A stretch of 64,000 nucleotides of DNA from NCBI RefSeq assembly GCF_023055435.1, contig NW_025964024.1, positions 4,402,001 through 4,466,000 of the forward strand, written 5' to 3'. The translations under genes were made by a program, and so were the position numbers. Positions 1 to 64,000 of the stretch are shown one piece after another; positions within the stretch are counted from its first letter, which is position 1, and the number at the start of each line of letters is the position of its first letter. The stretch is from Haliotis rufescens. Taxonomy: Eukaryota. The notes under the pieces are model-generated. The model searched no databases. It saw only the letters and a list, made by a program, of their open reading frames with translations, and was not told the origin of the DNA.

Positions 1-418
1 TTGGAACAATTCAACTGATGATTTAATAGTCGTCACTGTATTATGTGAAATTGAATAGAAGTCTGTCAGGCTTTATGTAACATTCTTTTTACAGTGCCTA
101 TAGTTCATTAAATTTCTCTGTTGATTTACCTGAGTAATTAACTGGAATTACATCTGTCATGTCTGTTACAGCAGCAGTGTTACGCTTGACATGCACACTC
201 TAGACATGTTCATGGTGTAGTGTTTGGTGAGAAGTGTTTTTTGTTGTTTGGCGGACAATGGCAGTGAGAATATGATGCATCATTCTCTAGATATGTACAA
301 AACAGTATTTGGATAAGTCCATATCAATTTCTACATAAGTACCATGTCAGTTTTTACATAGGTTTCCGACATGTGTGAAGCCCATCCCTGCCGTGATATT
401 GCTGGAAAATTGCTAAAA

Positions 419-553
419 NNNNNNNNNNNNNNNNNNNNNNNNNNNNNNNNNNNNNNNNNNNNNNNNNNNNNNNNNNNNNNNNNNNNNNNNNNNNNNNNNN
501 NNNNNNNNNNNNNNNNNNNNNNNNNNNNNNNNNNNNNNNNNNNNNNNNNNNNN
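419..553. other. Assembly gap (135 N)
   Basis: Run of N that interrupts a family B SINE fragment starting at about 360. Confidence 1.
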
Positions 554-574
554 GTCAATTCTACCTAGGTACCA

Positions 575-836
575 GATCCGTGAAGATCCGGGTTAGAATT
601 GGTCTTCAGTAACCCGTGCTTGGCGTAAGAGGCGACTATGCTTGTCATAAGAGGCGACTAACGGGATCGGGTGGTCAGGCTCACTGGCTTGGTTGATGCA
701 TGTCATATCCCAATTGTGTATATCGATGCTCATGATGTCAGTCACTGGATTGTCTGGACCAGACTCAATTATTTACAGACCGCCGTCATATAGCTGAAGT
801 ATTGCTGAGTGCGGCGATAAACAACAAACAAACAAA
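575..836 (+). mobile_element. SINE-like family A (non-tRNA structured head, (caaa)n tail), full length
   Basis: ga(t/c)ccgtgaagatcc...gtcgtaagaggcgactaacgggatcgggtggtcagg...tattgctgagtgcggcg..aaacaacaaac. About 10 copies in the window. Confidence 0.85.
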
Positions 837-893
837 TCTACATACATACCATGTCAGTTTCTGCATATGTACCATGTCAATTTCTGTTTGTAG

Positions 894-1022
<129 letters not shown>

Positions 1023-1374
1023 TAGGAAAGTCCTCATATCTTCACCATGCGTTCTGTGCCTCGATATCACTAGCATACATTCACATTAGTAATGGTCAAT
1101 AAATTCTGCTAGTTTTCTATCACATTGAACATTGCATGACTATTGGTATTTTAGTGGTTTAATAAGCAGAACATTTTGAGAGGGAAATAAAAAATATATT
1201 TTCCACTTTCATAACCGTCATGGCTTTTTAATGCAAAACACACTTAGAAGTAAGTGATCAATGTCACAGTACATCACACATGTTGTTCATCAACTGCAGG
1301 GATAGAACTATGATATTTCACTGACGGTTTTGGCTGTAAGTGGGCGATAAGTATACACATTGTATTTTATAAAA

Positions 1375-3755
1375 TATGTACATTATAGGGCACTAGATAT
1401 ATACATTATAGACAAGTAGATATATACATTGTAGGCACTAGATATACACATTATAGACCACTAGATATACACATTATAGACCACTAGATATATACATTGT
1501 AGGCCACTAGATATGCACATTGTAGGCACTAGATATACACATTGTAGGCACTAGATATACACATTGTAGGCACTAGATATACACATTGTAGGCACTATAT
1601 ATACACATTGTAGGCACAAGATATACACATTGTAGGCACTAGATATATACATTGTAGGCACTAGATATACACATTGTAGCACTAGATATGCACATTGTAG
1701 GCACTAGATATATACATTGTAGGCACTAGATATACACATTGTAGGCACTAGATATACACATTGTAGGCACTAGATATACACATTGTAGGCACTAGATATA
1801 CACATTGTAGCACTAGATACACATTGTAGGCACTAGATATACACATTGTAGCACTAGATATGCACATTGTAGGCACTAGGTACACACATTGTAGACACTA
1901 GATATACACATTGTAGGCACTAGATACACATTGTAGGCACTAGATATACACATTGTAGCACTAGATATACACATTGTAGGCACTAGATACACACATTATA
2001 GACCACTAGATATACACATTGTAGGCACTAGGTACACACATTGTAGACACTAGATATACACATTGTAGGCACTAGGTATACACATTGTAGGCACTAGATA
2101 CACATTGTAGGCACTAGGTATACACATTGTAGACACTAGATATACACATTGTAGGCACTAGATACACACATTATAGACCACTAGATATACACATTGTAGG
2201 CACTAGGTACACACATTGTAGACACTAGATATACACATTGTAGGCACTAGGTATACACATTGTAGGCACTAGATACACATTGTAGGCACTAGGTACACAC
2301 ATTGTAGACACTAGATATACACATTGTAGGCACTAGATACACATTGTAGACACTAGATATACACATTGTAGGCACTAGATACACATTGTAGGCACTAGAT
2401 ATACACATTGTAGGCACTAGATACACATTGTAGGCACTAGGTATACACATTGTAGGCACTAGATACACATTGTAGGCACTAGATACACATTGTAGGCACT
2501 AGATATACACATTGTAGCACTAGATACACATTGTAGGCACTAGATATACACATTGTAGGCACTAGATACACATTGTTGGCACTAGATATACACATTGTAG
2601 ACACTAGATATACACATTGTAGGCACTAGATATACACATTGTAGGCACTATATGTACACATTGTAGGCACTAGATATACACATTGTAGGCACTACATATA
2701 CACATTGTAGGCACTAGATACACACATTGTAGGCACTAGATATACACATTGTAGGCTACTAGATGTTCACAGTATATACCACTAGATATACACATAGACC
2801 ACTAGATATATACATTGTAGGCCACTAGATATGCACATTGTAGGCACTAGATACACACATTGTAGGCACTAGATACACATTGTTGGCACTAGATATACAC
2901 ATTGTAGACACTAGATATACACATTGTAGGCACTAGATATACACATTGTAGGCACTATATGTACACATTGTAGGCACTAGATATACACATTGTAGGCACT
3001 ACATATACACATTGTAGGCACTAGATACACACATTGTAGGCACTAGATATACACATTGTAGGCTACTAGATGTTCACAGTATATACCACTAGATATACAC
3101 ATAGACCACTAGATATATACATTGTAGGCCACTAGATATGCACATTGTAGGCACTAGATACACACATTGTAGGCACTAGATACACATTGTTGGCACTAGA
3201 TATACACATTGTAGACACTAGATATACACATTGTAGGCACTAGATATACACATTGTAGGCACTATATGTACACATTGTAGGCACTAGATATACACATTGT
3301 AGGCACTACATATACACATTGTAGGCACTAGATACACACATTGTAGGCACTAGATATACACATTGTAGGCTACTAGATATTCACAGTATATACCACTAGA
3401 TATACACATAGACCACTAGATATATACATTGTAGGCCACTAGATATGCACATTGTAGGCACTAGATACACACATTGTAGGCACTATATATACACATTGTA
3501 GGCACTAGATAAACACATTGTATACCACTAGATACACACATTATAGACCGCTAGATATACACGTTATAGACCACAAGATATACACATTGTAGGCCACTAG
3601 ATATATACATTGTAGGCTCTAGGTACACACATTGTAGGCAATAGATATACACATTGTAGGCACTAGATATGCACAATGTAGGCACAAGAAATAGACATTG
3701 TAGGCACTAGATATACACATTGTAGACACAAGATATACACATTGTAGGCCACTAG
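1375..3755. repeat. 22-bp minisatellite (cactagatatacacattgtagg)n with a 307-bp higher-order repeat
   Basis: About 105 units. The variant agat(g/a)ttcacagtata recurs at 2761, 3068 and 3375. Confidence 0.97.
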
Positions 3756-4796
3756 TTATCTGGAAAACAAACCATTGTTAAGGAGTAATGTCCTTTGTAT
3801 ATATGTAGACCTTTATGACAAGAATTGCCAAAAATGCAAGATTTCCAGACAAACAGGTTTTCCTCATGTTGAAATTCCACTTAACAGGATTGTACTCTTT
3901 GTATTTTAATCCATCTCTTCTGGACTGAAGGCCCAGCAGAACTTGTATAGTGTGCATTGCCTGTCGTTATCTCAGTGTTATGCAGCCCCATGTAAAGGGG
4001 GATGTTAACAGGTTTTGTCAGAATTTGGCCCCTGATGCTGCACTGGATCTCTGTTGTGAAAACTTGAAGTGCATGTAATCAACTTGAGTAATCAATCATT
4101 CCAGAAGTGTTGTGTTTAAATGAATTTGTTTTCAAAACATTTATCTGTCAGGTCAGGTCAAGGTCAAGTAGGTCAGTGAAACTTGTTTGTGTCATCCTTG
4201 GGACATAGCTGCTATCTGAAAAGGTAGTGAGTGACCTTAATGGTCAAGGTCACACTGAAGGTCTTTTATAAATATTTGGGTTTTTTTCACTAAAATACCT
4301 TTTCCAGAATGTAGTAGTTATATTATTGAAATACTTATGATGGCAAGTGATGACAGTCTTACGATGTCAGTACCAGGTCACCGTGACCTACTTTCTATGA
4401 TTAGAATGTGCTTGAGGTTTAGGAAGTACCGATACTTGCAAACAGTTTTCTAGCTGTCTTCACAATGTTTTGCTCACATAAATCTGGCTCATAACAGGCC
4501 ACCATGACAATCACCTAACCCATTCATGTACCGGTACTCTTCACAATATTTTACTCACATCAGTCTGGGTCAGACCGTGCCACACTGTCCATGAACTGTC
4601 CCTTCGTCAATTATCAAAAGGTCTTAAACTTTGCAAGGATAATTCAAGCAAATGTGTCTTTAAAAACGATTTTAATTGTGGTCATACTGTAGGTTTCATT
4701 TTGTTATATATGCAGTTTTTGTATTCTTTTCAAGTTTGATACATGGGAAGTATTTGATAAATGGATGAGTTGTAGATTCTGATGCATGATCGTTAT

Positions 4797-4961
4797 CCAT
4801 TCGTGCCGTAAAAGGCGACTATGCTTGTCGCAAGAGGCGAATAATGGAATCGGGTGTCAGGTTTGCTGTCTTGGTTGATGCATGTCATCGTATCCCACTT
4901 GCGTGGATCGATGCTCATTATGTTAATCACTGGATTGTCCGGTCCAGACTTGATTATTTAC
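4797..4961 (+). mobile_element. Family A fragment
   Basis: Internal match to the family A consensus. Confidence 0.75.
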
Positions 4962-5397
4962 AAACTTTCTGAATAAGAAATACCTTCATTCAAAGTCTAG
5001 TTTGGTTTCCATTGTAGCCACTTTCAAAATACATGAGTAACTGTTTTTGCACAGAATGTTAAAGTTTGGTACAGGGTAGTATGCCATTGCTTTGATGTTA
5101 TTAAGTTTTACTTACCAATACCTTTGTCATCCCTATCATAGAAATTTATTTGAAGCCAGGTGAGCTACAGAGCCAGGGTTATGTTTTCAAAAGGCAACAA
5201 GTTTTTTACTTGTTCTTCGGATTCCCCACCTCAGTCTTTAGATGTAAGAATTTGTATTTGGCATAAACTAAACAGTGTTGTACTGTACTGTAACCAAACA
5301 TTTTGAATATATAACATCAACTACAGAGAATAACCAGTCTTTATTATCTGTCGAAACAGATTCCATTGGGCGTAAAAGGCAAAATAGAGGTGAAAAT

Positions 5398-5640
5398 TCC
5401 ATGCTTGCCCATGCTTGCTGTAACAGGCGACTATGCTTGTCGTAAGAGGCGACTAACGGGATCGGGTGGTCAGACTCGCTGACTTGGTTGATGCATGTCA
5501 TCGTATCCCAATTGATTGATGCTCATGATGTCAAACACTGGATTGTCTGGTCCAGACTTGATTACTTACAGACCGCCGTCATATAGTTGGAATATTGCTG
5601 AGTGCGGCTAAAACAACAAACAAACAAACAAAACAAAACA
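5398..5640 (+). mobile_element. Family A, 5'-truncated
   Basis: Matches the consensus from ccatgcttg through the (caaa)n tail. Confidence 0.8.
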
Positions 5641-5876
5641 TTCTTTCCTTGAAATGTTGAAGCAAAAGCTCAACCGTTTGAAAATTCAGTTAACAGTTCA
5701 TTAGTATTCTTCCATTTGCGATGATAAACTTTTGAAATTAATTAAAATTAAAACATGTTATTGGGTTCAGAGATAAGAAAGAAAATAAGTTGCGTTCTAT
5801 CTCTACTGACAAAGCCCGAAGAACAAGTAATCAATTTGTCAATAATGATGTGTTTAAATGAAATTATTTGTTTCAG

Positions 5877-5966
5877 GAAATTAGCTGGCTGTTACTATTA
5901 CTACAATGCATTTATATGTGGAATACCTGCGTGCGCAGTGTCGTTACTGATAGAAAGAAAAGACAG
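5877..5966 (+). CDS. TMEM135: TMEM135 exon 3a, 90 nt, phase 2 to 2 (first of two paralogous exons)
   Basis: atttgtttcag acceptor and CAG|gtatca donor. Translates (R)KLAGCYYYYNAFICGIPACAVSLLIERKD(R), compared with recalled TMEM135 [31 protein letters not shown]. In frame with both flanking exons. Confidence 0.88.
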
Positions 5967-6023
5967 GTATCATACAATCATCTCATTCCATCGTACACCT
6001 GTAGCCAGGTCTAGTCTGTGTCA

Positions 6024-6400
6024 GCATCTGCCGCACAACGCACAGGGGGCACTCGTCGGGGGGGACACTGTACTTACCATGTCTGTGTTCACCTATATGA
6101 TTCTGATGGAAAGTAGTTATCGGAAGTGCAATGCGATCATGCTGCACTTTGAATAATTTATGTGCTAAAACATATGGCGACAATGATGATACATATATCT
6201 GGTTTCCGACATTGGATATAAGATGTTATACACAATGCACATGGGGTGTAAGAAGGTAATTATTTAATTAATAGAAAGCCTTAATTCATTTATTTTGGTG
6301 GAGACAAGTAAATAAAAAAAAACCAATTTCGTGTGACACATTAGTGTAGTGGGTGCTGCTCCTGTTGAAGTGCCCCCTGTCTGGGTTCTGTGCCGGATGT
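6024..6400 (+). promoter_or_regulatory. Putative intronic long-range RNA stem 1 between exons 3a and 3b
   Basis: Perfect 12-bp complement acagggggcact (6042-6053) / agtgccccctgt (6369-6380). Flanked in register by gcatctg/cggatgt, gcac/gtgc and cactgtact/agtgtagtg (G-U pairs allowed). Confidence 0.6.
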
Positions 6401-6417
6401 GTGTGTGTTGTGGCTTC

Positions 6418-6563
6418 TGACAACCAACCAACTTGCTGTTGTAACAGAGAGATTCAAAAGTTCATTATTTTCTTGCTACATCCCCACCACCAGCCTCTGA
6501 ACCCAATAATCACACTTTCTGGAGGTGACAGAGGTTGGGGTTTGTGCAGTTGGTTTGTTGTCA
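6418..6563 (+). promoter_or_regulatory. Putative intronic RNA stem 2 upstream of exon 3b
   Basis: tgacaaccaaccaact (6418-6433) / agttggtttgttgtca (6548-6563), 15 of 16 bp paired. Nested helix ccagcctctg (6490-6499) / cagaggttgg (6529-6538). Confidence 0.6.
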
Positions 6564-6644
6564 CTTCTATTCAGGAATGTCGCTTCACACGTTTTGATCT
6601 CTTTTTGTAATAGAAAACTTATTTTGTTTCTTTTGACTCTCCAG

Positions 6645-6734
6645 GAAAATCTCGGGCCGTTTTTATTTCAACTCCCCTTTTCTCTCGGCGTATTGTGGCG
6701 CCTTTGTAGCTATTCTACTGGAACGGAAATCCAG
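6645..6734 (+). CDS. TMEM135: TMEM135 exon 3b, 90 nt, phase 2 to 2 (second paralogous exon)
   Basis: ttttgtttcttttgactctccag acceptor and CAG|gtatag donor. Translates (R)KISGRFYFNSPFLSAYCGAFVAILLERKS(R). Same length and phase as 3a. Confidence 0.88.
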
Positions 6735-7224
6735 GTATAGTGAATGTTGAAATGTATAGAACACAGAAAACTGTCAATAATGTTACGCAAAGTACAAGTG
6801 TAACAAGATCAGTTAAGAAAATTAAAATCATACTCCAATTGTTGCAATTTATTATCAGCTTATGTAATGCTTACTTTTAGAATAGATTTAGTAATGTGCT
6901 TTTTTGAGAAGAGTGTGAGATATCAAAATTGCCATCAGCTACTGGAATTTAACATTTTATGACTTCTTGGCTTATTTTGTGCAAAATATTATAACAAGAA
7001 ACTACTAATCATGCTAATCTATTTGAGAGTTACACTGATCACAATTTATGTTGTTTTTTAAAATCCAACAAATGGTGTCAGGATTGTTCTATAAAGATGA
7101 CCAGGATTTTGTTGGCTTGTAAGGTTCATTGATCCAACAAAATGAGATGATAAGCAATACACCACAGCATGAAGCATTTTTTTCTTCACATTAATCATAA
7201 TGAAGTGGTAAATGAAATACCCAA

Positions 7225-7800
7225 CCCACCCGTCCACACCCCCATCAGCACCCCATCACCCAATCCCAAACCCCCGCCAGCACTCCCATCAGCACCCCTA
7301 CCCCCCATCCCCATCAGCATCCCTATCCCCCATCCCTATCCCCCATCCCCATCCCCATCCCTATCCCCCATCCCCATCCCCATCCCTATCCCCATCCCCA
7401 TCAGCATCCCTATCCCCCATCCCCATCCCCATCCCTATCCCCCATCCCCATCCCCATCCCTATCCCCCATCCCCATCCCCACCCCTACCCCCCATCCCCA
7501 TCCCCATCCCTATCCCCATCCCCATCAGCATCCCTATCCCCCATCCCCATCCCCCACCCCTACCCCCCATCCCCATCCCCATCCCTATCCCCATCCCCAT
7601 CCCCCATCCCCATCCCCCATCCCTATCCCCCATCCCCATCTCCATCAGCACCCCCCATCCCTATCCCCATCCCCATCCCCATCCCCACCCCCCATCCCTA
7701 TCCCCATCCGCATCCCCATCAGCAACCACAGCACCCCATTCCCCCAACCCCACTAGCACTCCCATCCCCCAACCCATCACCAGCACCCCAATCACCACCC
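7225..7800. repeat. (ccccat)n C-rich microsatellite
   Basis: Direct inspection. Confidence 0.95.
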
Positions 7801-7801
7801 C

Positions 7802-8034
7802 TTAGCTCACCTGACTAAAAGTCAAGTGAAAGTCTTGTTGTGTTGTCCGTTTGCATTAGCTTCTGCATTTACGACATCTCTGAGACTCCTATAATCTGCT
7901 CACATATTGAACATATCGGTTTTGGCCATTATTAAACCATTTCTTATGTGGTATATTTCAAAATATGGTTCAAGTGTCCAAATATTATTTCTTCATAAGT
8001 CAGGTGAGCTACAGTGACTTGTGACTCTTGTTTT
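7802..8034 (+). mobile_element. Probable non-autonomous Helentron-type (HINE-like) element
   Basis: Begins ttagctcacctgac and has subterminal inverted gtcaggtgagcta followed by ctcttgtttt, the layout of mollusc HINE elements. Related ends occur at ~5156 and ~53475. Confidence 0.55.
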
Positions 8035-8138
8035 ATAATTGTTATCCTATCATGTAGTTTAATGACCAAGCAGGCCCATTACCACATAGAACTTCTTCTA
8101 ACACACTTTGCCCTTTTTAAGGTTTTGTAATCTTATTA

Positions 8139-8481
8139 CCATATTCGACGTAATAAGCGCCCAGGGCGCTCTCAAAATTAGAAATAGGGGGCTCTTATTA
8201 GAATATTATTTTGGTGAAAAAAAACAGCGTGAAAGTTAAATTTTGTGCTTTATGCTGACAGTCTGAAATGTTTATATACGAGAGATACATTTTTCCAGAA
8301 TTTAATTGCCCATAATTAAGGGTGCATATAACAAACGAGTGCGTATTATACACGAATAAATAAGTGCTGTGTACATTGATCAATCGGAAGGGTGCGAATT
8401 GGGATTGTTCACAAGCCAATATATTAGCAAATATCGCCATGGGCACTTATTAGACCGGGGCACTTATTACATCGAATACGG
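8139..8481. mobile_element. Tc1/pogo-type MITE
   Basis: 24-bp TIRs cc(a/g)tattcga(c/t)gtaataag(c/t)gccc, flanked by TA on both sides. Confidence 0.85.
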
Positions 8482-9229
8482 TAACACTTTTCCTCCTGTT
8501 CACTTAACATTTGTAATCCTGGTCACAGCACAGTCAAGAGCACAGATCTTTGTTGAATAAATGGCTGTCCCTGGCAGATATAGGCTTTATTCAATGGGAC
8601 CAGTTATCATGTATTTCACTCTTTTTACTTAATCCTTCATTAATTACTTTTTTTCTTTATGACAATTTAAGCATGTATTTTCAAGATCTACATTTGATTA
8701 AAATGGCGCAGGATAATGGTTTGGTTTTATAACATGATTCGTTATATGTCTGTGTGTTTTGTTTCAATCTTGTCATATATACTGCTCAACTTTTGATAGG
8801 GATAATCAGATTTGTCAGATAGTTATGAATGGACACTGGATTTATAATCAGTTTTGTGTATCATGGAAAGATTAAAAATATCCCAGTCAAAAGTGGAGTA
8901 GTATCTGTTTTTGTCATAAGACAATTGATGGAATGTATCATTGATATTACATCATCTAGTGTTGGGGGTAGTGTTCCTTGTATACCTGCCACGGCATTCC
9001 AGCGCAAACCTCGGATTACTAGGAAAAGTGTTTCCGTGATTGCTTGGAGAGTGAGTGTGTGTTGATTGCAGAGATGTCAGAGGGTTTATGGAAGTAGGTG
9101 TAGCCAAGGTTAAATATACTGATTATTTGGGCATCAGACTTAGGTGCTCCCCCCCCTAACACATACCAACTACCCTGGTACCACACCCCATCTACCCCTA
9201 TAACATAACCTATTTATCGGGTGCTGCAC

Positions 9230-10900
9230 CCGATCCACCCTATGTTTCCTGATACCACACTCTATCCACCCCAGCTGAACACCCTGACCGTCCTGGCTCC
9301 ACATTCTATGTTTCCTGATACCACACTCTATCCACCCCAGCTGAACACCCTAACCATCCCGGCTCCACATTCTATGTTTCCTGATACCACACTCTATCCA
9401 CCCCAGCTGAACACCCTGACCGTCCTGGCTCCACATTCTATGTTTCCTGATACCACACTCTATCCACCCCAGCTGAACACCCCAACCATCCTGGCTCCAC
9501 ATTCTATGTTTCCTGATACCACACTCTCTCCACCCCAGCTGAACACCCTGACCGTCCTGGCTCCACATTCTATGTTTCCTGATACCACACTCTATCCACC
9601 CCAGCTGAACACCCTAACCATCCCGGCTCCACATTCTATGTTTCCTGATACCACACTCTATCCACCCCAGCTGAACACCCTGACCGTCCTGGCTCCACAT
9701 TCTATGTTTCCTGATACCACACTCTATCCACCCCAGCTGAACACCCTAACCATCCCGGCTCCACATTCTATGTTTCCTGATACCACACTCTCTCCACCCC
9801 AGCTGAACACCCTGACCGTCCTGGCTCCACATTCTATGTTTCCTGATACCACACTCTATCCACCCCAGCTGAACACCCTGACCGTCCTGGCTCCACATTC
9901 TATGTTTCCTGATACCACACTCTCTCCATCCCAGCTGAACACCCCAACCATCCCAGGTCCACACCCTATGTTTCCTGATACCACACTCTATCCACCCCAG
10001 CTGAACACCCTGACCATCCCGGCTCCACATCCTATGTTTCCTGATACCACACTCTCTCCATCCCAGCTGAACACCCCAACCATCCCAGGTCCACACCCTA
10101 TGTTTCCTGATACCACACTCTATCCACCCCAGCTGAACACCCTGACCATCCTGGCTCCACATTCTATGTTTCCTGATACCACACTCTATCCACCCCAGCT
10201 GAACACCCTGACCATCCTGGCTCCACATTCTATGTTTCCTGATACCACACTCTATCCACCCCAGCTGAACACCCTGACCATCCTGGCTCCACACCCTATG
10301 TTTCCAGATACCACACTCTATCCACCCCAGCTGAACACCCTGACCATCCCGGCTCCACACCCTATGTTTCCTGATACCACACTCTATCCACCCCAGCTGA
10401 ACACCCTAACCATCCCGGCTCCACATCCTATGTTTCCTGATACCGCACTCTATCCACACCAGCTGAACACCCCAACCATCCCGGCTCCACATCCTATGTT
10501 TCCTGATACCGCACTCTATCCACCCCAGCTGAACACCCCAACCATCCTGGCTCCACACCCTATGTTTCCAGATACCACACTCTATCCACCCCAGCTGAAC
10601 ACCCTGACCATCCTGGCTCCACACCCTATGTTTCCTGATACCACACTCTATCCACACCAGCTGAACACCCTAACCATCCCGGCTCCACACCCTATGTTTC
10701 CTGATACCACACTCTATCCACACCAGCTGAACACCCCAACCATCCCGGCTCCACACCCTATGTTTCCTGATACCACACTCTATCCACACCAGCTGAACAC
10801 CCCAACCATCCCGGCTCCACACCCTATGTTTCCTGATACCGCACTCTATCCACCCCAGCTGAACACCCTAACCATCCTGGCTCCACATTCTATCCACCTC
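9230..10900. repeat. 63-bp minisatellite, ~26 copies
   Basis: Unit tatgtttcctgataccacactctatccaccccagctgaacaccctgaccatcctggctccacatt/c. Confidence 0.97.
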
Positions 10901-11106
10901 TGTCCCACCCGGTACCACATCTATCTACCCAAGTGCCACACCCACAAGGTTACACTAATCCCCCATCATCATCAAAAGAAGCACATGTTGAACATGTTGC
11001 CATGCCTACCCATTTACCTGTCACACCCCAAGACCACACCCATTTAGCAGCTTATGATTCCCCAACATTTGCATTTGATAACCAAACATCCAGCTTTGGT
11101 TCTGTC

Positions 11107-11294
11107 TAGCCTTGCTCCAAGGCTGTACTGAAAGAAAAGTCCATGGATGTGTAGTAATCCTATCCTCCTAATAGGCAAGTCTAGATATGTGGACATTCCA
11201 GTCTCTTATAGGGACAACATGTTCTTATTATTTACATAATCTAGAAATTATGATTTAAACTAATAATTGTTGCCTTAGAGACTGTGAAAGTCTA
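11107..11294 (+). mobile_element. Family E: ~190-bp dispersed element with palindromic ends
   Basis: tagccttgctccaaggct through gagactgtgaaagtcta. Further copies at 23612-23805, 40620-40809 and 56560-56736. Confidence 0.75.
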
Positions 11295-11832
11295 GTTCTG
11301 TCTCTGTTAGCGGAGCATGGTTCTGTGCATGCGATCGGCCTGGAAGGCTGCACTGTCAGAGGGAGGGCGATACTGCTGAATCTGCCTATGATTTGCTGCC
11401 GATGTGCAGGGGGAACAGAGCGCGATAAACTTTCAGCACCGGCACTATTTTGGGAACATATCTTTATGCCTATGACCTGGAGCCATATTTGTAGTGACCA
11501 AATGATTTGTGGGGGCACTCAGTCAAATGCCATCTTGTATTCATAGACACTTGGTATTCTGATGGAGTCGGTTATGTGTCAGGCTCGCTGTTCTTTCAAA
11601 GATAGGAATTTACTTGTGTATAAAAAGGAAAATCAGGGACTATGTTTTGTGAGTGGGATGTAACTGTGCGTCGCATTACCTGCCTGTGAGAGATAACACT
11701 GACTGATGGGCCGGATGATGTTTCCATATTTAACATCCACCTCTTTTGGATGTGCCTCAGTTTCATATATAGTTTGATATACATGGTATGATTGTTCCTG
11801 ACTGGTGTTCGATCAGGCTGTTGCACATGGGG

Positions 11833-12009
11833 GAGTGAGTGAGTGAGTGAGTGAGTATGGTTTTACGCCGCTTTTAGCAATATTCCAGCAATATCACGGC
11901 GGGGGACACCAGAAATGGGCTTCACACATTGTACCCATGTCGGGAATCGAACCCAGGTATTCGGCGTGACGAGCGAACGCTTTAACCACTAGGCTACCCG
12001 ACCGCCCCC
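11833..12009 (-). mobile_element. tRNA-derived SINE family B (~170 bp, (actc)n tail) with TSD
   Basis: A box tagcctagtgg, B box ggttcgattcc, TSD tgcacatgg. Confidence 0.9.
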
Positions 12010-13235
12010 TGCACATGGTGGAAATGATGCTCGGGTGTTTCCCCGGCAGGTGTCTGCCCTCCATGTAGTCAGTCTTACAGACCCTGATACAAATATATCA
12101 AATACAGCCCATGCAAGTCTATAATGTTTGGCAAGTCTAGATTTCTGCAGTATCTGAAAATGAAGAGTCTCTGGGCTCTTTTTTATTAATTTTTTTATTA
12201 AGATAATTTAACAACTATTTTTTTTCTGTACGATATGTTCATTTCAGAGACTAGATGTTAGTCTACCCTCCTTGGAAAAGATTTTTTAAAAATGTTTGGT
12301 ATTTGTGAATCATAAATTTTGCATACACTTTGTTGGTTTAGGAGTTATGTAAAGCTTGGAATATTCATTAAGATGAATATGTACAATCATAAATGGATTC
12401 TATCGGCTGGACATTTCACCCAAATGGTGTTGATGGCCTTGTCACTGACAAGATGGCCTACTTTTTCGTTGCCTCCACTGATGTAGTTTCATCAGCAGAA
12501 TAATGATAATAACAAAAACAATGATCAGGCAAGGCCAGTTTATTTATTTTTAACAAATATTCTTGGTTGCTATTCCAAGGTTAGAGGCAAAACAAAAGAA
12601 ATATCAATGTTGATGTAGAGTTGAATAAGAATTAAGATAAAAAAAGCCCTCTTGAAATAAAAGTTAAAATAAATTAAAAGCAAAAACATAAAAAAAACAT
12701 TTTAACTCTTTTAGAAATTTTATTACTGTTTGGGTATTGTTATTTGTAAGAAAATAAATTGGATGTGGTCTTAGTATGCAAGTAATGGCATATATACAGT
12801 GGGCATGGGGACCTCTTTCATGAACACACGCATGAATGGCACTACGAGCATATAGATATAAAAAAGTGTTTTCATCATGACAAAGGACTTTCAAGGCAAA
12901 AAATTTCCCAAGTTTACGACATGAATTACTACATTAAAAAGTGTTACTTTAATGGTAGGAGGATCCTATTTCCATGTCAACTGCTGTAAAGTGGTTCAGC
13001 TCCCTACCATCTGGAACAATGGGACGTACGCTGTATGACATTTATGTCTGTTCCTATTAAACAACACCAGAATGCTAATATGCATTACACACATGGCCGC
13101 TCTTGTTTCAGCTGGTGTGCTTGATGCGATGCATTGTGCAGTTCAGAGCGCAATCTCGGCCCACCAGAGCGTGAATGCATTAAGTATGTGCATGTTTGTT
13201 GTGGACTGGAGGGGAACATCCTGGACAGGAGAACC

Positions 13236-13568
13236 GGGTGGGGTGAAGTGGGGTTTAATGTCGTGTCAAAGATTGTTGCACTTATATGGCCACATGCATG
13301 CACACGTGTTTGTGGGTTAATGCTTGTTCTAGTCCGGACTGATGCTGGTTTTATAGTGCTAGCCCTCTGAGATGAGATACCATGCCACAGTTTTACATGA
13401 ATACCCTACTCAGACACATACTGACTCCAAGCCGACCAGTGACCCTTAATGCCGAGCGCCAGGCAGGATAACAACAAGTACCAACCTTTAGCCACTTTAG
13501 GTATGAGGGGCCAGGGAATCGAACCACCAATCTCAAGACGTTGCTCTATCCACTAGGCCACGGAGGCC
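13236..13568 (-). mobile_element. SINE family D, diverged
   Basis: Reverse complement of head, core and tail. Confidence 0.8.
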
Positions 13569-13656
13569 CATGAGAACCAGGAAACATGCATTCACCACCA
13601 GATATCTTCATGCGGGTGGAAAGATGGTTACAGTTACCACTATTACTCTAAATATG

Positions 13657-13923
13657 GACCTGTGAAGATCCGGGGTAGAATAGATCTTCAGCAACCCATG
13701 CTTGCCGTAAAAGGCGACTATGCTTGTCGTAAGTGGCGACTAATGGGATCAGGTGGTCAGGCTCGCTGACTTGGTTGATGCATGTCATCGATCAAAATGG
13801 CGTGGATCGATGCTCATGATTTCAATCACTGGATTGTCTGGTCCAGACACGATTATTTACAGACCACCGTCATATAGCTGGAATATTGCTGAGTGCGGCG
13901 TTAAACAACAAACTCACTCACTC
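13657..13923 (+). mobile_element. Family A, full length with TSD
   Basis: TSD actctaaatatg at 13645-13656 and 13924-13935. Confidence 0.9.
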
Positions 13924-15029
13924 ACTCTAAATATGCCATGAAAAAATAAGTTGTCTGAGCACTTAACTGAATGATATTAACCATAAAAAATTATTTGTTT
14001 TTAGAAATTATTCGCCTCATATTTTATTAAAATAAATATGCACCGTTACTTGGTCAGTCAGGAAACCCTTGCTACTTGTAGTTAGAAGCTGCCTGGTGAA
14101 CAGCTGATAACTTGGAGTGGTTCATCACTCATTTCCTGTTATATCATGTCATTATTGGGAAATTGAAACCACTTTAACATGTGGTTGTCAAGAGAATATA
14201 TTTCATCCTCGAAAATAATTCAAAATGAATTTCAGATTTTAAGGCTATGCATTTTCAGACAGACCTAAAACAAAAGTGGGTAAAGACTATGTGAATTTTT
14301 TTTTTCCACCAAATGCAAACTTACAAAAAGATTATCCATACAATACATTAGCTGTCGGACCAACGACCAACTTTAATAAACTATGTCATGGCAACATATT
14401 CACATAAACATATTAAATTCTTTCAATTTTATATTTTTTACCCAATAAATCATAAACCGGAATTAAAAAAGTGTATGAACCAAGTTAAAGTCTGTGAATT
14501 GAAATTTTACTGTCTTACCAAAATTTACCTAAATGAATGTAATTTAACATGTCCTTGTAGTTCATGACTTTGTGGCATTCAGTTGGTGGTTGGAAGTGAC
14601 TCAGTTTGGAATACATACAACAACTGAAAATATTACAAATATATTTCAAGTTGACTTTATCATGATTATCAAAATAAAGATGGTATTTAACATCAATCAT
14701 GATGGTTATCAGTGCAATGTATGGAATGAATGAGATATTATGTTAAGATGGAAATATTTCAGACTCTCTTTGGATAATATCAACAAACTCTTGAAAAAAT
14801 AACAAAAATATTTCAAGTTAATATTAACAGAATTATTACAGTATTAAACATTAATCAAGATTGTAGTAAGTGCAGTATATGGAATGAAGAGGATATTATA
14901 CACAGTGTGATAATTTATAGGAGAAAAATAAAAACTGCTGAATGCATGATGAAAATATTTCAAGTTAATTTTAACAGAATAATAAACAGTATCTAACATT
15001 AATCAAGATCTGTCCACATATGGAATGAA

Positions 15030-15063
15030 TTTTATTTATTTATTTATTTATTTATTGATTGAT

Positions 15064-15110
<47 letters not shown>

Positions 15111-16860
15111 TATGGAAAAAATAAAGATATTAAAAGATAAAATATACAAACAATATAACAACAATATTTCATTTTGATGTTATTAGAATAATTACGGTAT
15201 TAATTATCAAGATTGTAATCAGAGCCCATGTTGTAAAGTAGAGCTGTGCTCAGCTGGGCATATTGCAGTTGCATGTAAGTTAAACAGCAACACAAGCTGT
15301 GGACATTAAACTGAACTGTCACATGTAGAGTGCAAGCAACAATATCTGAATGCCGTTGTCCCTTTTTTCTGCGACAATTCTTTTTTATTGACATTAATAC
15401 TGCTGTACGTTGATTATGTCTGCCATAAATGTATTGAAAGTTTTTTTAATGCAACAAGAAGTGTGAATCGGCGAGGTATTTACTGCCTCCTTCTTTTAAC
15501 AGTTTTCACAGCAACATATGGAGATTTGGTTGATACGATGAAGTTGAAAATGGGAGATTTATAGCAGTTATGATAAGTTCTACTTGTTTGGTGTGTACAT
15601 GCAGTGCTGGTTATTCCCAGGTAATGCATTCAGCATGAGAGCATTCCACGGGCTGTATTTATGTAGGAATATTTAAGTGAGGTAAAATTGACAGTGACAT
15701 ATAGTGTCGTTTTTAGGGTAGTGACAAGAATGCTGTGGTGGATGATATGTTTGTTTTATTTTCCTGTGATAGATGATCTGCAAGAAAGGGTTGGAGTGAA
15801 AGTGTGTCTGAGAGGGAAGTATTGCAGTTATTTGCCGGTAATATTAGTGTTTATTTTACGTGTGTCGTTCTTACGTCTCACGGCCATATGTAACAAAGTA
15901 TAGGGATGAGGCGATGATGGAACTCCACAAGATGCAGGGATGTTGTTCCCTGTCCTGCAGCAACCCTTCTGTCATCCTTCCACCGTCCCCTCCGTCCCCC
16001 AAACACTGGCTAGGAACATGCTGTGTAGGAGTTTTATAGTCTGAAAATTTAATCGAACTTGACACAAGCCTAATGCTCCAAGTCACAGAATGCATTAAAT
16101 CCTGGCCCAAATGACTTGTTTTATTGAAGGCTTCAGCAACGGTTAGCCTGCATGAGAATGATGCAGATTGCTGTTTCTGTTGCAATATCAACGTGCAGTC
16201 GTCCTCCCCAGACCAAAACATGTCGTGCCTCCATTCCAAACACACTGCATTAATCTCTGTCATAAACATTTAGTTTCAAGCAGAGAAGACGAGGAATGGG
16301 GTTCGTTGTTGTTCATCATTTTCAAAGCATTCGGAACAAAAAAGTTATGATATATTGAATCGCAAATTAAAAATTGAGATAAATGCAGTCCGGAAATGTG
16401 GAAGAGTCTGGACTGTATCAAGATTGTGCATGGAGAGATGGTGTGTATGCTGGCGACGATCCGTGGTAACACAGACTGTAACGTCTGACTCACCATCATC
16501 CTCAACCCCACGCAACATCATTCTCATGTCGGGTACTTCGTGTACATGCTGCACTCAGTCTTTTGAAAGTCTTGTAGATATATTAGACACTTCAATTTTT
16601 ACAATCAAATAATATGAGTTGATTTATCATTTTGATGTTCAGAGCTATTGTGGTATCTCTGTAGCAGACTGCTTTTGGTTTGATGTCAGTCTTGGCCACA
16701 GATTGTGAGTCAGGCATTCTGTAATTTGTCTCAGGGATGTTAATTGCAAAATTGGATCTGGCAATGAGCGATCATGTAGGATGATGGTTTTAGAAGATAA
16801 CCCGAGTTCAGAACACTGACACCGTCTCTTCCTAATCCTCCCCTCCTCTTGACAAATCAG
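15030..16860 (-). mobile_element. Highly decayed non-LTR retrotransposon (RT remnant) with (taaa)n 3' tail
   Basis: Minus-strand LTVAEAFNKTSH resembles the RT motif LD..KAFD.V.H. An SCGVP-like motif lies downstream, and (ttta)n at 15031-15111 is the presumptive tail. Boundaries are approximate. Confidence 0.45.
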
Positions 16861-16884
16861 TGTCACACCAGCAAGTCTTCACTC

Positions 16885-18022
16885 CCCATTGTCACATCAC
16901 ACACACACAGTCTCACCTGCTTATTGTCACATCATACACAGATAGTCTCACCTACTTATTGTAACATCACACACAGATAGTCTCACCTACTTATTGTAAC
17001 ATCATACACACAGTCTCACCTACTTATTGTAACATCATACACAGACAGTCTCACCTACTTATTGTAACATCACACACAGATAGTCTCACCTACTTATTGT
17101 AACATCACACACAGATAGTCTCACCTACTTATTGTAACATCACACACAGATAGTCTCACCTACTTATTGTCATATCATACACAGACAGTCTCACCTACTT
17201 ATTGTCATATCATACACAGATAGTCTCACCTACTTATTGTAACATCACACACAGACAGTCTCACCTACTTATTGTAACATCACACACAGATAGTCTCACC
17301 TACTTATTGTCATATCATACACACACAGTCTCACCTACTTATTGTCATATCATACACACACAGTCTCACCTTCTTATTGTAACATCACACACAGATAGTC
17401 TCACCTACTTATTGTCATATCATACACAGACAGTCTCACCTACTTACTGTCACATCATACACAGTCTCACCTACTTATTGTCATATCATACACACACAGT
17501 CTCACCTACTTATTGTCATATCATACACACACAGTCTCACCTACTTATTGTAACATCATACACACAGTCTCACCTACTTATTGTCATATCACACACAGAC
17601 AGTCTCACCTACTTATTGTCACATCACACACACACAGTCTCACCTACTTATTGTCATATCATACACAGACAGTCTCACCTACTTATTGTCACATCATACA
17701 CACACAGTCTCACCTACTTTTTGTCACATGACACACACACAGTCTCACCTACTTATTGTCATATCATACACAGACAGTCTCACCTACTTATTGTCACATC
17801 ATACACACAGTCTCACCTACTTATTGTCACATCACACACAGATAGTCTCATCTACTTATTGTAACATCATACACACAGTCTCACCTACTTATTGTCACAT
17901 CACACACATACAGTCTCACCTACTTATTGTCACATCACACAGTCTCACCTGCTTATTGTCACATCACACCCTGTCCCACCTGCTTATTGTCACATCATAC
18001 ACACACAGTCTCACCTACTTAC
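16885..18022. repeat. ~31-35-bp minisatellite (cagtctcacctacttattgtcacatca(ta/ca)caca..)n
   Basis: Direct inspection; unit length varies with an internal CA run. Confidence 0.95.
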
Positions 18023-18023
18023 T

Positions 18024-18162
18024 GGATACGATGACGTGCATCAACCAAGTCAGCGAGGCTGACCACCCAACCCCGTTGGTTGCTTCTTATGACAAGCATA
18101 GTCGCCTTTCATGGCAAGCGTGGGTTGCTGAGGACATATTCTCACCCGGATCTTCACAGGTC
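18024..18162 (-). mobile_element. Family A, 5' half, abutting a minisatellite
   Basis: Reverse complement of the gacctgtgaagatcc head. Confidence 0.75.
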
Positions 18163-18362
18163 ACTATGAATAGTGAATTGTCTGTCCAATAAGTGTGGCA
18201 GGTAATCATCGTCACTGTCAGAATATTGCTCCCACTGTCACGTGACATGACTGATGATCTTGTACCAGACTGGTGATAGATAGTCTTCAGGCAACATGCA
18301 TTACTGATGTTGTCGACAGCTGACATAACAGCTGTCAATGACTTAATTGATGTTGTGGTAGT

Positions 18363-18830
18363 GGTCCCATTGATAACTAGTCTTTAGGAGATTGTCACAT
18401 GACATAACTGACAATCTCATACAGGTCCCATTGATAACTAGTCTTTAGGAGAAGTGTATGATTGATGTTGTCATAACTGTCAATCCGACTGTCACGATGG
18501 AACTGACAATCTCATGCTGGTCCCATTGATAACAAGTCTTTAAGAGAAGTGTATAACTGTTGTTGTCATAACTGTCAATCCGACTGTCGCGATGGAACTG
18601 ACAATCTCATACAGGTCCCATTGATAACTAGTCTTTAGGAGAAGTGTATAATTGTTGTTGTCATAACTGTCAATCCGACTGTCACGATGGAACTGACAAT
18701 CTCATACAGGTCCCACTGATGACTAATCCTGAGGGGACATGCACCATTGATGGTGTCAAAGCTGTCACATCCAACTGTCACCTGACATAACTGACAATCT
18801 CATACAGGTCACAGTGATAACTGGTCTATG
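18363..18830. repeat. 95-bp tandem repeat, ~5 copies
   Basis: acaggtcccattgataac recurs at 18421 and 18611 (2 x 95). Confidence 0.9.
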
Positions 18831-19227
18831 TCATGCTTGTCAGAGTGATAACTAGTTTTAACACATGCATCACTGATGTCGATAGCTGTCACACCTTAGA
18901 CTAGTTTGTAAACAAGACCTATGTCTTCTCATCATGGCAGAATGGACCAAGCATTCTTCTTGTTAATATGAGCCAATTCAACTATCATCATCTATTCCAG
19001 GGCTACAAAAATCAAGGGGGAAAACAACTAATTTTCATCCGAAACTGGTTCCCACAGGAGATATGGCTTGGGTGATATTTACATTGCATCACAATGCTTT
19101 GCAGACCATTGTGACATCATTGGTTACCATGGATTTACAATCAAATGACATCACTAATGGCTCTGCTACTGAAGCTGTTAGCAGTACTTTTTATACTTAA
19201 GACACTGCTTATTACTGTCTAGAAACA

Positions 19228-19511
19228 GGGGGACGGGTGGCCCAGTCGTCTAAGGCCCTGCGATTCGTGGTGCAGAGTTGTGTCCCATGGGTGCGCCAGA
19301 AACCTATGATTGTGGGTTCGAATCCTGCTTCGCCCCAATTATGTTTCTAGGTTTGTCAGCACCATACCCGTGCTCGTGGGTTTCACCGAAGTGGTAAATG
19401 TCTGAGACCTGCATCACTTCGGGCTTTCCTCCCACATTAAGCTGACACACCGTGGTGATATAACTGGAATACTGTTAAAAGCGGCATTAAACCCATCTCA
19501 CTCAATCACTC
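19228..19511 (+). mobile_element. tRNA-derived SINE family C (V-domain-like core)
   Basis: Head tggcccagtcgtctaagg...ggttcgaatcc, core cgtgggtttc...cgggctttcctcccaca, TSD actgtcta(g/c)aaac. Confidence 0.85.
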
Positions 19512-19554
19512 ACTGTCTACAAACTGAAAAAGTTGGAAGAATGATATTGGATGA

Positions 19555-19663
19555 TAAATAAAATCTCACCCTCGTGTCTTTTGATCTAAAAGATTTTCCA
19601 CTTTTATCAACTTGTGTTGATATATTTGATATCAAAAGACACTCGGGTGAGATTCTCTATTTA
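19555..19663. mobile_element. Short foldback/MITE-like element
   Basis: aatctcaccctcgtgtcttttgat / atcaaaagacactcgggtgagatt inverted repeat. Confidence 0.6.
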
Positions 19664-20364
19664 ATTTGGGTAAGTTAGCATACCAGTATCAATCATTATC
19701 TGAGAATGTATTGAAATAAGTCCAAGACTTTCACGGCATTCCTGTTATTGCTGCTGCATAAGTACGTATGTTTCCCCTTCCCAGACATTGTTTTTGCAAT
19801 CGTTTGTATTAGTTTTTGCTTTGTTTAACCAAAGCAGCTGTGCTAAATTTCATGTGAGAGAATGCACATCAGATCCAAAAACATTTGAAATAAACATTCA
19901 ACTTCAGCATGATAGATATATTTGTTGAAATACTCTGAATACTCTCATTCTTCAAATGTTTGTTAAAAAAACTGTCATCACTAAGAGCGCTTGAGTCTTG
20001 TTAAAACTACAAAACAGACAATGTACATTTCTGCAATGTTCTATTTTAGAAGAATGTCAAGACGAATCCTATTTGTTGTAAACAAAATTTGAGGCATTAG
20101 TCAAATATACCATAAGCTGTTGTGCCATATACACTGAGAAGCATCCTGCCGTGGTTGACACAGGAATATCGCTGGGCCAAAATACATGGATGGGGGTGGG
20201 ATTTCACACGCAAATAAACATTTATTTTGGGAAGTGTTTGATTTAGGGTTGAGGCAGGCTGTTGTGTGAATGTAGGGGAAACAGGCAGGTGGAATCAAGG
20301 TAATTAATGTCAAGGCTTGTGTGAACAGTGTTTGGAGGTAGCACTGTTAGGACGTATCATATAT

Positions 20365-21078
20365 AGGTAGCTCCATATTGACATGAGACATTGGAGGTAG
20401 CTCAATTAGAACACGAGACATTGAAGGTAGCTCCATATTGACATGAGACATTGGAGGTAGCTCCATATTGACATGAGACATTGGAGGTAGCTCCATATTG
20501 ACATGAGACAATGGAGGTAGCTCCATTAGAACACAAGACATTGAAGGTAGCTCCATATGGACATGAGACATTGGAGGTAGCTCAATTAGAACATGAGGCA
20601 TTGGAGGTAGCTCCATATTGACATGAGACATTGGAGGTAGCTCCATATTGACATCAGACATTGGAGGTAGCTCCATATTGACATGAGACATTGAAGGTAG
20701 CTCCATATTGACATCAGACATTGAAGGTAGCTCCATATTGACATGAAGCGTTATAGGTAGCTCCATATTGACATGAGACATTGAAGGTAGCTCCATATTG
20801 ACATCAGACATTGAAGGTAGCTCCATATTGACATGAAGCGTTAGAGGTAGCTCCATATTGACATGAGATATTGGAGGTAGCTCCATATTGACATGAGACA
20901 TTGAAGGTAGCTCCATATTGACATGAGACATAGGAGGTAGCTCCATATTGACATGAGACATTGAAGGTAGCTCCATATTAACATGAGACATAGGAGGTAG
21001 CTCCATATTGACATGAAGCGTTAGAGGTAGCTCCATATTGACATGAGATATTGGAGGTAGCTCCATTAGGACATGAAA
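20365..21078. repeat. 30-bp minisatellite (ggtagctccatattgacatgagacattgga)n, ~24 copies
   Basis: Direct inspection. Confidence 0.97.
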
Positions 21079-21864
21079 GGGATAGGCAATACCCTCTTGT
21101 AATTAATAGCTGAAGAGATGCTTTCAGGGCCTTTGAAAGAATCAGAAACAATAACAGTGGGTAATGAAAGTTTCAAAGGAGGCACGATTCTGCCATTTTC
21201 CATGAAGCTTTACACACTGGAATTGAGCATTTGCAAATTAAATTGTGAGTAATTCTGACATGTCAGACTGACCGCTCTCAGGTCGACAGTGTACATTAAA
21301 CATAGCATGTTGATGTGACATAGTCTGTGTACAGTTCTCACACTGGGGAGGAAGGGATGAGTTGTCTGTAAGTCTGTGTGTTTGTCTGTCATGGGGTCAG
21401 CGTGACATGCTGTGTGTGCTGAGTTGCCAGCTCCAAGACGGAAGGCCCGAACTTCGCGGCCAGGTCAGTGTCAGCCTGTCAAGTTGAAAGGGAATCCATG
21501 CACCAGTTAGACGTTCAAAATTATACAGATTCATTGAAAAAAAATAATTTAAGCTTTGTTGTTTCTTTAGGATATCCAGGTTCTTCTCTGTGTCTGATGT
21601 AATGTTGTTGATGAGACAAAGGAATGGATGAGACATTACTCTCCATGTCCATCTCCAGTTTAAGATAGCGCTGTTCGTTGGGTGTTGGTTGAGTAAAGGG
21701 GAGGGAGCTTTAGCATTAATTTTGTATTAAGTTTGCCCAAGTTCTGTTCTCCACTGTTTGAATACTGAAGTGACAAGGACAAGGCTGAACAATGGCTGAT
21801 TGCAGTATTACACAACATTTTCTTACTGATTTTGCATCCCTTGGCACGCCAGAAACTTATCATC

Positions 21865-22023
21865 ATGGGTTGAATCCAGGTTTATGTTTCTGGGTTTGTC
21901 AGTCACGTCTAAGATGTGCATCAATCTCGTGCTTTTCTCCCACATCCAGATGGCATGCCATGATGTAGCCGGAATTCTGTTTAAAACAGTGTCAAACCCA
22001 ACTCACTCACTCACTCACTCACT
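21865..22023 (+). mobile_element. SINE family C, diverged 3' part
   Basis: ttatgtttctgggtttgtcag through ctcccaca, with (actc)n tail. Confidence 0.65.
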
Positions 22024-22114
22024 GCTTAAGGTTGCAGTCATACAGAAAGTCATGATGTGATGCATATACTCCATCTGATCCACTGTAAGATGTCTGTCAT
22101 GGCATGTCATGCTT

Positions 22115-22353
22115 GACCTGTGAAGATCCGGGGTAGAATAGGTCTTCAGCAACCCTTGCTTGTCGTAAGAGGCAACTAACGATATCGGGTGGTCAGACTC
22201 GCTGACTTGGTTCATGCATGTCATCATGTCCCAATTGCGTGGATGGTGCTCATGATGTCCATCACTGGATTTTTTTGTCCAGACTTGATTATTTACAGAC
22301 CGCTGTCATATGGCTGGAATGTTGCTGAGTGGGGCGTTAAACAAACAACAAAC
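22115..22353 (+). mobile_element. Family A, full length
   Basis: gacctgtgaagatccggggtagaa through ggcgttaaacaaacaac. Confidence 0.85.
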
Positions 22354-22459
22354 CACCCCTCTTGTCTTCTATTTTAACCTCTCACCAATCATCACCTGTC
22401 ACTCATTCAATGGCCTCCGCTCTCACCCACTATGACCTCCTCTCTTCCACATGACAGTG

Positions 22460-23130
22460 TCTTTAGCCCACCATTCCAGCAGCTATCACCCACATGCCTA
22501 CCTCTAACCCCCACCATCAGCAGCTATCACCCACATGACCACCTCTAACCCCCACCGTCAGCAGCCATCACCTACATGACCACCTCTAACCCCCACCATC
22601 AGCAGCCATCACCCACATGACCACCCTCTAACTCCCACCATCAGCAGCCATCACCCACATGACCACCTCTAACCCCCACCATCAGCAGCCATCACCCACA
22701 TGACCACCTCTAACCCCCACCATCAGCAGCCATCACCCACATGACCACCTCTAACCCCCACCATCAGCAGCCATCACCCACATGACCACCTCTAACCCCC
22801 ACCATCAGCAGCCATCACCCACATGACCACCTCTAACCCCCACCATCAGCAGCCATCACCCACATGACCACCTCTAACCCCCACCATCAGCAGCCATCAC
22901 CTACATGACCACCCTCTAACCCCCACCATCAGCAGCCATCACCCACATGACCACCCTCTAACTCCCACCATCAGCATCCATCACCCACATGACCACATCT
23001 AACCCCCATCAGCAGCCATCACCCACATGACCACCTCTAACCCCCACCATCAGCAGCCATCACCCACATGACCACCTCTAACCCCCACCATGAGCAGCCA
23101 TCACCCCACAAGACCACCTCTAACCCCTCC
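22460..23130. repeat. 41-bp minisatellite, ~16 copies
   Basis: Unit accacctctaacccccaccatcagcagccatcacccacatg. Confidence 0.95.
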
Positions 23131-23611
23131 CTTAACTTTGTGTGGTCCAGCGCCACCTGACACATGTGAAGATTACAGCCTGATCTTTGCTGCTTTTTGA
23201 AGAATGTAATATGCCACAGATGGCCTTGGTAAATAATACAAACTTGTTTGTCTGTTTAGCTATTTATAATCAGGATAAGGGTTAGATAGGCCTCCACTGG
23301 TGTCAGGGGATATATAAGTGAGGTAGATAGGTGTAAGATAAACTGGCAGATCAGGCAACAGGGTGACACCGAGGTGGAGATCTGTTTGTGGGAGGAGGAT
23401 TGGTGTCATGGAAGAAACCTACTTTCTGAGGCTTGGTGTCAGATGTTACAGTCTACCTCGGATCATAGCAGATTTAGATGGCAGCCCAGACAACTGTACA
23501 CCTCTACTTGGTCCGATTAAGACTGGGATTAACATAGCCCAATTGACTGACTCCTGCCACGGTTTCGTGCTGGTGTGCAGAGGCTGGAAGGTCTATGTGA
23601 TAGGTCAGCAA

Positions 23612-23805
23612 TAGACTTGCACAAGTCTCTAAGGCAATAATTATTAGTTTAAATCATAATTTTTGGTTATTTGAATAATAGTAACAAGTTGTTGCTATAA
23701 AAGACTGGAGTACTGTCCACATACCTTGACTTGCCTATTAGGAGGAAAGAATTATTGTTCCATATCCATAGACGTTTCTTCCAGTATAGCCTTGAAGCAA
23801 GGCTA
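23612..23805 (-). mobile_element. Family E copy
   Basis: tagacttgcacaagtct through agccttgaagcaaggcta. Confidence 0.75.
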
Positions 23806-24057
23806 GGTCTGCGGCTGCCGTGTGACAGCTCACACCTGGGGGAGGGGGGCATGACATCTACATGTCATACCCAGATTATGCACACTCACTGAGCCTGGAT
23901 TACCCAGGGGTCAACACAGGGCCTGCACACCTGGATGATCGTGTTGACCAGGGATCTCGTAGTGTAATTAGGGGTCAGTGAATCACATGGAAGCAGGTAG
24001 ACATACTCACGGGATCAGTGATTCTAAAGTTGGGTTGTATGTGGTATCAGTCACAAT

Positions 24058-24195
24058 GATGTGAGGTGAAATGGGGTTTGACATCGCGTTCAAGATTGTT
24101 GCACTTATATTGTGACAGGCATGCATGCGTGAGGGCGTACTTATCTGGACTAATGTAAATTTTATATTGCTAGCCCACTGTGATACCCTGCCGCA
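24058..24195 (-). mobile_element. SINE family D, 3' fragment abutting a satellite
   Basis: gtgaggtgaaatggggttt through tgctagcccactgtgatacc. Confidence 0.7.
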
Positions 24196-24199
24196 GTTT

Positions 24200-27100
24200 C
24201 CCCCCTCCAACTTCCATGACCACCCCCTCTAACTCCCATGGCCTCCCCCTCTAACTTCCATGACCACCCCCTCTAACCTCATGGCCTCCCCCTCTAACTT
24301 CCATGACCACCCCCTCTAACCTCATGACCTGCCCCTCTAACCTCATGACCACCCCCTCTAACTCCCATGGCCTCCCCCTCTAACTCCCATGGCCTCCCCC
24401 CCTCTAACTTCCATGACCACCCCCTCTAACTCCATGGCCTCCCCCTCTAACTCCCATGGCCTCCCCCTCTAACTCCCATGGCCTCCCCCCTCTAACCTCA
24501 TTGCCTACCCTTCTAACTTCCATGACCACCCCCTCTAACCCCATGACCCCCTTCTAACCCCATGGCCTCCTCCTCTAACTTCCATGACCACCCCCTCTAA
24601 CTCCCATGGCCACCCCCTCTAACTCCCATGGCCTCCCCCTCTAACTTCCATGACCACCCCCTCTAACTCCCATGGCCTCCCCCTCTAACTCCCATGGCCT
24701 CCCCCCTCTAACCTCATGGCCTACCCTTCTAACCCCATGACCACCTCCTCTAACCCCATGACCACCCCCTCTAACCCCCAAGACCACACCTCTAACCCAA
24801 AGACCACCCCCTCTAACCTCCATGACCACCCCCTCTTACCTCATGACCACCCCCTCTAACCCCATGACCACCCTTCTAACCCAATGACCACCCTTCTAAC
24901 CTCCATGACCACCCCCTCTATCCTCCATGACCACCCTTCTTACCTCCATGACCACCCTTCTAACCCTATGACCACCCCCTCTTTCCTCCATGACCATCTC
25001 CTCTATCCTCCATGACCACCCTTCTAACCCCATGACCACCTCCTCTAACCCCATGACCACTCCCTCTTTCCTCCATGACCACCCTTCTAACCCCATGACC
25101 ACCCCCTCTTTCCTCCATGACCACCCCCTCTAACCCCATGACCACCCCCTCTTTCCTCCATGACCACCCCCTCTTTCCTCCATGACCACCTCTTCTTACC
25201 TCCATGACCACCCCCTCTAACCCCATGACCACCTCCTCTAACCTCCATGACCACCCCCTCTAACCCCCATGACCACCGCCTCTATCCTCCATGACCACCC
25301 TTCTAACCCCCATGACCACCCTTCTAACCCCATGACCACCCCCTCTATCCTCCATGACCACCCTTCTAACTCCATGACCACCCTTCTAACCCCATGACCA
25401 CCTCCTCTTACCTCCATGACCACCCTTCTAACCCCATGACCACCCTTCTAACCCCATGACCACCGCCTCTATCCTCCATGATCACCCTTCTAACCCCATG
25501 ACCACCCCCTCTATCCTCCATGACCACCCTTCTTACCTCCATGACCACCCTTCTAACCCCATGACCACCCCCTCTTTCCTCCATGACCACCGCCTCTATC
25601 CTCCATGACCACCCTTCTAACCCCATGACCACCTCCTCTAACCTCCATGACCACCCCCTCTTTCCTCCATGACCACCCCCTCTTTCCTCCATGACCACCT
25701 CTTCTTACCTCCATGACCACCCCCTCTAACCCCATGACACCTCCTCTAACCTCCATGACCACCCCCTCTAACCCCCATGACCACCGCCTCTATCCTCCAT
25801 GACCACCCTTCTAACCTCCATGACCACCCTTCTAACCCCATGACCACCCCCTCTATCCTCCATGACCACCCTTCTAACTCCATGACCACCCTTCTAACCC
25901 CAAGACCACCCTTCTAACCTCCCTGACCACCGCCTCTATCCTCCATGACCACCCTTCTAACCTCCATGACCACCGCCTCTATCCTCCATGACCACCCTTC
26001 TGGCCCCATGACCACCCTTCTAACCCCATGACCACCTCCTCTTACCTCCATGACCACCCTTCTAACCCCATGACCACCGCCTCTATCCTCCATGATCACC
26101 CTTCTAACCCCATGACCACCCCCTCTAACCTCCATGACCACCCTTCTAACCCCATGACCACCGCCTCTATCCTCCATGATCACCCTTCTAACCCCATGAC
26201 CACCCTTCTTACCTCCATGACCACCCTTCTAACCCCATGACCACCCCCTCTTTCCTCCATGACCACCGCCTCTATCCTCCATGACCACCCTTCTAACCCC
26301 ATGACCACCTCCTCTAACCTCCATGACCACCCCCTCTTTCCTCCATGACCACCCTTCTCACCCCATGACCACCCCCTCTAACCCCATGACCACTGCCTCT
26401 AACCCCATGACCACCCCCTCTTTCCTCATGACCACCCCCTCTAACCCCATGACCACCCCCTCTTTCCTCCATGACCACCGCCTCTATCCTCCATGACCAC
26501 CCTTCTAACCCCATGACCACCTCCTCTAACCCCATGACCACCCCCTCTATCCTCCATGACACCCTTCTAACCCCATGACCACCTCCTCTAACCCCATGAC
26601 CACCCCCTCTTTCCTCCATGACCACCCTTCTAACCCCATGACCACCCCCTCTTTCCTCCATGACCACCCCCTCTAACCCCATGACCACCCCCTCTTTCCT
26701 CCATGACCACCCCCTCTTTCCTCCATGACCACCCCTTCTTACCTCCATGACCACCCCTCTAACCCCATGACCACCTCCTCTAACCTCCATGACCACCCCC
26801 TCTAACCCCCATGTCCACCGCCTCTATCCTCCATGACCACCCTTCTAACCTCCATGACCACCCTTCTAACCCCATGACCACCCCCTCTATCCTCCATGAC
26901 CACCCTTCTTACCTCCATGACCACCCCCTCTAACCCCATGACCACCCCCTCTTTCCTCCATGACCACCGCCTCTATCCTCCATGACCACCCTTCTAACCC
27001 CATGACCACCTCCTCTAACCTCCATGACCACCCCCTCTAACCCCCATGACCACTGCCTCTATCCTCCATGACCACCCTTCTAACCTCCATGACCACCCTT

Positions 27101-29093
27101 CTTACCCCATGACCACCCCCTCTATCCTCCATGACCACCCTTCTAACTCCATGACCACCCTTCTAACCCCATGACCACCCTTCTAACCTCCATGACCACT
27201 GCCTCTATCCTCCATGACCACCCTTCTAACCTCCATGACCACCGCCTCTATCCTCCATGACCACCCTTCTAGCCCCATGACCACCCTTCTAACCCCATGA
27301 CCACCTCCTCTTACCTCCATGACCACCCTTCTAACCCCATGACACCCTCTCTTTCCTCCATGACCACCCCCTCTAACCCCATGACCACCCTTCTAACCCC
27401 ATGACCACCCTTCTAACCTCCATGACCACCCCCTCTAACCCCATGACCACCCTTCTAACCCCATGACCACCGCCTCTTTCCTCCATGACCACCCTTCTAA
27501 CCCCATGACCACCCCCTCTTTCTTCCATGACCACCCCCTCTAACCCCATGACCACCTCCTCTTACCTCCATGACCACCCTTCTAACCCCATGACCACCTC
27601 CTCTTACCTCCATGACCACCCTTCTAACCCCATGACCACTGCCTCTATCCTCCATGACCACCCTTCTAACCCCATGACCACCTCCTCTAACCTCCATGAC
27701 CACCCCCTCTAACCCCCATGTCCACCGCCTCTATCCTCCATGACCACCTTTCTAACCTCCATGACCATCCTTCTAACCCCATGACCACCCCCTCTATCCT
27801 CCATGACCACCCTTCTTACCTCCATGACCACCCCCTCTAACCCCATGACCACCCCCTCTTTCCTCCATGACCACCGCCTCTATCCTCCATGACCACCCTT
27901 CTAACCCCATGACCACCTCCTCTAACCTCCATGACCACCCCCTCTAACCCCCATGACCACTGCCTCTATCCTCCATGACCACCCTTCTAACCTCCATGAC
28001 CACCCTTCTTACCCCATGACCACCCCCTCTATCCTCCATGACCACCCTTCTAACTCCATGACCACCCTTCTAACCCCATGACCACCCTTCTAACCTCCAT
28101 GACCACTGCCTCTATCCTCCATGACCACCCTTCTAACCTCCATGACCACCGCCTCTATCCTCCATGACCACCCTTCTAGCCCCATGACCACCCTTCTAAC
28201 CCCATGACCACCTCCTCTTACCTCCATGACCACCCTTCTAACCCCATGACACCCTCTCTTTCCTCCATGACCACCCCCTCTAACCCCATGACCACCCTTC
28301 TAACCCCATGACCACCCTTCTAACCTCCATGACCACCCCCTCTAACCCCATGACCACCCTTCTAACCCCATGACCACCGCCTCTTTCCTCCATGACCACC
28401 CTTCTAACCCCATGACCACCCCCTCTTTCTTCCATGACCACCCCCTCTAACCCCATGACCACCTCCTCTTACCTCCATGACCACCCTTCTAACCCCATGA
28501 CCACCTCCTCTTACCTCCATGACCACCCTTCTAACCCCATGACCACTGCCTCTATCCTCCATGACCACCCTTCTAACCCCATGACCACCCCCTCTAACTC
28601 CCATGATCATTCCTCTTACCCCATGACCACCCCCTCTAACTCCCATGATCATTCCTCTTACCCCATGACCACCCCCTCTAACTCCCATGATCATTCCTCT
28701 TACCCCATGACCACCCCCTCTAACCTCCATGATCATCCCTCTGACCTCCATGACCACCCCCTCTAACCTCCATGACCACCCCCACTAACTTCTGTGACCA
28801 CCCCTCTAACTCCCATGATCATCCCTCTAATCTCCATGACCACCCCCTCTAACTTCTATGACCACTCCTCTAACCTCCATGACCTGCCCCTCTAACTTCC
28901 ATGACCACCCCTCTAACTCCCATGATCATCCCTCTAACCTCCATGACCACCCCCTCTAACTTCCATGACCACTCCTCTAACCTCCATGACCACCCCCTCT
29001 AACTTCCATGACCACTCCTCTCACCTCCATGACCACCACCTCTAACCTCCATGACCACTCCTCTAACCCCATGACCACCACCTCTAACCTCCT
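24200..29093. repeat. 4.9-kb C-rich 20-23-bp minisatellite (ccatgaccaccc(c/t)(c)tctaacc)n with a 907-bp internal duplication
   Basis: Identical translated blocks at 27373 and 28280 (offset 907). Confidence 0.97.
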
Positions 29094-30379
29094 TGTCATG
29101 ATATGGCTGAAATAATGTCGATGTGACGTTAAATATTAATTCACTCACTCTATCCTCCATGACCACCCCCTCTCATCCCTCTAATTTATATATGTTAATC
29201 AGGAATATAAACTTTCCTGGAAAAGCACGAACTTGTCCTTCCATAGGCATCAAGTGTCCTTGTTTAATCATTGTACGTGGAGTGTTGGATGCATACTGCA
29301 GTGCTTGAAACACACTGGCCCTCTGCTTGTCATGTCCTCACAGACTCTCAATACCAGTCTTTGATGAAATCCCAGCAACAATGACATAATCTACTCAATG
29401 CCTTTGATATTATTTGAAGGACTTTCTTTTTGAGTAAATTCTGTGTTGGGCAAAAATAGAAAAGTTTTTCATTTCTTGTTCAGTCGCATCAATTTCCACC
29501 TGTTTTTCAAACGGAATTTTATTTCAAGGCCAGGGCTGATTCTGTAAGAAAAAAAGAAACGCAACTTCTTTTGGGGCTGAGTAGACAAATTGTCACCACA
29601 AGACCACATCTGAACAGCCATGTTTAGTTTGACTGGCTCTAATGGATTAACAGCAACAGGGCACCATAAAAATGAAGGAATCGAGGATGACAGGATAACC
29701 TGACTTCTGATGTGACCATTATGAAGTAAAACTTGCTTCCATTATGATCTCAACAAAGCATTTGCTGCCAGGAATGACTGACAGGGGCAAAGGGATGGAG
29801 CCCATTGATTGAGTGCTTCCCCTGCTGTATGAATGCCCCTTTCACTTTGGGAGGAAAAAATACAAATATTCTTGCAATTTTGTATGTTCTTGATTTGCAA
29901 GCATCAGAATTTGTTTGATATGGCTAGAATGGAGGATGTAAATAAAGCACTGGTTAAATATAGTGTTGTCAGTGGAGGGAGGGAGAGGTGTTTGGTCAGG
30001 CTTTACCTGGAATCTCGTGGCAGGTACTTGTTTTTGTGGGCAAATTACACACTTCCCGGCAGTTATTTCATGAATGTGTGACAAGCTAGCAGGGGAGAAG
30101 GGCGTGGGGTCTGATTGTCACGATTACAACACTATATCAACTTATCTGTCGAAATTCAATTAGCATCGGTTGTGTGATTGTTTGTACATTTAATGTTGAT
30201 TTGCTGTGTCACTTGTAGTCCGTGGGCTGTTACGTCATGTACTGCATCCTGTTATTGTCCCTCTGTCCACAGATCGACCTTGTGCCCCGTGCTTTGTGGA
30301 CAATGATGAAGACATGTTCACAAATACTGGGGACGTTTTATTTGCTGATCTGACGTGATTTTTGGTGTTTCTTTTTTAG

Positions 30380-30413
30380 GCGGGGACTGCTGGCTGTTTA
30401 CCTTACAAACTTG
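30380..30413 (+). CDS. TMEM135: TMEM135 exon 4, 34 nt, phase 2 to 0
   Basis: gtttcttttttag acceptor and TTG|gtgagt donor. Translates (R)RGLLAVYLTNL, compared with recalled RGLLTIYMANL. Confidence 0.9.
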
Positions 30414-30869
30414 GTGAGTTGCTGGCCCAGTGGTGGCCTCGCTGCGCGTCTGCTTCAAGCACAGTTTGGAGCCACATGCAAAACACAGCACATGACTGCA
30501 AAATTCAACATGGCTGCCTCTGTTCGGTTTCAGCAGGCCACAATATTTGCTTTGACCCCTGCCCATTTGAGCCAACATTTGGCAGTGAGGCTACTGACCT
30601 CTCCCAAACCCATCTAAACAAAGCTCCCAGTTTCTCTCAAATAATTGCTTCAAACTGGCAGCCTGTAGAAAATTGCCTAACATTTGTCAGCTTGTTATTT
30701 ATAGAGTTTTCTCTATTTGTCCACAATCAATCTGACATCTATTTCCTCTCTTGGTGTGGGAATGTGGAACAATTTGAAAATCCTTTTGCTTTTGCTTTAC
30801 TGCTCACAGTTAGATGGAATGATGTAGTGTGGTTTGTGTCCGGAGATCTTCCCATGTGGCTGGAACCTG

Positions 30870-31292
30870 TGTCCTGCTGTCTTGCTTTGTCCCGCTGTGA
30901 CTTGCTGTGACTTGCTGTGACTTGCTGTGCCTTGCTGTGTCCCACTGTGCCTTGCTGTGCCTTGCTGTGCCCACTGTGCCTTGCTGTGCCCACTGTGCCT
31001 TGCTGTGCCTTGCTGTGTCCCGCTGTAACTGCTGTCTTGTGCCTTGCTGTTCCTTGCTGTATCCCACTGTGCCTTGCTGTGCCTCGTTGTGTCCCGCTGT
31101 ACCTGCTGTCTTGTGCCTTGCTGTGTCCCGTTGTCACTTGCTGTGCCTGCTGTGCCTTGCTGTGCCTGCTGGTTCCCGCTGTACCTGCTGTCTTGTGCCT
31201 TGCTGTGCCTTGCTGTGCCTTGCTGTGCCTGCTGGTTCCCGCTGTACCTGCTGTCTTGTGCCTTGCTGTCACTTGCTGTGCCTGCTGTGTCT
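30870..31292. repeat. 10-bp-based repeat (ccttgctgtg)n
   Basis: Direct inspection. Confidence 0.92.
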
Positions 31293-31796
31293 TGCCGAAG
31301 TCCCACACATCTCTGTAACACTCCTGCCACCACCTCACAGCCATGTTTAACACACTAATGCTAATGTCCCTACAACTGCTCCATATCACTGAGTCTCACA
31401 CCCAGACTAACATTGAGCCTCTGTGACAAAAAGAAATACACCACATGAAATTTAGGGGTGTCGACACTGTTGAGGTCACCCCAGTAGTGTAGACTTGCTG
31501 ACATGTAGACTTGATCTGGGGTCCTTCTGAAACCACCAACATAACTTAAGAAGTAACTTGTATAACAGTTTTAGGACCATCAGCCCTATACAGATATTAT
31601 TAACACTGTGATGTAGACTTGCTGACATGTAGACTTGATTTGGGTTTCTTTCTTGCATTCCAAAATTATAAATAACACTGATTATTAATATGTGTTGGTT
31701 ATTACTGGCAAATGTTGAAAATATATAAATATCCTATTAAAATTAAAGCATCTTAGTGTTGACATTTGAAATGTCTTAATTGAAATGTCCTTGGAC

Positions 31797-31955
31797 GGGG
31801 AAGTTGGGTAGCCTAGTGGTTAAAGTATTCACTTGTCAAGCCGATGGTGTGGGTTTGATTCTGACTTGGGTACAAAGTGTGAAGCTCATTTCTGGCGTCC
31901 CCCGCCATGATATTGCAGGAACCTCACTCACTAACTAAAACCACACTCACTATTC
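31797..31955 (+). mobile_element. SINE family B, diverged
   Basis: gggtagcctagtggttaaag through ccccgccatgatattgc, with actc tail. Confidence 0.75.
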
Positions 31956-32623
31956 ACTGATGACCTTGGCTACCTCCTGGTGAAGGTCACGAACAACACA
32001 GTCCCAAGCATGTAGATTGCAGTATTAACTTGTTGGCATTGATTCTCATTTTGTGTTTAGAATCATTTATCTCTTAAAATGTCTAGATCTGAGAAAGTTT
32101 TATTTTGAATTACTGAAAGTAAGCCACAGTTTTATTTATTTCTTGGTCTACAGGATTTATTTCATTAGTAGATCTGAAAAAAAGTACAAAAGGTTTTGGT
32201 GCCAAACTGAAAATACCTTTCTTTAGGAAATCTTTTTAAAAAATGTCAGTGATTGGTGAAGTTTGGTGAGGTTTTATTTGAAATATTGTTTCAACAAAAG
32301 AGCACATCTCACTGAAAGGAATTTAGGAGTTGTCAGATTTTTTTCTTACAAATATATTTTGGTCAACTGCCAATGTGACACAATAAATGACCTTATCTCA
32401 TATCAGTTTTTGTACAGGTCAGTAAGGGCACTCGGGGTTTATGTAGTCAGATTGTGACAATATATGAATCCATTATTATTAAATTTACTATCATAATAAC
32501 GAAATTTGAGTTTTGAACAAAATAACATGTGGCAGTATAGACATTTGATTAGGGAAGAGACGTCCATGAACTCACATCCTTATGTGTATCACTTCTAAAT
32601 GCCATTCAAAGACAAAGTTGAGG

Positions 32624-32789
32624 CAATTTATGGATAACAACTTCTTTATTTACTGTAAAGGCGACGTTTTGGTATAGATCCATATACCGTTGTCAAGCAA
32701 GCAATGTCAGCCTTGCTTGACAACGGTATAAGGATCTATACCAAAACGTCGCCTTTACAGTAAATAAAGAAGTTGTTATCCATAAATTG
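32624..32789. mobile_element. Inverted repeat (78-bp arms, 10-bp spacer) resembling paired Penelope-like element termini
   Basis: Arms 32624-32701 and 32712-32789 differ at one position. Each carries ttgacaac-ggtata/tatacc stem-aaaacgtc followed by aataaa. Confidence 0.65.
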
Positions 32790-33159
32790 TGTCTAATTTG
32801 TCATCTGTCAACTTTTAAGTGATGCCTATCAAACAATTAAGCCTTTCAAAGACTAAGGTTTGATTTCAAAAACTTTTTTCTGTCCTCAAAACATTTTTTA
32901 AAAAGAGGGCAAAGAAACATGCTTTTTGATTCCTCCAACTGTTTTTCAACAAATCTTTTACTGCAGTACTAGCAGATCAAAACAAGTCTCAGATGAAGTA
33001 ACTGTTTCTACTGTTTCACAGTAACAACTGTGTGTGGTAGGAATCTGATCAGGTTCAGTCAGGTCGCATTGCAGCCACTGAGGGGGTAATTCAGAAGACA
33101 CGGGAGATGTGAGGAGGGTGGTTACTGGTCGATGGTACCAGTGCCACAACCACAACACA

Positions 33160-35560
33160 GTGCTCTTCTTCCTCCTAGTACACTGCAACACCGCCCTCTT
33201 CTCCACCCAGTACAACACCGCCCTCTTCTCCACCCAGTACACTGCAACACCGCCCTCTTCTCCACCCAGTACACTACAACACCGCCCTCTTCTCCACCCA
33301 GTACACTGCAACACCGCCCTCTTCTCCACCCAGTACACTACAGCACCGCCCTCTTCTCCACCCATTACAACACCGCCCTCTTCTCCACGCAGTACACTGC
33401 AACACCGCCCTCTTCTCCACCCTTTACAACACCGCCCTCTTCTCCACCCAGTACACTGCAACACCACCCTCTTCTCCACCCAGTACAACACCGCCCACTT
33501 CTTCACCCAGTACACTGCAACACCGCCCTCTTCTCCACCCATTACAACACCGCCATCTTCTCCACCCAGTACACTGCAACACCACCCTCTTCTCCACCCA
33601 GTACAACACCGCCCACTTCTTCACCCAGTACACTGCAACACCGCCCACTTCTCCACCCTGTACACTTCAACACCGCCCACTTCCCCACGCAGTACACTAC
33701 AACACTACCCTCTTCTCCAACCAGTACAACACTGCCCTCTTCTCCACCCAGTACACTGCAACACTGCCCTCTTCTCCACCCAGTACAACACCGCCCACTT
33801 CCCCACGCAGTACACTACAACACTACCCTCTTCTCCACCCAGTACAACACCGCCCACTTCCCCACGCAGTACACTACAACACCGCCCTCTTCTCCACCCA
33901 GTACACTGCAACATTGCCCTCTTCTCCACCCAGTGTACTGCAACACTGCCCTCTTCTCCACCCAGTACGCTGCAACACCGCCCTCTTCCCCACCCAGTAC
34001 AACACCGCCCTCTTCTCCACCCAGTACAACACCGCCCTCTTCTCCACCCAGTACACTACAACACTGCCCTCTTCTCCACCCAGTACACTGCAACATTGCC
34101 CTCTTCTCCACCCAGTGTACTGCAACACTGCCCTCTTCTCCACCCAGTACACTGCAACACTGCCCTCTTCTCCACCCAGTACACTGCAACATTGCCCTCT
34201 TCTCCACCCAGTGTACTACAACACCGCCCTCTTCTCCACCCAGTACACTGCAACACTGCCCTCTTCTCCACCCAGTACACTACAACACTGCCCTCTTCTC
34301 CACCCAGTACACTGCAACATTGCCCTCTTCTCCACCCAGTGTACTACAACACTGCCCTCTTCTCCACCCAGTACACTACAACACCGCCCTCTTCTCCACC
34401 CAGTACACTACAACACCGCCCTCTTCTCCACCCAGTACACTGCAACATTGCCCTCTTCCCCACCCAGTACAACACCGCCCTCTTCTCCACCCAGTACACT
34501 GCAACACTGCCCTCTTCTCCACCCAGTACACTACAACACTGCCCTCTTCTCCACCCAGTACACTGCAACATTGCCCTCTTCTCCACCCAGTGTACTACAA
34601 CACTGCCCTCTTCTCCACCCAGTACACTGCAACATTGCCCTCTTCTCCACCCAGTGTACTGCAACACTGCCCTCTTCTCCACCCAGTACGCTGCAACACC
34701 GCCCTCTTCCCCACCCAGTACAACACCGCCCTCTTCTCCACCCAGTACACTGCAACATTGCCCTCTTCTCCACCCAGTACACTACAACACTGCCCTCTTC
34801 TCCACCCAGTACACTGCAACATTGCCCTCTTCTCCACCCAGTGTACTACAACACCGCCCTCTTCTCCACCCAGTACACTGCAACATTGCCCTCTTCTCCA
34901 CCCAGTGTACTGCAACACTGCCCTCTTCTCCACCCAGTACGCTGCAACACCGCCCTCTTCCCCACCCAGTACAACACCGCCCTCTTCTCCACCCAGTACA
35001 CTGCAACATTGCCCTCTTCTCCACCCAGTACACTACAACACTGCCCTCTTCTCCACCCAGTACACTACAACACTGCCCTCTTCTCCACCCAGTGTACTGC
35101 AACACTGCCCTCTTCTCCACCCAGTACGCTGCAACACCGCCCTCTTCCCCACCCAGTACAACACCGCCCTCTTCTCCACCCAGTACACTGCAACATTGCC
35201 CTCTTCTCCACCCAGTACACTACAACACTGCCCTCTTCTCCACCCAGTACACTGCAACATTGCCCTCTTCTCCACCCAGTGTACTGCAACACTGCCCTCT
35301 TCTCCACCCAGTACGCTGCAACACCGCCCTCTTCCCCACCCAGTTCAACACCGCCCTCTTCTCCACCCAGTACACTGCAACATTGCCCTCTTCTCCACCC
35401 AGTACACTACAACACTGCCCTCTTCTCCACCCAGTACACTACAACACTGCCCTCTTCTCCACCCAGTACACTACAACACCGCCCACTTCTCCACCCCAGT
35501 ACACTGCAACACCACACTCTTCTCCACCCAGTGCAACATCATGCTCTTTTCCCCCCTCCC
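33160..35560. repeat. 32/27-bp minisatellite (cacccagtacactgcaacactgccctcttctc)n
   Basis: Direct inspection. No stop codon in any + frame, which explains the long spurious ORFs. Confidence 0.97.
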
Positions 35561-36111
35561 AGTACAATGCTGCACTCAAGTTCTTCCCCCTTACCCCAAT
35601 ACCACAACACCACCCATGTTTTTCTACTCCCAAAACCACAATTCCTCACCACCCCCCTCAAACACTGCGCTCTTCTATCCCCCCAATACAACACTGCGCT
35701 CTTCTCCCCCCAATTACCACAACTCCACACTTTTCTCCCCCAAGGGATGGCAGCTACAGTCCTCCACATACCGCACCTTGTCGTGCTGTTGTGCTGATAC
35801 TCTCCCCTATAAAATTTAATTAGAATGAGACGAAACTAAAATCATTGCTTTAATGATGGGTTATTGATAAAATAAAAAAAAGTAGCTAATCTTCCTCCTC
35901 GTAAATCTGTCAAGTGAGCTGCAAATTATGTGGGAGTCATGATTTTCTCTTGTTACCGTGGGTACGGGAAGGGTTCGGGAAGGGTAATATTTCTGTGTGC
36001 TGATTGTTTCATGCAGGATTTAATTACATAAGATTGTAGGCTAAAGTAGCGTATTTAGGCTACGTCTTCATTGGGCATGTTCCATGCTGTTTGCCTTAGG
36101 TCCTGGGGCTA

Positions 36112-37210
36112 TTCAGGTGGGGTAGGTTTAGTTCAGGTGGGGTAGGTTTAGATCAGGTGGGGTAGGTTTAGTTCAGGTGGGGTAGGTTTAGATCAGGTGG
36201 TGTAGGTTTAGATCAGGTGGGGTAGGTTTAGTTCAGGTGGGGTACATTGGTATGGGCAGAAGAGGTAGGGTAGGTTTAGTTCAGGTGGGGTAGGTTTAGA
36301 TCAGGTGGTGTAGGTTTAGATCAGGTGGGGTAGGTTTAGTTCAGGTGGGGTACATTGGTATGGGCAGAAGAGGTAGGGTAGGTTTAGTTCAGGTGGGGTA
36401 GGTTTAGATCAGGTGGTGTAGGTTTAGATCAGGTGGGGTAGGTTTAGTTCAGGTGGGGTAGGATTAGTTCAGGTGGGGTAGGTTTAGATCAGGTGGGTAG
36501 GATTAGTTCAGGTGGGGTAGGATTAGATCAGGTGGGGTAGGTTTAGTTTAGGTGGGGTAAGATTAGTTCAGGTGGGGTAGGTTTAGTTCAAGTGGGATAG
36601 GTTTAGATCAGGTTGGGTAGGTTTAGTTCAGGTGGGGTAGGTTTAGTTCAGGTGGGGTAGGTTTAGTTCAAGTGGGATAGGTTTAGATCAGGTGGGGTAG
36701 GTTTAGTTCAGGTGGGGTAGGTTTAGTTCATGTGGGGTAGGTTTAGTTCATGTGGGGTAGGTTTAGTTCAGGTGGGGTAGGTTTAGTTCAGGTGGGATAG
36801 GTTCAGTTCAGGTGGGGTAGGTTTAGTACAGGTGGGGTAGGTTTAGTTCAGATGGGTATGGACAATAGAGGTGGGGTATATTTAGGGAGGGTTTAGTTCA
36901 GTTTGGGTAGGTTTAGTTCATTTTGGGAAGGTTTAGTTTGGTTGGGGTAGGTTTAGTTCATTTTCGGTAGGTTTAATTTTGGTGGGTAGGTTTAGTTCAT
37001 TTTGGGAAGGTTTAGTTTGGGTAGGGTAGGTTTAGTTTGGGTGGGTAGGTTTAGTTCATTTTAGGAAGGTTTAGTTTGGGTTGGGTAGGTTTAGATCAGT
37101 TTGGGTTTGGTAGGTTTAGTTTGAATGGGGTAGGTTTAGTTGGGGTGGGGTGGGGTGGCTTTAGTTGGGGTGGGGTAGGTTTAGTTGTGGGTATGGGCAG
37201 TAGAGGTGGG
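36112..37210. repeat. 20-bp G-rich minisatellite (gttcaggtggggtaggttta)n
   Basis: Direct inspection; degenerates toward the right. Confidence 0.95.
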
Positions 37211-38164
37211 TGGAGTTTCAAAATATTTAGAACCGGTACAATCAGTCACTTTAAACATGTTTCATAAAATGAGTCTGCCATCTGTATTTGATAGACTTGT
37301 CATTATTATGTCTGTTGCTATTTATACTGCACTGATTACACAAGCCATTCAAACCTGAAGGAGCCATTACTTGAAGAATGTGCAGTTTTTGCACCTCACT
37401 CATCTGAATGGGAGATGTGACATGTATATCCTGCAGGGAAAACCTGCTGACACATGGAGGATGTAGATAAAGCTGTCAGTATGTATAATACCCAAACACA
37501 GTGGCCAGGTGGGGGAACTCACATTAACAACACGGCCAGCTGAGATGAACCCTCATAAGTGAGGGTTTATGGCAAGGTGAGCTGCCTGCAAGCCTACAGC
37601 TGGAGACTGGTCCTAGGGGCTGTCATGTAATTCACTGATCAAGAAGCAAGCTTGTGTGTTTCCTTGTGCGTACACTTATTATCACATATCAGATTTGAAA
37701 ACAAAGACAAAGTGGTTTGTGATGAAAGATAATGTAATGCATTTTGAAAATTCTGAAATAAACAAGGTGTTGCTTTCAGACCTGAAACACATGCTAGCAG
37801 CTGTGAAATTGACGTTGAGCTTTTGGTGGAAAAATGAGGTCGCAAGGCTAAGATATATACTTTTGAAATGGTGTTCATACAAACATTTCTTCATCATGTT
37901 AGTGAGCAATGCACATTTACCTGATCTGGGAACACACCTGAGCACAGGTAGATCAGAAACAGACAGGTGAGCCTGGTACTGTAATAGACATGATGCAATC
38001 AATTATTGCTGTAATTAGAATATTCCAATGTATAAAAAAGCTTGCAATTTGCTCTCATTCAGTTTATTCAGTTTCATATTTTTGAAATCTGATTCAAGTT
38101 AGTCCTAGATATTATGTTTTTAAACTTTTATCAAGAAAATCCAGATGAATTTCAATGTACAATT

Positions 38165-38440
38165 GGGGGCACGGGTGGCCCAGTCGTCTAAGGCGCCGCG
38201 ATTAGCTGTGCAGAGTTGCGTCCCTTGGGCACGCCAGAAACCTATGATTGTGGGTTCGAATCCCGGTTCGCCCCAATTATGTTTCTAGGTTGGTCAGCAC
38301 CATACCCGTGCTCGTGGGTTTCACCGAAGTGGTAAACGTCTGAGACCTGCATCACTTCGGGCTTTCCTCCCACATTAAGCTGACACGCCGTGATATAACT
38401 GGAATACTGTTAAAAGCGGCGTTAAACACAACTCACTCAC
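38165..38440 (+). mobile_element. SINE family C with TSD
   Basis: TSD tcaatgtacaattg. Confidence 0.9.
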
Positions 38441-39086
38441 TCAATGTACAATTGTTTCATTAGAATTGCAAAATCGTCAGGATTATCACTGGAACATAAG
38501 GTTCGTGAAGTTTGTAACCATACAAAGCTAATACTATACTAAATATGTGATGAATATCACTCTAAATCTCTAAAGGAATCCTCATACTTCATTCCTTTAA
38601 GAGAGTCCCAAGAAAGGGTCATAAATGTAGTTGTCTTAAGCTCAAGGTTCGGACATAATTATTTCAGCCTGAAAGTGCATGGGTGTATGTTCTGATGTTC
38701 GGGTCTTTGAGAAAATAGTGCTTTTGTTTCGCAAGTATTTGCTTGCTCTTTGTCATGAAACATGGTTCAGAGAAGTGCATATATATTGAACATTTTTAAT
38801 GTACATGTGACTCAATCAACTAATCCTATACAAACAGTGTATGCCAGGTGACAGACTGATTCAATTATGCCACTAATATCAGCCATGGTTTCATTTCTTG
38901 GTCACCAGTTGTCCCACTATTGTCAACCATGAATAGCTTTTCTAGAGATCGTCGCATTCATATGGATGAGATTATCTTATATTGTGTTGGGAGGACAAGG
39001 AGAAGAGGGGGAAAGTTGGGTAACAGCTGTTGGGTACTTTCACAGCTTGTGTCATTATATGCCAGTGGAACTCTCTAGTATTTACG

Positions 39087-39408
39087 GACTGAGAGTGGAA
39101 GGTCCGGGGTTCGATCCCCGGCCATGTCCTACCTAAAGACGTTAAGAGATGGTACTTGCTGTTACCCTGTCTGGCGCTCAGTATTAAGAGGCTAAAACAA
39201 GGACCGGTCAGCTCGGAGTCAGTATACTGTATCTGAGTGGGGTATTCATGTTAAACCGCAGCATGGTATCTCAGTGGGCAAGCACTATAAATTGGCGTCA
39301 GTCCGAACTAGTACAAGCAGCCACACGCACACACACACGTGCATGCATGTTGCTATATAAGTGCAATAACCTTGGATGTGACGTTAAACCCCATTTCACC
39401 TCACCTCT
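39087..39408 (+). mobile_element. SINE family D, 5'-clipped
   Basis: High similarity to 51634-51988. Confidence 0.85.
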
Positions 39409-40619
39409 TGTATTACCATCACTAACATTTTGTTGAGTTATCTGCCCTTCAGTTGTAGCAACTTCAGTAATGCTATTGTAGTTTACGCAGTCCTTTCCTG
39501 GGCGAAATTCCTAGTGTTTGTAGCCCAGTGTGACGGGATTGTGGTGTTTCTGTTGTACTTTGTTCCAGCTGTTGTCTCCAGAGGTCGCCAGGTACTGACA
39601 CACAGTCAGATGTGGTGGGGAGATTGGTATTGCCGGACCTGATCAATGGCAGGCCGGATTATCCTTCTCACCTCGACAAAGGCCCTACTTTGTTATTCTC
39701 CCAGCGCTGGGCTAAGTAGCTGAATTACATCCTAATTTCAAATTAAAATCTGATTATACTTGGAAATTACAAGGACACATCCGATTTGTTAGTGTCTGTG
39801 TATAATTTGGTAATACTTGACTTTGTAAGTTCAGTCACTGGCAAACTTTCGGAAATAATAATTTGCTTTTGTGAAAAGTATGAACAAGCACACTGCTTGT
39901 TTATATGGAAAATAGATTTTAATTTTGAAGGTTCTTATGTGAAATTCAGGGGGATTATTTATTTCGATTCGATTGCATAGGCTCTGTATTGAACACATAT
40001 TGATGACTGGCCTGTCCCCACTGATGAGCCAGGACCCGAGTCACCAGGGTAGGAGTCGATCGCAGCCTGTACTGGTTACAGAAGAGAAGAGAACTCTTTC
40101 ATGTTTTCAATATTGATCATAATTGGTCAGTTCTTGCAGTCTGAGGAAGAAGGTGTGTGACAGCACACTGAATCTGAAACATCAAGTCCTAATCCATTCT
40201 CATTACCTCAACAGCCTTTCCAGAATGAAATTTGGGGGATTAGAAGTTGGATAATCATTCTGAGAGGAAGTTTATCAGAACACTGGGAGACAAACACTGA
40301 GAACACAATCACGAATGTGGACTCGGATTTTGAGGGTACGGAGTATACAAGGGTTTTCTGGGACTACAGGCGGCAAGCTGTCAACTTCACTCAAGATGTG
40401 GGAATGAGCGTGCATATATTATAGACAGAAGAAGGAGAAGCCTGTCAGACATCAAAGTTAAACGATCATAATCTGCTCCGTGAGTGCCACCGATTGAAGA
40501 ATGTGCACTTTGTACTGTGGGAGTGATCTGCTAGACCTCCCCACCTCCTGCTGCTGTTGATCTTGCATCAGGCTTCACGACAGACTGATTGTAGTCAGAA
40601 TGTGGCGTAATGCTCAGAC

Positions 40620-40809
40620 TAGACTTGCACATGTCTAAAAGGCAATATTTATAAGTTTAAATCATTATTTCTAGACTCCGTAAATAATAACAAGTTGTTC
40701 CTATAAGAGACTGGAGTGTACTGTCCACATATCTAGACTTGCCAATTAGCAGGATAGAATTACGATGCATCCAAGGACTTTTCTTTCAGTACAGCCTTGG
40801 AGCAAGGCT
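40620..40809 (-). mobile_element. Family E copy
   Basis: tagacttgcacatgtct through agccttggagcaaggct. Confidence 0.75.
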
Positions 40810-41606
40810 GTGCTCAGGCCCCGACACACAGTTAGCTGCGTAATAGGATTGCTGTATCTTTCAACAGTTCATGCCCTGAGAGATACTTTTATTTTTGCCT
40901 TCTTTAGCCCAAAATTAATTATGAAGCTGAGAACATACCTTGAGAATATATTTTTGTTACATTTTGGTAGTATAAATTTGAGAAAATGTTATGAAAGTTA
41001 TCGAAAGAGGTCATATGACAGACAGAGTTTTAGGTGATGCCGACGTGCGCGTCAAGTACGCTCCAAAGTAAAGAATGGACACGGAAAAATAACAATATTG
41101 CATCCTTTGGAATGCATGATAATATTGATTGTGATAGAATGGTGTTGTAATTAAAGTATATCAATTCTTACAGTACAGTACACTACACCATTTCATTACT
41201 TTACAGGACCCCATATTTCCTTCAGAGACCCTTGAAACTTATTATTGGATGTCTTCTGGACCCCTAGTTTTGTAGGTCAAGGTTAAACCTTGGACAGAAC
41301 TATCATTTTTTCACTCATTTTAGCTTCTTTAATTCCTCATGTTAGTTAATTATAAAATGAAACCTTTCCCTGGGTGATTTAAAAGCAAGATGGCTCCAGA
41401 AACTGTTCCATAATTTTAATATTTTTCTGTTAGAGGATTAATATTTGAATAATTTCTTAAAATATTATTTCTTGTTTAATATAAATAAGAAAATCATCTC
41501 AGAATACAAAGAATTTCATTTGTAGTATTATGACACCATTGTACAGTGTAAGGCTGAGTTGTGGCTGTCACATTGCATCCTAGGGATATATATTCATACC
41601 ACTCAA

Positions 41607-41878
41607 GGGGGTACGGGAGGCCTAGTGGTCTAAGGAACCGCGATTCACTGTGCAGAGTTCTGTCCCTTGGGCACGCCAGAAACCTATGATTGTGAATCCC
41701 GGTTTGCCCCGATTATGTTTCTAGTTTTGTCAGCACCATACCCATTCTCGTGGGTTTCGCCGAAGTGGTAAATGTCTTGAGACCTGCATCATTTCGGGCT
41801 TTCCTCCCACATAAAGCTGACACGCTGCGATATAACTGGAATACTGTTAAAAGCAGCGTTAAACCCAACTCACTCACT
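41607..41878 (+). mobile_element. SINE family C with TSD
   Basis: TSD tcata(c/t)cactcaa. Confidence 0.85.
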
Positions 41879-42227
41879 CATATCACTCAACAGCCTGGGT
41901 GATATGATGCAATGGTTTCAATGCCTTGGGCTATTTCATCATACCAGGTCATACATAGTAGAATGGTAGAGAGCCATTGCGATGACAAGGCTTGAGCTTT
42001 CAAGGTATTCAGTGTTTTTAAAAACAACACTGGTTTTTACAACACACTTCATATCATTGACTGCAAAGGTTCACACCAGCTGGTGATGTTGTTGACCTTG
42101 ACATCCCAGCAAGTGATACTGATGATGTGACAGACTTTGTGTCAAAACCAGGTGGTCCTGATGATGAAATAGCTTTGGGATAAAATGTTGCAGTAAAAAG
42201 ATGGTGTCACAGCTTGGTGCATCACAT

Positions 42228-42710
42228 CTGGTGGACAATCAGGTGAAGTCACATGTATTGTATTGCAGTCTCTGGTCTGATGAGACTGGTCAATCTGGTG
42301 AAGTCACATGTATTGCAGTCTCTGGTCTGATGAGACTGGACAATCTGGTGAAGTCACATGTATTGCAGTCTCTGGTCTGATGAGACTGGACAATCTGGTG
42401 AAGTCACATGTACTGCAGTCTCTGGTCTGATGAGCCTGGTCAATCTGGTGAAGTCACATGTACTGCAATCTCTGGTCTGATGAGACTGGTGAAGTCACAT
42501 GTACTGCAGTCTCTGGTCTGATGAGACTGGTCAATCTGGTGAAGTCACATGTATTGCAGTCTCTGGTCTGATGAGACTGGTGAAGTCACATGTACTGCAG
42601 TCTCTGGTCTGATGAGACTGGTGAAGTCACATGTACTGCAGTCTCTGGTCTGATGAGACTGGACAATCTGGTGAAGTCACATGTACTGCAGTCTCTGGTC
42701 TGATGAGACT
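42228..42710. repeat. 50/40-bp minisatellite, ~10 copies
   Basis: Unit tctggtgaagtcacatgta(t/c)tgcagtctctggtctgatgagactgg(a/t)caa. Confidence 0.95.
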
Positions 42711-43190
42711 TTCCATACTGTGATGTTATCCTGGAGAGTGGAAGACCCCATCATCAGAATAGCAAGGTGGTTGTGGCAGGTAATTGTCAAGCCCTAACCT
42801 GACCTTCAACTCTCCAGTTTATCTTCAGCAAATAGGGAAAGTCCACCAGCAGAATTTCAACAATGGCCAAAGGTGTTGAGGAATTTGTTCTTTCAATTGT
42901 CTCTAAGGTAAACCTGAACACTCAGCTTTGCCAAGTGTAAGCCTTAATCATAGCGCTGTGAATACTCAGTAAATGGCTGTGTGTTTGCGTGAAGCTTGCT
43001 GCGTTGTCCCTCGCCGTCTCGCTCAGGCCAGACAGACCAACCTCTCAGATTGTCGCCGTCTTGCCACATACACTCACACACATACCTGATCTCAATGTCC
43101 AGTAGCCACCAGGCACACTGTTATACAAATAAAACGATGCATGTGTTCAATTTACATTGGATATGAAAATCAATAAAAATGAACAATGTA

Positions 43191-43308
43191 TACTACTTAA
43201 AAGAATATTTTATTTTTTCATATGCCTGGACTTAATCTGACATATCATAACAGATTAACTATAGTCATATGAAAAAATCAGGTGTTCTTTGACTTCTTTT
43301 GAGTAGTA
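43191..43308. mobile_element. Small Tc1-like MITE
   Basis: TIRs tactact(t/c)aaaagaa, flanked by TA. Confidence 0.65.
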
Positions 43309-43714
43309 TATATAATATTAAATTCCTCTTCATGCATATTCTGCAGATTGAAAGTGTTATATTGGTTACATGTAGATGGGCTTTTTCAAATTCAGGAAGC
43401 AGAATGTGAATGGGTGATCAAGTTGGCATTCTCAATTAGCCAGTGTATTGTGTGTGTATTCTGTTATGATATATATATCCTTGACTCATTAACCTCCACA
43501 GTTTTGTTCTGGCGGTGACATCACCATCTTCATATCTCCTATCTCTAATTTAGCACAGAATTTCTCTTGCTTGTGGGAGTAATTTGATTGGATGACTAAT
43601 GTAGTGTTGTGCCGTTCAAGTCGGGCTCCGAAGTAACCAGGGGCAATTGGGTGCGAGGTATATAGAGATATGAGATCTGATACACTGGATAACTGAGGAT
43701 GCAAAGTTTGTGAA

Positions 43715-43908
43715 TGTTGTTAAACACCATAGTCGGCAATATCAGAGCAATATGATGGCCTGTAGATAACTGAGGCTGTGTCAGACAAACCAGTGACTAA
43801 AAGCACGAGTAAGAATCGATGCCATCACCCAGGCTACCCTATTTAGTTGACCCTTGTGACAAGCATGATGTCCTGGGGACCTCTTCTGACCCTGAGTTCA
43901 CACAGGGG
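43715..43908 (-). mobile_element. Old, diverged family A copy
   Basis: Degenerate reverse-complement match (ttagttgacccttgtgacaagcatg; cagacaaaccagtgac). Confidence 0.5.
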
Positions 43909-43929
43909 GATCAAAGTTTTTAAAGTGAG

Positions 43930-44155
43930 TGGTAAAATTGGGTGTTGGAAGTGGGTGGTCAAATGGGGTGTTGGAAGTGGATGATCAAATAGGGTGTTGG
44001 AAGTACGTGGTAAAATGGAGTGTTGGAAGTGGGTGGTCAAATGGGGTGTTGGAAGTGGGTGATCAAATGGGGTGTTGGAAGTGGGTGATCAAATGGAGTG
44101 TTGGAAGTGGGTGATCAAATGGAGTGTTGGAAGTGGGTGATCAAATGGGGTGTTC
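43930..44155. repeat. 26-bp minisatellite (ggggtgttggaagtgggtgatcaaat)n, ~8 copies
   Basis: Direct inspection; runs into the mariner left end. Confidence 0.92.
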
Positions 44156-44646
44156 AATATTCCAGTTATATCACAGCGTGTCATCTTAATGTTGGAGGAA
44201 AGCCTGAAGTGATGCAGGTCTCCGATGTTTACATTTACCAGTTTGGTGAAACCCACAAGCACAGGTATTGTTCTGACAAACCTAGAGACATAATTGGGGC
44301 AAATTGGGATCATGGACCAAGATCATAGATTTCATAGTTCTGACCCTTACTTTGAAGTATGTATTCAACAGTTTGCATGTATTAATTACAATACTATCCA
44401 TGCTTAATACAGGCTGGATTTGAAACAAATACACAACCAGGCTGCATCTTTCTGTAGGCACCAAGGTGACTAGGTATTCTCTGTTGAGGAAAAGGAACAA
44501 AAGTGGCTACCACACTGTCACCAGATATCTCCTAAATGAAAGGGCTAACTCCATCAGCCATCCATGCGGACATAGTGTCAATTTTAGGAGGTGGGCAGTG
44601 GAGTTCCAGAGGGAAGAGAGGGCTGGGAAGATGATCAGGAAGACCT

Positions 44647-45647
44647 TCATGAGAGTTGAGAACGTCCTGAGGAATGATCTGGACATGCTGAAGGTTCCAG
44701 CAGCCAATACCGTAGGCGTCTCTCACGAGAGTTGAGAACGGCCTGAGGAATGATCTGGACATGCCAAAGGTTCCAGCAGCCAATACAGTAGGCGTCTCTC
44801 ATGAGTGTTGAGAACGTCCTGAGAAATGATCTGGACATGACAAAGGTTCCAGCAGCCAATACAGTATCTGGACATGACAAAGGTTCCAGCAGCCAATACA
44901 GTAGGCGTCTCTCATGAGTGTTGAGAACGGCCTGAGGAATGATCTGGACATGCCAAAGGTTCCAGCAGCCAATACAGTAGGCGTCCCTCATGAGTGTTGA
45001 GAATGGCCTAAGGAATGATCTGGACATGCCGAAGGTTCCAGCAGCCAATACAGTAGGCGTCTCTCATGAGTGTTGAGAACGGCCTAAGGAATGATCTGGA
45101 CATGCCGAAGGTTCCTGCAGCCAATACAGTAGGCGTCTCTCATGAGTGTTGAGAACGGCCTGAGGAATGATCTGGACATGCCGAAGGTTCCGGCAGCCAA
45201 TACCGTAGGCGTCTCTCATGAGTGTTGAGAACGGCCTGAGGAATGATCTGGACATGCCGAAGGTTCCAGCAGCCAATACCGTAGGTGTCTCTCATGAGTG
45301 TTGAGAACGGCCTAAGGAATGATCTGGACATGCCGAAGGTTCCGGCAGCCAATACAGTAGGCGTCTCTCATGAGTGTTGAGAACGGCCTAAGGAATGATC
45401 TGGACATGACAAAGGTTCCGGCAGCCAATACAGTAGGCGTCTCTCATGAGTGTTGAGAACGGCCTGAGGAATGATCTGGACATGCCAAAGGTTCCAGTAG
45501 CCAATACAGTAGGCATCTCTCATGAGTGTTGAGAACGGCCTGAGGAATGATCTGGACATGCCAAAGGTTCCAGTAGCCAATACAGTAGGCGTCTCTCATG
45601 AGTGTTGAGAACGGCCTGAGGAATGATCTGGACATGACAAAGGTTCA
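44647..45647. repeat. 76-bp tandem repeat (~13 copies) derived from mariner transposase coding sequence
   Basis: Unit encodes ANTVGVSHE(C/R)VEN.LRNDLDM.KV, the second HTH region of mariner. Confidence 0.92.
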
Positions 45648-46071
45648 CAGGCTTCTGACCCCTCATCATCATCTCTGGGGACAATTTACGTCATTTGGAA
45701 GCAGATCCAGCTGATTTTGTTGAGCGATTTGTAACCATGGATGAGTCTTGGGTTCACCACTAACAACCAGAGATGAAACAAGAGTAGGTGAAAACATATG
45801 AAATCTCCGAAGAAGTGTGCAAAGTCTGTTCCAGGTGATGGCTTCGGGGTTTTTTAAATTTCAAACGAATCCTACTGCTGGACTACCTCCTGAATAGTCG
45901 GACCATTAATGGCCAATATTATGCTAATCTGCTTAGGCAGCTGCATGAGAATATCAAGGCTGTATGTCATGGAAAACTCACGGTTGGTGTGTTGTTTCAC
46001 AAGGACAATGCACCTGTGCTCAAGTCTCTTGGCACATAGCTGTAATGTGAGACTGTCGTTTTGAAGTCATT

Positions 46072-46231
46072 GAGAGTGAGTATGGTTTTTGCCACTTTTA
46101 GCAATATTCCAGCACTATCACACCGGGGGACACCAGAAATGGGCTTCACACGTTGTACCCATGTCGGGAATCAAACCTGGTTCTTCCGCCTGATGAGCAA
46201 CGCTTTAACCACTAGGCTACTGACCGCCCCC
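46072..46231 (-). mobile_element. SINE family B inserted into the mariner transposase remnant
   Basis: TSD tgaagtcatt at 46062-46071 and 46232-46241. Confidence 0.9.
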
Positions 46232-47336
46232 TGAAGTCATTAAACATTAGCAGTATTCACCAGACTTGGTACTGTCAGAGTTCCACCTCTTCCCAAACTT
46301 GAAGTAAGAACTGCCTGGCAAGCATTATGCAAATGATGATGACATCATTCCTGCTGTTAGAGGAAGATTTCTCTCCACATCAGTGGTGTCCAGGCTCTCT
46401 AGCATCATGGGTAGAAGTGTGAAATATACTTAACAACCATAAATATGAATAATTAAGAACCACAACAGGACTAAAATGACTAGATTTATTTGGCCGAAGT
46501 AGGTAAAAGATGCAGACCAGGTACAATGTATAGCACAAAAGTAACACAATAGGAAAGTGTATACTTGAACGACTTAAATACAAATGAGCTCAGTTATAAT
46601 ATTTAAACTTAACGAGAAAATATTTAGTTGCTAGGAGAGTGTAACTTGTACCTAGGCTTCAACCCCCCGGGACAGACAACTACAATATACTGAACAGAAA
46701 AGGCGGCGGGTGGGCGGGGAACAAAAACAAACGTGTTCGGGTAGCATTTAGCTAGCCAATGACACCGAAAGGTGGGAATTTAAACCATGCCGCTAGGGAT
46801 GATGGGAAGAGAATATTAGGTCTCGTCAGCCCGAGACAAGAACATAGAAACAGTCAGTATGGGTAGAAACTTGACCTGGAAAAAGCCTAGCAGACCGTAA
46901 ACTTTATAAACAAGTGGAACCTAGCCGTCTGAAAACTGTATTAAACAAACAATATCTACGAAGGCCTGTACAAAAACAAGAAAGCCTCAAATGGACACGC
47001 AACATAAACAGACTGTACTACAAACGGTATGTGGCTAAACAAATGTTGGAAATCTTAATTAATCATTTTCAATCTACCGACAGAAAATGTGAAAATTAGT
47101 TCCATTTTAGTTTGACATTGTGCTCTAGTGTTTTGGATTGTTGCTCATGCTATCATCCACTGGTTTGCCTGGCAGAGGCTCTAATAAACACGAAGTGCCC
47201 CCTGCATCATGTTGCTGGAATATTGCTAAACGTGGCACAAGACAATACTCACTCACTAGGACATACTGAGTGTCCCTGTGATATTGCTTGAATATTATGA
47301 GACAAAACACCTCCCTCACTCCACTCATTACACACT

Positions 47337-47524
47337 GAGGTAGAATAGGCCTTCAGCAACCCATGCTTGTCGCGACTAAGGGATCGGGTAATGCATGACA
47401 TCCTATGCATGGATCGATGCTCATGATGTCAATCACTGGATTGCCTGGTCCAGACTCGATTATTTACAGACTGCTGTCATATAGCTGGAATATTGCCGAG
47501 TGTTGCGTTAAACAACAAACAAAC
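47337..47524 (+). mobile_element. Family A, internally deleted
   Basis: Match to the consensus, with tail. Confidence 0.75.
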
Positions 47525-47604
47525 ATTACACACTGTCCCTCTTGTTTTGCAAGCTGTGATGTTGCTGACAGCAGCAGGAATTCACTCACTCACACACACA
47601 CTGA

Positions 47605-47760
47605 TGGTGTAGCCTCCTGGGTAAATCTTTTCCTTGTCACGCCGAAGAACCGGGTTCAATTCCCTGAGTGGGTTCAATGTGTGAAGCTCATATCTGGAGC
47701 TCCCCTGCCATGATATTACTGGAATATTGCTAAAAGCGGAGTAAAACCATACTAACTCTC
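47605..47760 (+). mobile_element. SINE family B, diverged
   Basis: Degenerate A/B boxes and the conserved tail. Confidence 0.75.
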
Positions 47761-48192
47761 TGTTTTTTGTGTGTCATAATTTAACCGTTTCATTTGTTTT
47801 GTTTAAGTGTAGGATTTCTTTGTTGATGAGGTTTTTTAAACCGTTTCAAATCCAATTTGCCAGAACCCTTATGTTGCACAGGAATTTAGTAATTCAACAA
47901 GAAAAATAAAACCTTTTTTGTTGATTGATTAAATCATGAGACATGCAAAGTTTTCATGTTCAGAAGAAAATAATAATCCTCCACTTTCTCTGTGTGTGTG
48001 TGTGCCAGTGCTATGGTTAAATCATCATGAAAACCACACAACAGGTGATCTTCACACAATATGAAATGTAATGTTCTGTGCCATGTAGTTATAAGTGTGA
48101 GGTGACATGAACAGGCCATAAACAACGGGAGTAATGTTGGAGGCAGACAAACCCAAGAGATCAGAGCTGTCTTTGTGGCTCAGTCTATGTCT

Positions 48193-49300
48193 GTGTATCA
48201 CTCTCCAGCCATGTACTATATTTCCCTGTATCACTCTACAGCCATGGACTATATTTCCCTGTACCACTCTACAGCCATGTACTATATTTCCCTGTACCAC
48301 TCTACAGCCATGTTCTATATTTCCCTGTATCAGACTCCAGCTGTGTGCTATATTTCCCTGTATCACTCTCCAGCTATGTACTATATTTCCCTGTACCACT
48401 CTCCAGCCATGTACTATATTTCCCTGTACCACTCTACAGCCATGTACTATATTTCCCTGTACCACTCTACATCCATGTACTATATTTCCCTGTACCACTC
48501 TACAGCCATGTACTATATTTCCCTGTATCAGACTCCAGCTGTGTGCTATATTTCCCTGTATCACTCTCCAGCCATGTACTATATTTCCCTGTATCACTCT
48601 ACAGCCATGTACTATATTTCCCTGTATCACTCTACAGCCATGTACTATATTTCCCTGTACCACTCTACAGCCATGTACTATATTTCCCTGTACCACTCTA
48701 CAGCCATGTACTATATTTCCCTGTATCACTCTACAGCCATGTACTATATTTCCCTGTATCAGACTCCAGCTGTGTGCTATATTTCCCTGTATCACTCTAC
48801 AGCCATGTACTATATTTCCCTGTATCAGACTCCAGCTGTGTGCTATATTTCCCTATATCGGACTCCAGGTATATACTATATTTCCCTATATCGGACTCCA
48901 TCTATATGCTATATTTCCCAGTATCAGACTCCAGCTGTGTGCTATATTTCCCTATATTGGACTCCATCTATATGCTATATTTCCTGTATAAGGATCTGGC
49001 TATGTGATATATTTCCTGTATAAGGCTTCAGCTATATGCTATATTTTCTGTATAAGGCTCCCGTTTTATTTCCTGTATAAGGCACCAGGTACATGCTATA
49101 TTTCCTGTATAAGGATCTGGCTATGTGATATATTTCGTGTATAAGGCTTCAGCTATATGCTATTTTTCCTGTATAAGGCTCCAGCTATATTTCCTGTATA
49201 AGGCACCAGGTACATGCTATATTTCCTGTATAAGGCACCAGTTATATGCTGTATTTCCTGTATAAGGCTTCAGCTATATGCTGTATTTTCCTGTATCTGA
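48193..49300. repeat. 33-bp minisatellite (ccctgtatcactctacagccatgtactatattt)n, degenerating to the right
   Basis: Direct inspection. Confidence 0.95.
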
Positions 49301-50049
49301 CTCTATCTGGCTGACAGACCGTGTGACAGGAGACAGGGTGTTGGTAGACTGCCTGGCTGTATCTGGTGTGTTCACGGCAGTGCCAGATGTGACAGGACGG
49401 TGCAGGATGAGTTGCTTCATGACGTCCCTCGCCCCTCCCTGTCACATTCATCTTCGTCCCATCCCACACCGCCAGATTTATGATGACATGTCTGATAATG
49501 TTCTCAGAAACCATTAATGCTTCTTTTATTGCTCTTGTATCATGAGTTTAAATATAACTTTTCCCATCAGACACCAAGCAGAAATATGCAAGATTTGACT
49601 GCCTCCCTCCATAGCGCTGTTTATGTTAATGCAGAATACCTAATGGCATGCAACATACAGTATAACGAAATGAAGTCATAATCACATGGTAAATAATTTC
49701 TACTTATAACACAGCAGAGCCCGAACAAGATCTTTGCATTTTAGTAATTGATTGATGGAGAAATGATACCACTGGGTTGAAGGAGTGAGGATTCAAGTAG
49801 AGGGGAGAAGACGGCAACTTGTTCTTGGGGCTTTCATTGTTAAGATGCTGCCAGCGAGGAGTAGCACAAGTTGGAGGTTTTAGCCTGGGAGATTGACAGT
49901 ACGTCTTGCCGCCCCTGTTATCAGGCGTCTGACAGAGCCTGGTAGTCTGTACTGCCACTGTTCCCTTGACTTGCACTACTCCGATCAACCACCCGCCCAT
50001 GGTTTCAGATTGTCAAAGGGAGGTAACCCTTGTTTGTGTTGTGTTTCAG

Positions 50050-50115
50050 GCACTGGAGACAGCGTACAGAATGGCCAAATTCAGGGGCCTCATCAAGCCA
50101 GTCGTACATGGAGAG
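50050..50115 (+). CDS. TMEM135: TMEM135 exon 5, 66 nt, phase 0 to 0
   Basis: tgttgtgtttcag acceptor and GAG|gtaggt donor. Translates ALETAYRMAKFRGLIKPVVHGE, compared with recalled [22 protein letters not shown]. Confidence 0.9.
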
Positions 50116-50412
50116 GTAGGTGTTGTGGGGCCTCCACAAGTGGATTTCAATTAAAGAAAAAAAATAATAAAACATAAAATTGAAGAAATCATCAGTGTTT
50201 GCAGGTACATTGGAGAGGAACGACATTCACTCACTCACTTATTTGGAAGACATATTTATGTCACAAACATGCCTTGGAAAATGATATCTAGACTTACATC
50301 TAGTCTCTGAAATGAAATATGTTACAGAACAGTTGTTAAATTATGTTTTAAAATAATAAAAAGGAGCCCACAGACTTCATTTTCAGAAGCAGTAATCTAG
50401 ACTCGCCAACTG

Positions 50413-50485
50413 TACTACTCAACATTTGCTAAGGACCAAAATGGTCATTAGTCAAAGGTGTGGTTCTTAGCAAATTTGAGTAGTG
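50413..50485. repeat. Short inverted repeat
   Basis: actactcaacatttgctaaggacca / tggttcttagcaaatttgagtagt. Confidence 0.7.
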
Positions 50486-50559
50486 TATTATAGACTTGCC
50501 GTATTGGATATATTTGTTTCGGGTCTGTATGACAACAGGGCACCACATATTCTTGCTGG

Positions 50560-50966
50560 GGCAAGGGCGAGTCCAAATTTACTACCGGGTACCCGACCCC
50601 CTATTACCGACCCTACCCGGGTAACCACTGTAGGTCACAAGACTTGGGTACGAAACCTATGATTGGGATTTGTTTACAGCAGCTTTGCAAAAACTATTTA
50701 GATACATGTGTCAAATGATCAGATCATGCGTACACTTAAGTTAGCTGAAGCTTTATCTGTACTCAAATATACACAAGTCAAAAGGAATGTGGCATCATCA
50801 TAAAGAAATGGGAACATTAGCGACTTGTAGTGTAACCGCTGATGTATAGTGAATTTTTGTCATTAAGCAATATGTAACGTGACTAACCATGGGTGCGGGT
50901 AGTTATGTGGGTATCCGGGTCCTACTCAAGACCCACCCGACCCGAGTACCGGTGTTACCAGTCCTA
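50560..50966. mobile_element. Degenerate DNA-transposon (hAT-like) remnant with subterminal ACCCG/CGGGT clusters
   Basis: Clusters of acccg/cgggt at both ends; right end ccagtccta. Confidence 0.35.
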
Positions 50967-51006
50967 GTACCAGCCATATTAACAACATTCCCTCACATAT
51001 CTCACA

Positions 51007-51259
51007 GACCTGTGAAGATCCGGGGTAGAATAGGTCTTCAGAAACCCATACTTGCCGTGAAAGGCAACTAACGGGATCGGGTGGTCAGGCTCGCTGACTT
51101 GGTTGATGCATGTCATCGTATCCCAATTGCGTGCATCGATGCTCATGTTGTCAATCACTGGATTGTCTGGTCCGGACTCGATTATTTAAAGACCGCCTTC
51201 ATATAGCGGGTATATTGCTGAGTGCGGCGTTAATCAACAAACAAACAAAAAACAACAAG
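51007..51259 (+). mobile_element. Family A, full length with TSD
   Basis: TSD acatatctcaca on both sides. Confidence 0.9.
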
Positions 51260-51633
51260 ACATATCTCACAGAATTATTTAGTTTATTTTTCAGAATGGT
51301 AGGTCTATTTCATAAATACTTTTCAGTTATTTTTGTTGGGATCTTCCCAGGATATGAATCATCTGGTTGACACATATTTTTTCTAATATTTACAGGAATG
51401 CCTTAAGAAATTCACTTCCAAAGATGTAATCTATAAAAATGATCTTCCATTAAGTCACTGTTACAAAAATTGTGGTTGAAGATAGATGTGTTGATTTAGA
51501 GCAGCTGAGCCTGTGCTGGGGAACATGAAGTGATACAGATGTCTTTGTGATGTGATGCCCCTCTCGGAGAGAAGCTGTCCGTATAAGAAAGCAGCCTCAG
51601 CACCTTTACTATAGAGTACCCAATTCAATTTAA

Positions 51634-51988
51634 GACCGCCTCCGTGGTCTAATGGTAGAGCATCCGCCCGGAGAGCAGAAGGTTCGGGGTTCGATCCCCG
51701 GCCGCGTCATACCAAAAGAGGTTAAAAGATGGTACTTGTTGTTACCCTGTCTGGCGCTTGGCATTAAGGGGCTAAAACAAGGACTGGTCGGCTCGGAGTC
51801 AGTATACTGTGTCTGAGTGGGGTATTCATGTTAAACTGCGGCATGGTATCTCAGTGAGCTAGCACTATAAATCGGCATCAGTCTGGACTAGTGCAAGCAG
51901 CCACACACACACACAAAGACGTGCACGTTGCTATATAAGTGCAATAATCTTGGACGCGACGTTAAACCCCATTTCACCTCACCTCACC
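51634..51988 (+). mobile_element. tRNA-derived SINE family D (Meta/MESC-type central domain), full length
   Basis: tRNA-like head; core gtcataccaaaag..ttaaaagatggtacttg..ccctg.ctggcgct.ggcattaaggg; (cacct)n tail; TSD ttcaatttaa. Confidence 0.85.
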
Positions 51989-52241
51989 TTCAATTTAATC
52001 AAAGCCATTATCTAGACTGCATGTTAGTCTGAGCATCTAGCCTGTGTCACAGTCCCTTAACCATATTATTTTCCCTACCACCCAGTCCTTATTGTATGTA
52101 GTGCTGCAGCCCTCGATGAAACAAGTCTAGATTTTTGCGTCTCACATCTCGCATCTCACTGGGGCTCCTTGTGTATGGGGCTTGAAACAATATATGTTTT
52201 TGATATCTGACAAATCCTTTTCCGGATCATCTTATACTATG

Positions 52242-52316
52242 GCCCATTTCTGGTGTCCCCCGCCGTGATATTGCTGGAATATTGCGAAAAGCGGCGTAAA
52301 ACCATACTCACTCACT
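52242..52316 (+). mobile_element. SINE family B, 5'-truncated with TSD
   Basis: TSD tcttatactatg. Confidence 0.85.
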
Positions 52317-53193
52317 CTTATACTATGACTATAGAAACAAACAGTTTTAGTCCACTTGTTCTTGTCGTAACATGTAGTGAAACCATTAAAACTGGAAAAT
52401 ATCTACAAGTCCTTACCATACTTTAACTATTGGTCAGTTTGGCAAGGACTATAGAACTAGTACCTGTTTCTAACACTGCCTTAGTTATAAGCCTAAGATA
52501 TCATTTTCTGCTTATGTTTTTTTTTGCAGATAAAATAATTTATTATAGAATTCAATGTGAAAGATTGAGTTTTCCGATAATGGGAAAAGTGAATGCAACA
52601 CTTGATATTTCACTGCAGTGAACATAACACTTTGACGGAACTATTGTCATACAAGAGTTACCTCCCCACAAATTGTCTCCCTTTATCGTAAATGTCTATC
52701 CCGTAGACAAACTGTTGTCTTTCTTTTAGTTTAGTTCCACATTGACAAGGCAGAATAGTTGCTGATGGTCATTTATGGCATGTGTTATTATCCTCTTGAA
52801 AATGTTTAGTTGTGAACTGTAAATTTCTCATTTAACTTGTCAATCGAGACTGTTTCGCAAAGTGGCATTTTTGTTATCGGTACTTGACCAGCATGTATTC
52901 TTTCGCTTCTAACAGCTGACTCATAGATTTCAAGAATATTCTTTATTTAAGTTGATTTGGTATATAAAAATATCCAAATGTTTGATAAAGAATTTCCGTG
53001 ACCCTCAATAATTTTTTTTGCTTTTCTTTATATTTTTTCAGATTTTATAAACACAGAACTACTTTTTAAGTGGCAATTACAAGGGGTGGTGAAACATCCC
53101 TGGGTGTTAGGTGGTGAGAATTTACATTTCAAGGTTTTACATTTGTAATGAAATGATTTAATTTTCCGGTAGACAGCTACACAAAAAGTATAT

Positions 53194-53367
53194 TATGAAT
53201 AGGATATTCCATGTGCCTTGTGAAATATCATGTTTCTCTCATCTCGTGACAGGAAAGAAGATATTTGAACTCATGGCTACACCACTCATGAAAATGTCTC
53301 CTTTCTACCCGTCACTCGATGATAGAAACATGATATTTCACTCGACACATGAAATATCCTCTCCATA
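53194..53367. mobile_element. Foldback MITE (~175 bp)
   Basis: Imperfect ~55-bp inverted arms: aggatattccatgtg..gtgaaatatcatgtttct / agaaacatgatatttcac..cacatgaaatatcct. Confidence 0.75.
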
Positions 53368-54979
53368 CAGTTTTTCCTATATTGATTAGAAATCTTGTAC
53401 TTCTTGCATGAAATGCAGCAAAAATATAATATAAAGTGTAAATAACACTAAATCAGTGTTTTAACCAAGTCAGTTTTTAGCTCACCTCATCCAGTGCTGT
53501 TTGTTTTGTTTGTGGCGTTAAAGTTGTACAACTCTGAAATGTAAACTGTTGACTGTGCAGAATGTTTTATAGGGGATTCTAATTGTGTCTCTAAAATGTG
53601 CTCATAAAATCTTAAATTGATTATCATTGTAGCAATAATGGCATCTTCATCATCATTTTTTGGGGTTTTAATTTAATATAAAGTTTCATTTGGCTGTTGG
53701 CATACTTCTTGATTTACTTCCAATGAGCCAGATAAATTGAGATGTACCTGCGATGTAGACTGGTCAACATTTGCAAATGATTATGGGAAATTGCCCAAGA
53801 GTCTGTAAGAGAGATACACTTTTGCCTGGGGTACACGATTCTAGTTCCTCTGATGCACAGTATTCCATTTGATATTTTGAAATTGACTTTTGTAGTGGAA
53901 GTAGATAAACAGACCAACTGACATTTACCAAACAAGAGAATGGCAGAGAAAAATAAAAAAACGGTTTTCTTTAGATTGCAAATTTATTAAATAAATAGTT
54001 TATACTTCTGAAATTCCCATTTATTTGAACTTTACATACAAGACTTGAGGAAGTTCTGAAGAACGTCTAATTACCCTGACATTTGTGGAATATGGCAAGG
54101 ATAGTGATTACCACACAGATGGATTCTCTTGCCGGCTAATTACTGGGAATATATTGTCCTCATAAAGTTGTAATGACGCGCTCACTCATCACGGAAATGT
54201 CAGGTTCCCGTACAGATGTGGCTGGAGTGTGCTAGGCTGCCTAATTAATCAGCTGGCCACAAGCCTCATTTGCCACAATCATCATCTCCTCTTGAAAAAA
54301 GCCTTAAAGATGTTTTACCGGTCTCCCAACATTGACAATGAAGGGACGTCTCCATTCACGACAGGATGGCAATCTATTAACAAGATCATGTGGTCACAAA
54401 CGGAAGCAGCTTACACGTGGACTTTGTCTCAAGTACATGGATAATATACTACTAAAATAAAGTTAGACACCACCTGATTAATTGTAGTAATATGAGAGAA
54501 TCGGGTGGCCCGTTTTTGTTTTGAAGTACATAAGTGAGTGTGGATTTGCCTATTGGTGTTTTCACATCTAACTGATTATGTTCGTGATAATTATCATTCG
54601 TTGTTTTAATAGGGTAGTCATTTACTTATCTTATTATTGTTCCATACTGATTTTATTTGTTTTTAGAAGCCATTGTTTTATCAAGAATTGCTTTCTATAG
54701 ATAATTCATTTTCTAAATCATTGAAATATGTTGTACCTGGTAATATGTGTTGTACCTGAAAAAAAATAATGTTCAATTTTTTTAGATTAGTGGAGTCTGT
54801 GTATTTGATGTGTTTATGAGTAGAGAGGAAAACATCCACACATTCTCAAAGCAAATTTCATTACCTTGGTAATATATATCTATTGTTCGATGCATACTAT
54901 AGACAATACGGACAATATTAAATATACCGCATTTGTCGTATTAAGCACCCTGCTCCTATAAATGCCTCCTGATCAACTT

Positions 54980-55110
54980 GGCGGTTGGGTAGCCTAGTGG
55001 TTAAGCGTTCGCTCGTCAGGCCGAAGACCCGGGTTCGATTCCTGACATGGGTACGTGACATTGCTGGCGTAAAGAGGTGTAAAACTGTACTCACTCACTC
55101 ACTCACTCAC
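54980..55110 (+). mobile_element. SINE family B, internally deleted
   Basis: A/B boxes present; TSD tcctga(t/c)caactt. Confidence 0.85.
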
Positions 55111-55638
55111 TCCTGACCAACTTCTTGCCCTATCTGTAAGTGATCTTTAAGAGCACCCCTTACTGAGACCAAAAAGTTAAGTGACAGTCAATATTTTCTT
55201 GTGTATGTTATAGATTTTTTAACACCATAAACCGCAGTGCAGAAGGTGTGTATAACTGCCTTGTAACTATTATCGCAAAAGTTTTTGTTTCATCAACGTT
55301 AGCTCACAACTGCTCGATCCCTGAAACAAATTTAACTTGTGTTTGTTTTTTATATTCAGTTAGACAATAGGTTGACAGAAAAGTACTTACTCTTCAATAT
55401 TCTCTGGGGCAAGAAAATCTGAAACTGTTAGCACTAATTGGTAGTGGTATTTTATTGTTAGACATACTTTGATAGGCAGCTGAAATCGTGTTGCAGATAT
55501 GTCTGTGTGGTGCCTACAGCAGTGTCTCCTCTAGTACTAGGTACTTAGTATCATGTAGTTTGTAATGGGAGCAACTGAAATGGTCAGTCCAAATGTCAAC
55601 GTGGTGCTGTTCTCATGTTGTGTTGTTTCAAATAAAGA

Positions 55639-55912
55639 GGGGGTTCGGGTGGCCCAGTCGTCTAAGGCGCCGCTATTCGCTGTGCAGAGTTGCGTCCCTT
55701 GGGCATGCCAGAAACCTATGATTGTGGGTTCGAATCCTGATTCACCCCGATTATGTCTCTAGGTTTTTCAGCACCATACCCGTGCTCGTGGGTTTCACCG
55801 AAGTGGTAAACATCTGAGACCTGCATCACTTCAGGCTTTTCTCCAACATTAAGCTGACACTCCGTGATATAACTGGAATACTGTTAAAAACGTCACTCAC
55901 TCACTCACTCAC
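55639..55912 (+). mobile_element. SINE family C with TSD
   Basis: TSD caaataaaga. Confidence 0.85.
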
Positions 55913-56254
55913 ACAAATAAAGATAGATTCTGAGAAGGAAACCAACCCATTGTAAAAACTTAAAAATGAACTGAATAAATAGAAAAAACAAATGTTATTT
56001 TTTAGGTAAAAGACTGGATCTTTTGTAGAGGTTATCCAAATAAACATGTATGTCTGTAGAGGAATATGTATAACACTCATGAAAGATTTTATTTTGGTAA
56101 ACAATCTGCATTTTAATTTATTTGTTAACTATCTAATTACTCACTTCATGAATTTAGATTTCTTTGGATAAACCTGTTTGTGGTTGGGGAGCAACATAGA
56201 CCCCATGTACCCAGTGTCAGTGATAAATGTTTACGCTGATCTTTTGCCTTCAGC

Positions 56255-56420
56255 GGGGCGGTCGGGTAGCCTAGTGGTTAAAGCGTTCTCTTGTCACGCC
56301 GAAGACCCGGGTTCGATTCCAGACATGGGTACAATGTGTGAAGCCCATTTCTGGTGTGCCCCGCTGTGATATTGCTGGAATTTTGCTAAAAGCGGCGTAA
56401 AACCATACTCACCCACCCCT
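56255..56420 (+). mobile_element. SINE family B with TSD
   Basis: TSD ttgccttcagc. Confidence 0.9.
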
Positions 56421-56559
56421 ATTGCCTTCAGCTGATACTGTGTCATAGGGTTCATAGTAGACAAAGAAGCTATGTGTTAAGTAACCTTACTTGTTGTACG
56501 CAGTATATGCACCCATAGACAACTGTATGTGTCCACAGTGGTGATAGCACTGCTGACAA

Positions 56560-56736
56560 TAGACTTGCACAAGTCTCTAATGCAATAAATATTAGTTTTA
56601 TTATAATAAGAACAAGTTGTCCCTACAAGAGACTGGAGTCCCACTACTGTCCACTTATCTAGACTTGCTTATGAGGAGAATAGAATTACTACACATCCAT
56701 GGACTTTTCTTGCAGTACAGCCTTGGAGCAAGGCTA
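56560..56736 (-). mobile_element. Family E copy
   Basis: tagacttgcacaagtct through agccttggagcaaggcta. Confidence 0.75.
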
Positions 56737-56931
56737 TGCTGACTGTGATATACCTCTGATATCACCCTAGTGATTTTGTTTATATCCGGGAATAGCATGA
56801 CCACTAATGTTCCCATATTGACGTCTATATCTGGTGATGGGGAGGACCATCTCTCAACATTGACTGTGACATTCCTCTGATATCACCCCTACTGATTTTG
56901 TTTATATACAGGACCCCCCATGTACCTTTTT

Positions 56932-57186
56932 GGTTTGTTTGTTTGTTTGTTGTTTAATGCCGCACTCAGACAATTGACGGCAGTCTGTAAATAATCAAGT
57001 CTGGACCAGACAATCCACTGATTGACGTCATGAGCATTGATCAACACAGTTGGGATACGATGACATGCATCAACCAAGTCAGCGACCACCCGATCCCTTT
57101 AGTCGCCTCTTAAGACAAGCAAAGTTGCTTTTTATGGCAAGCATGGCTTACTGAAGACCTATTCTACCCCGGAATGTTCATGGGTC
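56932..57186 (-). mobile_element. Family A, full length
   Basis: Reverse complement of the consensus, with degenerate TSD atgtac(c/t)ttt. Confidence 0.85.
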
Positions 57187-57212
57187 AGATGTACTTTTCC
57201 CCACTGTCAGTA

Positions 57213-57755
57213 CATCCTCCTGAGGCAAGGGAGTTAACTGACTATAAAAGTCCAGTTTCCACCCTTGGCGAACAAGGCAGGAATTATGGAGTTACATTTT
57301 GGCTGGACTAACGAGTCTATGCATAGTCCAATCAAAATCGCGCACCGAAATAAAAATCCGGTTAGTAAACTGTTGTGGGATTTCGGTCGATTGCAGGATT
57401 TGCAAAGCATGTGCACCGCCAACTTGTTGTTAACAGATAATTTCCAAGTCTTTTCATGTTTCTAATCAAGGTGCTCACGTGATTTGATGCACTTCATGAA
57501 GTAAGACCCGTTTTATCACAATATAGATCTTGATTATCGATCAGATCGTTTTGACTGGGCGCTGCAGTTTTGATTGAAACAAATGCAAGTGATATGAGAG
57601 GTGGAATCTGATTGGTAGATAGGAGAGGCTTAAAAGGGACATAACTCGTAATAACCATTGGTGGCGCTACGATCGAGCCCAGGAATTCAAGCCTAGTTCG
57701 GCAAGGGTGGAAACTGGACTTTTAAAGTCAGTTAACTCCTTGTCTCGGGAAGATG
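57213..57755. mobile_element. MITE with ~65-bp TIRs
   Basis: ggagttaactgact.taaaagtccagtttccacccttg.cgaac and its reverse complement, with flanking direct repeat tgtcagt. Confidence 0.85.
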
Positions 57756-59002
57756 ATGTCAGTTGTGAACGTGACATTCCTCTGATACAACTCCTTTCGA
57801 CTTTTCTCGTACACTAAGAAATTATGAGAAGTTACAGATGTGCGAGACATCAAGCATGATTAGGCAGGTCAATACAGTATTTTATTTCCCATCTGCTGTG
57901 AGGAAACTATGTTGGGTCTATCATATTTATGACATGTGTCTAATGGATACAAATTTGAAACCTCAGGCGCTAAAGGTCTATAACGTACACATGCACGCAA
58001 ATCTAACACAGAACTTTTAACTTTGAGAAGAGACAGGAGAAGCTTTCCTGCCCATAAACTTACATTTAGGTTTATGGCTGCTGGAGGTGATCTCTGTGGT
58101 CCCTGCCATAACGTACCTCCAGTCTGCTCGGAGTGGTGGCGAGAACCATGGGGCATTGAAACTTATTTAGTCGTCATTGGCATGATTTACAGGTGCACTT
58201 TTCTACTTTAGACATTCTAACATTTTAAATCTCATAGTTTCTGAGGAAGTGCGTCTACTTGTAGCTTCTGAGTAGGTGGTATGGGCACAGGATTGTGCCA
58301 GTTACCTCCCCTGACAAACCTGTTTTATTGGCCATTTAATGTTTCAGTGCTAACACTGGACCAGATCAAAGGTAGTTAAGTAACATTTTTCTAAACATTT
58401 GTTTTATCTGATGCCTGTTGCTTCAAGTGGTTTACAGAACTGACAGGGAAAGTGTCGATATTTTGAACAAATTTAATAACAAAGTCTACAGATTATATGC
58501 AAAGGCGCAGTTGTCAGAGTGTGGCTTAAATACACACAGATTAAATAACATTGTCGTGGAAGGTCCCTCTCCTAAACATGGTAAAAGCTGCTAATTTAAA
58601 GTTTCAGAGTTGTTTTCGAAAGTGGTTGAACACACCTCGTGGTAATGAATATAGAGAGGGTTCATGTACGTCCATTCCTGCTTTATGAATGTATCTGACT
58701 TCTCTATACCGGTCTTGGCAATCGTTTGATAGTGATAGGTATTTGCCTGACTTTCGTATTGCAATTATTGCAATAATGAGTCATGTATTGCGATGTGTAC
58801 CACGATATGCTTACTGTATGTGTTCTTTCGTCTACAATTTGGTCTGAATAATTTCGTCCTAAATAAAAAAGAACATTCCACGTATATTTTTTACAACTTC
58901 ATATTTTGCTGGATGTTGCTATGGTCACAGTGGAGGTATAGTAGACACATTAAATACAGGAAACTGGTCGCAAAATGTTTTGCTTTTTTTATTGCAGCTA
59001 TA

Positions 59003-59196
59003 TGATGGACCAGACAATATATATGATTGATATCAATAGCATTGTTCCACACAATTGGGATCGATGACATGCTTCAAATCAAGTCAGAGAGCCTGACCAC
59101 CCGATCCCATTAGCCACCTCCTATGACATGCATAGTCGCCTTTTAGGGTTAGCATGGGTTGCTGAAGACCTATTCTACCCCGGATCTTTACAGGTC
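59003..59196 (-). mobile_element. Family A, 3'-truncated
   Basis: Reverse complement of the head and body. Confidence 0.8.
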
Positions 59197-59379
59197 TGCA
59201 GCAAGGTGAAGAAGTATTATTTTGATAAATGCAATATACCAGTATTTTTTAAACATATTGTGATACGTATTCATTAGAACTTCATACCATGGTATACCCA
59301 GTATAACGATAATTCAGTGCACCTCTAACATTAGATATTCAGATTTCAGTCTCACATGACCTTGTGCGTGAATGATGGA

Positions 59380-61705
59380 GGTGATATACCACTCTTTGGG
59401 TAGGAACAATAAGTGATATACCATCCTGTGTCTGAACAATAGGTGATATACCACTCTTTGGGTAGGAACAATAAGTGATATACCATCCTGTGTCTGAACA
59501 ATAGGTGATATACCACTCTTTGGGTAGGAACAATAAGTGATATACCATCCTGTGTCTGAACAATAGGTGATATACCACTCTTTGGGTAGGAACAATAAGT
59601 GATATACCATCCTGTGTCTGAACAATAGGTGATATACCACCCTGTGCGTCTAAACGATAGGTGACATACTACCCTGTGGGTCTGAACAATGCAGGTGACA
59701 TACCATCCTGTGTGTCTGAGCAATATTGGGGGGATATACCATCCTGTCAGTCTAAACAATAGGTCATATACCACCATGTGTGTCTGAACAATACAGGTGA
59801 TATACCACCATGTGTGTCTGAACAATACAGGTGATATACCACCATGTGGGTCTGAACAATAAGTGATATATCATCCTGTGTCTGAACAACAGGTGATATA
59901 CCATCCTGTGGGCCTGAAAAAATACAGGTGATATACAATCCTTTGTGTCTGAACAAAACAGGTGAGATACCACCGTGTGGGTCTGAACAATACAGGTGAT
60001 ATACCATCCTCTGGGTCTGAACAATACAGGTGATATACCACATGTAAATCTGAACAAAACAGGTGATATACCATCCTGTGGGTCTGATGAATACAGGTGA
60101 TATACCTCATGTACATCTGAACAAAACAGGTGATATACCACCATGTGTGTCTGAACAATACAGGTGATATCCTACCCTGTGGGTCTGAACAATACAGGTA
60201 ATATACCAGATGTTGGTCTGAACAATACAGGTGATATCCTACCCTGTGGGTCTGAACAATACAGGTAATATACCAGATGTTGGTCTGAACAATACAGGTG
60301 ATATACCAGATGTGGGTCTGAACAATACAGGTAATATACCAGATGTGGGTCTGAACAATACAGGTGATATACCAGATGTGGGTCTGAACAATACAGGTGA
60401 TATCCTACCCTGTGGGTCTGAACAATACAGGTGATATCCTACCCTGTGGGTCTGAACAATACAGGTGATATACACCATGTGGGTCTGAACAATACAGGTG
60501 ATATCCTACCATGTGGGTCTGAACAATACAGGTGATATACCATCCTTTGTGTCTGAACAATACAGGTGATATACCACATGTGGGTCTGAACAATACTGGT
60601 AATATCCTACCCTGTGGGTCTGAACAATACAGGTGATATCCTACCCTGTGGGTCTGAACAATACTGGTGATATCCTAAACCCTTGGGTCTGAACAATACA
60701 GGTGATATCCTACCCTGTGGGTCTGAACAATACTGGTGATATCCTACCCTGTGGATCTGAACAATACAGGTGTTATCCTACCCTGTGGGTCTGAACAATA
60801 CAGGTGATATATCATCCTGTGGGTCTGAACAATACAGGTGATATCCTACCCTGTGGGTCTGAACAATACAGGTGATATACCACATGTGTGTCTGAACAAT
60901 ACAGGTGATATATCATCCTGTGGGTCTGAACAATACAGGTGATATCCTACCCTGTGGATCTGAACAATACAGAGGGGCGGTCGGGTAGCCTAGTCGTTAA
61001 AGCGTTCGCTCGTTAGCCGAAGACCCGGGTTCGAATCCCGACATGGGTACAATGTGTGAAGCCCATTTCTGGTGTCCCCCCGCCGTGATATTGCTGGAAT
61101 ATGCTAAAAGCGGCGTAAAACCATACTCACTCACTCACTCACTGAACAATACAGGTGATATCCTACCCTGTGGGTCTGAACAATACAGGTGATATCCTAC
61201 CCTGTGGGTCTGAACAATACTGGTGATATCCTACCCTGTGGGTCTGAACAATACAGGTGATATCCTACCCTGTGGATCTGAACAATACAGGTGATATCCT
61301 ACCCTGTGGGTCTGAACAATACTGGTGATATCCTACCCTGTGGGTCTGAACAATACTGGTGATATCCTACCCTGTGGATCTGAACAATACAGGTGTTATC
61401 CTACCCTGTGGGTCTGAACAATACAGGTGATATATCATCCTGTGGGTCTGAACAATACTGGTGATATCCTACCCTGTGGGTCTGAACAATACTGGTGATA
61501 TCCTACCCTGTGGGTCTGAACAATACTGGTGATATCCTACCCTGTGGATCTGAACAATACAGGTGATATCCTACCCTGTGTATCTGAACAATACAGGTGA
61601 TATCCTACCCTGTGGGTCTGAACAATACAGGTGATATCCTACCCTGTGGGTCTGAACAATACTGCTGATATCCTACTCTGTGGGTCTGAACAATGCAGGT
61701 AATAT
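59380..61705. repeat. 31-34-bp minisatellite (tctgaacaatacaggtgatatcctaccctgtggg)n; 62-bp dimeric unit at the left end
   Basis: Direct inspection; interrupted by a SINE at 60973. Confidence 0.97.
60973..61141 (+). mobile_element. SINE family B inserted in the 34-bp satellite
   Basis: TSD ctgaacaatacag at 60960-60972 and 61142-61154. Confidence 0.9.
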
Positions 61706-63515
61706 ACACATCGCTGCAGGATTCCCACATGTCCCTGAACCCACTCTCTCACAGTCTGACAAAGATGTATAAGTTGCGTTCTTTACCAATTTTTCTTCCT
61801 TGAGAAAACAGGAAAGTGAAATGGTTTGTGTGACACATTCTGTGTAATCCCAGCCAACGTCATGTTCAGGAGGAAAGCACATATATCACACATAAGCTAT
61901 CACTCTCCCTGTGTAATCCTTTAAACAAAATGTGGGAACGATGTTCATTTTGTCATAGGTCATGGAAGGAACATCTCAAAGAGATGTAAAGAATTTCAAA
62001 ACATAGCTACAACTTTAAATATAAATCTCCTGAACCTTTTTAACTGACATAGCTTTAGAGATGATGATTGCTTCAATTTCTTTTTGTAAATTCTGTGTGT
62101 AAGTTTTGAAGATGAGAAGTGAAAGAAGTGTTGTAAAGTTTTAACCATGTACACTGAGTAGGTTAAAGAGTGTGGGTAATACAAGCCAGAAACTCCCAGC
62201 AAACGCAGCACACAACCCGCGGGACGTGACTCTTCAAGCATATTTCTGTAACAGCTCCTAATTAACACACGAGAAATTTCACAATGTATATTAAACACAA
62301 CTTTTACGTATTGAGCCAGTGTTTATCTTACAACATAGTTTGCGATATTGGATTGGGGGAATTTAATCTACAAGGCAATTTGTTCTCTCATTTCTGTAAT
62401 GGTGTTTTGGTCTTTGGCGTTGAGCTGAGCCTTGACTTCACGTCCAGCCGGAAGTGTGTTTCGTGGGGCTTCACATGTAATTACACCAGTTCAAAGACTC
62501 TGAAAGCATGCTTTTCTTCCACTATCTGTTCAGTAAGTGGGGGAAATGTAATTCCAACAGGCCTTGCATTACCCTCTCAAACACGTTATGGATACCCTTT
62601 AAGATACAACATCCTATAATGGTCGTTGCACACACAGATTTTCTGCTTTGTATCACAAAGTAAACGCCATTATTTGCCGTCTGTTTGTTCTAGTCCATGT
62701 TATCATGCATGGATGCTTAGTGATTTTCAATATCATCTTTCTTTTACTGAAGTTTTACTGTCAGATTAGTTTCAATGGTAAACACATAAAACTTTAATGC
62801 ATCATTGTTAGAATTTTATGTCGTTTAAAATGTTTTTATTGATAATGTTTATGTTGGACGTAAACATGATAAATATGCTGTTATTGCATTGCAATAATTG
62901 GTTGTAGATTATGTGTATGATTGAACTCATTATGATTGAAGGATTATGTAAACAAGGAGGTCGTATGGTTAATTGCAGTATTTCATGGTTTGAAATAAAA
63001 GCTTTTAGTTGGATGATATGGGTCGTATCCTACTGGGTACACGTGAGCCCCGCACACATACCGGTACTCCTGGCAAGCCAACCACAGCCTCCCCCACATC
63101 TTGTGTTGCACAAAGTAATGGATCAACCACACTGCTTTGTTCTCCGATTGTTATCCAGTAATATTTATTGGCTGCTAGGACCTGCAATTGTTTTCTAATA
63201 CATACAATACTTGGAATATGCTCACTCTAAAAATCATTTATCAGACCAGACCAATTTAGAAAAAAAAAATTTACCTAACTTTTTGCAAATAATGTATAAA
63301 TAAATGTTATGTTTAAATGGTTTTTAAATTTTTTGAAATGTTTTTGTGTATACTTATAGTTAAAACTACCCTTGATTCAGCCCTGGCCACATTTTTTTCT
63401 TTTTCTATGCTGACTACGAAAATCTGGGGAACAAGAAATTATATTGGACTGGACACATTAATAATCATTATTCTCTCAAATGATGTGAACCCAGCATGTT
63501 GTCTGATGTATTAAA

Positions 63516-63629
63516 GGGCGGTGGGGTAGCCTAGTGGTTAAAGCGTTGGCTTGTCATTTTCCGGTGTCCCCCACCGTGATATTGCTGGAATATTGCTAAA
63601 AGCGGTGTAAAACCATACTCACTCACTTG
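63516..63629 (+). mobile_element. SINE family B, internally deleted, with TSD
   Basis: TSD ctgatgtattaaa. Confidence 0.85.
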
Positions 63630-64000
63630 CTGATGTATTAAACTTAATAACTGTAAATATTTTTTTGGTAATTTTTTTTACAATTAATTGCTGTAATTTA
63701 TCTCTTTACTTTAAGTTTAACTGGTTTTATATGTTCTAAAAATATGTTCTAACCAAGATGTTTAGAGTGCTTGTGACACTGATTTCAACATTCAACATTA
63801 AGTAATTATCTGATCATTATACACTTTTACCCACAACTGAAGCCGCCATTTTGATTTTGATTTCCAAGTAAGAATACACGTGCTGATTGAATTTGTAATT
63901 TTGGCACATATTTCCTCGAAACTGCCGGATTTTTATAGGCAATGGGCAGGGTCTGATAACCTCTTAATCAATTGACACTGGCCTTTTGATCATTCCGACT

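Follow-up and report, generated by a model that had tools for sequence, protein, structure and literature searches.

In the abalone Haliotis rufescens, the gene for TMEM135, a membrane protein of peroxisomes and mitochondria, very probably carries an ancient tandem duplicate of one coding exon, and each mRNA would take one of the two copies, 3a or 3b, giving two 447-aa proteins that differ only in residues 93-121. Both copies lie in a 64-kb stretch of genomic DNA (hereafter, the window). We interpret 3b, the predominant copy in the abalone RNA sampled, as the canonical type, with a helix proline 12 residues before a conserved glutamate and the end ERKS, and 3a as a divergent type that is always 29 aa long and has its helix proline 9 residues before the glutamate. 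The choice between the two would be regulated, and the resulting helix swap may retune how the first Tim17-like domain packs or contacts lipids or partners. The initial annotation knew of no described mutually exclusive splicing in this gene, and this held for papers, as full-text literature searches found none describing alternative exons in TMEM135; however, it did not hold for RefSeq models, which list both forms. The 3a/3b pair is thus absent from the papers found and present in RefSeq, and it is of the same kind as known exon pairs.

The duplicated exons, the neighboring exons, and the candidate pairing arms around 3a are listed in Table 1. Two exons of equal length (90 nt) and the same phase, with canonical splice sites, no stop codons, and a spacing of 678 nt, had been described in the initial annotation, and all of these properties were confirmed at the same coordinates. 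Each acceptor consists of a pyrimidine-rich tract followed by AG and each donor begins with GT (gtatca in 3a and gtatag in 3b), so that both exons have usable splice sites. In each exon, the first nucleotide closes the exon 2 codon and the last two nucleotides belong to a split codon that is closed by the first base of exon 4. The two 29-aa peptides reported earlier are indeed the translations of 3a and 3b, and the flanking exons (exon 2 at 894-1021 and exon 4 at 30380-30413) had also been placed correctly. Aligned without gaps, 3a and 3b share 46 of 90 nt and 9 of 29 aa; the earlier count of about 8 of 29 residues is corrected accordingly, and the homology that it implied stands. None of 5,000 shuffles attained this nucleotide identity or the local BLOSUM62 score of 51. 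A tblastn search of the 64-kb window, in which 58 exon-3 peptides of other species served as queries, recovered 3a and 3b and no third exon-3 copy.

Table 1. Positions of TMEM135 exons and of candidate pairing arms in the window.
Feature	Position	Strand	Description
TMEM135 exon 2	894-1021	+	42 codons plus 2 nt; constitutive; PF15982 E 9.5e-11; donor joined to 3b in RNA contigs
Candidate pairing arm upstream of 3a	5758-5772	+	perfect 15-nt complement of 6495-6509
Candidate purine-rich arm	5775-5791	+	17 nt, 94% complementary to 6616-6632; low-complexity, weak
Exon 3a	5877-5966	+	90 nt; alternative residues 93-121; Cys/Tyr-rich 'CGIPAC' type helix; end ERKD
3a-3b intron	5967-6644	+	678 nt
Partner arm of 5758-5772	6495-6509	+	within the 3a-3b intron
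Partner arm of 5775-5791	6616-6632	+	lies in the pyrimidine tract before the 3b acceptor
Exon 3b	6645-6734	+	90 nt; canonical-type residues 93-121; end AILLERKS
Exon 4 (RGLLAVYLTNL)	30380-30413	+	acceptor common to both alternatives; 100% identical by tblastn to X1 and X2 at residues 122-133
Exon 5 (ALETAYRMAKFRGLIKPVVHGE)	50050-50115	+	100% match to RefSeq; 3' end uncertain by ~4 nt

Of TMEM135, the window holds exons 2 to 5; a six-frame search of the species' own 1.33-Gb genome detected a single TMEM135 locus, with exon 1 about 6 kb upstream of the window. The Pfam profile TMEM135_C_rich (PF15982) matched exon 1 with 52 bits, exon 2 with 43 bits, and 3b with an E value of 0.02 (profile positions 83-112). 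Exon 3a alone had no Pfam match in either the window or the six-frame genome search, and 3b was matched in both. Exons were searched one by one, and RefSeq proteins were reached by phmmer with exon 1 and then by protein searches. Exon 1 (49/49 aa) and exon 2 (42/42 aa) are identical to the H. rufescens TMEM135-like isoforms X1 and X2, and these RefSeq proteins carry PF15982 together with PF02466 (C-terminal Tim17 domain), which identifies the gene as TMEM135 (PMP52). A protein search restricted to residues 50-135 of X2 (P0120) returned only six matches.

Isoform X1 (P0124, 447 aa) contains 3b and isoform X2 (P0120, 447 aa) contains 3a, each 29/29 identical to the window, and the two proteins are identical except in residues 93-121. 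Homologous exons therefore fill the same residues of otherwise identical proteins, in agreement with the earlier proposal that both correspond to a single TMEM135 segment and give two helix-swapped isoforms. The either/or forms are already listed in the automated RefSeq annotation, and in the related H. cracherodii the X2 protein matches abalone 3a at 28 of 29 residues.

Several features of the introns were recorded alongside the exons. A run of 135 N lies at 419-553 in intron 1, just 5' of exon 2. Intron 2 contains two copies of a very high-copy repeat (4631-5028 and 5228-5625), for which summed contig depth ranged from 1e4 to 1e7 in all four sequencing runs described below and many joints skipped ~600-620 nt between the copies. 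Further downstream, positions 24001-30000 and 34001-36000 have a GC content of 0.53-0.57 and a GC skew of -0.6 to -0.8, being C-rich on the + strand; these stretches, located in introns of 23.6 kb and 19.6 kb, probably consist of satellite or low-complexity DNA.

Splicing was assessed with Logan contigs of four runs over positions 850-6800, of which X1, X3, and X6 are RNA from three studies and X18 is genomic DNA of a related sample, with contigs that are contiguous through exons and introns. In RNA run X1 (record 1), a 478-nt contig aligned to 893-1019 and then directly to 6643-6735, giving an exon 2-3b junction at which the letters 'ag' are assignable to either side; its 101 and 157 extra end letters have sizes fitting exons 4 plus 5 and exon 1, respectively. 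The same junction was present in a 308-nt contig of RNA run X6 (record 24). For RNA run X3 (record 16), an exon-2 contig has 74 further downstream letters, and it appears to continue into 3b because the depth of the bin 6621-6800 (2.1) equals 5.1 x 74/180. In all three RNA runs, the part of these contigs on exon 2 spans 893-1019. Exon 3b is thus the predominant form in the abalone RNA sampled, across three data sets. The junctions that the initial annotation had singled out for mapping were accordingly recovered in part: exon 2 joined to 3b was seen in the three RNA runs, whereas no contig with spliced 3a, and no 3a-3b joint, was found among the Logan contigs of those runs. Because rare variants drop out of such contigs, this result suggests that 3a is minor in the three runs rather than absent, and in abalone 3a probably serves as a minor form or as one limited to certain tissues or conditions, its use being supported by the RefSeq models and by conservation.

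RNA run X3 also contained an unspliced contig (record 23) spanning 5579-6589, across 3a and most of the 3a-3b intron. Its depth is approximately that of the spliced exon-2 contig, and it could represent pre-mRNA, intron retention, or another transcript.

We classified the exon-3 segment in ~60 TMEM135 proteins. Pairs of isoforms from the same gene that differ in the exon-3 segment only, and that are equal in length or one residue apart, were found in H. rufescens (3b in X1 and 3a in X2, both 447 aa), Littorina saxatilis (3b in X1, 502 aa; 3a in X2, 501 aa), Mytilus californianus (X1, 463 aa; X2, 462 aa), Argopecten irradians (X1, 455 aa; X2, 454 aa), the brachiopod Lingula anatina (X1 and X2, both 454 aa), and the nemertean Lineus longissimus (X1 and X2, both 449 aa), with X1 carrying 3b and X2 carrying 3a in every case. 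In annelids, both types are represented by models of Owenia fusiformis (462 and 477 aa), which also differ by a 16-residue N-terminal extension, and 3a-type isoforms are annotated in Physella, Biomphalaria, Elysia, Magallana, Mizuhopecten, Dreissena, Mercenaria, and Mya as well. Both types are present in gastropods, bivalves, Lingula, Lineus, Owenia, and Paralvinella. The 3a segment is 29 aa long in 23 of 23 spiralian sequences, and the 3b segment is 29-32 aa long. Mean cross-species identity was 0.50 among 3a sequences and 0.53 among 3b sequences, compared with 0.31 between 3a and 3b within species. The duplication predates the split of molluscs, brachiopods, nemerteans, and annelids, because abalone 3a is closer to nemertean 3a (20/29) than to abalone 3b (9/29). 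Between H. rufescens and H. rubra, identity is 25/29 for 3a, 23/29 for 3b, and 370/416 for the rest of the protein; judging from such comparisons, both copies are under purifying selection. The earlier claim that the duplication is old and that selection acts on the two copies was right and understated, since the two types extend across four spiralian phyla, with the 3a type kept in molluscs, a brachiopod, a nemertean, and annelids.

In Dreissena polymorpha, three different versions of exon 3 are annotated as alternatives, namely a 3a type of 29 aa (X4), a version of 32 aa (X3), and a 3b type of 40 aa (X2), in addition to a form that skips the exon (X5) and a model carrying two copies in tandem (P0126, P0215, P0220, P0232, and P0014 in all). 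The exon-3 cluster of this species may have expanded to three exons.

At the protein level, AlphaFold2 models based on 53-54-sequence alignments reached a mean pLDDT of 88.8 with 3a and 90.4 with 3b, and the secondary structure was identical, so that the modeling of both isoforms that had been suggested earlier returned the same predicted fold. Residues 93-121 comprise the end of a helix (66-95), a short loop, a 16-residue helix (102-117), and the turn before a further helix (120-144), with a pLDDT of 90-96 over residues 91-120 in both models. The best fold matches were 6lo8_A (Tim22, Z 8.9), 6g2j_Y (NDUFA11, Z 8.8), and 8e1m_A (Tim17, Z 8.3), with a Foldseek probability of 1.00; they come from a VIA-align wide search, with Z scores that are moderate for helical bundles and aligned ranges that are ambiguous as to the half of the protein. 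A Foldseek search against the PDB gave no match at E <= 0.001. On these fold matches, the protein has a Tim17-family fold (a four-helix membrane domain like those of Tim17, Tim22, Tim23, and NDUFA11), in agreement with the description of TMEM135 as eight membrane helices in two Tim17 domains (Zarsky and Dolezal 2016, PMC5072337). The models suggest that a switch between 3a and 3b replaces helix 3 of the first Tim17-like domain together with the preceding loop. Residues E118, R122, and R123 are invariant in both isoform alignments. The 3a type follows the pattern '..GFY.F.NVF.CGIPA...ERKD', in which the Cys-Gly-Ile-Pro-Ala motif is conserved, and the last exon residue before the RR motif is Asp or Glu in the 3a of most species and Ser in 3b and in nearly all other animals.

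Could 3a instead be a decaying or unused duplicate (a pseudo-exon) in abalone, and isoform X2 an annotation artifact? The missing Pfam match of 3a and the lack of a spliced 3a contig in three RNA runs would be expected in that case, but the reading frame is open, the AG and GT sites are intact, and identity to the 3a of H. cracherodii and H. rubra is on par with that of the remaining residues. The identity to nemertean 3a and the constant length in the 23 spiralian sequences are also incompatible with more than 500 Myr of neutral decay, and we regard the decay of 3a as extremely improbable.

A further question is whether the two exons exclude one another. Both are 3n long, so neither reading frame nor nonsense-mediated decay enforces exclusivity, and at 678 nt the intervening intron exceeds the length at which steric exclusion would operate; being spliceable, it places no steric block on joining 3a to 3b. 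The exons might therefore be independent cassettes, with all four combinations (3a, 3b, both, or neither) made and all in frame. RefSeq and GenBank models of several molluscs would fit such an arrangement, as both exons are present in those of H. rubra (477 aa, P0210), Magallana gigas X1 (481 aa, P0263), Mytilus galloprovincialis X1 (493 aa, P0133), Patella, Pinctada, and Nucella, as well as in the annelid Paralvinella, and neither exon is present in M. galloprovincialis X4, Biomphalaria X4, and Dreissena X5. P0125, P0128, and P0203 are likewise among the proteins with both exons. All of these both-exon models share the order 3a then 3b, and exon order in other species was inferred from such models only. 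However, the tandem models gain a 30-residue extra helix; with both exons the protein would have an additional membrane helix and with neither it would have one fewer, and in either case the topology downstream would invert in this two-domain Tim17-like protein. Moreover, pairs of single-exon isoforms of the same length, or one residue apart, recur in at least seven species of three phyla, several of the both-exon models (H. rubra, Patella, Pinctada, and Nucella) are single ab initio-style models, and the 3a-3b joint is absent from the abalone RNA contigs. The both-exon models of H. rubra, the oyster (X1), Patella, Pinctada, and Nucella are likely annotation errors or rare transcripts, and they serve as a warning for genome annotation. 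On balance, independent inclusion of the two exons seems quite unlikely, and we favor the use of one of them per mRNA.

The age of the pair beyond the spiralians was examined in a tree of exon peptides (IQ-TREE), which is weak at 30 columns. All 23 spiralian 3a sequences fell on one side of a branch (76/84), and another, well-supported branch (97/89) united spiralian 3a with eight of nine deuterostome exons, while 3b grouped with arthropods, a nematode, and the unicellular outgroup Capsaspora. This grouping reflects a shared proline register: the helix proline lies 9 residues before the conserved Glu in 3a and deuterostome exons, which share 'G.PA[CS]', and 12 residues before it in 3b, ecdysozoans, and Capsaspora. 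Such a pattern would be explained if the pair dated to the bilaterian ancestor and was followed by reciprocal loss, in which a 3a-like exon survived in deuterostomes and a 3b-like one in ecdysozoans, while spiralians kept the two as an either/or switch. Because an AU test did not reject a clade of all spiralian exons, as expected of a spiralian-only duplication (p = 0.29), we treat a bilaterian origin as a possibility, and a rather doubtful one.

Echinoderm TMEM135 has one exon-3 type, and isoform pairs there differ only in the exon-2 segment (residues ~50-92), where homologous alternatives of 42-47 aa are found in Apostichopus japonicus X1/X2 (P0247/P0194), Amphiura filiformis (P0253/P0088), and Strongylocentrotus purpuratus (P0255/P0205). 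These alternatives appear to be a distinct exon pair that exchanges the adjacent helix.

Among other animals, TMEM135 (PMP52) of vertebrates, arthropods, and nematodes has a single exon 3, which covers the same segment as the abalone pair, has the same E-x-x-x-RR(G) end, and aligns with 3b; it differs from the abalone arrangement in that one exon type only is present in the proteins sampled. Vertebrate and ambulacrarian exon 3 combines a proline in the 3a register (9 before Glu) with a 3b-like C-terminal half.

How one exon would be chosen may involve the introns. Exon choice in mrp-1 is reportedly assigned to competing intronic RNA pairing. TMEM135 resembles mrp-1 in having equal-length tandem exons and intronic complementarity flanking the first variant exon, and one possibility is that intronic base pairing loops out 3a, which would fit 3b as the default. 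A 15-nt match such as that between the arms upstream of 3a and within the 3a-3b intron (Table 1) has an estimated chance expectation of ~0.002 per 2.2 kb. The 3a-3b intron has a minimum free energy of -189.8 kcal/mol (z -2.83, 20 shuffles), and duplexes of this intron with the sequence 5' of 3a gave an energy z of -2.76 (1/100 shuffles), with two control pairings unremarkable; these duplex z-scores are rough, being based on mononucleotide shuffles and unrestricted duplexes. On the other hand, two related samples carry G5764>T and no compensating change is listed, which argues against a conserved pair between 5758-5772 and 6495-6509. In this respect TMEM135 differs from mrp-1, as its pairing is a candidate from one sequence. 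The mutually exclusive exons of mrp-1 / MRP1 are of equal length and of independent origins (Yue et al. 2017, as cited in PMC7434440).

The closest parallel in kind is the exon pair 6a/6e of coq-2, which remodels the enzyme core of the COQ-2 polyprenyltransferase in nematodes, flatworms, annelids, and molluscs (Tan et al., eLife 2020, PMC7434440), directs the choice between ubiquinone and rhodoquinone, and has been shown to switch in usage with anaerobiosis (PMC7434440). In both genes, the segment exchanged between homologous alternative exons belongs to the membrane-embedded core of a protein of organellar membranes, one copy is pan-eukaryotic-like and the other lineage-restricted, and both events occur in molluscs and annelids. 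The function and the switch are known for coq-2, whereas the TMEM135 helix swap is known here from sequence and predicted fold. No 3a-type exon was detected in the nematode or flatworm TMEM135 proteins sampled.

TMEM135 has been tied, in the sources cited, to peroxisomal lipid metabolism and mitochondrial fission (PMC10541902, PMC10993500). A helix swap kept for more than half a billion years in four phyla would mark this helix, and its acidic versus serine end, as functionally critical, and the 3a and 3b isoforms would provide ready-made variants for structure-function work on TMEM135. The TMEM135 pair adds to the deep spiralian exon-pair switches in organellar membrane proteins, of which coq-2, whose switch proved to govern metabolism, is an example. 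If the bilaterian-origin scenario were true, then, counting also the alternative exon 2 of echinoderms, helix swaps would have affected the first Tim17-like domain of TMEM135 repeatedly.

Follow-up and report, generated by a model that had tools for sequence, protein, structure and literature searches.

The TMEM135 exon pair and its intron

The window, by which we mean the whole 64-kb stretch of DNA analysed here, covers part of the TMEM135 gene of a mollusc. Exons 3a and 3b of this gene are tandem duplicates with equal phase and AG/GT boundaries (Table 1). Their translations are related 29-residue peptides, which share length and frame. Exon 3b matches the Pfam family PF15982 (TMEM135_C_rich) at positions 80-113 with an E-value of 2.6e-4, and it is also recovered when the genome is scanned for this family. 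In the same scan exon 1 falls about 6 kb before the window begins, and exon 2 lies at about 894-1021. Homologous-protein searches, done exon by exon for exon 1 and for the open frame surrounding exon 3a, give no matches, and phmmer with the 33-aa exon returns only two spurious repeat proteins and no TMEM135 relatives. A scan of the genome contig collection likewise gives no matches.

Table 1. Coordinates of the exon pair, the intron and the intronic elements, as positions in the window
Feature	Position	Strand	Remarks
Exon 3a	5877-5966	+	90 nt, codons from 5878; divergent paralog of exon 3b
Intron 3a-3b	5967-6644	+	678 nt, against 545 nt in the ortholog
Closing helix, 5' half	5984-5989 (partner 6574-6579)	+	unsupported
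Stem 1, 5' arm	6024-6077	+	G-rich, with runs of G5 and G7; core 6042-6053
Segment within the stem 1 loop, absent in the ortholog	6124-6251	+	128 nt; from anchored alignment
Stem 1, 3' arm	6344-6400	+	pyrimidine- and G/U-rich; core 6369-6380
Conserved island with the 5' arm of stem 2	6401-6445	+	core 6418-6436; 82% identity; pair probability ~1
Inner helix inside stem 2	6486-6541 (6490-6499/6529-6538)	+	predicted here, non-conserved
Stem 2, 3' arm	6546-6563	+	16/16 pairs reproduced in the ortholog fold
Conserved 3' intron block	6548-6644	+	3' arm of stem 2, hairpin, candidate branch sites, pyrimidine tract, 3b acceptor
Exon 3b	6645-6734	+	90 nt; canonical TMEM135 form

Both exons are multiples of three, as had been pointed out before, and the reading frame is kept when 3a and 3b are both skipped or both included. 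The two exons share length and phase, and their frame and splice sites are preserved in two species, which agrees indirectly with a mutually exclusive pair. Incompatibility of U2- and U12-type splice sites was considered for this pair and rejected. The donors read GTATCATAC and GTATAGTGA, and no U12 donor (RTATCCTT) or branch (TCCTTRAY) motif is found near the exons.

Literature searches found no report that ties TMEM135 to such a duplicated exon pair and no mollusc example of RNA-structure control of duplicated exons. The original prediction, which proposed that pairing within the intron could enforce the exclusive use of the two exons, had suggested that a molluscan TMEM135 example would be new.

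Two long open frames lie downstream of the exon pair, both on the plus strand, at 9221-11047 (608 aa) and 33109-35823 (904 aa). They may be genes of transposons that lie in introns of TMEM135. Positions 419-553 hold 135 N, either masked sequence or a gap.

Two stems in the intron and in an orthologous intron

Both stems of the original prediction, with the helix inside the second, are present in the intron. Stem 1, running from 6024 to 6400, has a perfect 12-bp core, which is found by a repeat search of the sequence. In the ensemble of the exon3a-intron-exon3b RNA the pair probability is ~1.0 for this core and 0.44 for the outer part of the stem. The whole stem 1 duplex has 47 pairs (24 G-C, 13 A-U, and 10 G.U) and an energy of -61.7 kcal/mol. 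Stem 2 (6418-6433/6548-6563) pairs at 15 of 16 positions with a probability of ~1.0, and its duplex energy is -24 to -26.5 kcal/mol. The 10-bp inner helix also has a pair probability of ~1.0. The two stems are thermodynamically dominant. The p values obtained when one arm is shuffled with its composition kept are 0.018 (stem 1), 0.0015 (stem 2), and 0.012 (inner helix). Shuffled stem 1 still averages -49 kcal/mol, indicating that much of its energy comes from composition.

Folding statistics on the window sequence are less clear. Compared with dinucleotide-shuffled controls, the intron folds better than the average shuffle, as had been expected, but the difference is weak: z is about -1.6 over 360 shuffles, and 7% of these fold as well. 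The separate batches give z = -1.50 (16/200 shuffles as good) and z = -1.67 (9/160); a value of -2.83 comes from 20 shuffles only. For the sub-domains z is about -1.7 (stem 1) and about -1.5 (stem 2), within a range of -1.5 to -1.8. The custom shuffler used reproduces the reference shuffle means on both sub-domains. The antisense strand has a z of -2.84 and is no different from the sense strand. Judged from this sequence alone, the stems are only weakly more than chance.

These numbers bear on an alternative in which the helices have no function at the RNA level. Stem 1 would then be the decaying relic of an inverted repeat that predates the species split and arose by a foldback/MITE-like insertion or a local inverted duplication. 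The arms of stem 2 would be conserved linearly, as splicing-factor sites and an extended 3' splice-site region, and their complementarity would be inherited from low-complexity (CAAC)n and (GUUG)n. We regard this alternative as quite possible, if somewhat short of probable. It is favoured by the modest fold z-scores (-1.5 to -1.8), which 5-8% of shuffles equal, and by the equal result for the antisense strand. A possible TGTGT direct repeat flanking stem 1 (6017-6021 and 6401-6408) also fits it.

The window also contains several further strong inverted repeats, again as this alternative would have it. When inverted repeats are ranked over 2089 positions of the window, stem 1 comes about fourth or fifth. 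Comparable or stronger ones are found at about 57211, 32611, and 39091, counted irrespective of transposon origin, and they run against the remark that no comparable non-TE complementarity was noticed elsewhere in the window. Repeats stronger than stem 1 (-70 to -112 kcal/mol) are 57211-57300/57675-57700, 32611-32670/~32742, 53191/53310, and 11341/12016; the one at about 39091 is comparable to or above it. A Watson-Crick-only local alignment of the intron with its own reverse complement gives mostly AT-rich matches.

The arms themselves are not repetitive. No sequence resembling them was found elsewhere in the 64-kb window, and they match none of its repeat families, as previously claimed. Intron and arms are single-copy in the 1.33-Gb genome (BLAST, a paired-core pattern, and 27-28-nt arm patterns). 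That no second copy of an arm exists in 1.33 Gb at up to three mismatches in 27-28 nt speaks against helices left over from a repeat. A MITE or foldback transposon was rejected as their origin on this copy number; very old diverged copies might escape such a search. Rfam covariance models, run on both strands of 5000-7600 with E up to 1, give no match.

A second species is more informative. PEAW01020359.1 is a metagenome contig of 2488 nt, found with a degenerate pattern for the end of exon 3b, and on its minus strand exons 3a and 3b are separated by an intron of 545 nt. Its best matches in the genome are at this locus (75-80% identity, reciprocal best match), which marks it as an ortholog of a related organism rather than a paralog. 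The exons are 94-96% identical (3a: 96%) with their frames preserved, and exon 3b of the ortholog has 93 nt, one codon more and in frame. Neutral intron sequence differs at 32-42% of aligned sites, or ~0.25 substitutions/site/lineage. The comparison covers these two species in an anchored pairwise alignment. Note that a column-shuffle null is unsuited to shared helices here, since the conserved blocks cluster.

Within the intron, identity is 82% in the island holding the 5' arm of stem 2 (6401-6445), 92% over 6548-6644, and 100% over 6600-6649, against 53-68% in flanking intron. The expectation that the arms are conserved in related species is thus borne out for stem 2. It fails for stem 1, the arms of which are at the neutral level (54% identity for the 5' arm and 68% for the 3' arm; p-distance 0.46 and 0.30 against 0.32-0.42 for neutral sites), although their pairing is kept. 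This neutral rate of divergence is what a decaying repeat would show.

Folded alone, the ortholog intron has a z of -2.45, and none of 100 shuffles is as good. There are 22 helices of at least 4 bp in the minimum free energy (MFE) fold of the window intron, and three recur at homologous columns of the ortholog fold, namely a 7-bp hairpin at 6510-6528 and the two stems. The retention of just stems 1 and 2 (2/22) counts against helices without function. Absent from the ortholog fold are the inner 10-bp helix, the closing pairs, and every local hairpin except 6510-6528. For the inner helix, 4 of 14 pairs are broken in the alignment and 0 of 13 are found in the ortholog's own fold. The independent reproduction of stems 1 and 2 supports the view that the intron structure has been retained by evolution. 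Folding of a single sequence could neither back nor dismiss the stems, and one orthologous intron did most of the work.

Stem 2 is the better conserved. In the ortholog's own fold it has a perfect 14 bp plus 3 pairs, with a probability of 0.98. Three substitutions separate the species, none of them part of a double compensatory change. C6425 is A in the ortholog, which turns the C.U mismatch of the window into an A-U pair; T6433 is A, absorbed by a one-base slip in the stem; and A6563 is T, which opens the terminal pair. Because double compensatory changes do not occur, structural and linear-sequence constraint are formally inseparable, and this too agrees with arms conserved linearly. Set against it is the estimated chance of a perfect 14-bp complement between islands of 45 and 97 nt, ~1e-5 to 1e-4. 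Two islands under purifying selection with a perfect 14-bp complement would be best explained by a functional helix.

The conserved block before exon 3b contains further elements. Candidate 3b branch sites at A6597 and A6621 are inferred from the sequence and from the AG at 6612-6613. A perfect 7-bp local hairpin, TTCTATT/AATAGAA (6566-6572/6609-6615), is invariant and appears in the two-species consensus fold. It lies in the fully conserved block just upstream of a candidate branch site.

Stem 1 is retained in a different manner. The homologous stem in the ortholog's own fold has 37 pairs with a mean probability of 0.89, and 24 of the 39 mappable pairs reappear at homologous columns. Complementarity of the homologous stretch goes beyond composition in both species (window z -3.2, 9/2000 shuffles; ortholog z -4.95, 0/2000). 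Of 40 pairs, the sequence-based alignment leaves 18 broken. There are two double changes in this alignment and about three in a structure-guided one, in which the register is ambiguous. A 1-nt register shift in the G-run reconciles stem 1 of both species and gives several G-C/G.U exchanges. A compensatory reading of stem 1 depends on that shift, which is fitted to the structure. When arms are swapped between species in an alignment-free manner, the cognate combination is better than the chimeric one by 10-13 kcal/mol, which is non-significant at a null sd of 11.

Neutral decay was simulated from a perfect ancestral hairpin. The observed energies are readily reached at 0.2 substitutions/site/lineage, and both this result and the swap test are compatible with a relic of an inverted repeat. 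At 0.3 per lineage, which is about the measured neutral divergence, both species would be this stable with only ~2% probability, and this weighs against such a relic. So does the wobble pairing. Stem 1 has 10 G.U and 1 A.C here (7 G.U in the ortholog), and at least 10 G.U with at most 1 A.C arise in just 0.1-0.9% of simulated neutral runs. The null for this excess of G.U over A.C is the simulation; control repeats from the window were picked on the plus strand and are equally biased. The comparison of the two sequences indicates that stem 1 is retained between species, possibly by selection.

The loop of stem 1 is evidently free to vary in content, judging from the segment missing in the ortholog. 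Two islands in this loop, 6100-6124 and 6252-6265, are conserved, and a 10-bp helix between them (6112-6121/6255-6264) is possible in both species. They flank the 128-nt indel exactly and are therefore adjacent in the ortholog.

Donor-to-branch distance and competing partners

According to the original prediction, a folded intron would leave only about 40-60 nt between the 3a donor and the 3b branch region. U1 and U2 could then not assemble together, and 3a would never be joined to 3b. Some facts are in favour of such steric exclusion: the two stems are stable and retained, and both exons are in frame, so nonsense-mediated decay cannot police their co-inclusion. There are also precedents. For linear distances, steric hindrance is known to set in at about 50 nt (PMC7969005), and its combination with RNA structure is attributed to Dscam exon 17, as cited in PMC7969005 and PMC6071210.

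The model requires a closing helix, cattcc/ggaatg, which encloses both stems. This helix (5984-5989/6574-6579) has a pair probability of 0.00, and it is not conserved, the ortholog reading CATTAT. In the MFE fold of the window, 6574-6580 pairs with 6413-6418 instead. The same orthologous intron that supports the stems thus weighs against the closing helix. If stems 1 and 2 are the only ones to form, an unpaired path of ~57 + 9 + 50 nt, or roughly 120 nt, remains between donor and branch.

The proximity itself turns out to be generic. As a graph distance, donor and branch are 57-58 apart in the MFE fold and about 30 in the ensemble, and the median of dinucleotide shuffles is 26-38. In 94-100% of shuffled introns donor and branch are as close or closer, so the argument would forbid the splicing of any intron. 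Close ends are a general property of folded RNA (Yoffe et al., PMC3017586), and the equally close ends of the shuffled introns match it. In introns of the steric class the donor-to-branch distance is below about 50 nt. Here the AG at 6612-6613 implies a conventional branch near the acceptor, at a linear distance of about 630-655 nt from the donor to the candidate branch sites read from the sequence. In yeast and other systems, moreover, a shortening of the donor-to-branch distance by intron stems promotes splicing and does not prevent it. Structure-induced steric exclusion is therefore not supported by the modelled folds, and we consider it very unlikely.

Another possibility is competition as known from arthropods, in which two selectors, one near 3a and one near 3b, would vie for a single arm, such as the 3' arm of stem 2. 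Whichever selector it pairs with would decide which exon is used. The ortholog has a second copy of a 9-mer, ACAACAAAC, ~150 nt upstream of exon 3a, complementary to this 3' arm, and such an arrangement of selectors is predicted by the duplication model of Ivanov and Pervouchine (PMC6071210). The upstream copy, on the minus strand of PEAW01020359.1, is identical to part of the 5' arm of stem 2. In the window, however, the site (5721-5730) has degenerated to a G.U-rich 10-mer, ATGATAAACT, which pairs through G.U only. The upstream site could be a lost or lineage-specific selector.

Energies do not favour competition either. The best upstream partner of the 3' arm reaches -13.6 kcal/mol, against -24.3 for the cognate arm, and a 20-kb scan gives no third partner above GC-rich background for any arm. 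The only strong alternative lies in the segment that the ortholog lacks. This is 6121-6146, which pairs with the 3' arm of stem 2 at -28.0 kcal/mol against -24.3 for the cognate and is disfavoured in the ensemble. The docking/selector layout thus appears to be absent from the sequence, with no competing third arm, and we give this model very little weight.

A proposed role for the stems and their place among known systems

The reading that we prefer is that of two retained helices. Stem 2 would most likely be a functional pair of conserved complementary regions, perhaps assisted by stem 1, and the use of 3b relative to 3a would be tuned by them, by neither steric exclusion nor docking and selection. 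We put its probability at roughly 0.45. Stem 2 would join the upstream island 6401-6445 to the ~100 strongly conserved nt before exon 3b and loop out about 114 nt. It may thereby mask or juxtapose intronic splicing signals beside the branch/acceptor region of 3b and so tune how readily 3b, as compared with 3a, is spliced in. For stem 2, acting as a bridge or a mask beside this block seems the most plausible role. With stem 1 formed, the variable centre of the intron (265 nt in the window and about 120 nt in the ortholog) would be looped out, and two conserved G-runs located 78-97 nt past the 3a donor would be sequestered. Stem 1 may contribute to the tuning, or it may be what is left of an old inverted repeat in the course of decay. 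That the stems affect splicing at all, and in which direction, we infer.

A stronger version is that the retained stems prevent the joining of 3a to 3b. The compacted intron would make donor and acceptor mutually unusable, or would link the silencing of one exon to the activation of its partner. This seems unlikely to us. If true, it would be structure-enforced mutual exclusivity in a lophotrochozoan, with an origin separate from that in arthropods and vertebrates and with no docking/selector layout.

Control of duplicated exons by RNA structure is known from Dscam1, 14-3-3zeta, and Mhc of arthropods (PMC6071210, PMC12962786). The original prediction mentioned arthropod genes of this kind, which is too narrow, since mammalian cases are known in ATE1 (R1-R5; PMC7797038) and the SCN genes (PMC12772994). 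The TMEM135 intron resembles Dscam1, 14-3-3zeta, Mhc, and ATE1 in having long-range intronic pairing with tandemly duplicated and probably mutually exclusive exons. Unlike them, it has no second selector that competes for a shared docking site, and both of its helices are closed inside one intron, so that no exon is looped out.

A close likeness is to the structural RNA bridge between ISRE1 and ISRE2 at exons 5a/5b of SCN-alpha (PMC12772994). In both cases two conserved intronic elements beside one duplicated exon are complementary over ~15 bp, and the exon pair is in frame, so that mRNA decay cannot enforce the choice. The energy of stem 2 (-24 to -26.5 kcal/mol) is in the range of the validated SCN conserved complementary pairs, -17 to -23.6 kcal/mol (PMC12772994). 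Complementary motifs are also attributed to FGFR1/FGFR2, as cited in PMC12772994. The two systems differ in placement, as the TMEM135 elements lie upstream of the second exon, in the intron between the pair, while those of SCN lie downstream. An Rbfox-type site, proximity ligation, and mutational support belong to the SCN side, while the TMEM135 stems are known from the sequences of two species. The hosts are a mollusc and vertebrates, respectively.

Regions of this class have arms conserved above the neutral level, which is found for stem 2 and not for stem 1. Pairing is retained at homologous positions for both, in one other species (16/16 pairs of stem 2 and 24/39 of stem 1). The TMEM135 stems are a plausible addition to the known class of conserved complementary intronic regions, as far as sequence can tell. 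A mollusc case would show that the RNA-structure strategy recurs across bilaterians. The locus also offers a compact test system of ~860 nt, with two exons, one intron, and two stems.

Exons 2 and 3 of alpha-tropomyosin are kept exclusive by steric hindrance. Steric enforcement also acts on exons 4a/4b of OGDH, by a short donor-to-branch distance with distant branch points (PMC7969005). As at TMEM135, these are adjacent paralogous exons whose direct joining must be avoided. In their introns the donor and the branch are less than about 50 nt apart in linear terms, and no AG occurs from there to the acceptor, whereas the TMEM135 intron is 678 nt long and has many AGs and a conventional branch region near the acceptor. 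Intron "zipper" stems of yeast and fly shorten the effective distance from donor to branch and promote removal of the intron. The stable TMEM135 stems resemble them in looping out the middle of the intron; the effect of zipper stems, intron removal, is the opposite of what exclusivity needs.

The intron upstream of exon 3a contains a tandem array with units of ~150-160 nt at 1468-3758 (4403468-4405758). It matches the last 170 nt of PEAW01020359.1 at 72-76% identity, indicating a repeat family that is common to both species and occupies different places in the gene. On the minus strand of that contig, a stretch of ~75 nt (984-1059) that lies upstream of exon 3a matches short-period satellite arrays on many genome contigs at 78-91% identity. 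Another long array, at 60167-61668 of the window, has a unit of ~34 nt that contains GATATCCTACCCTGTGG.
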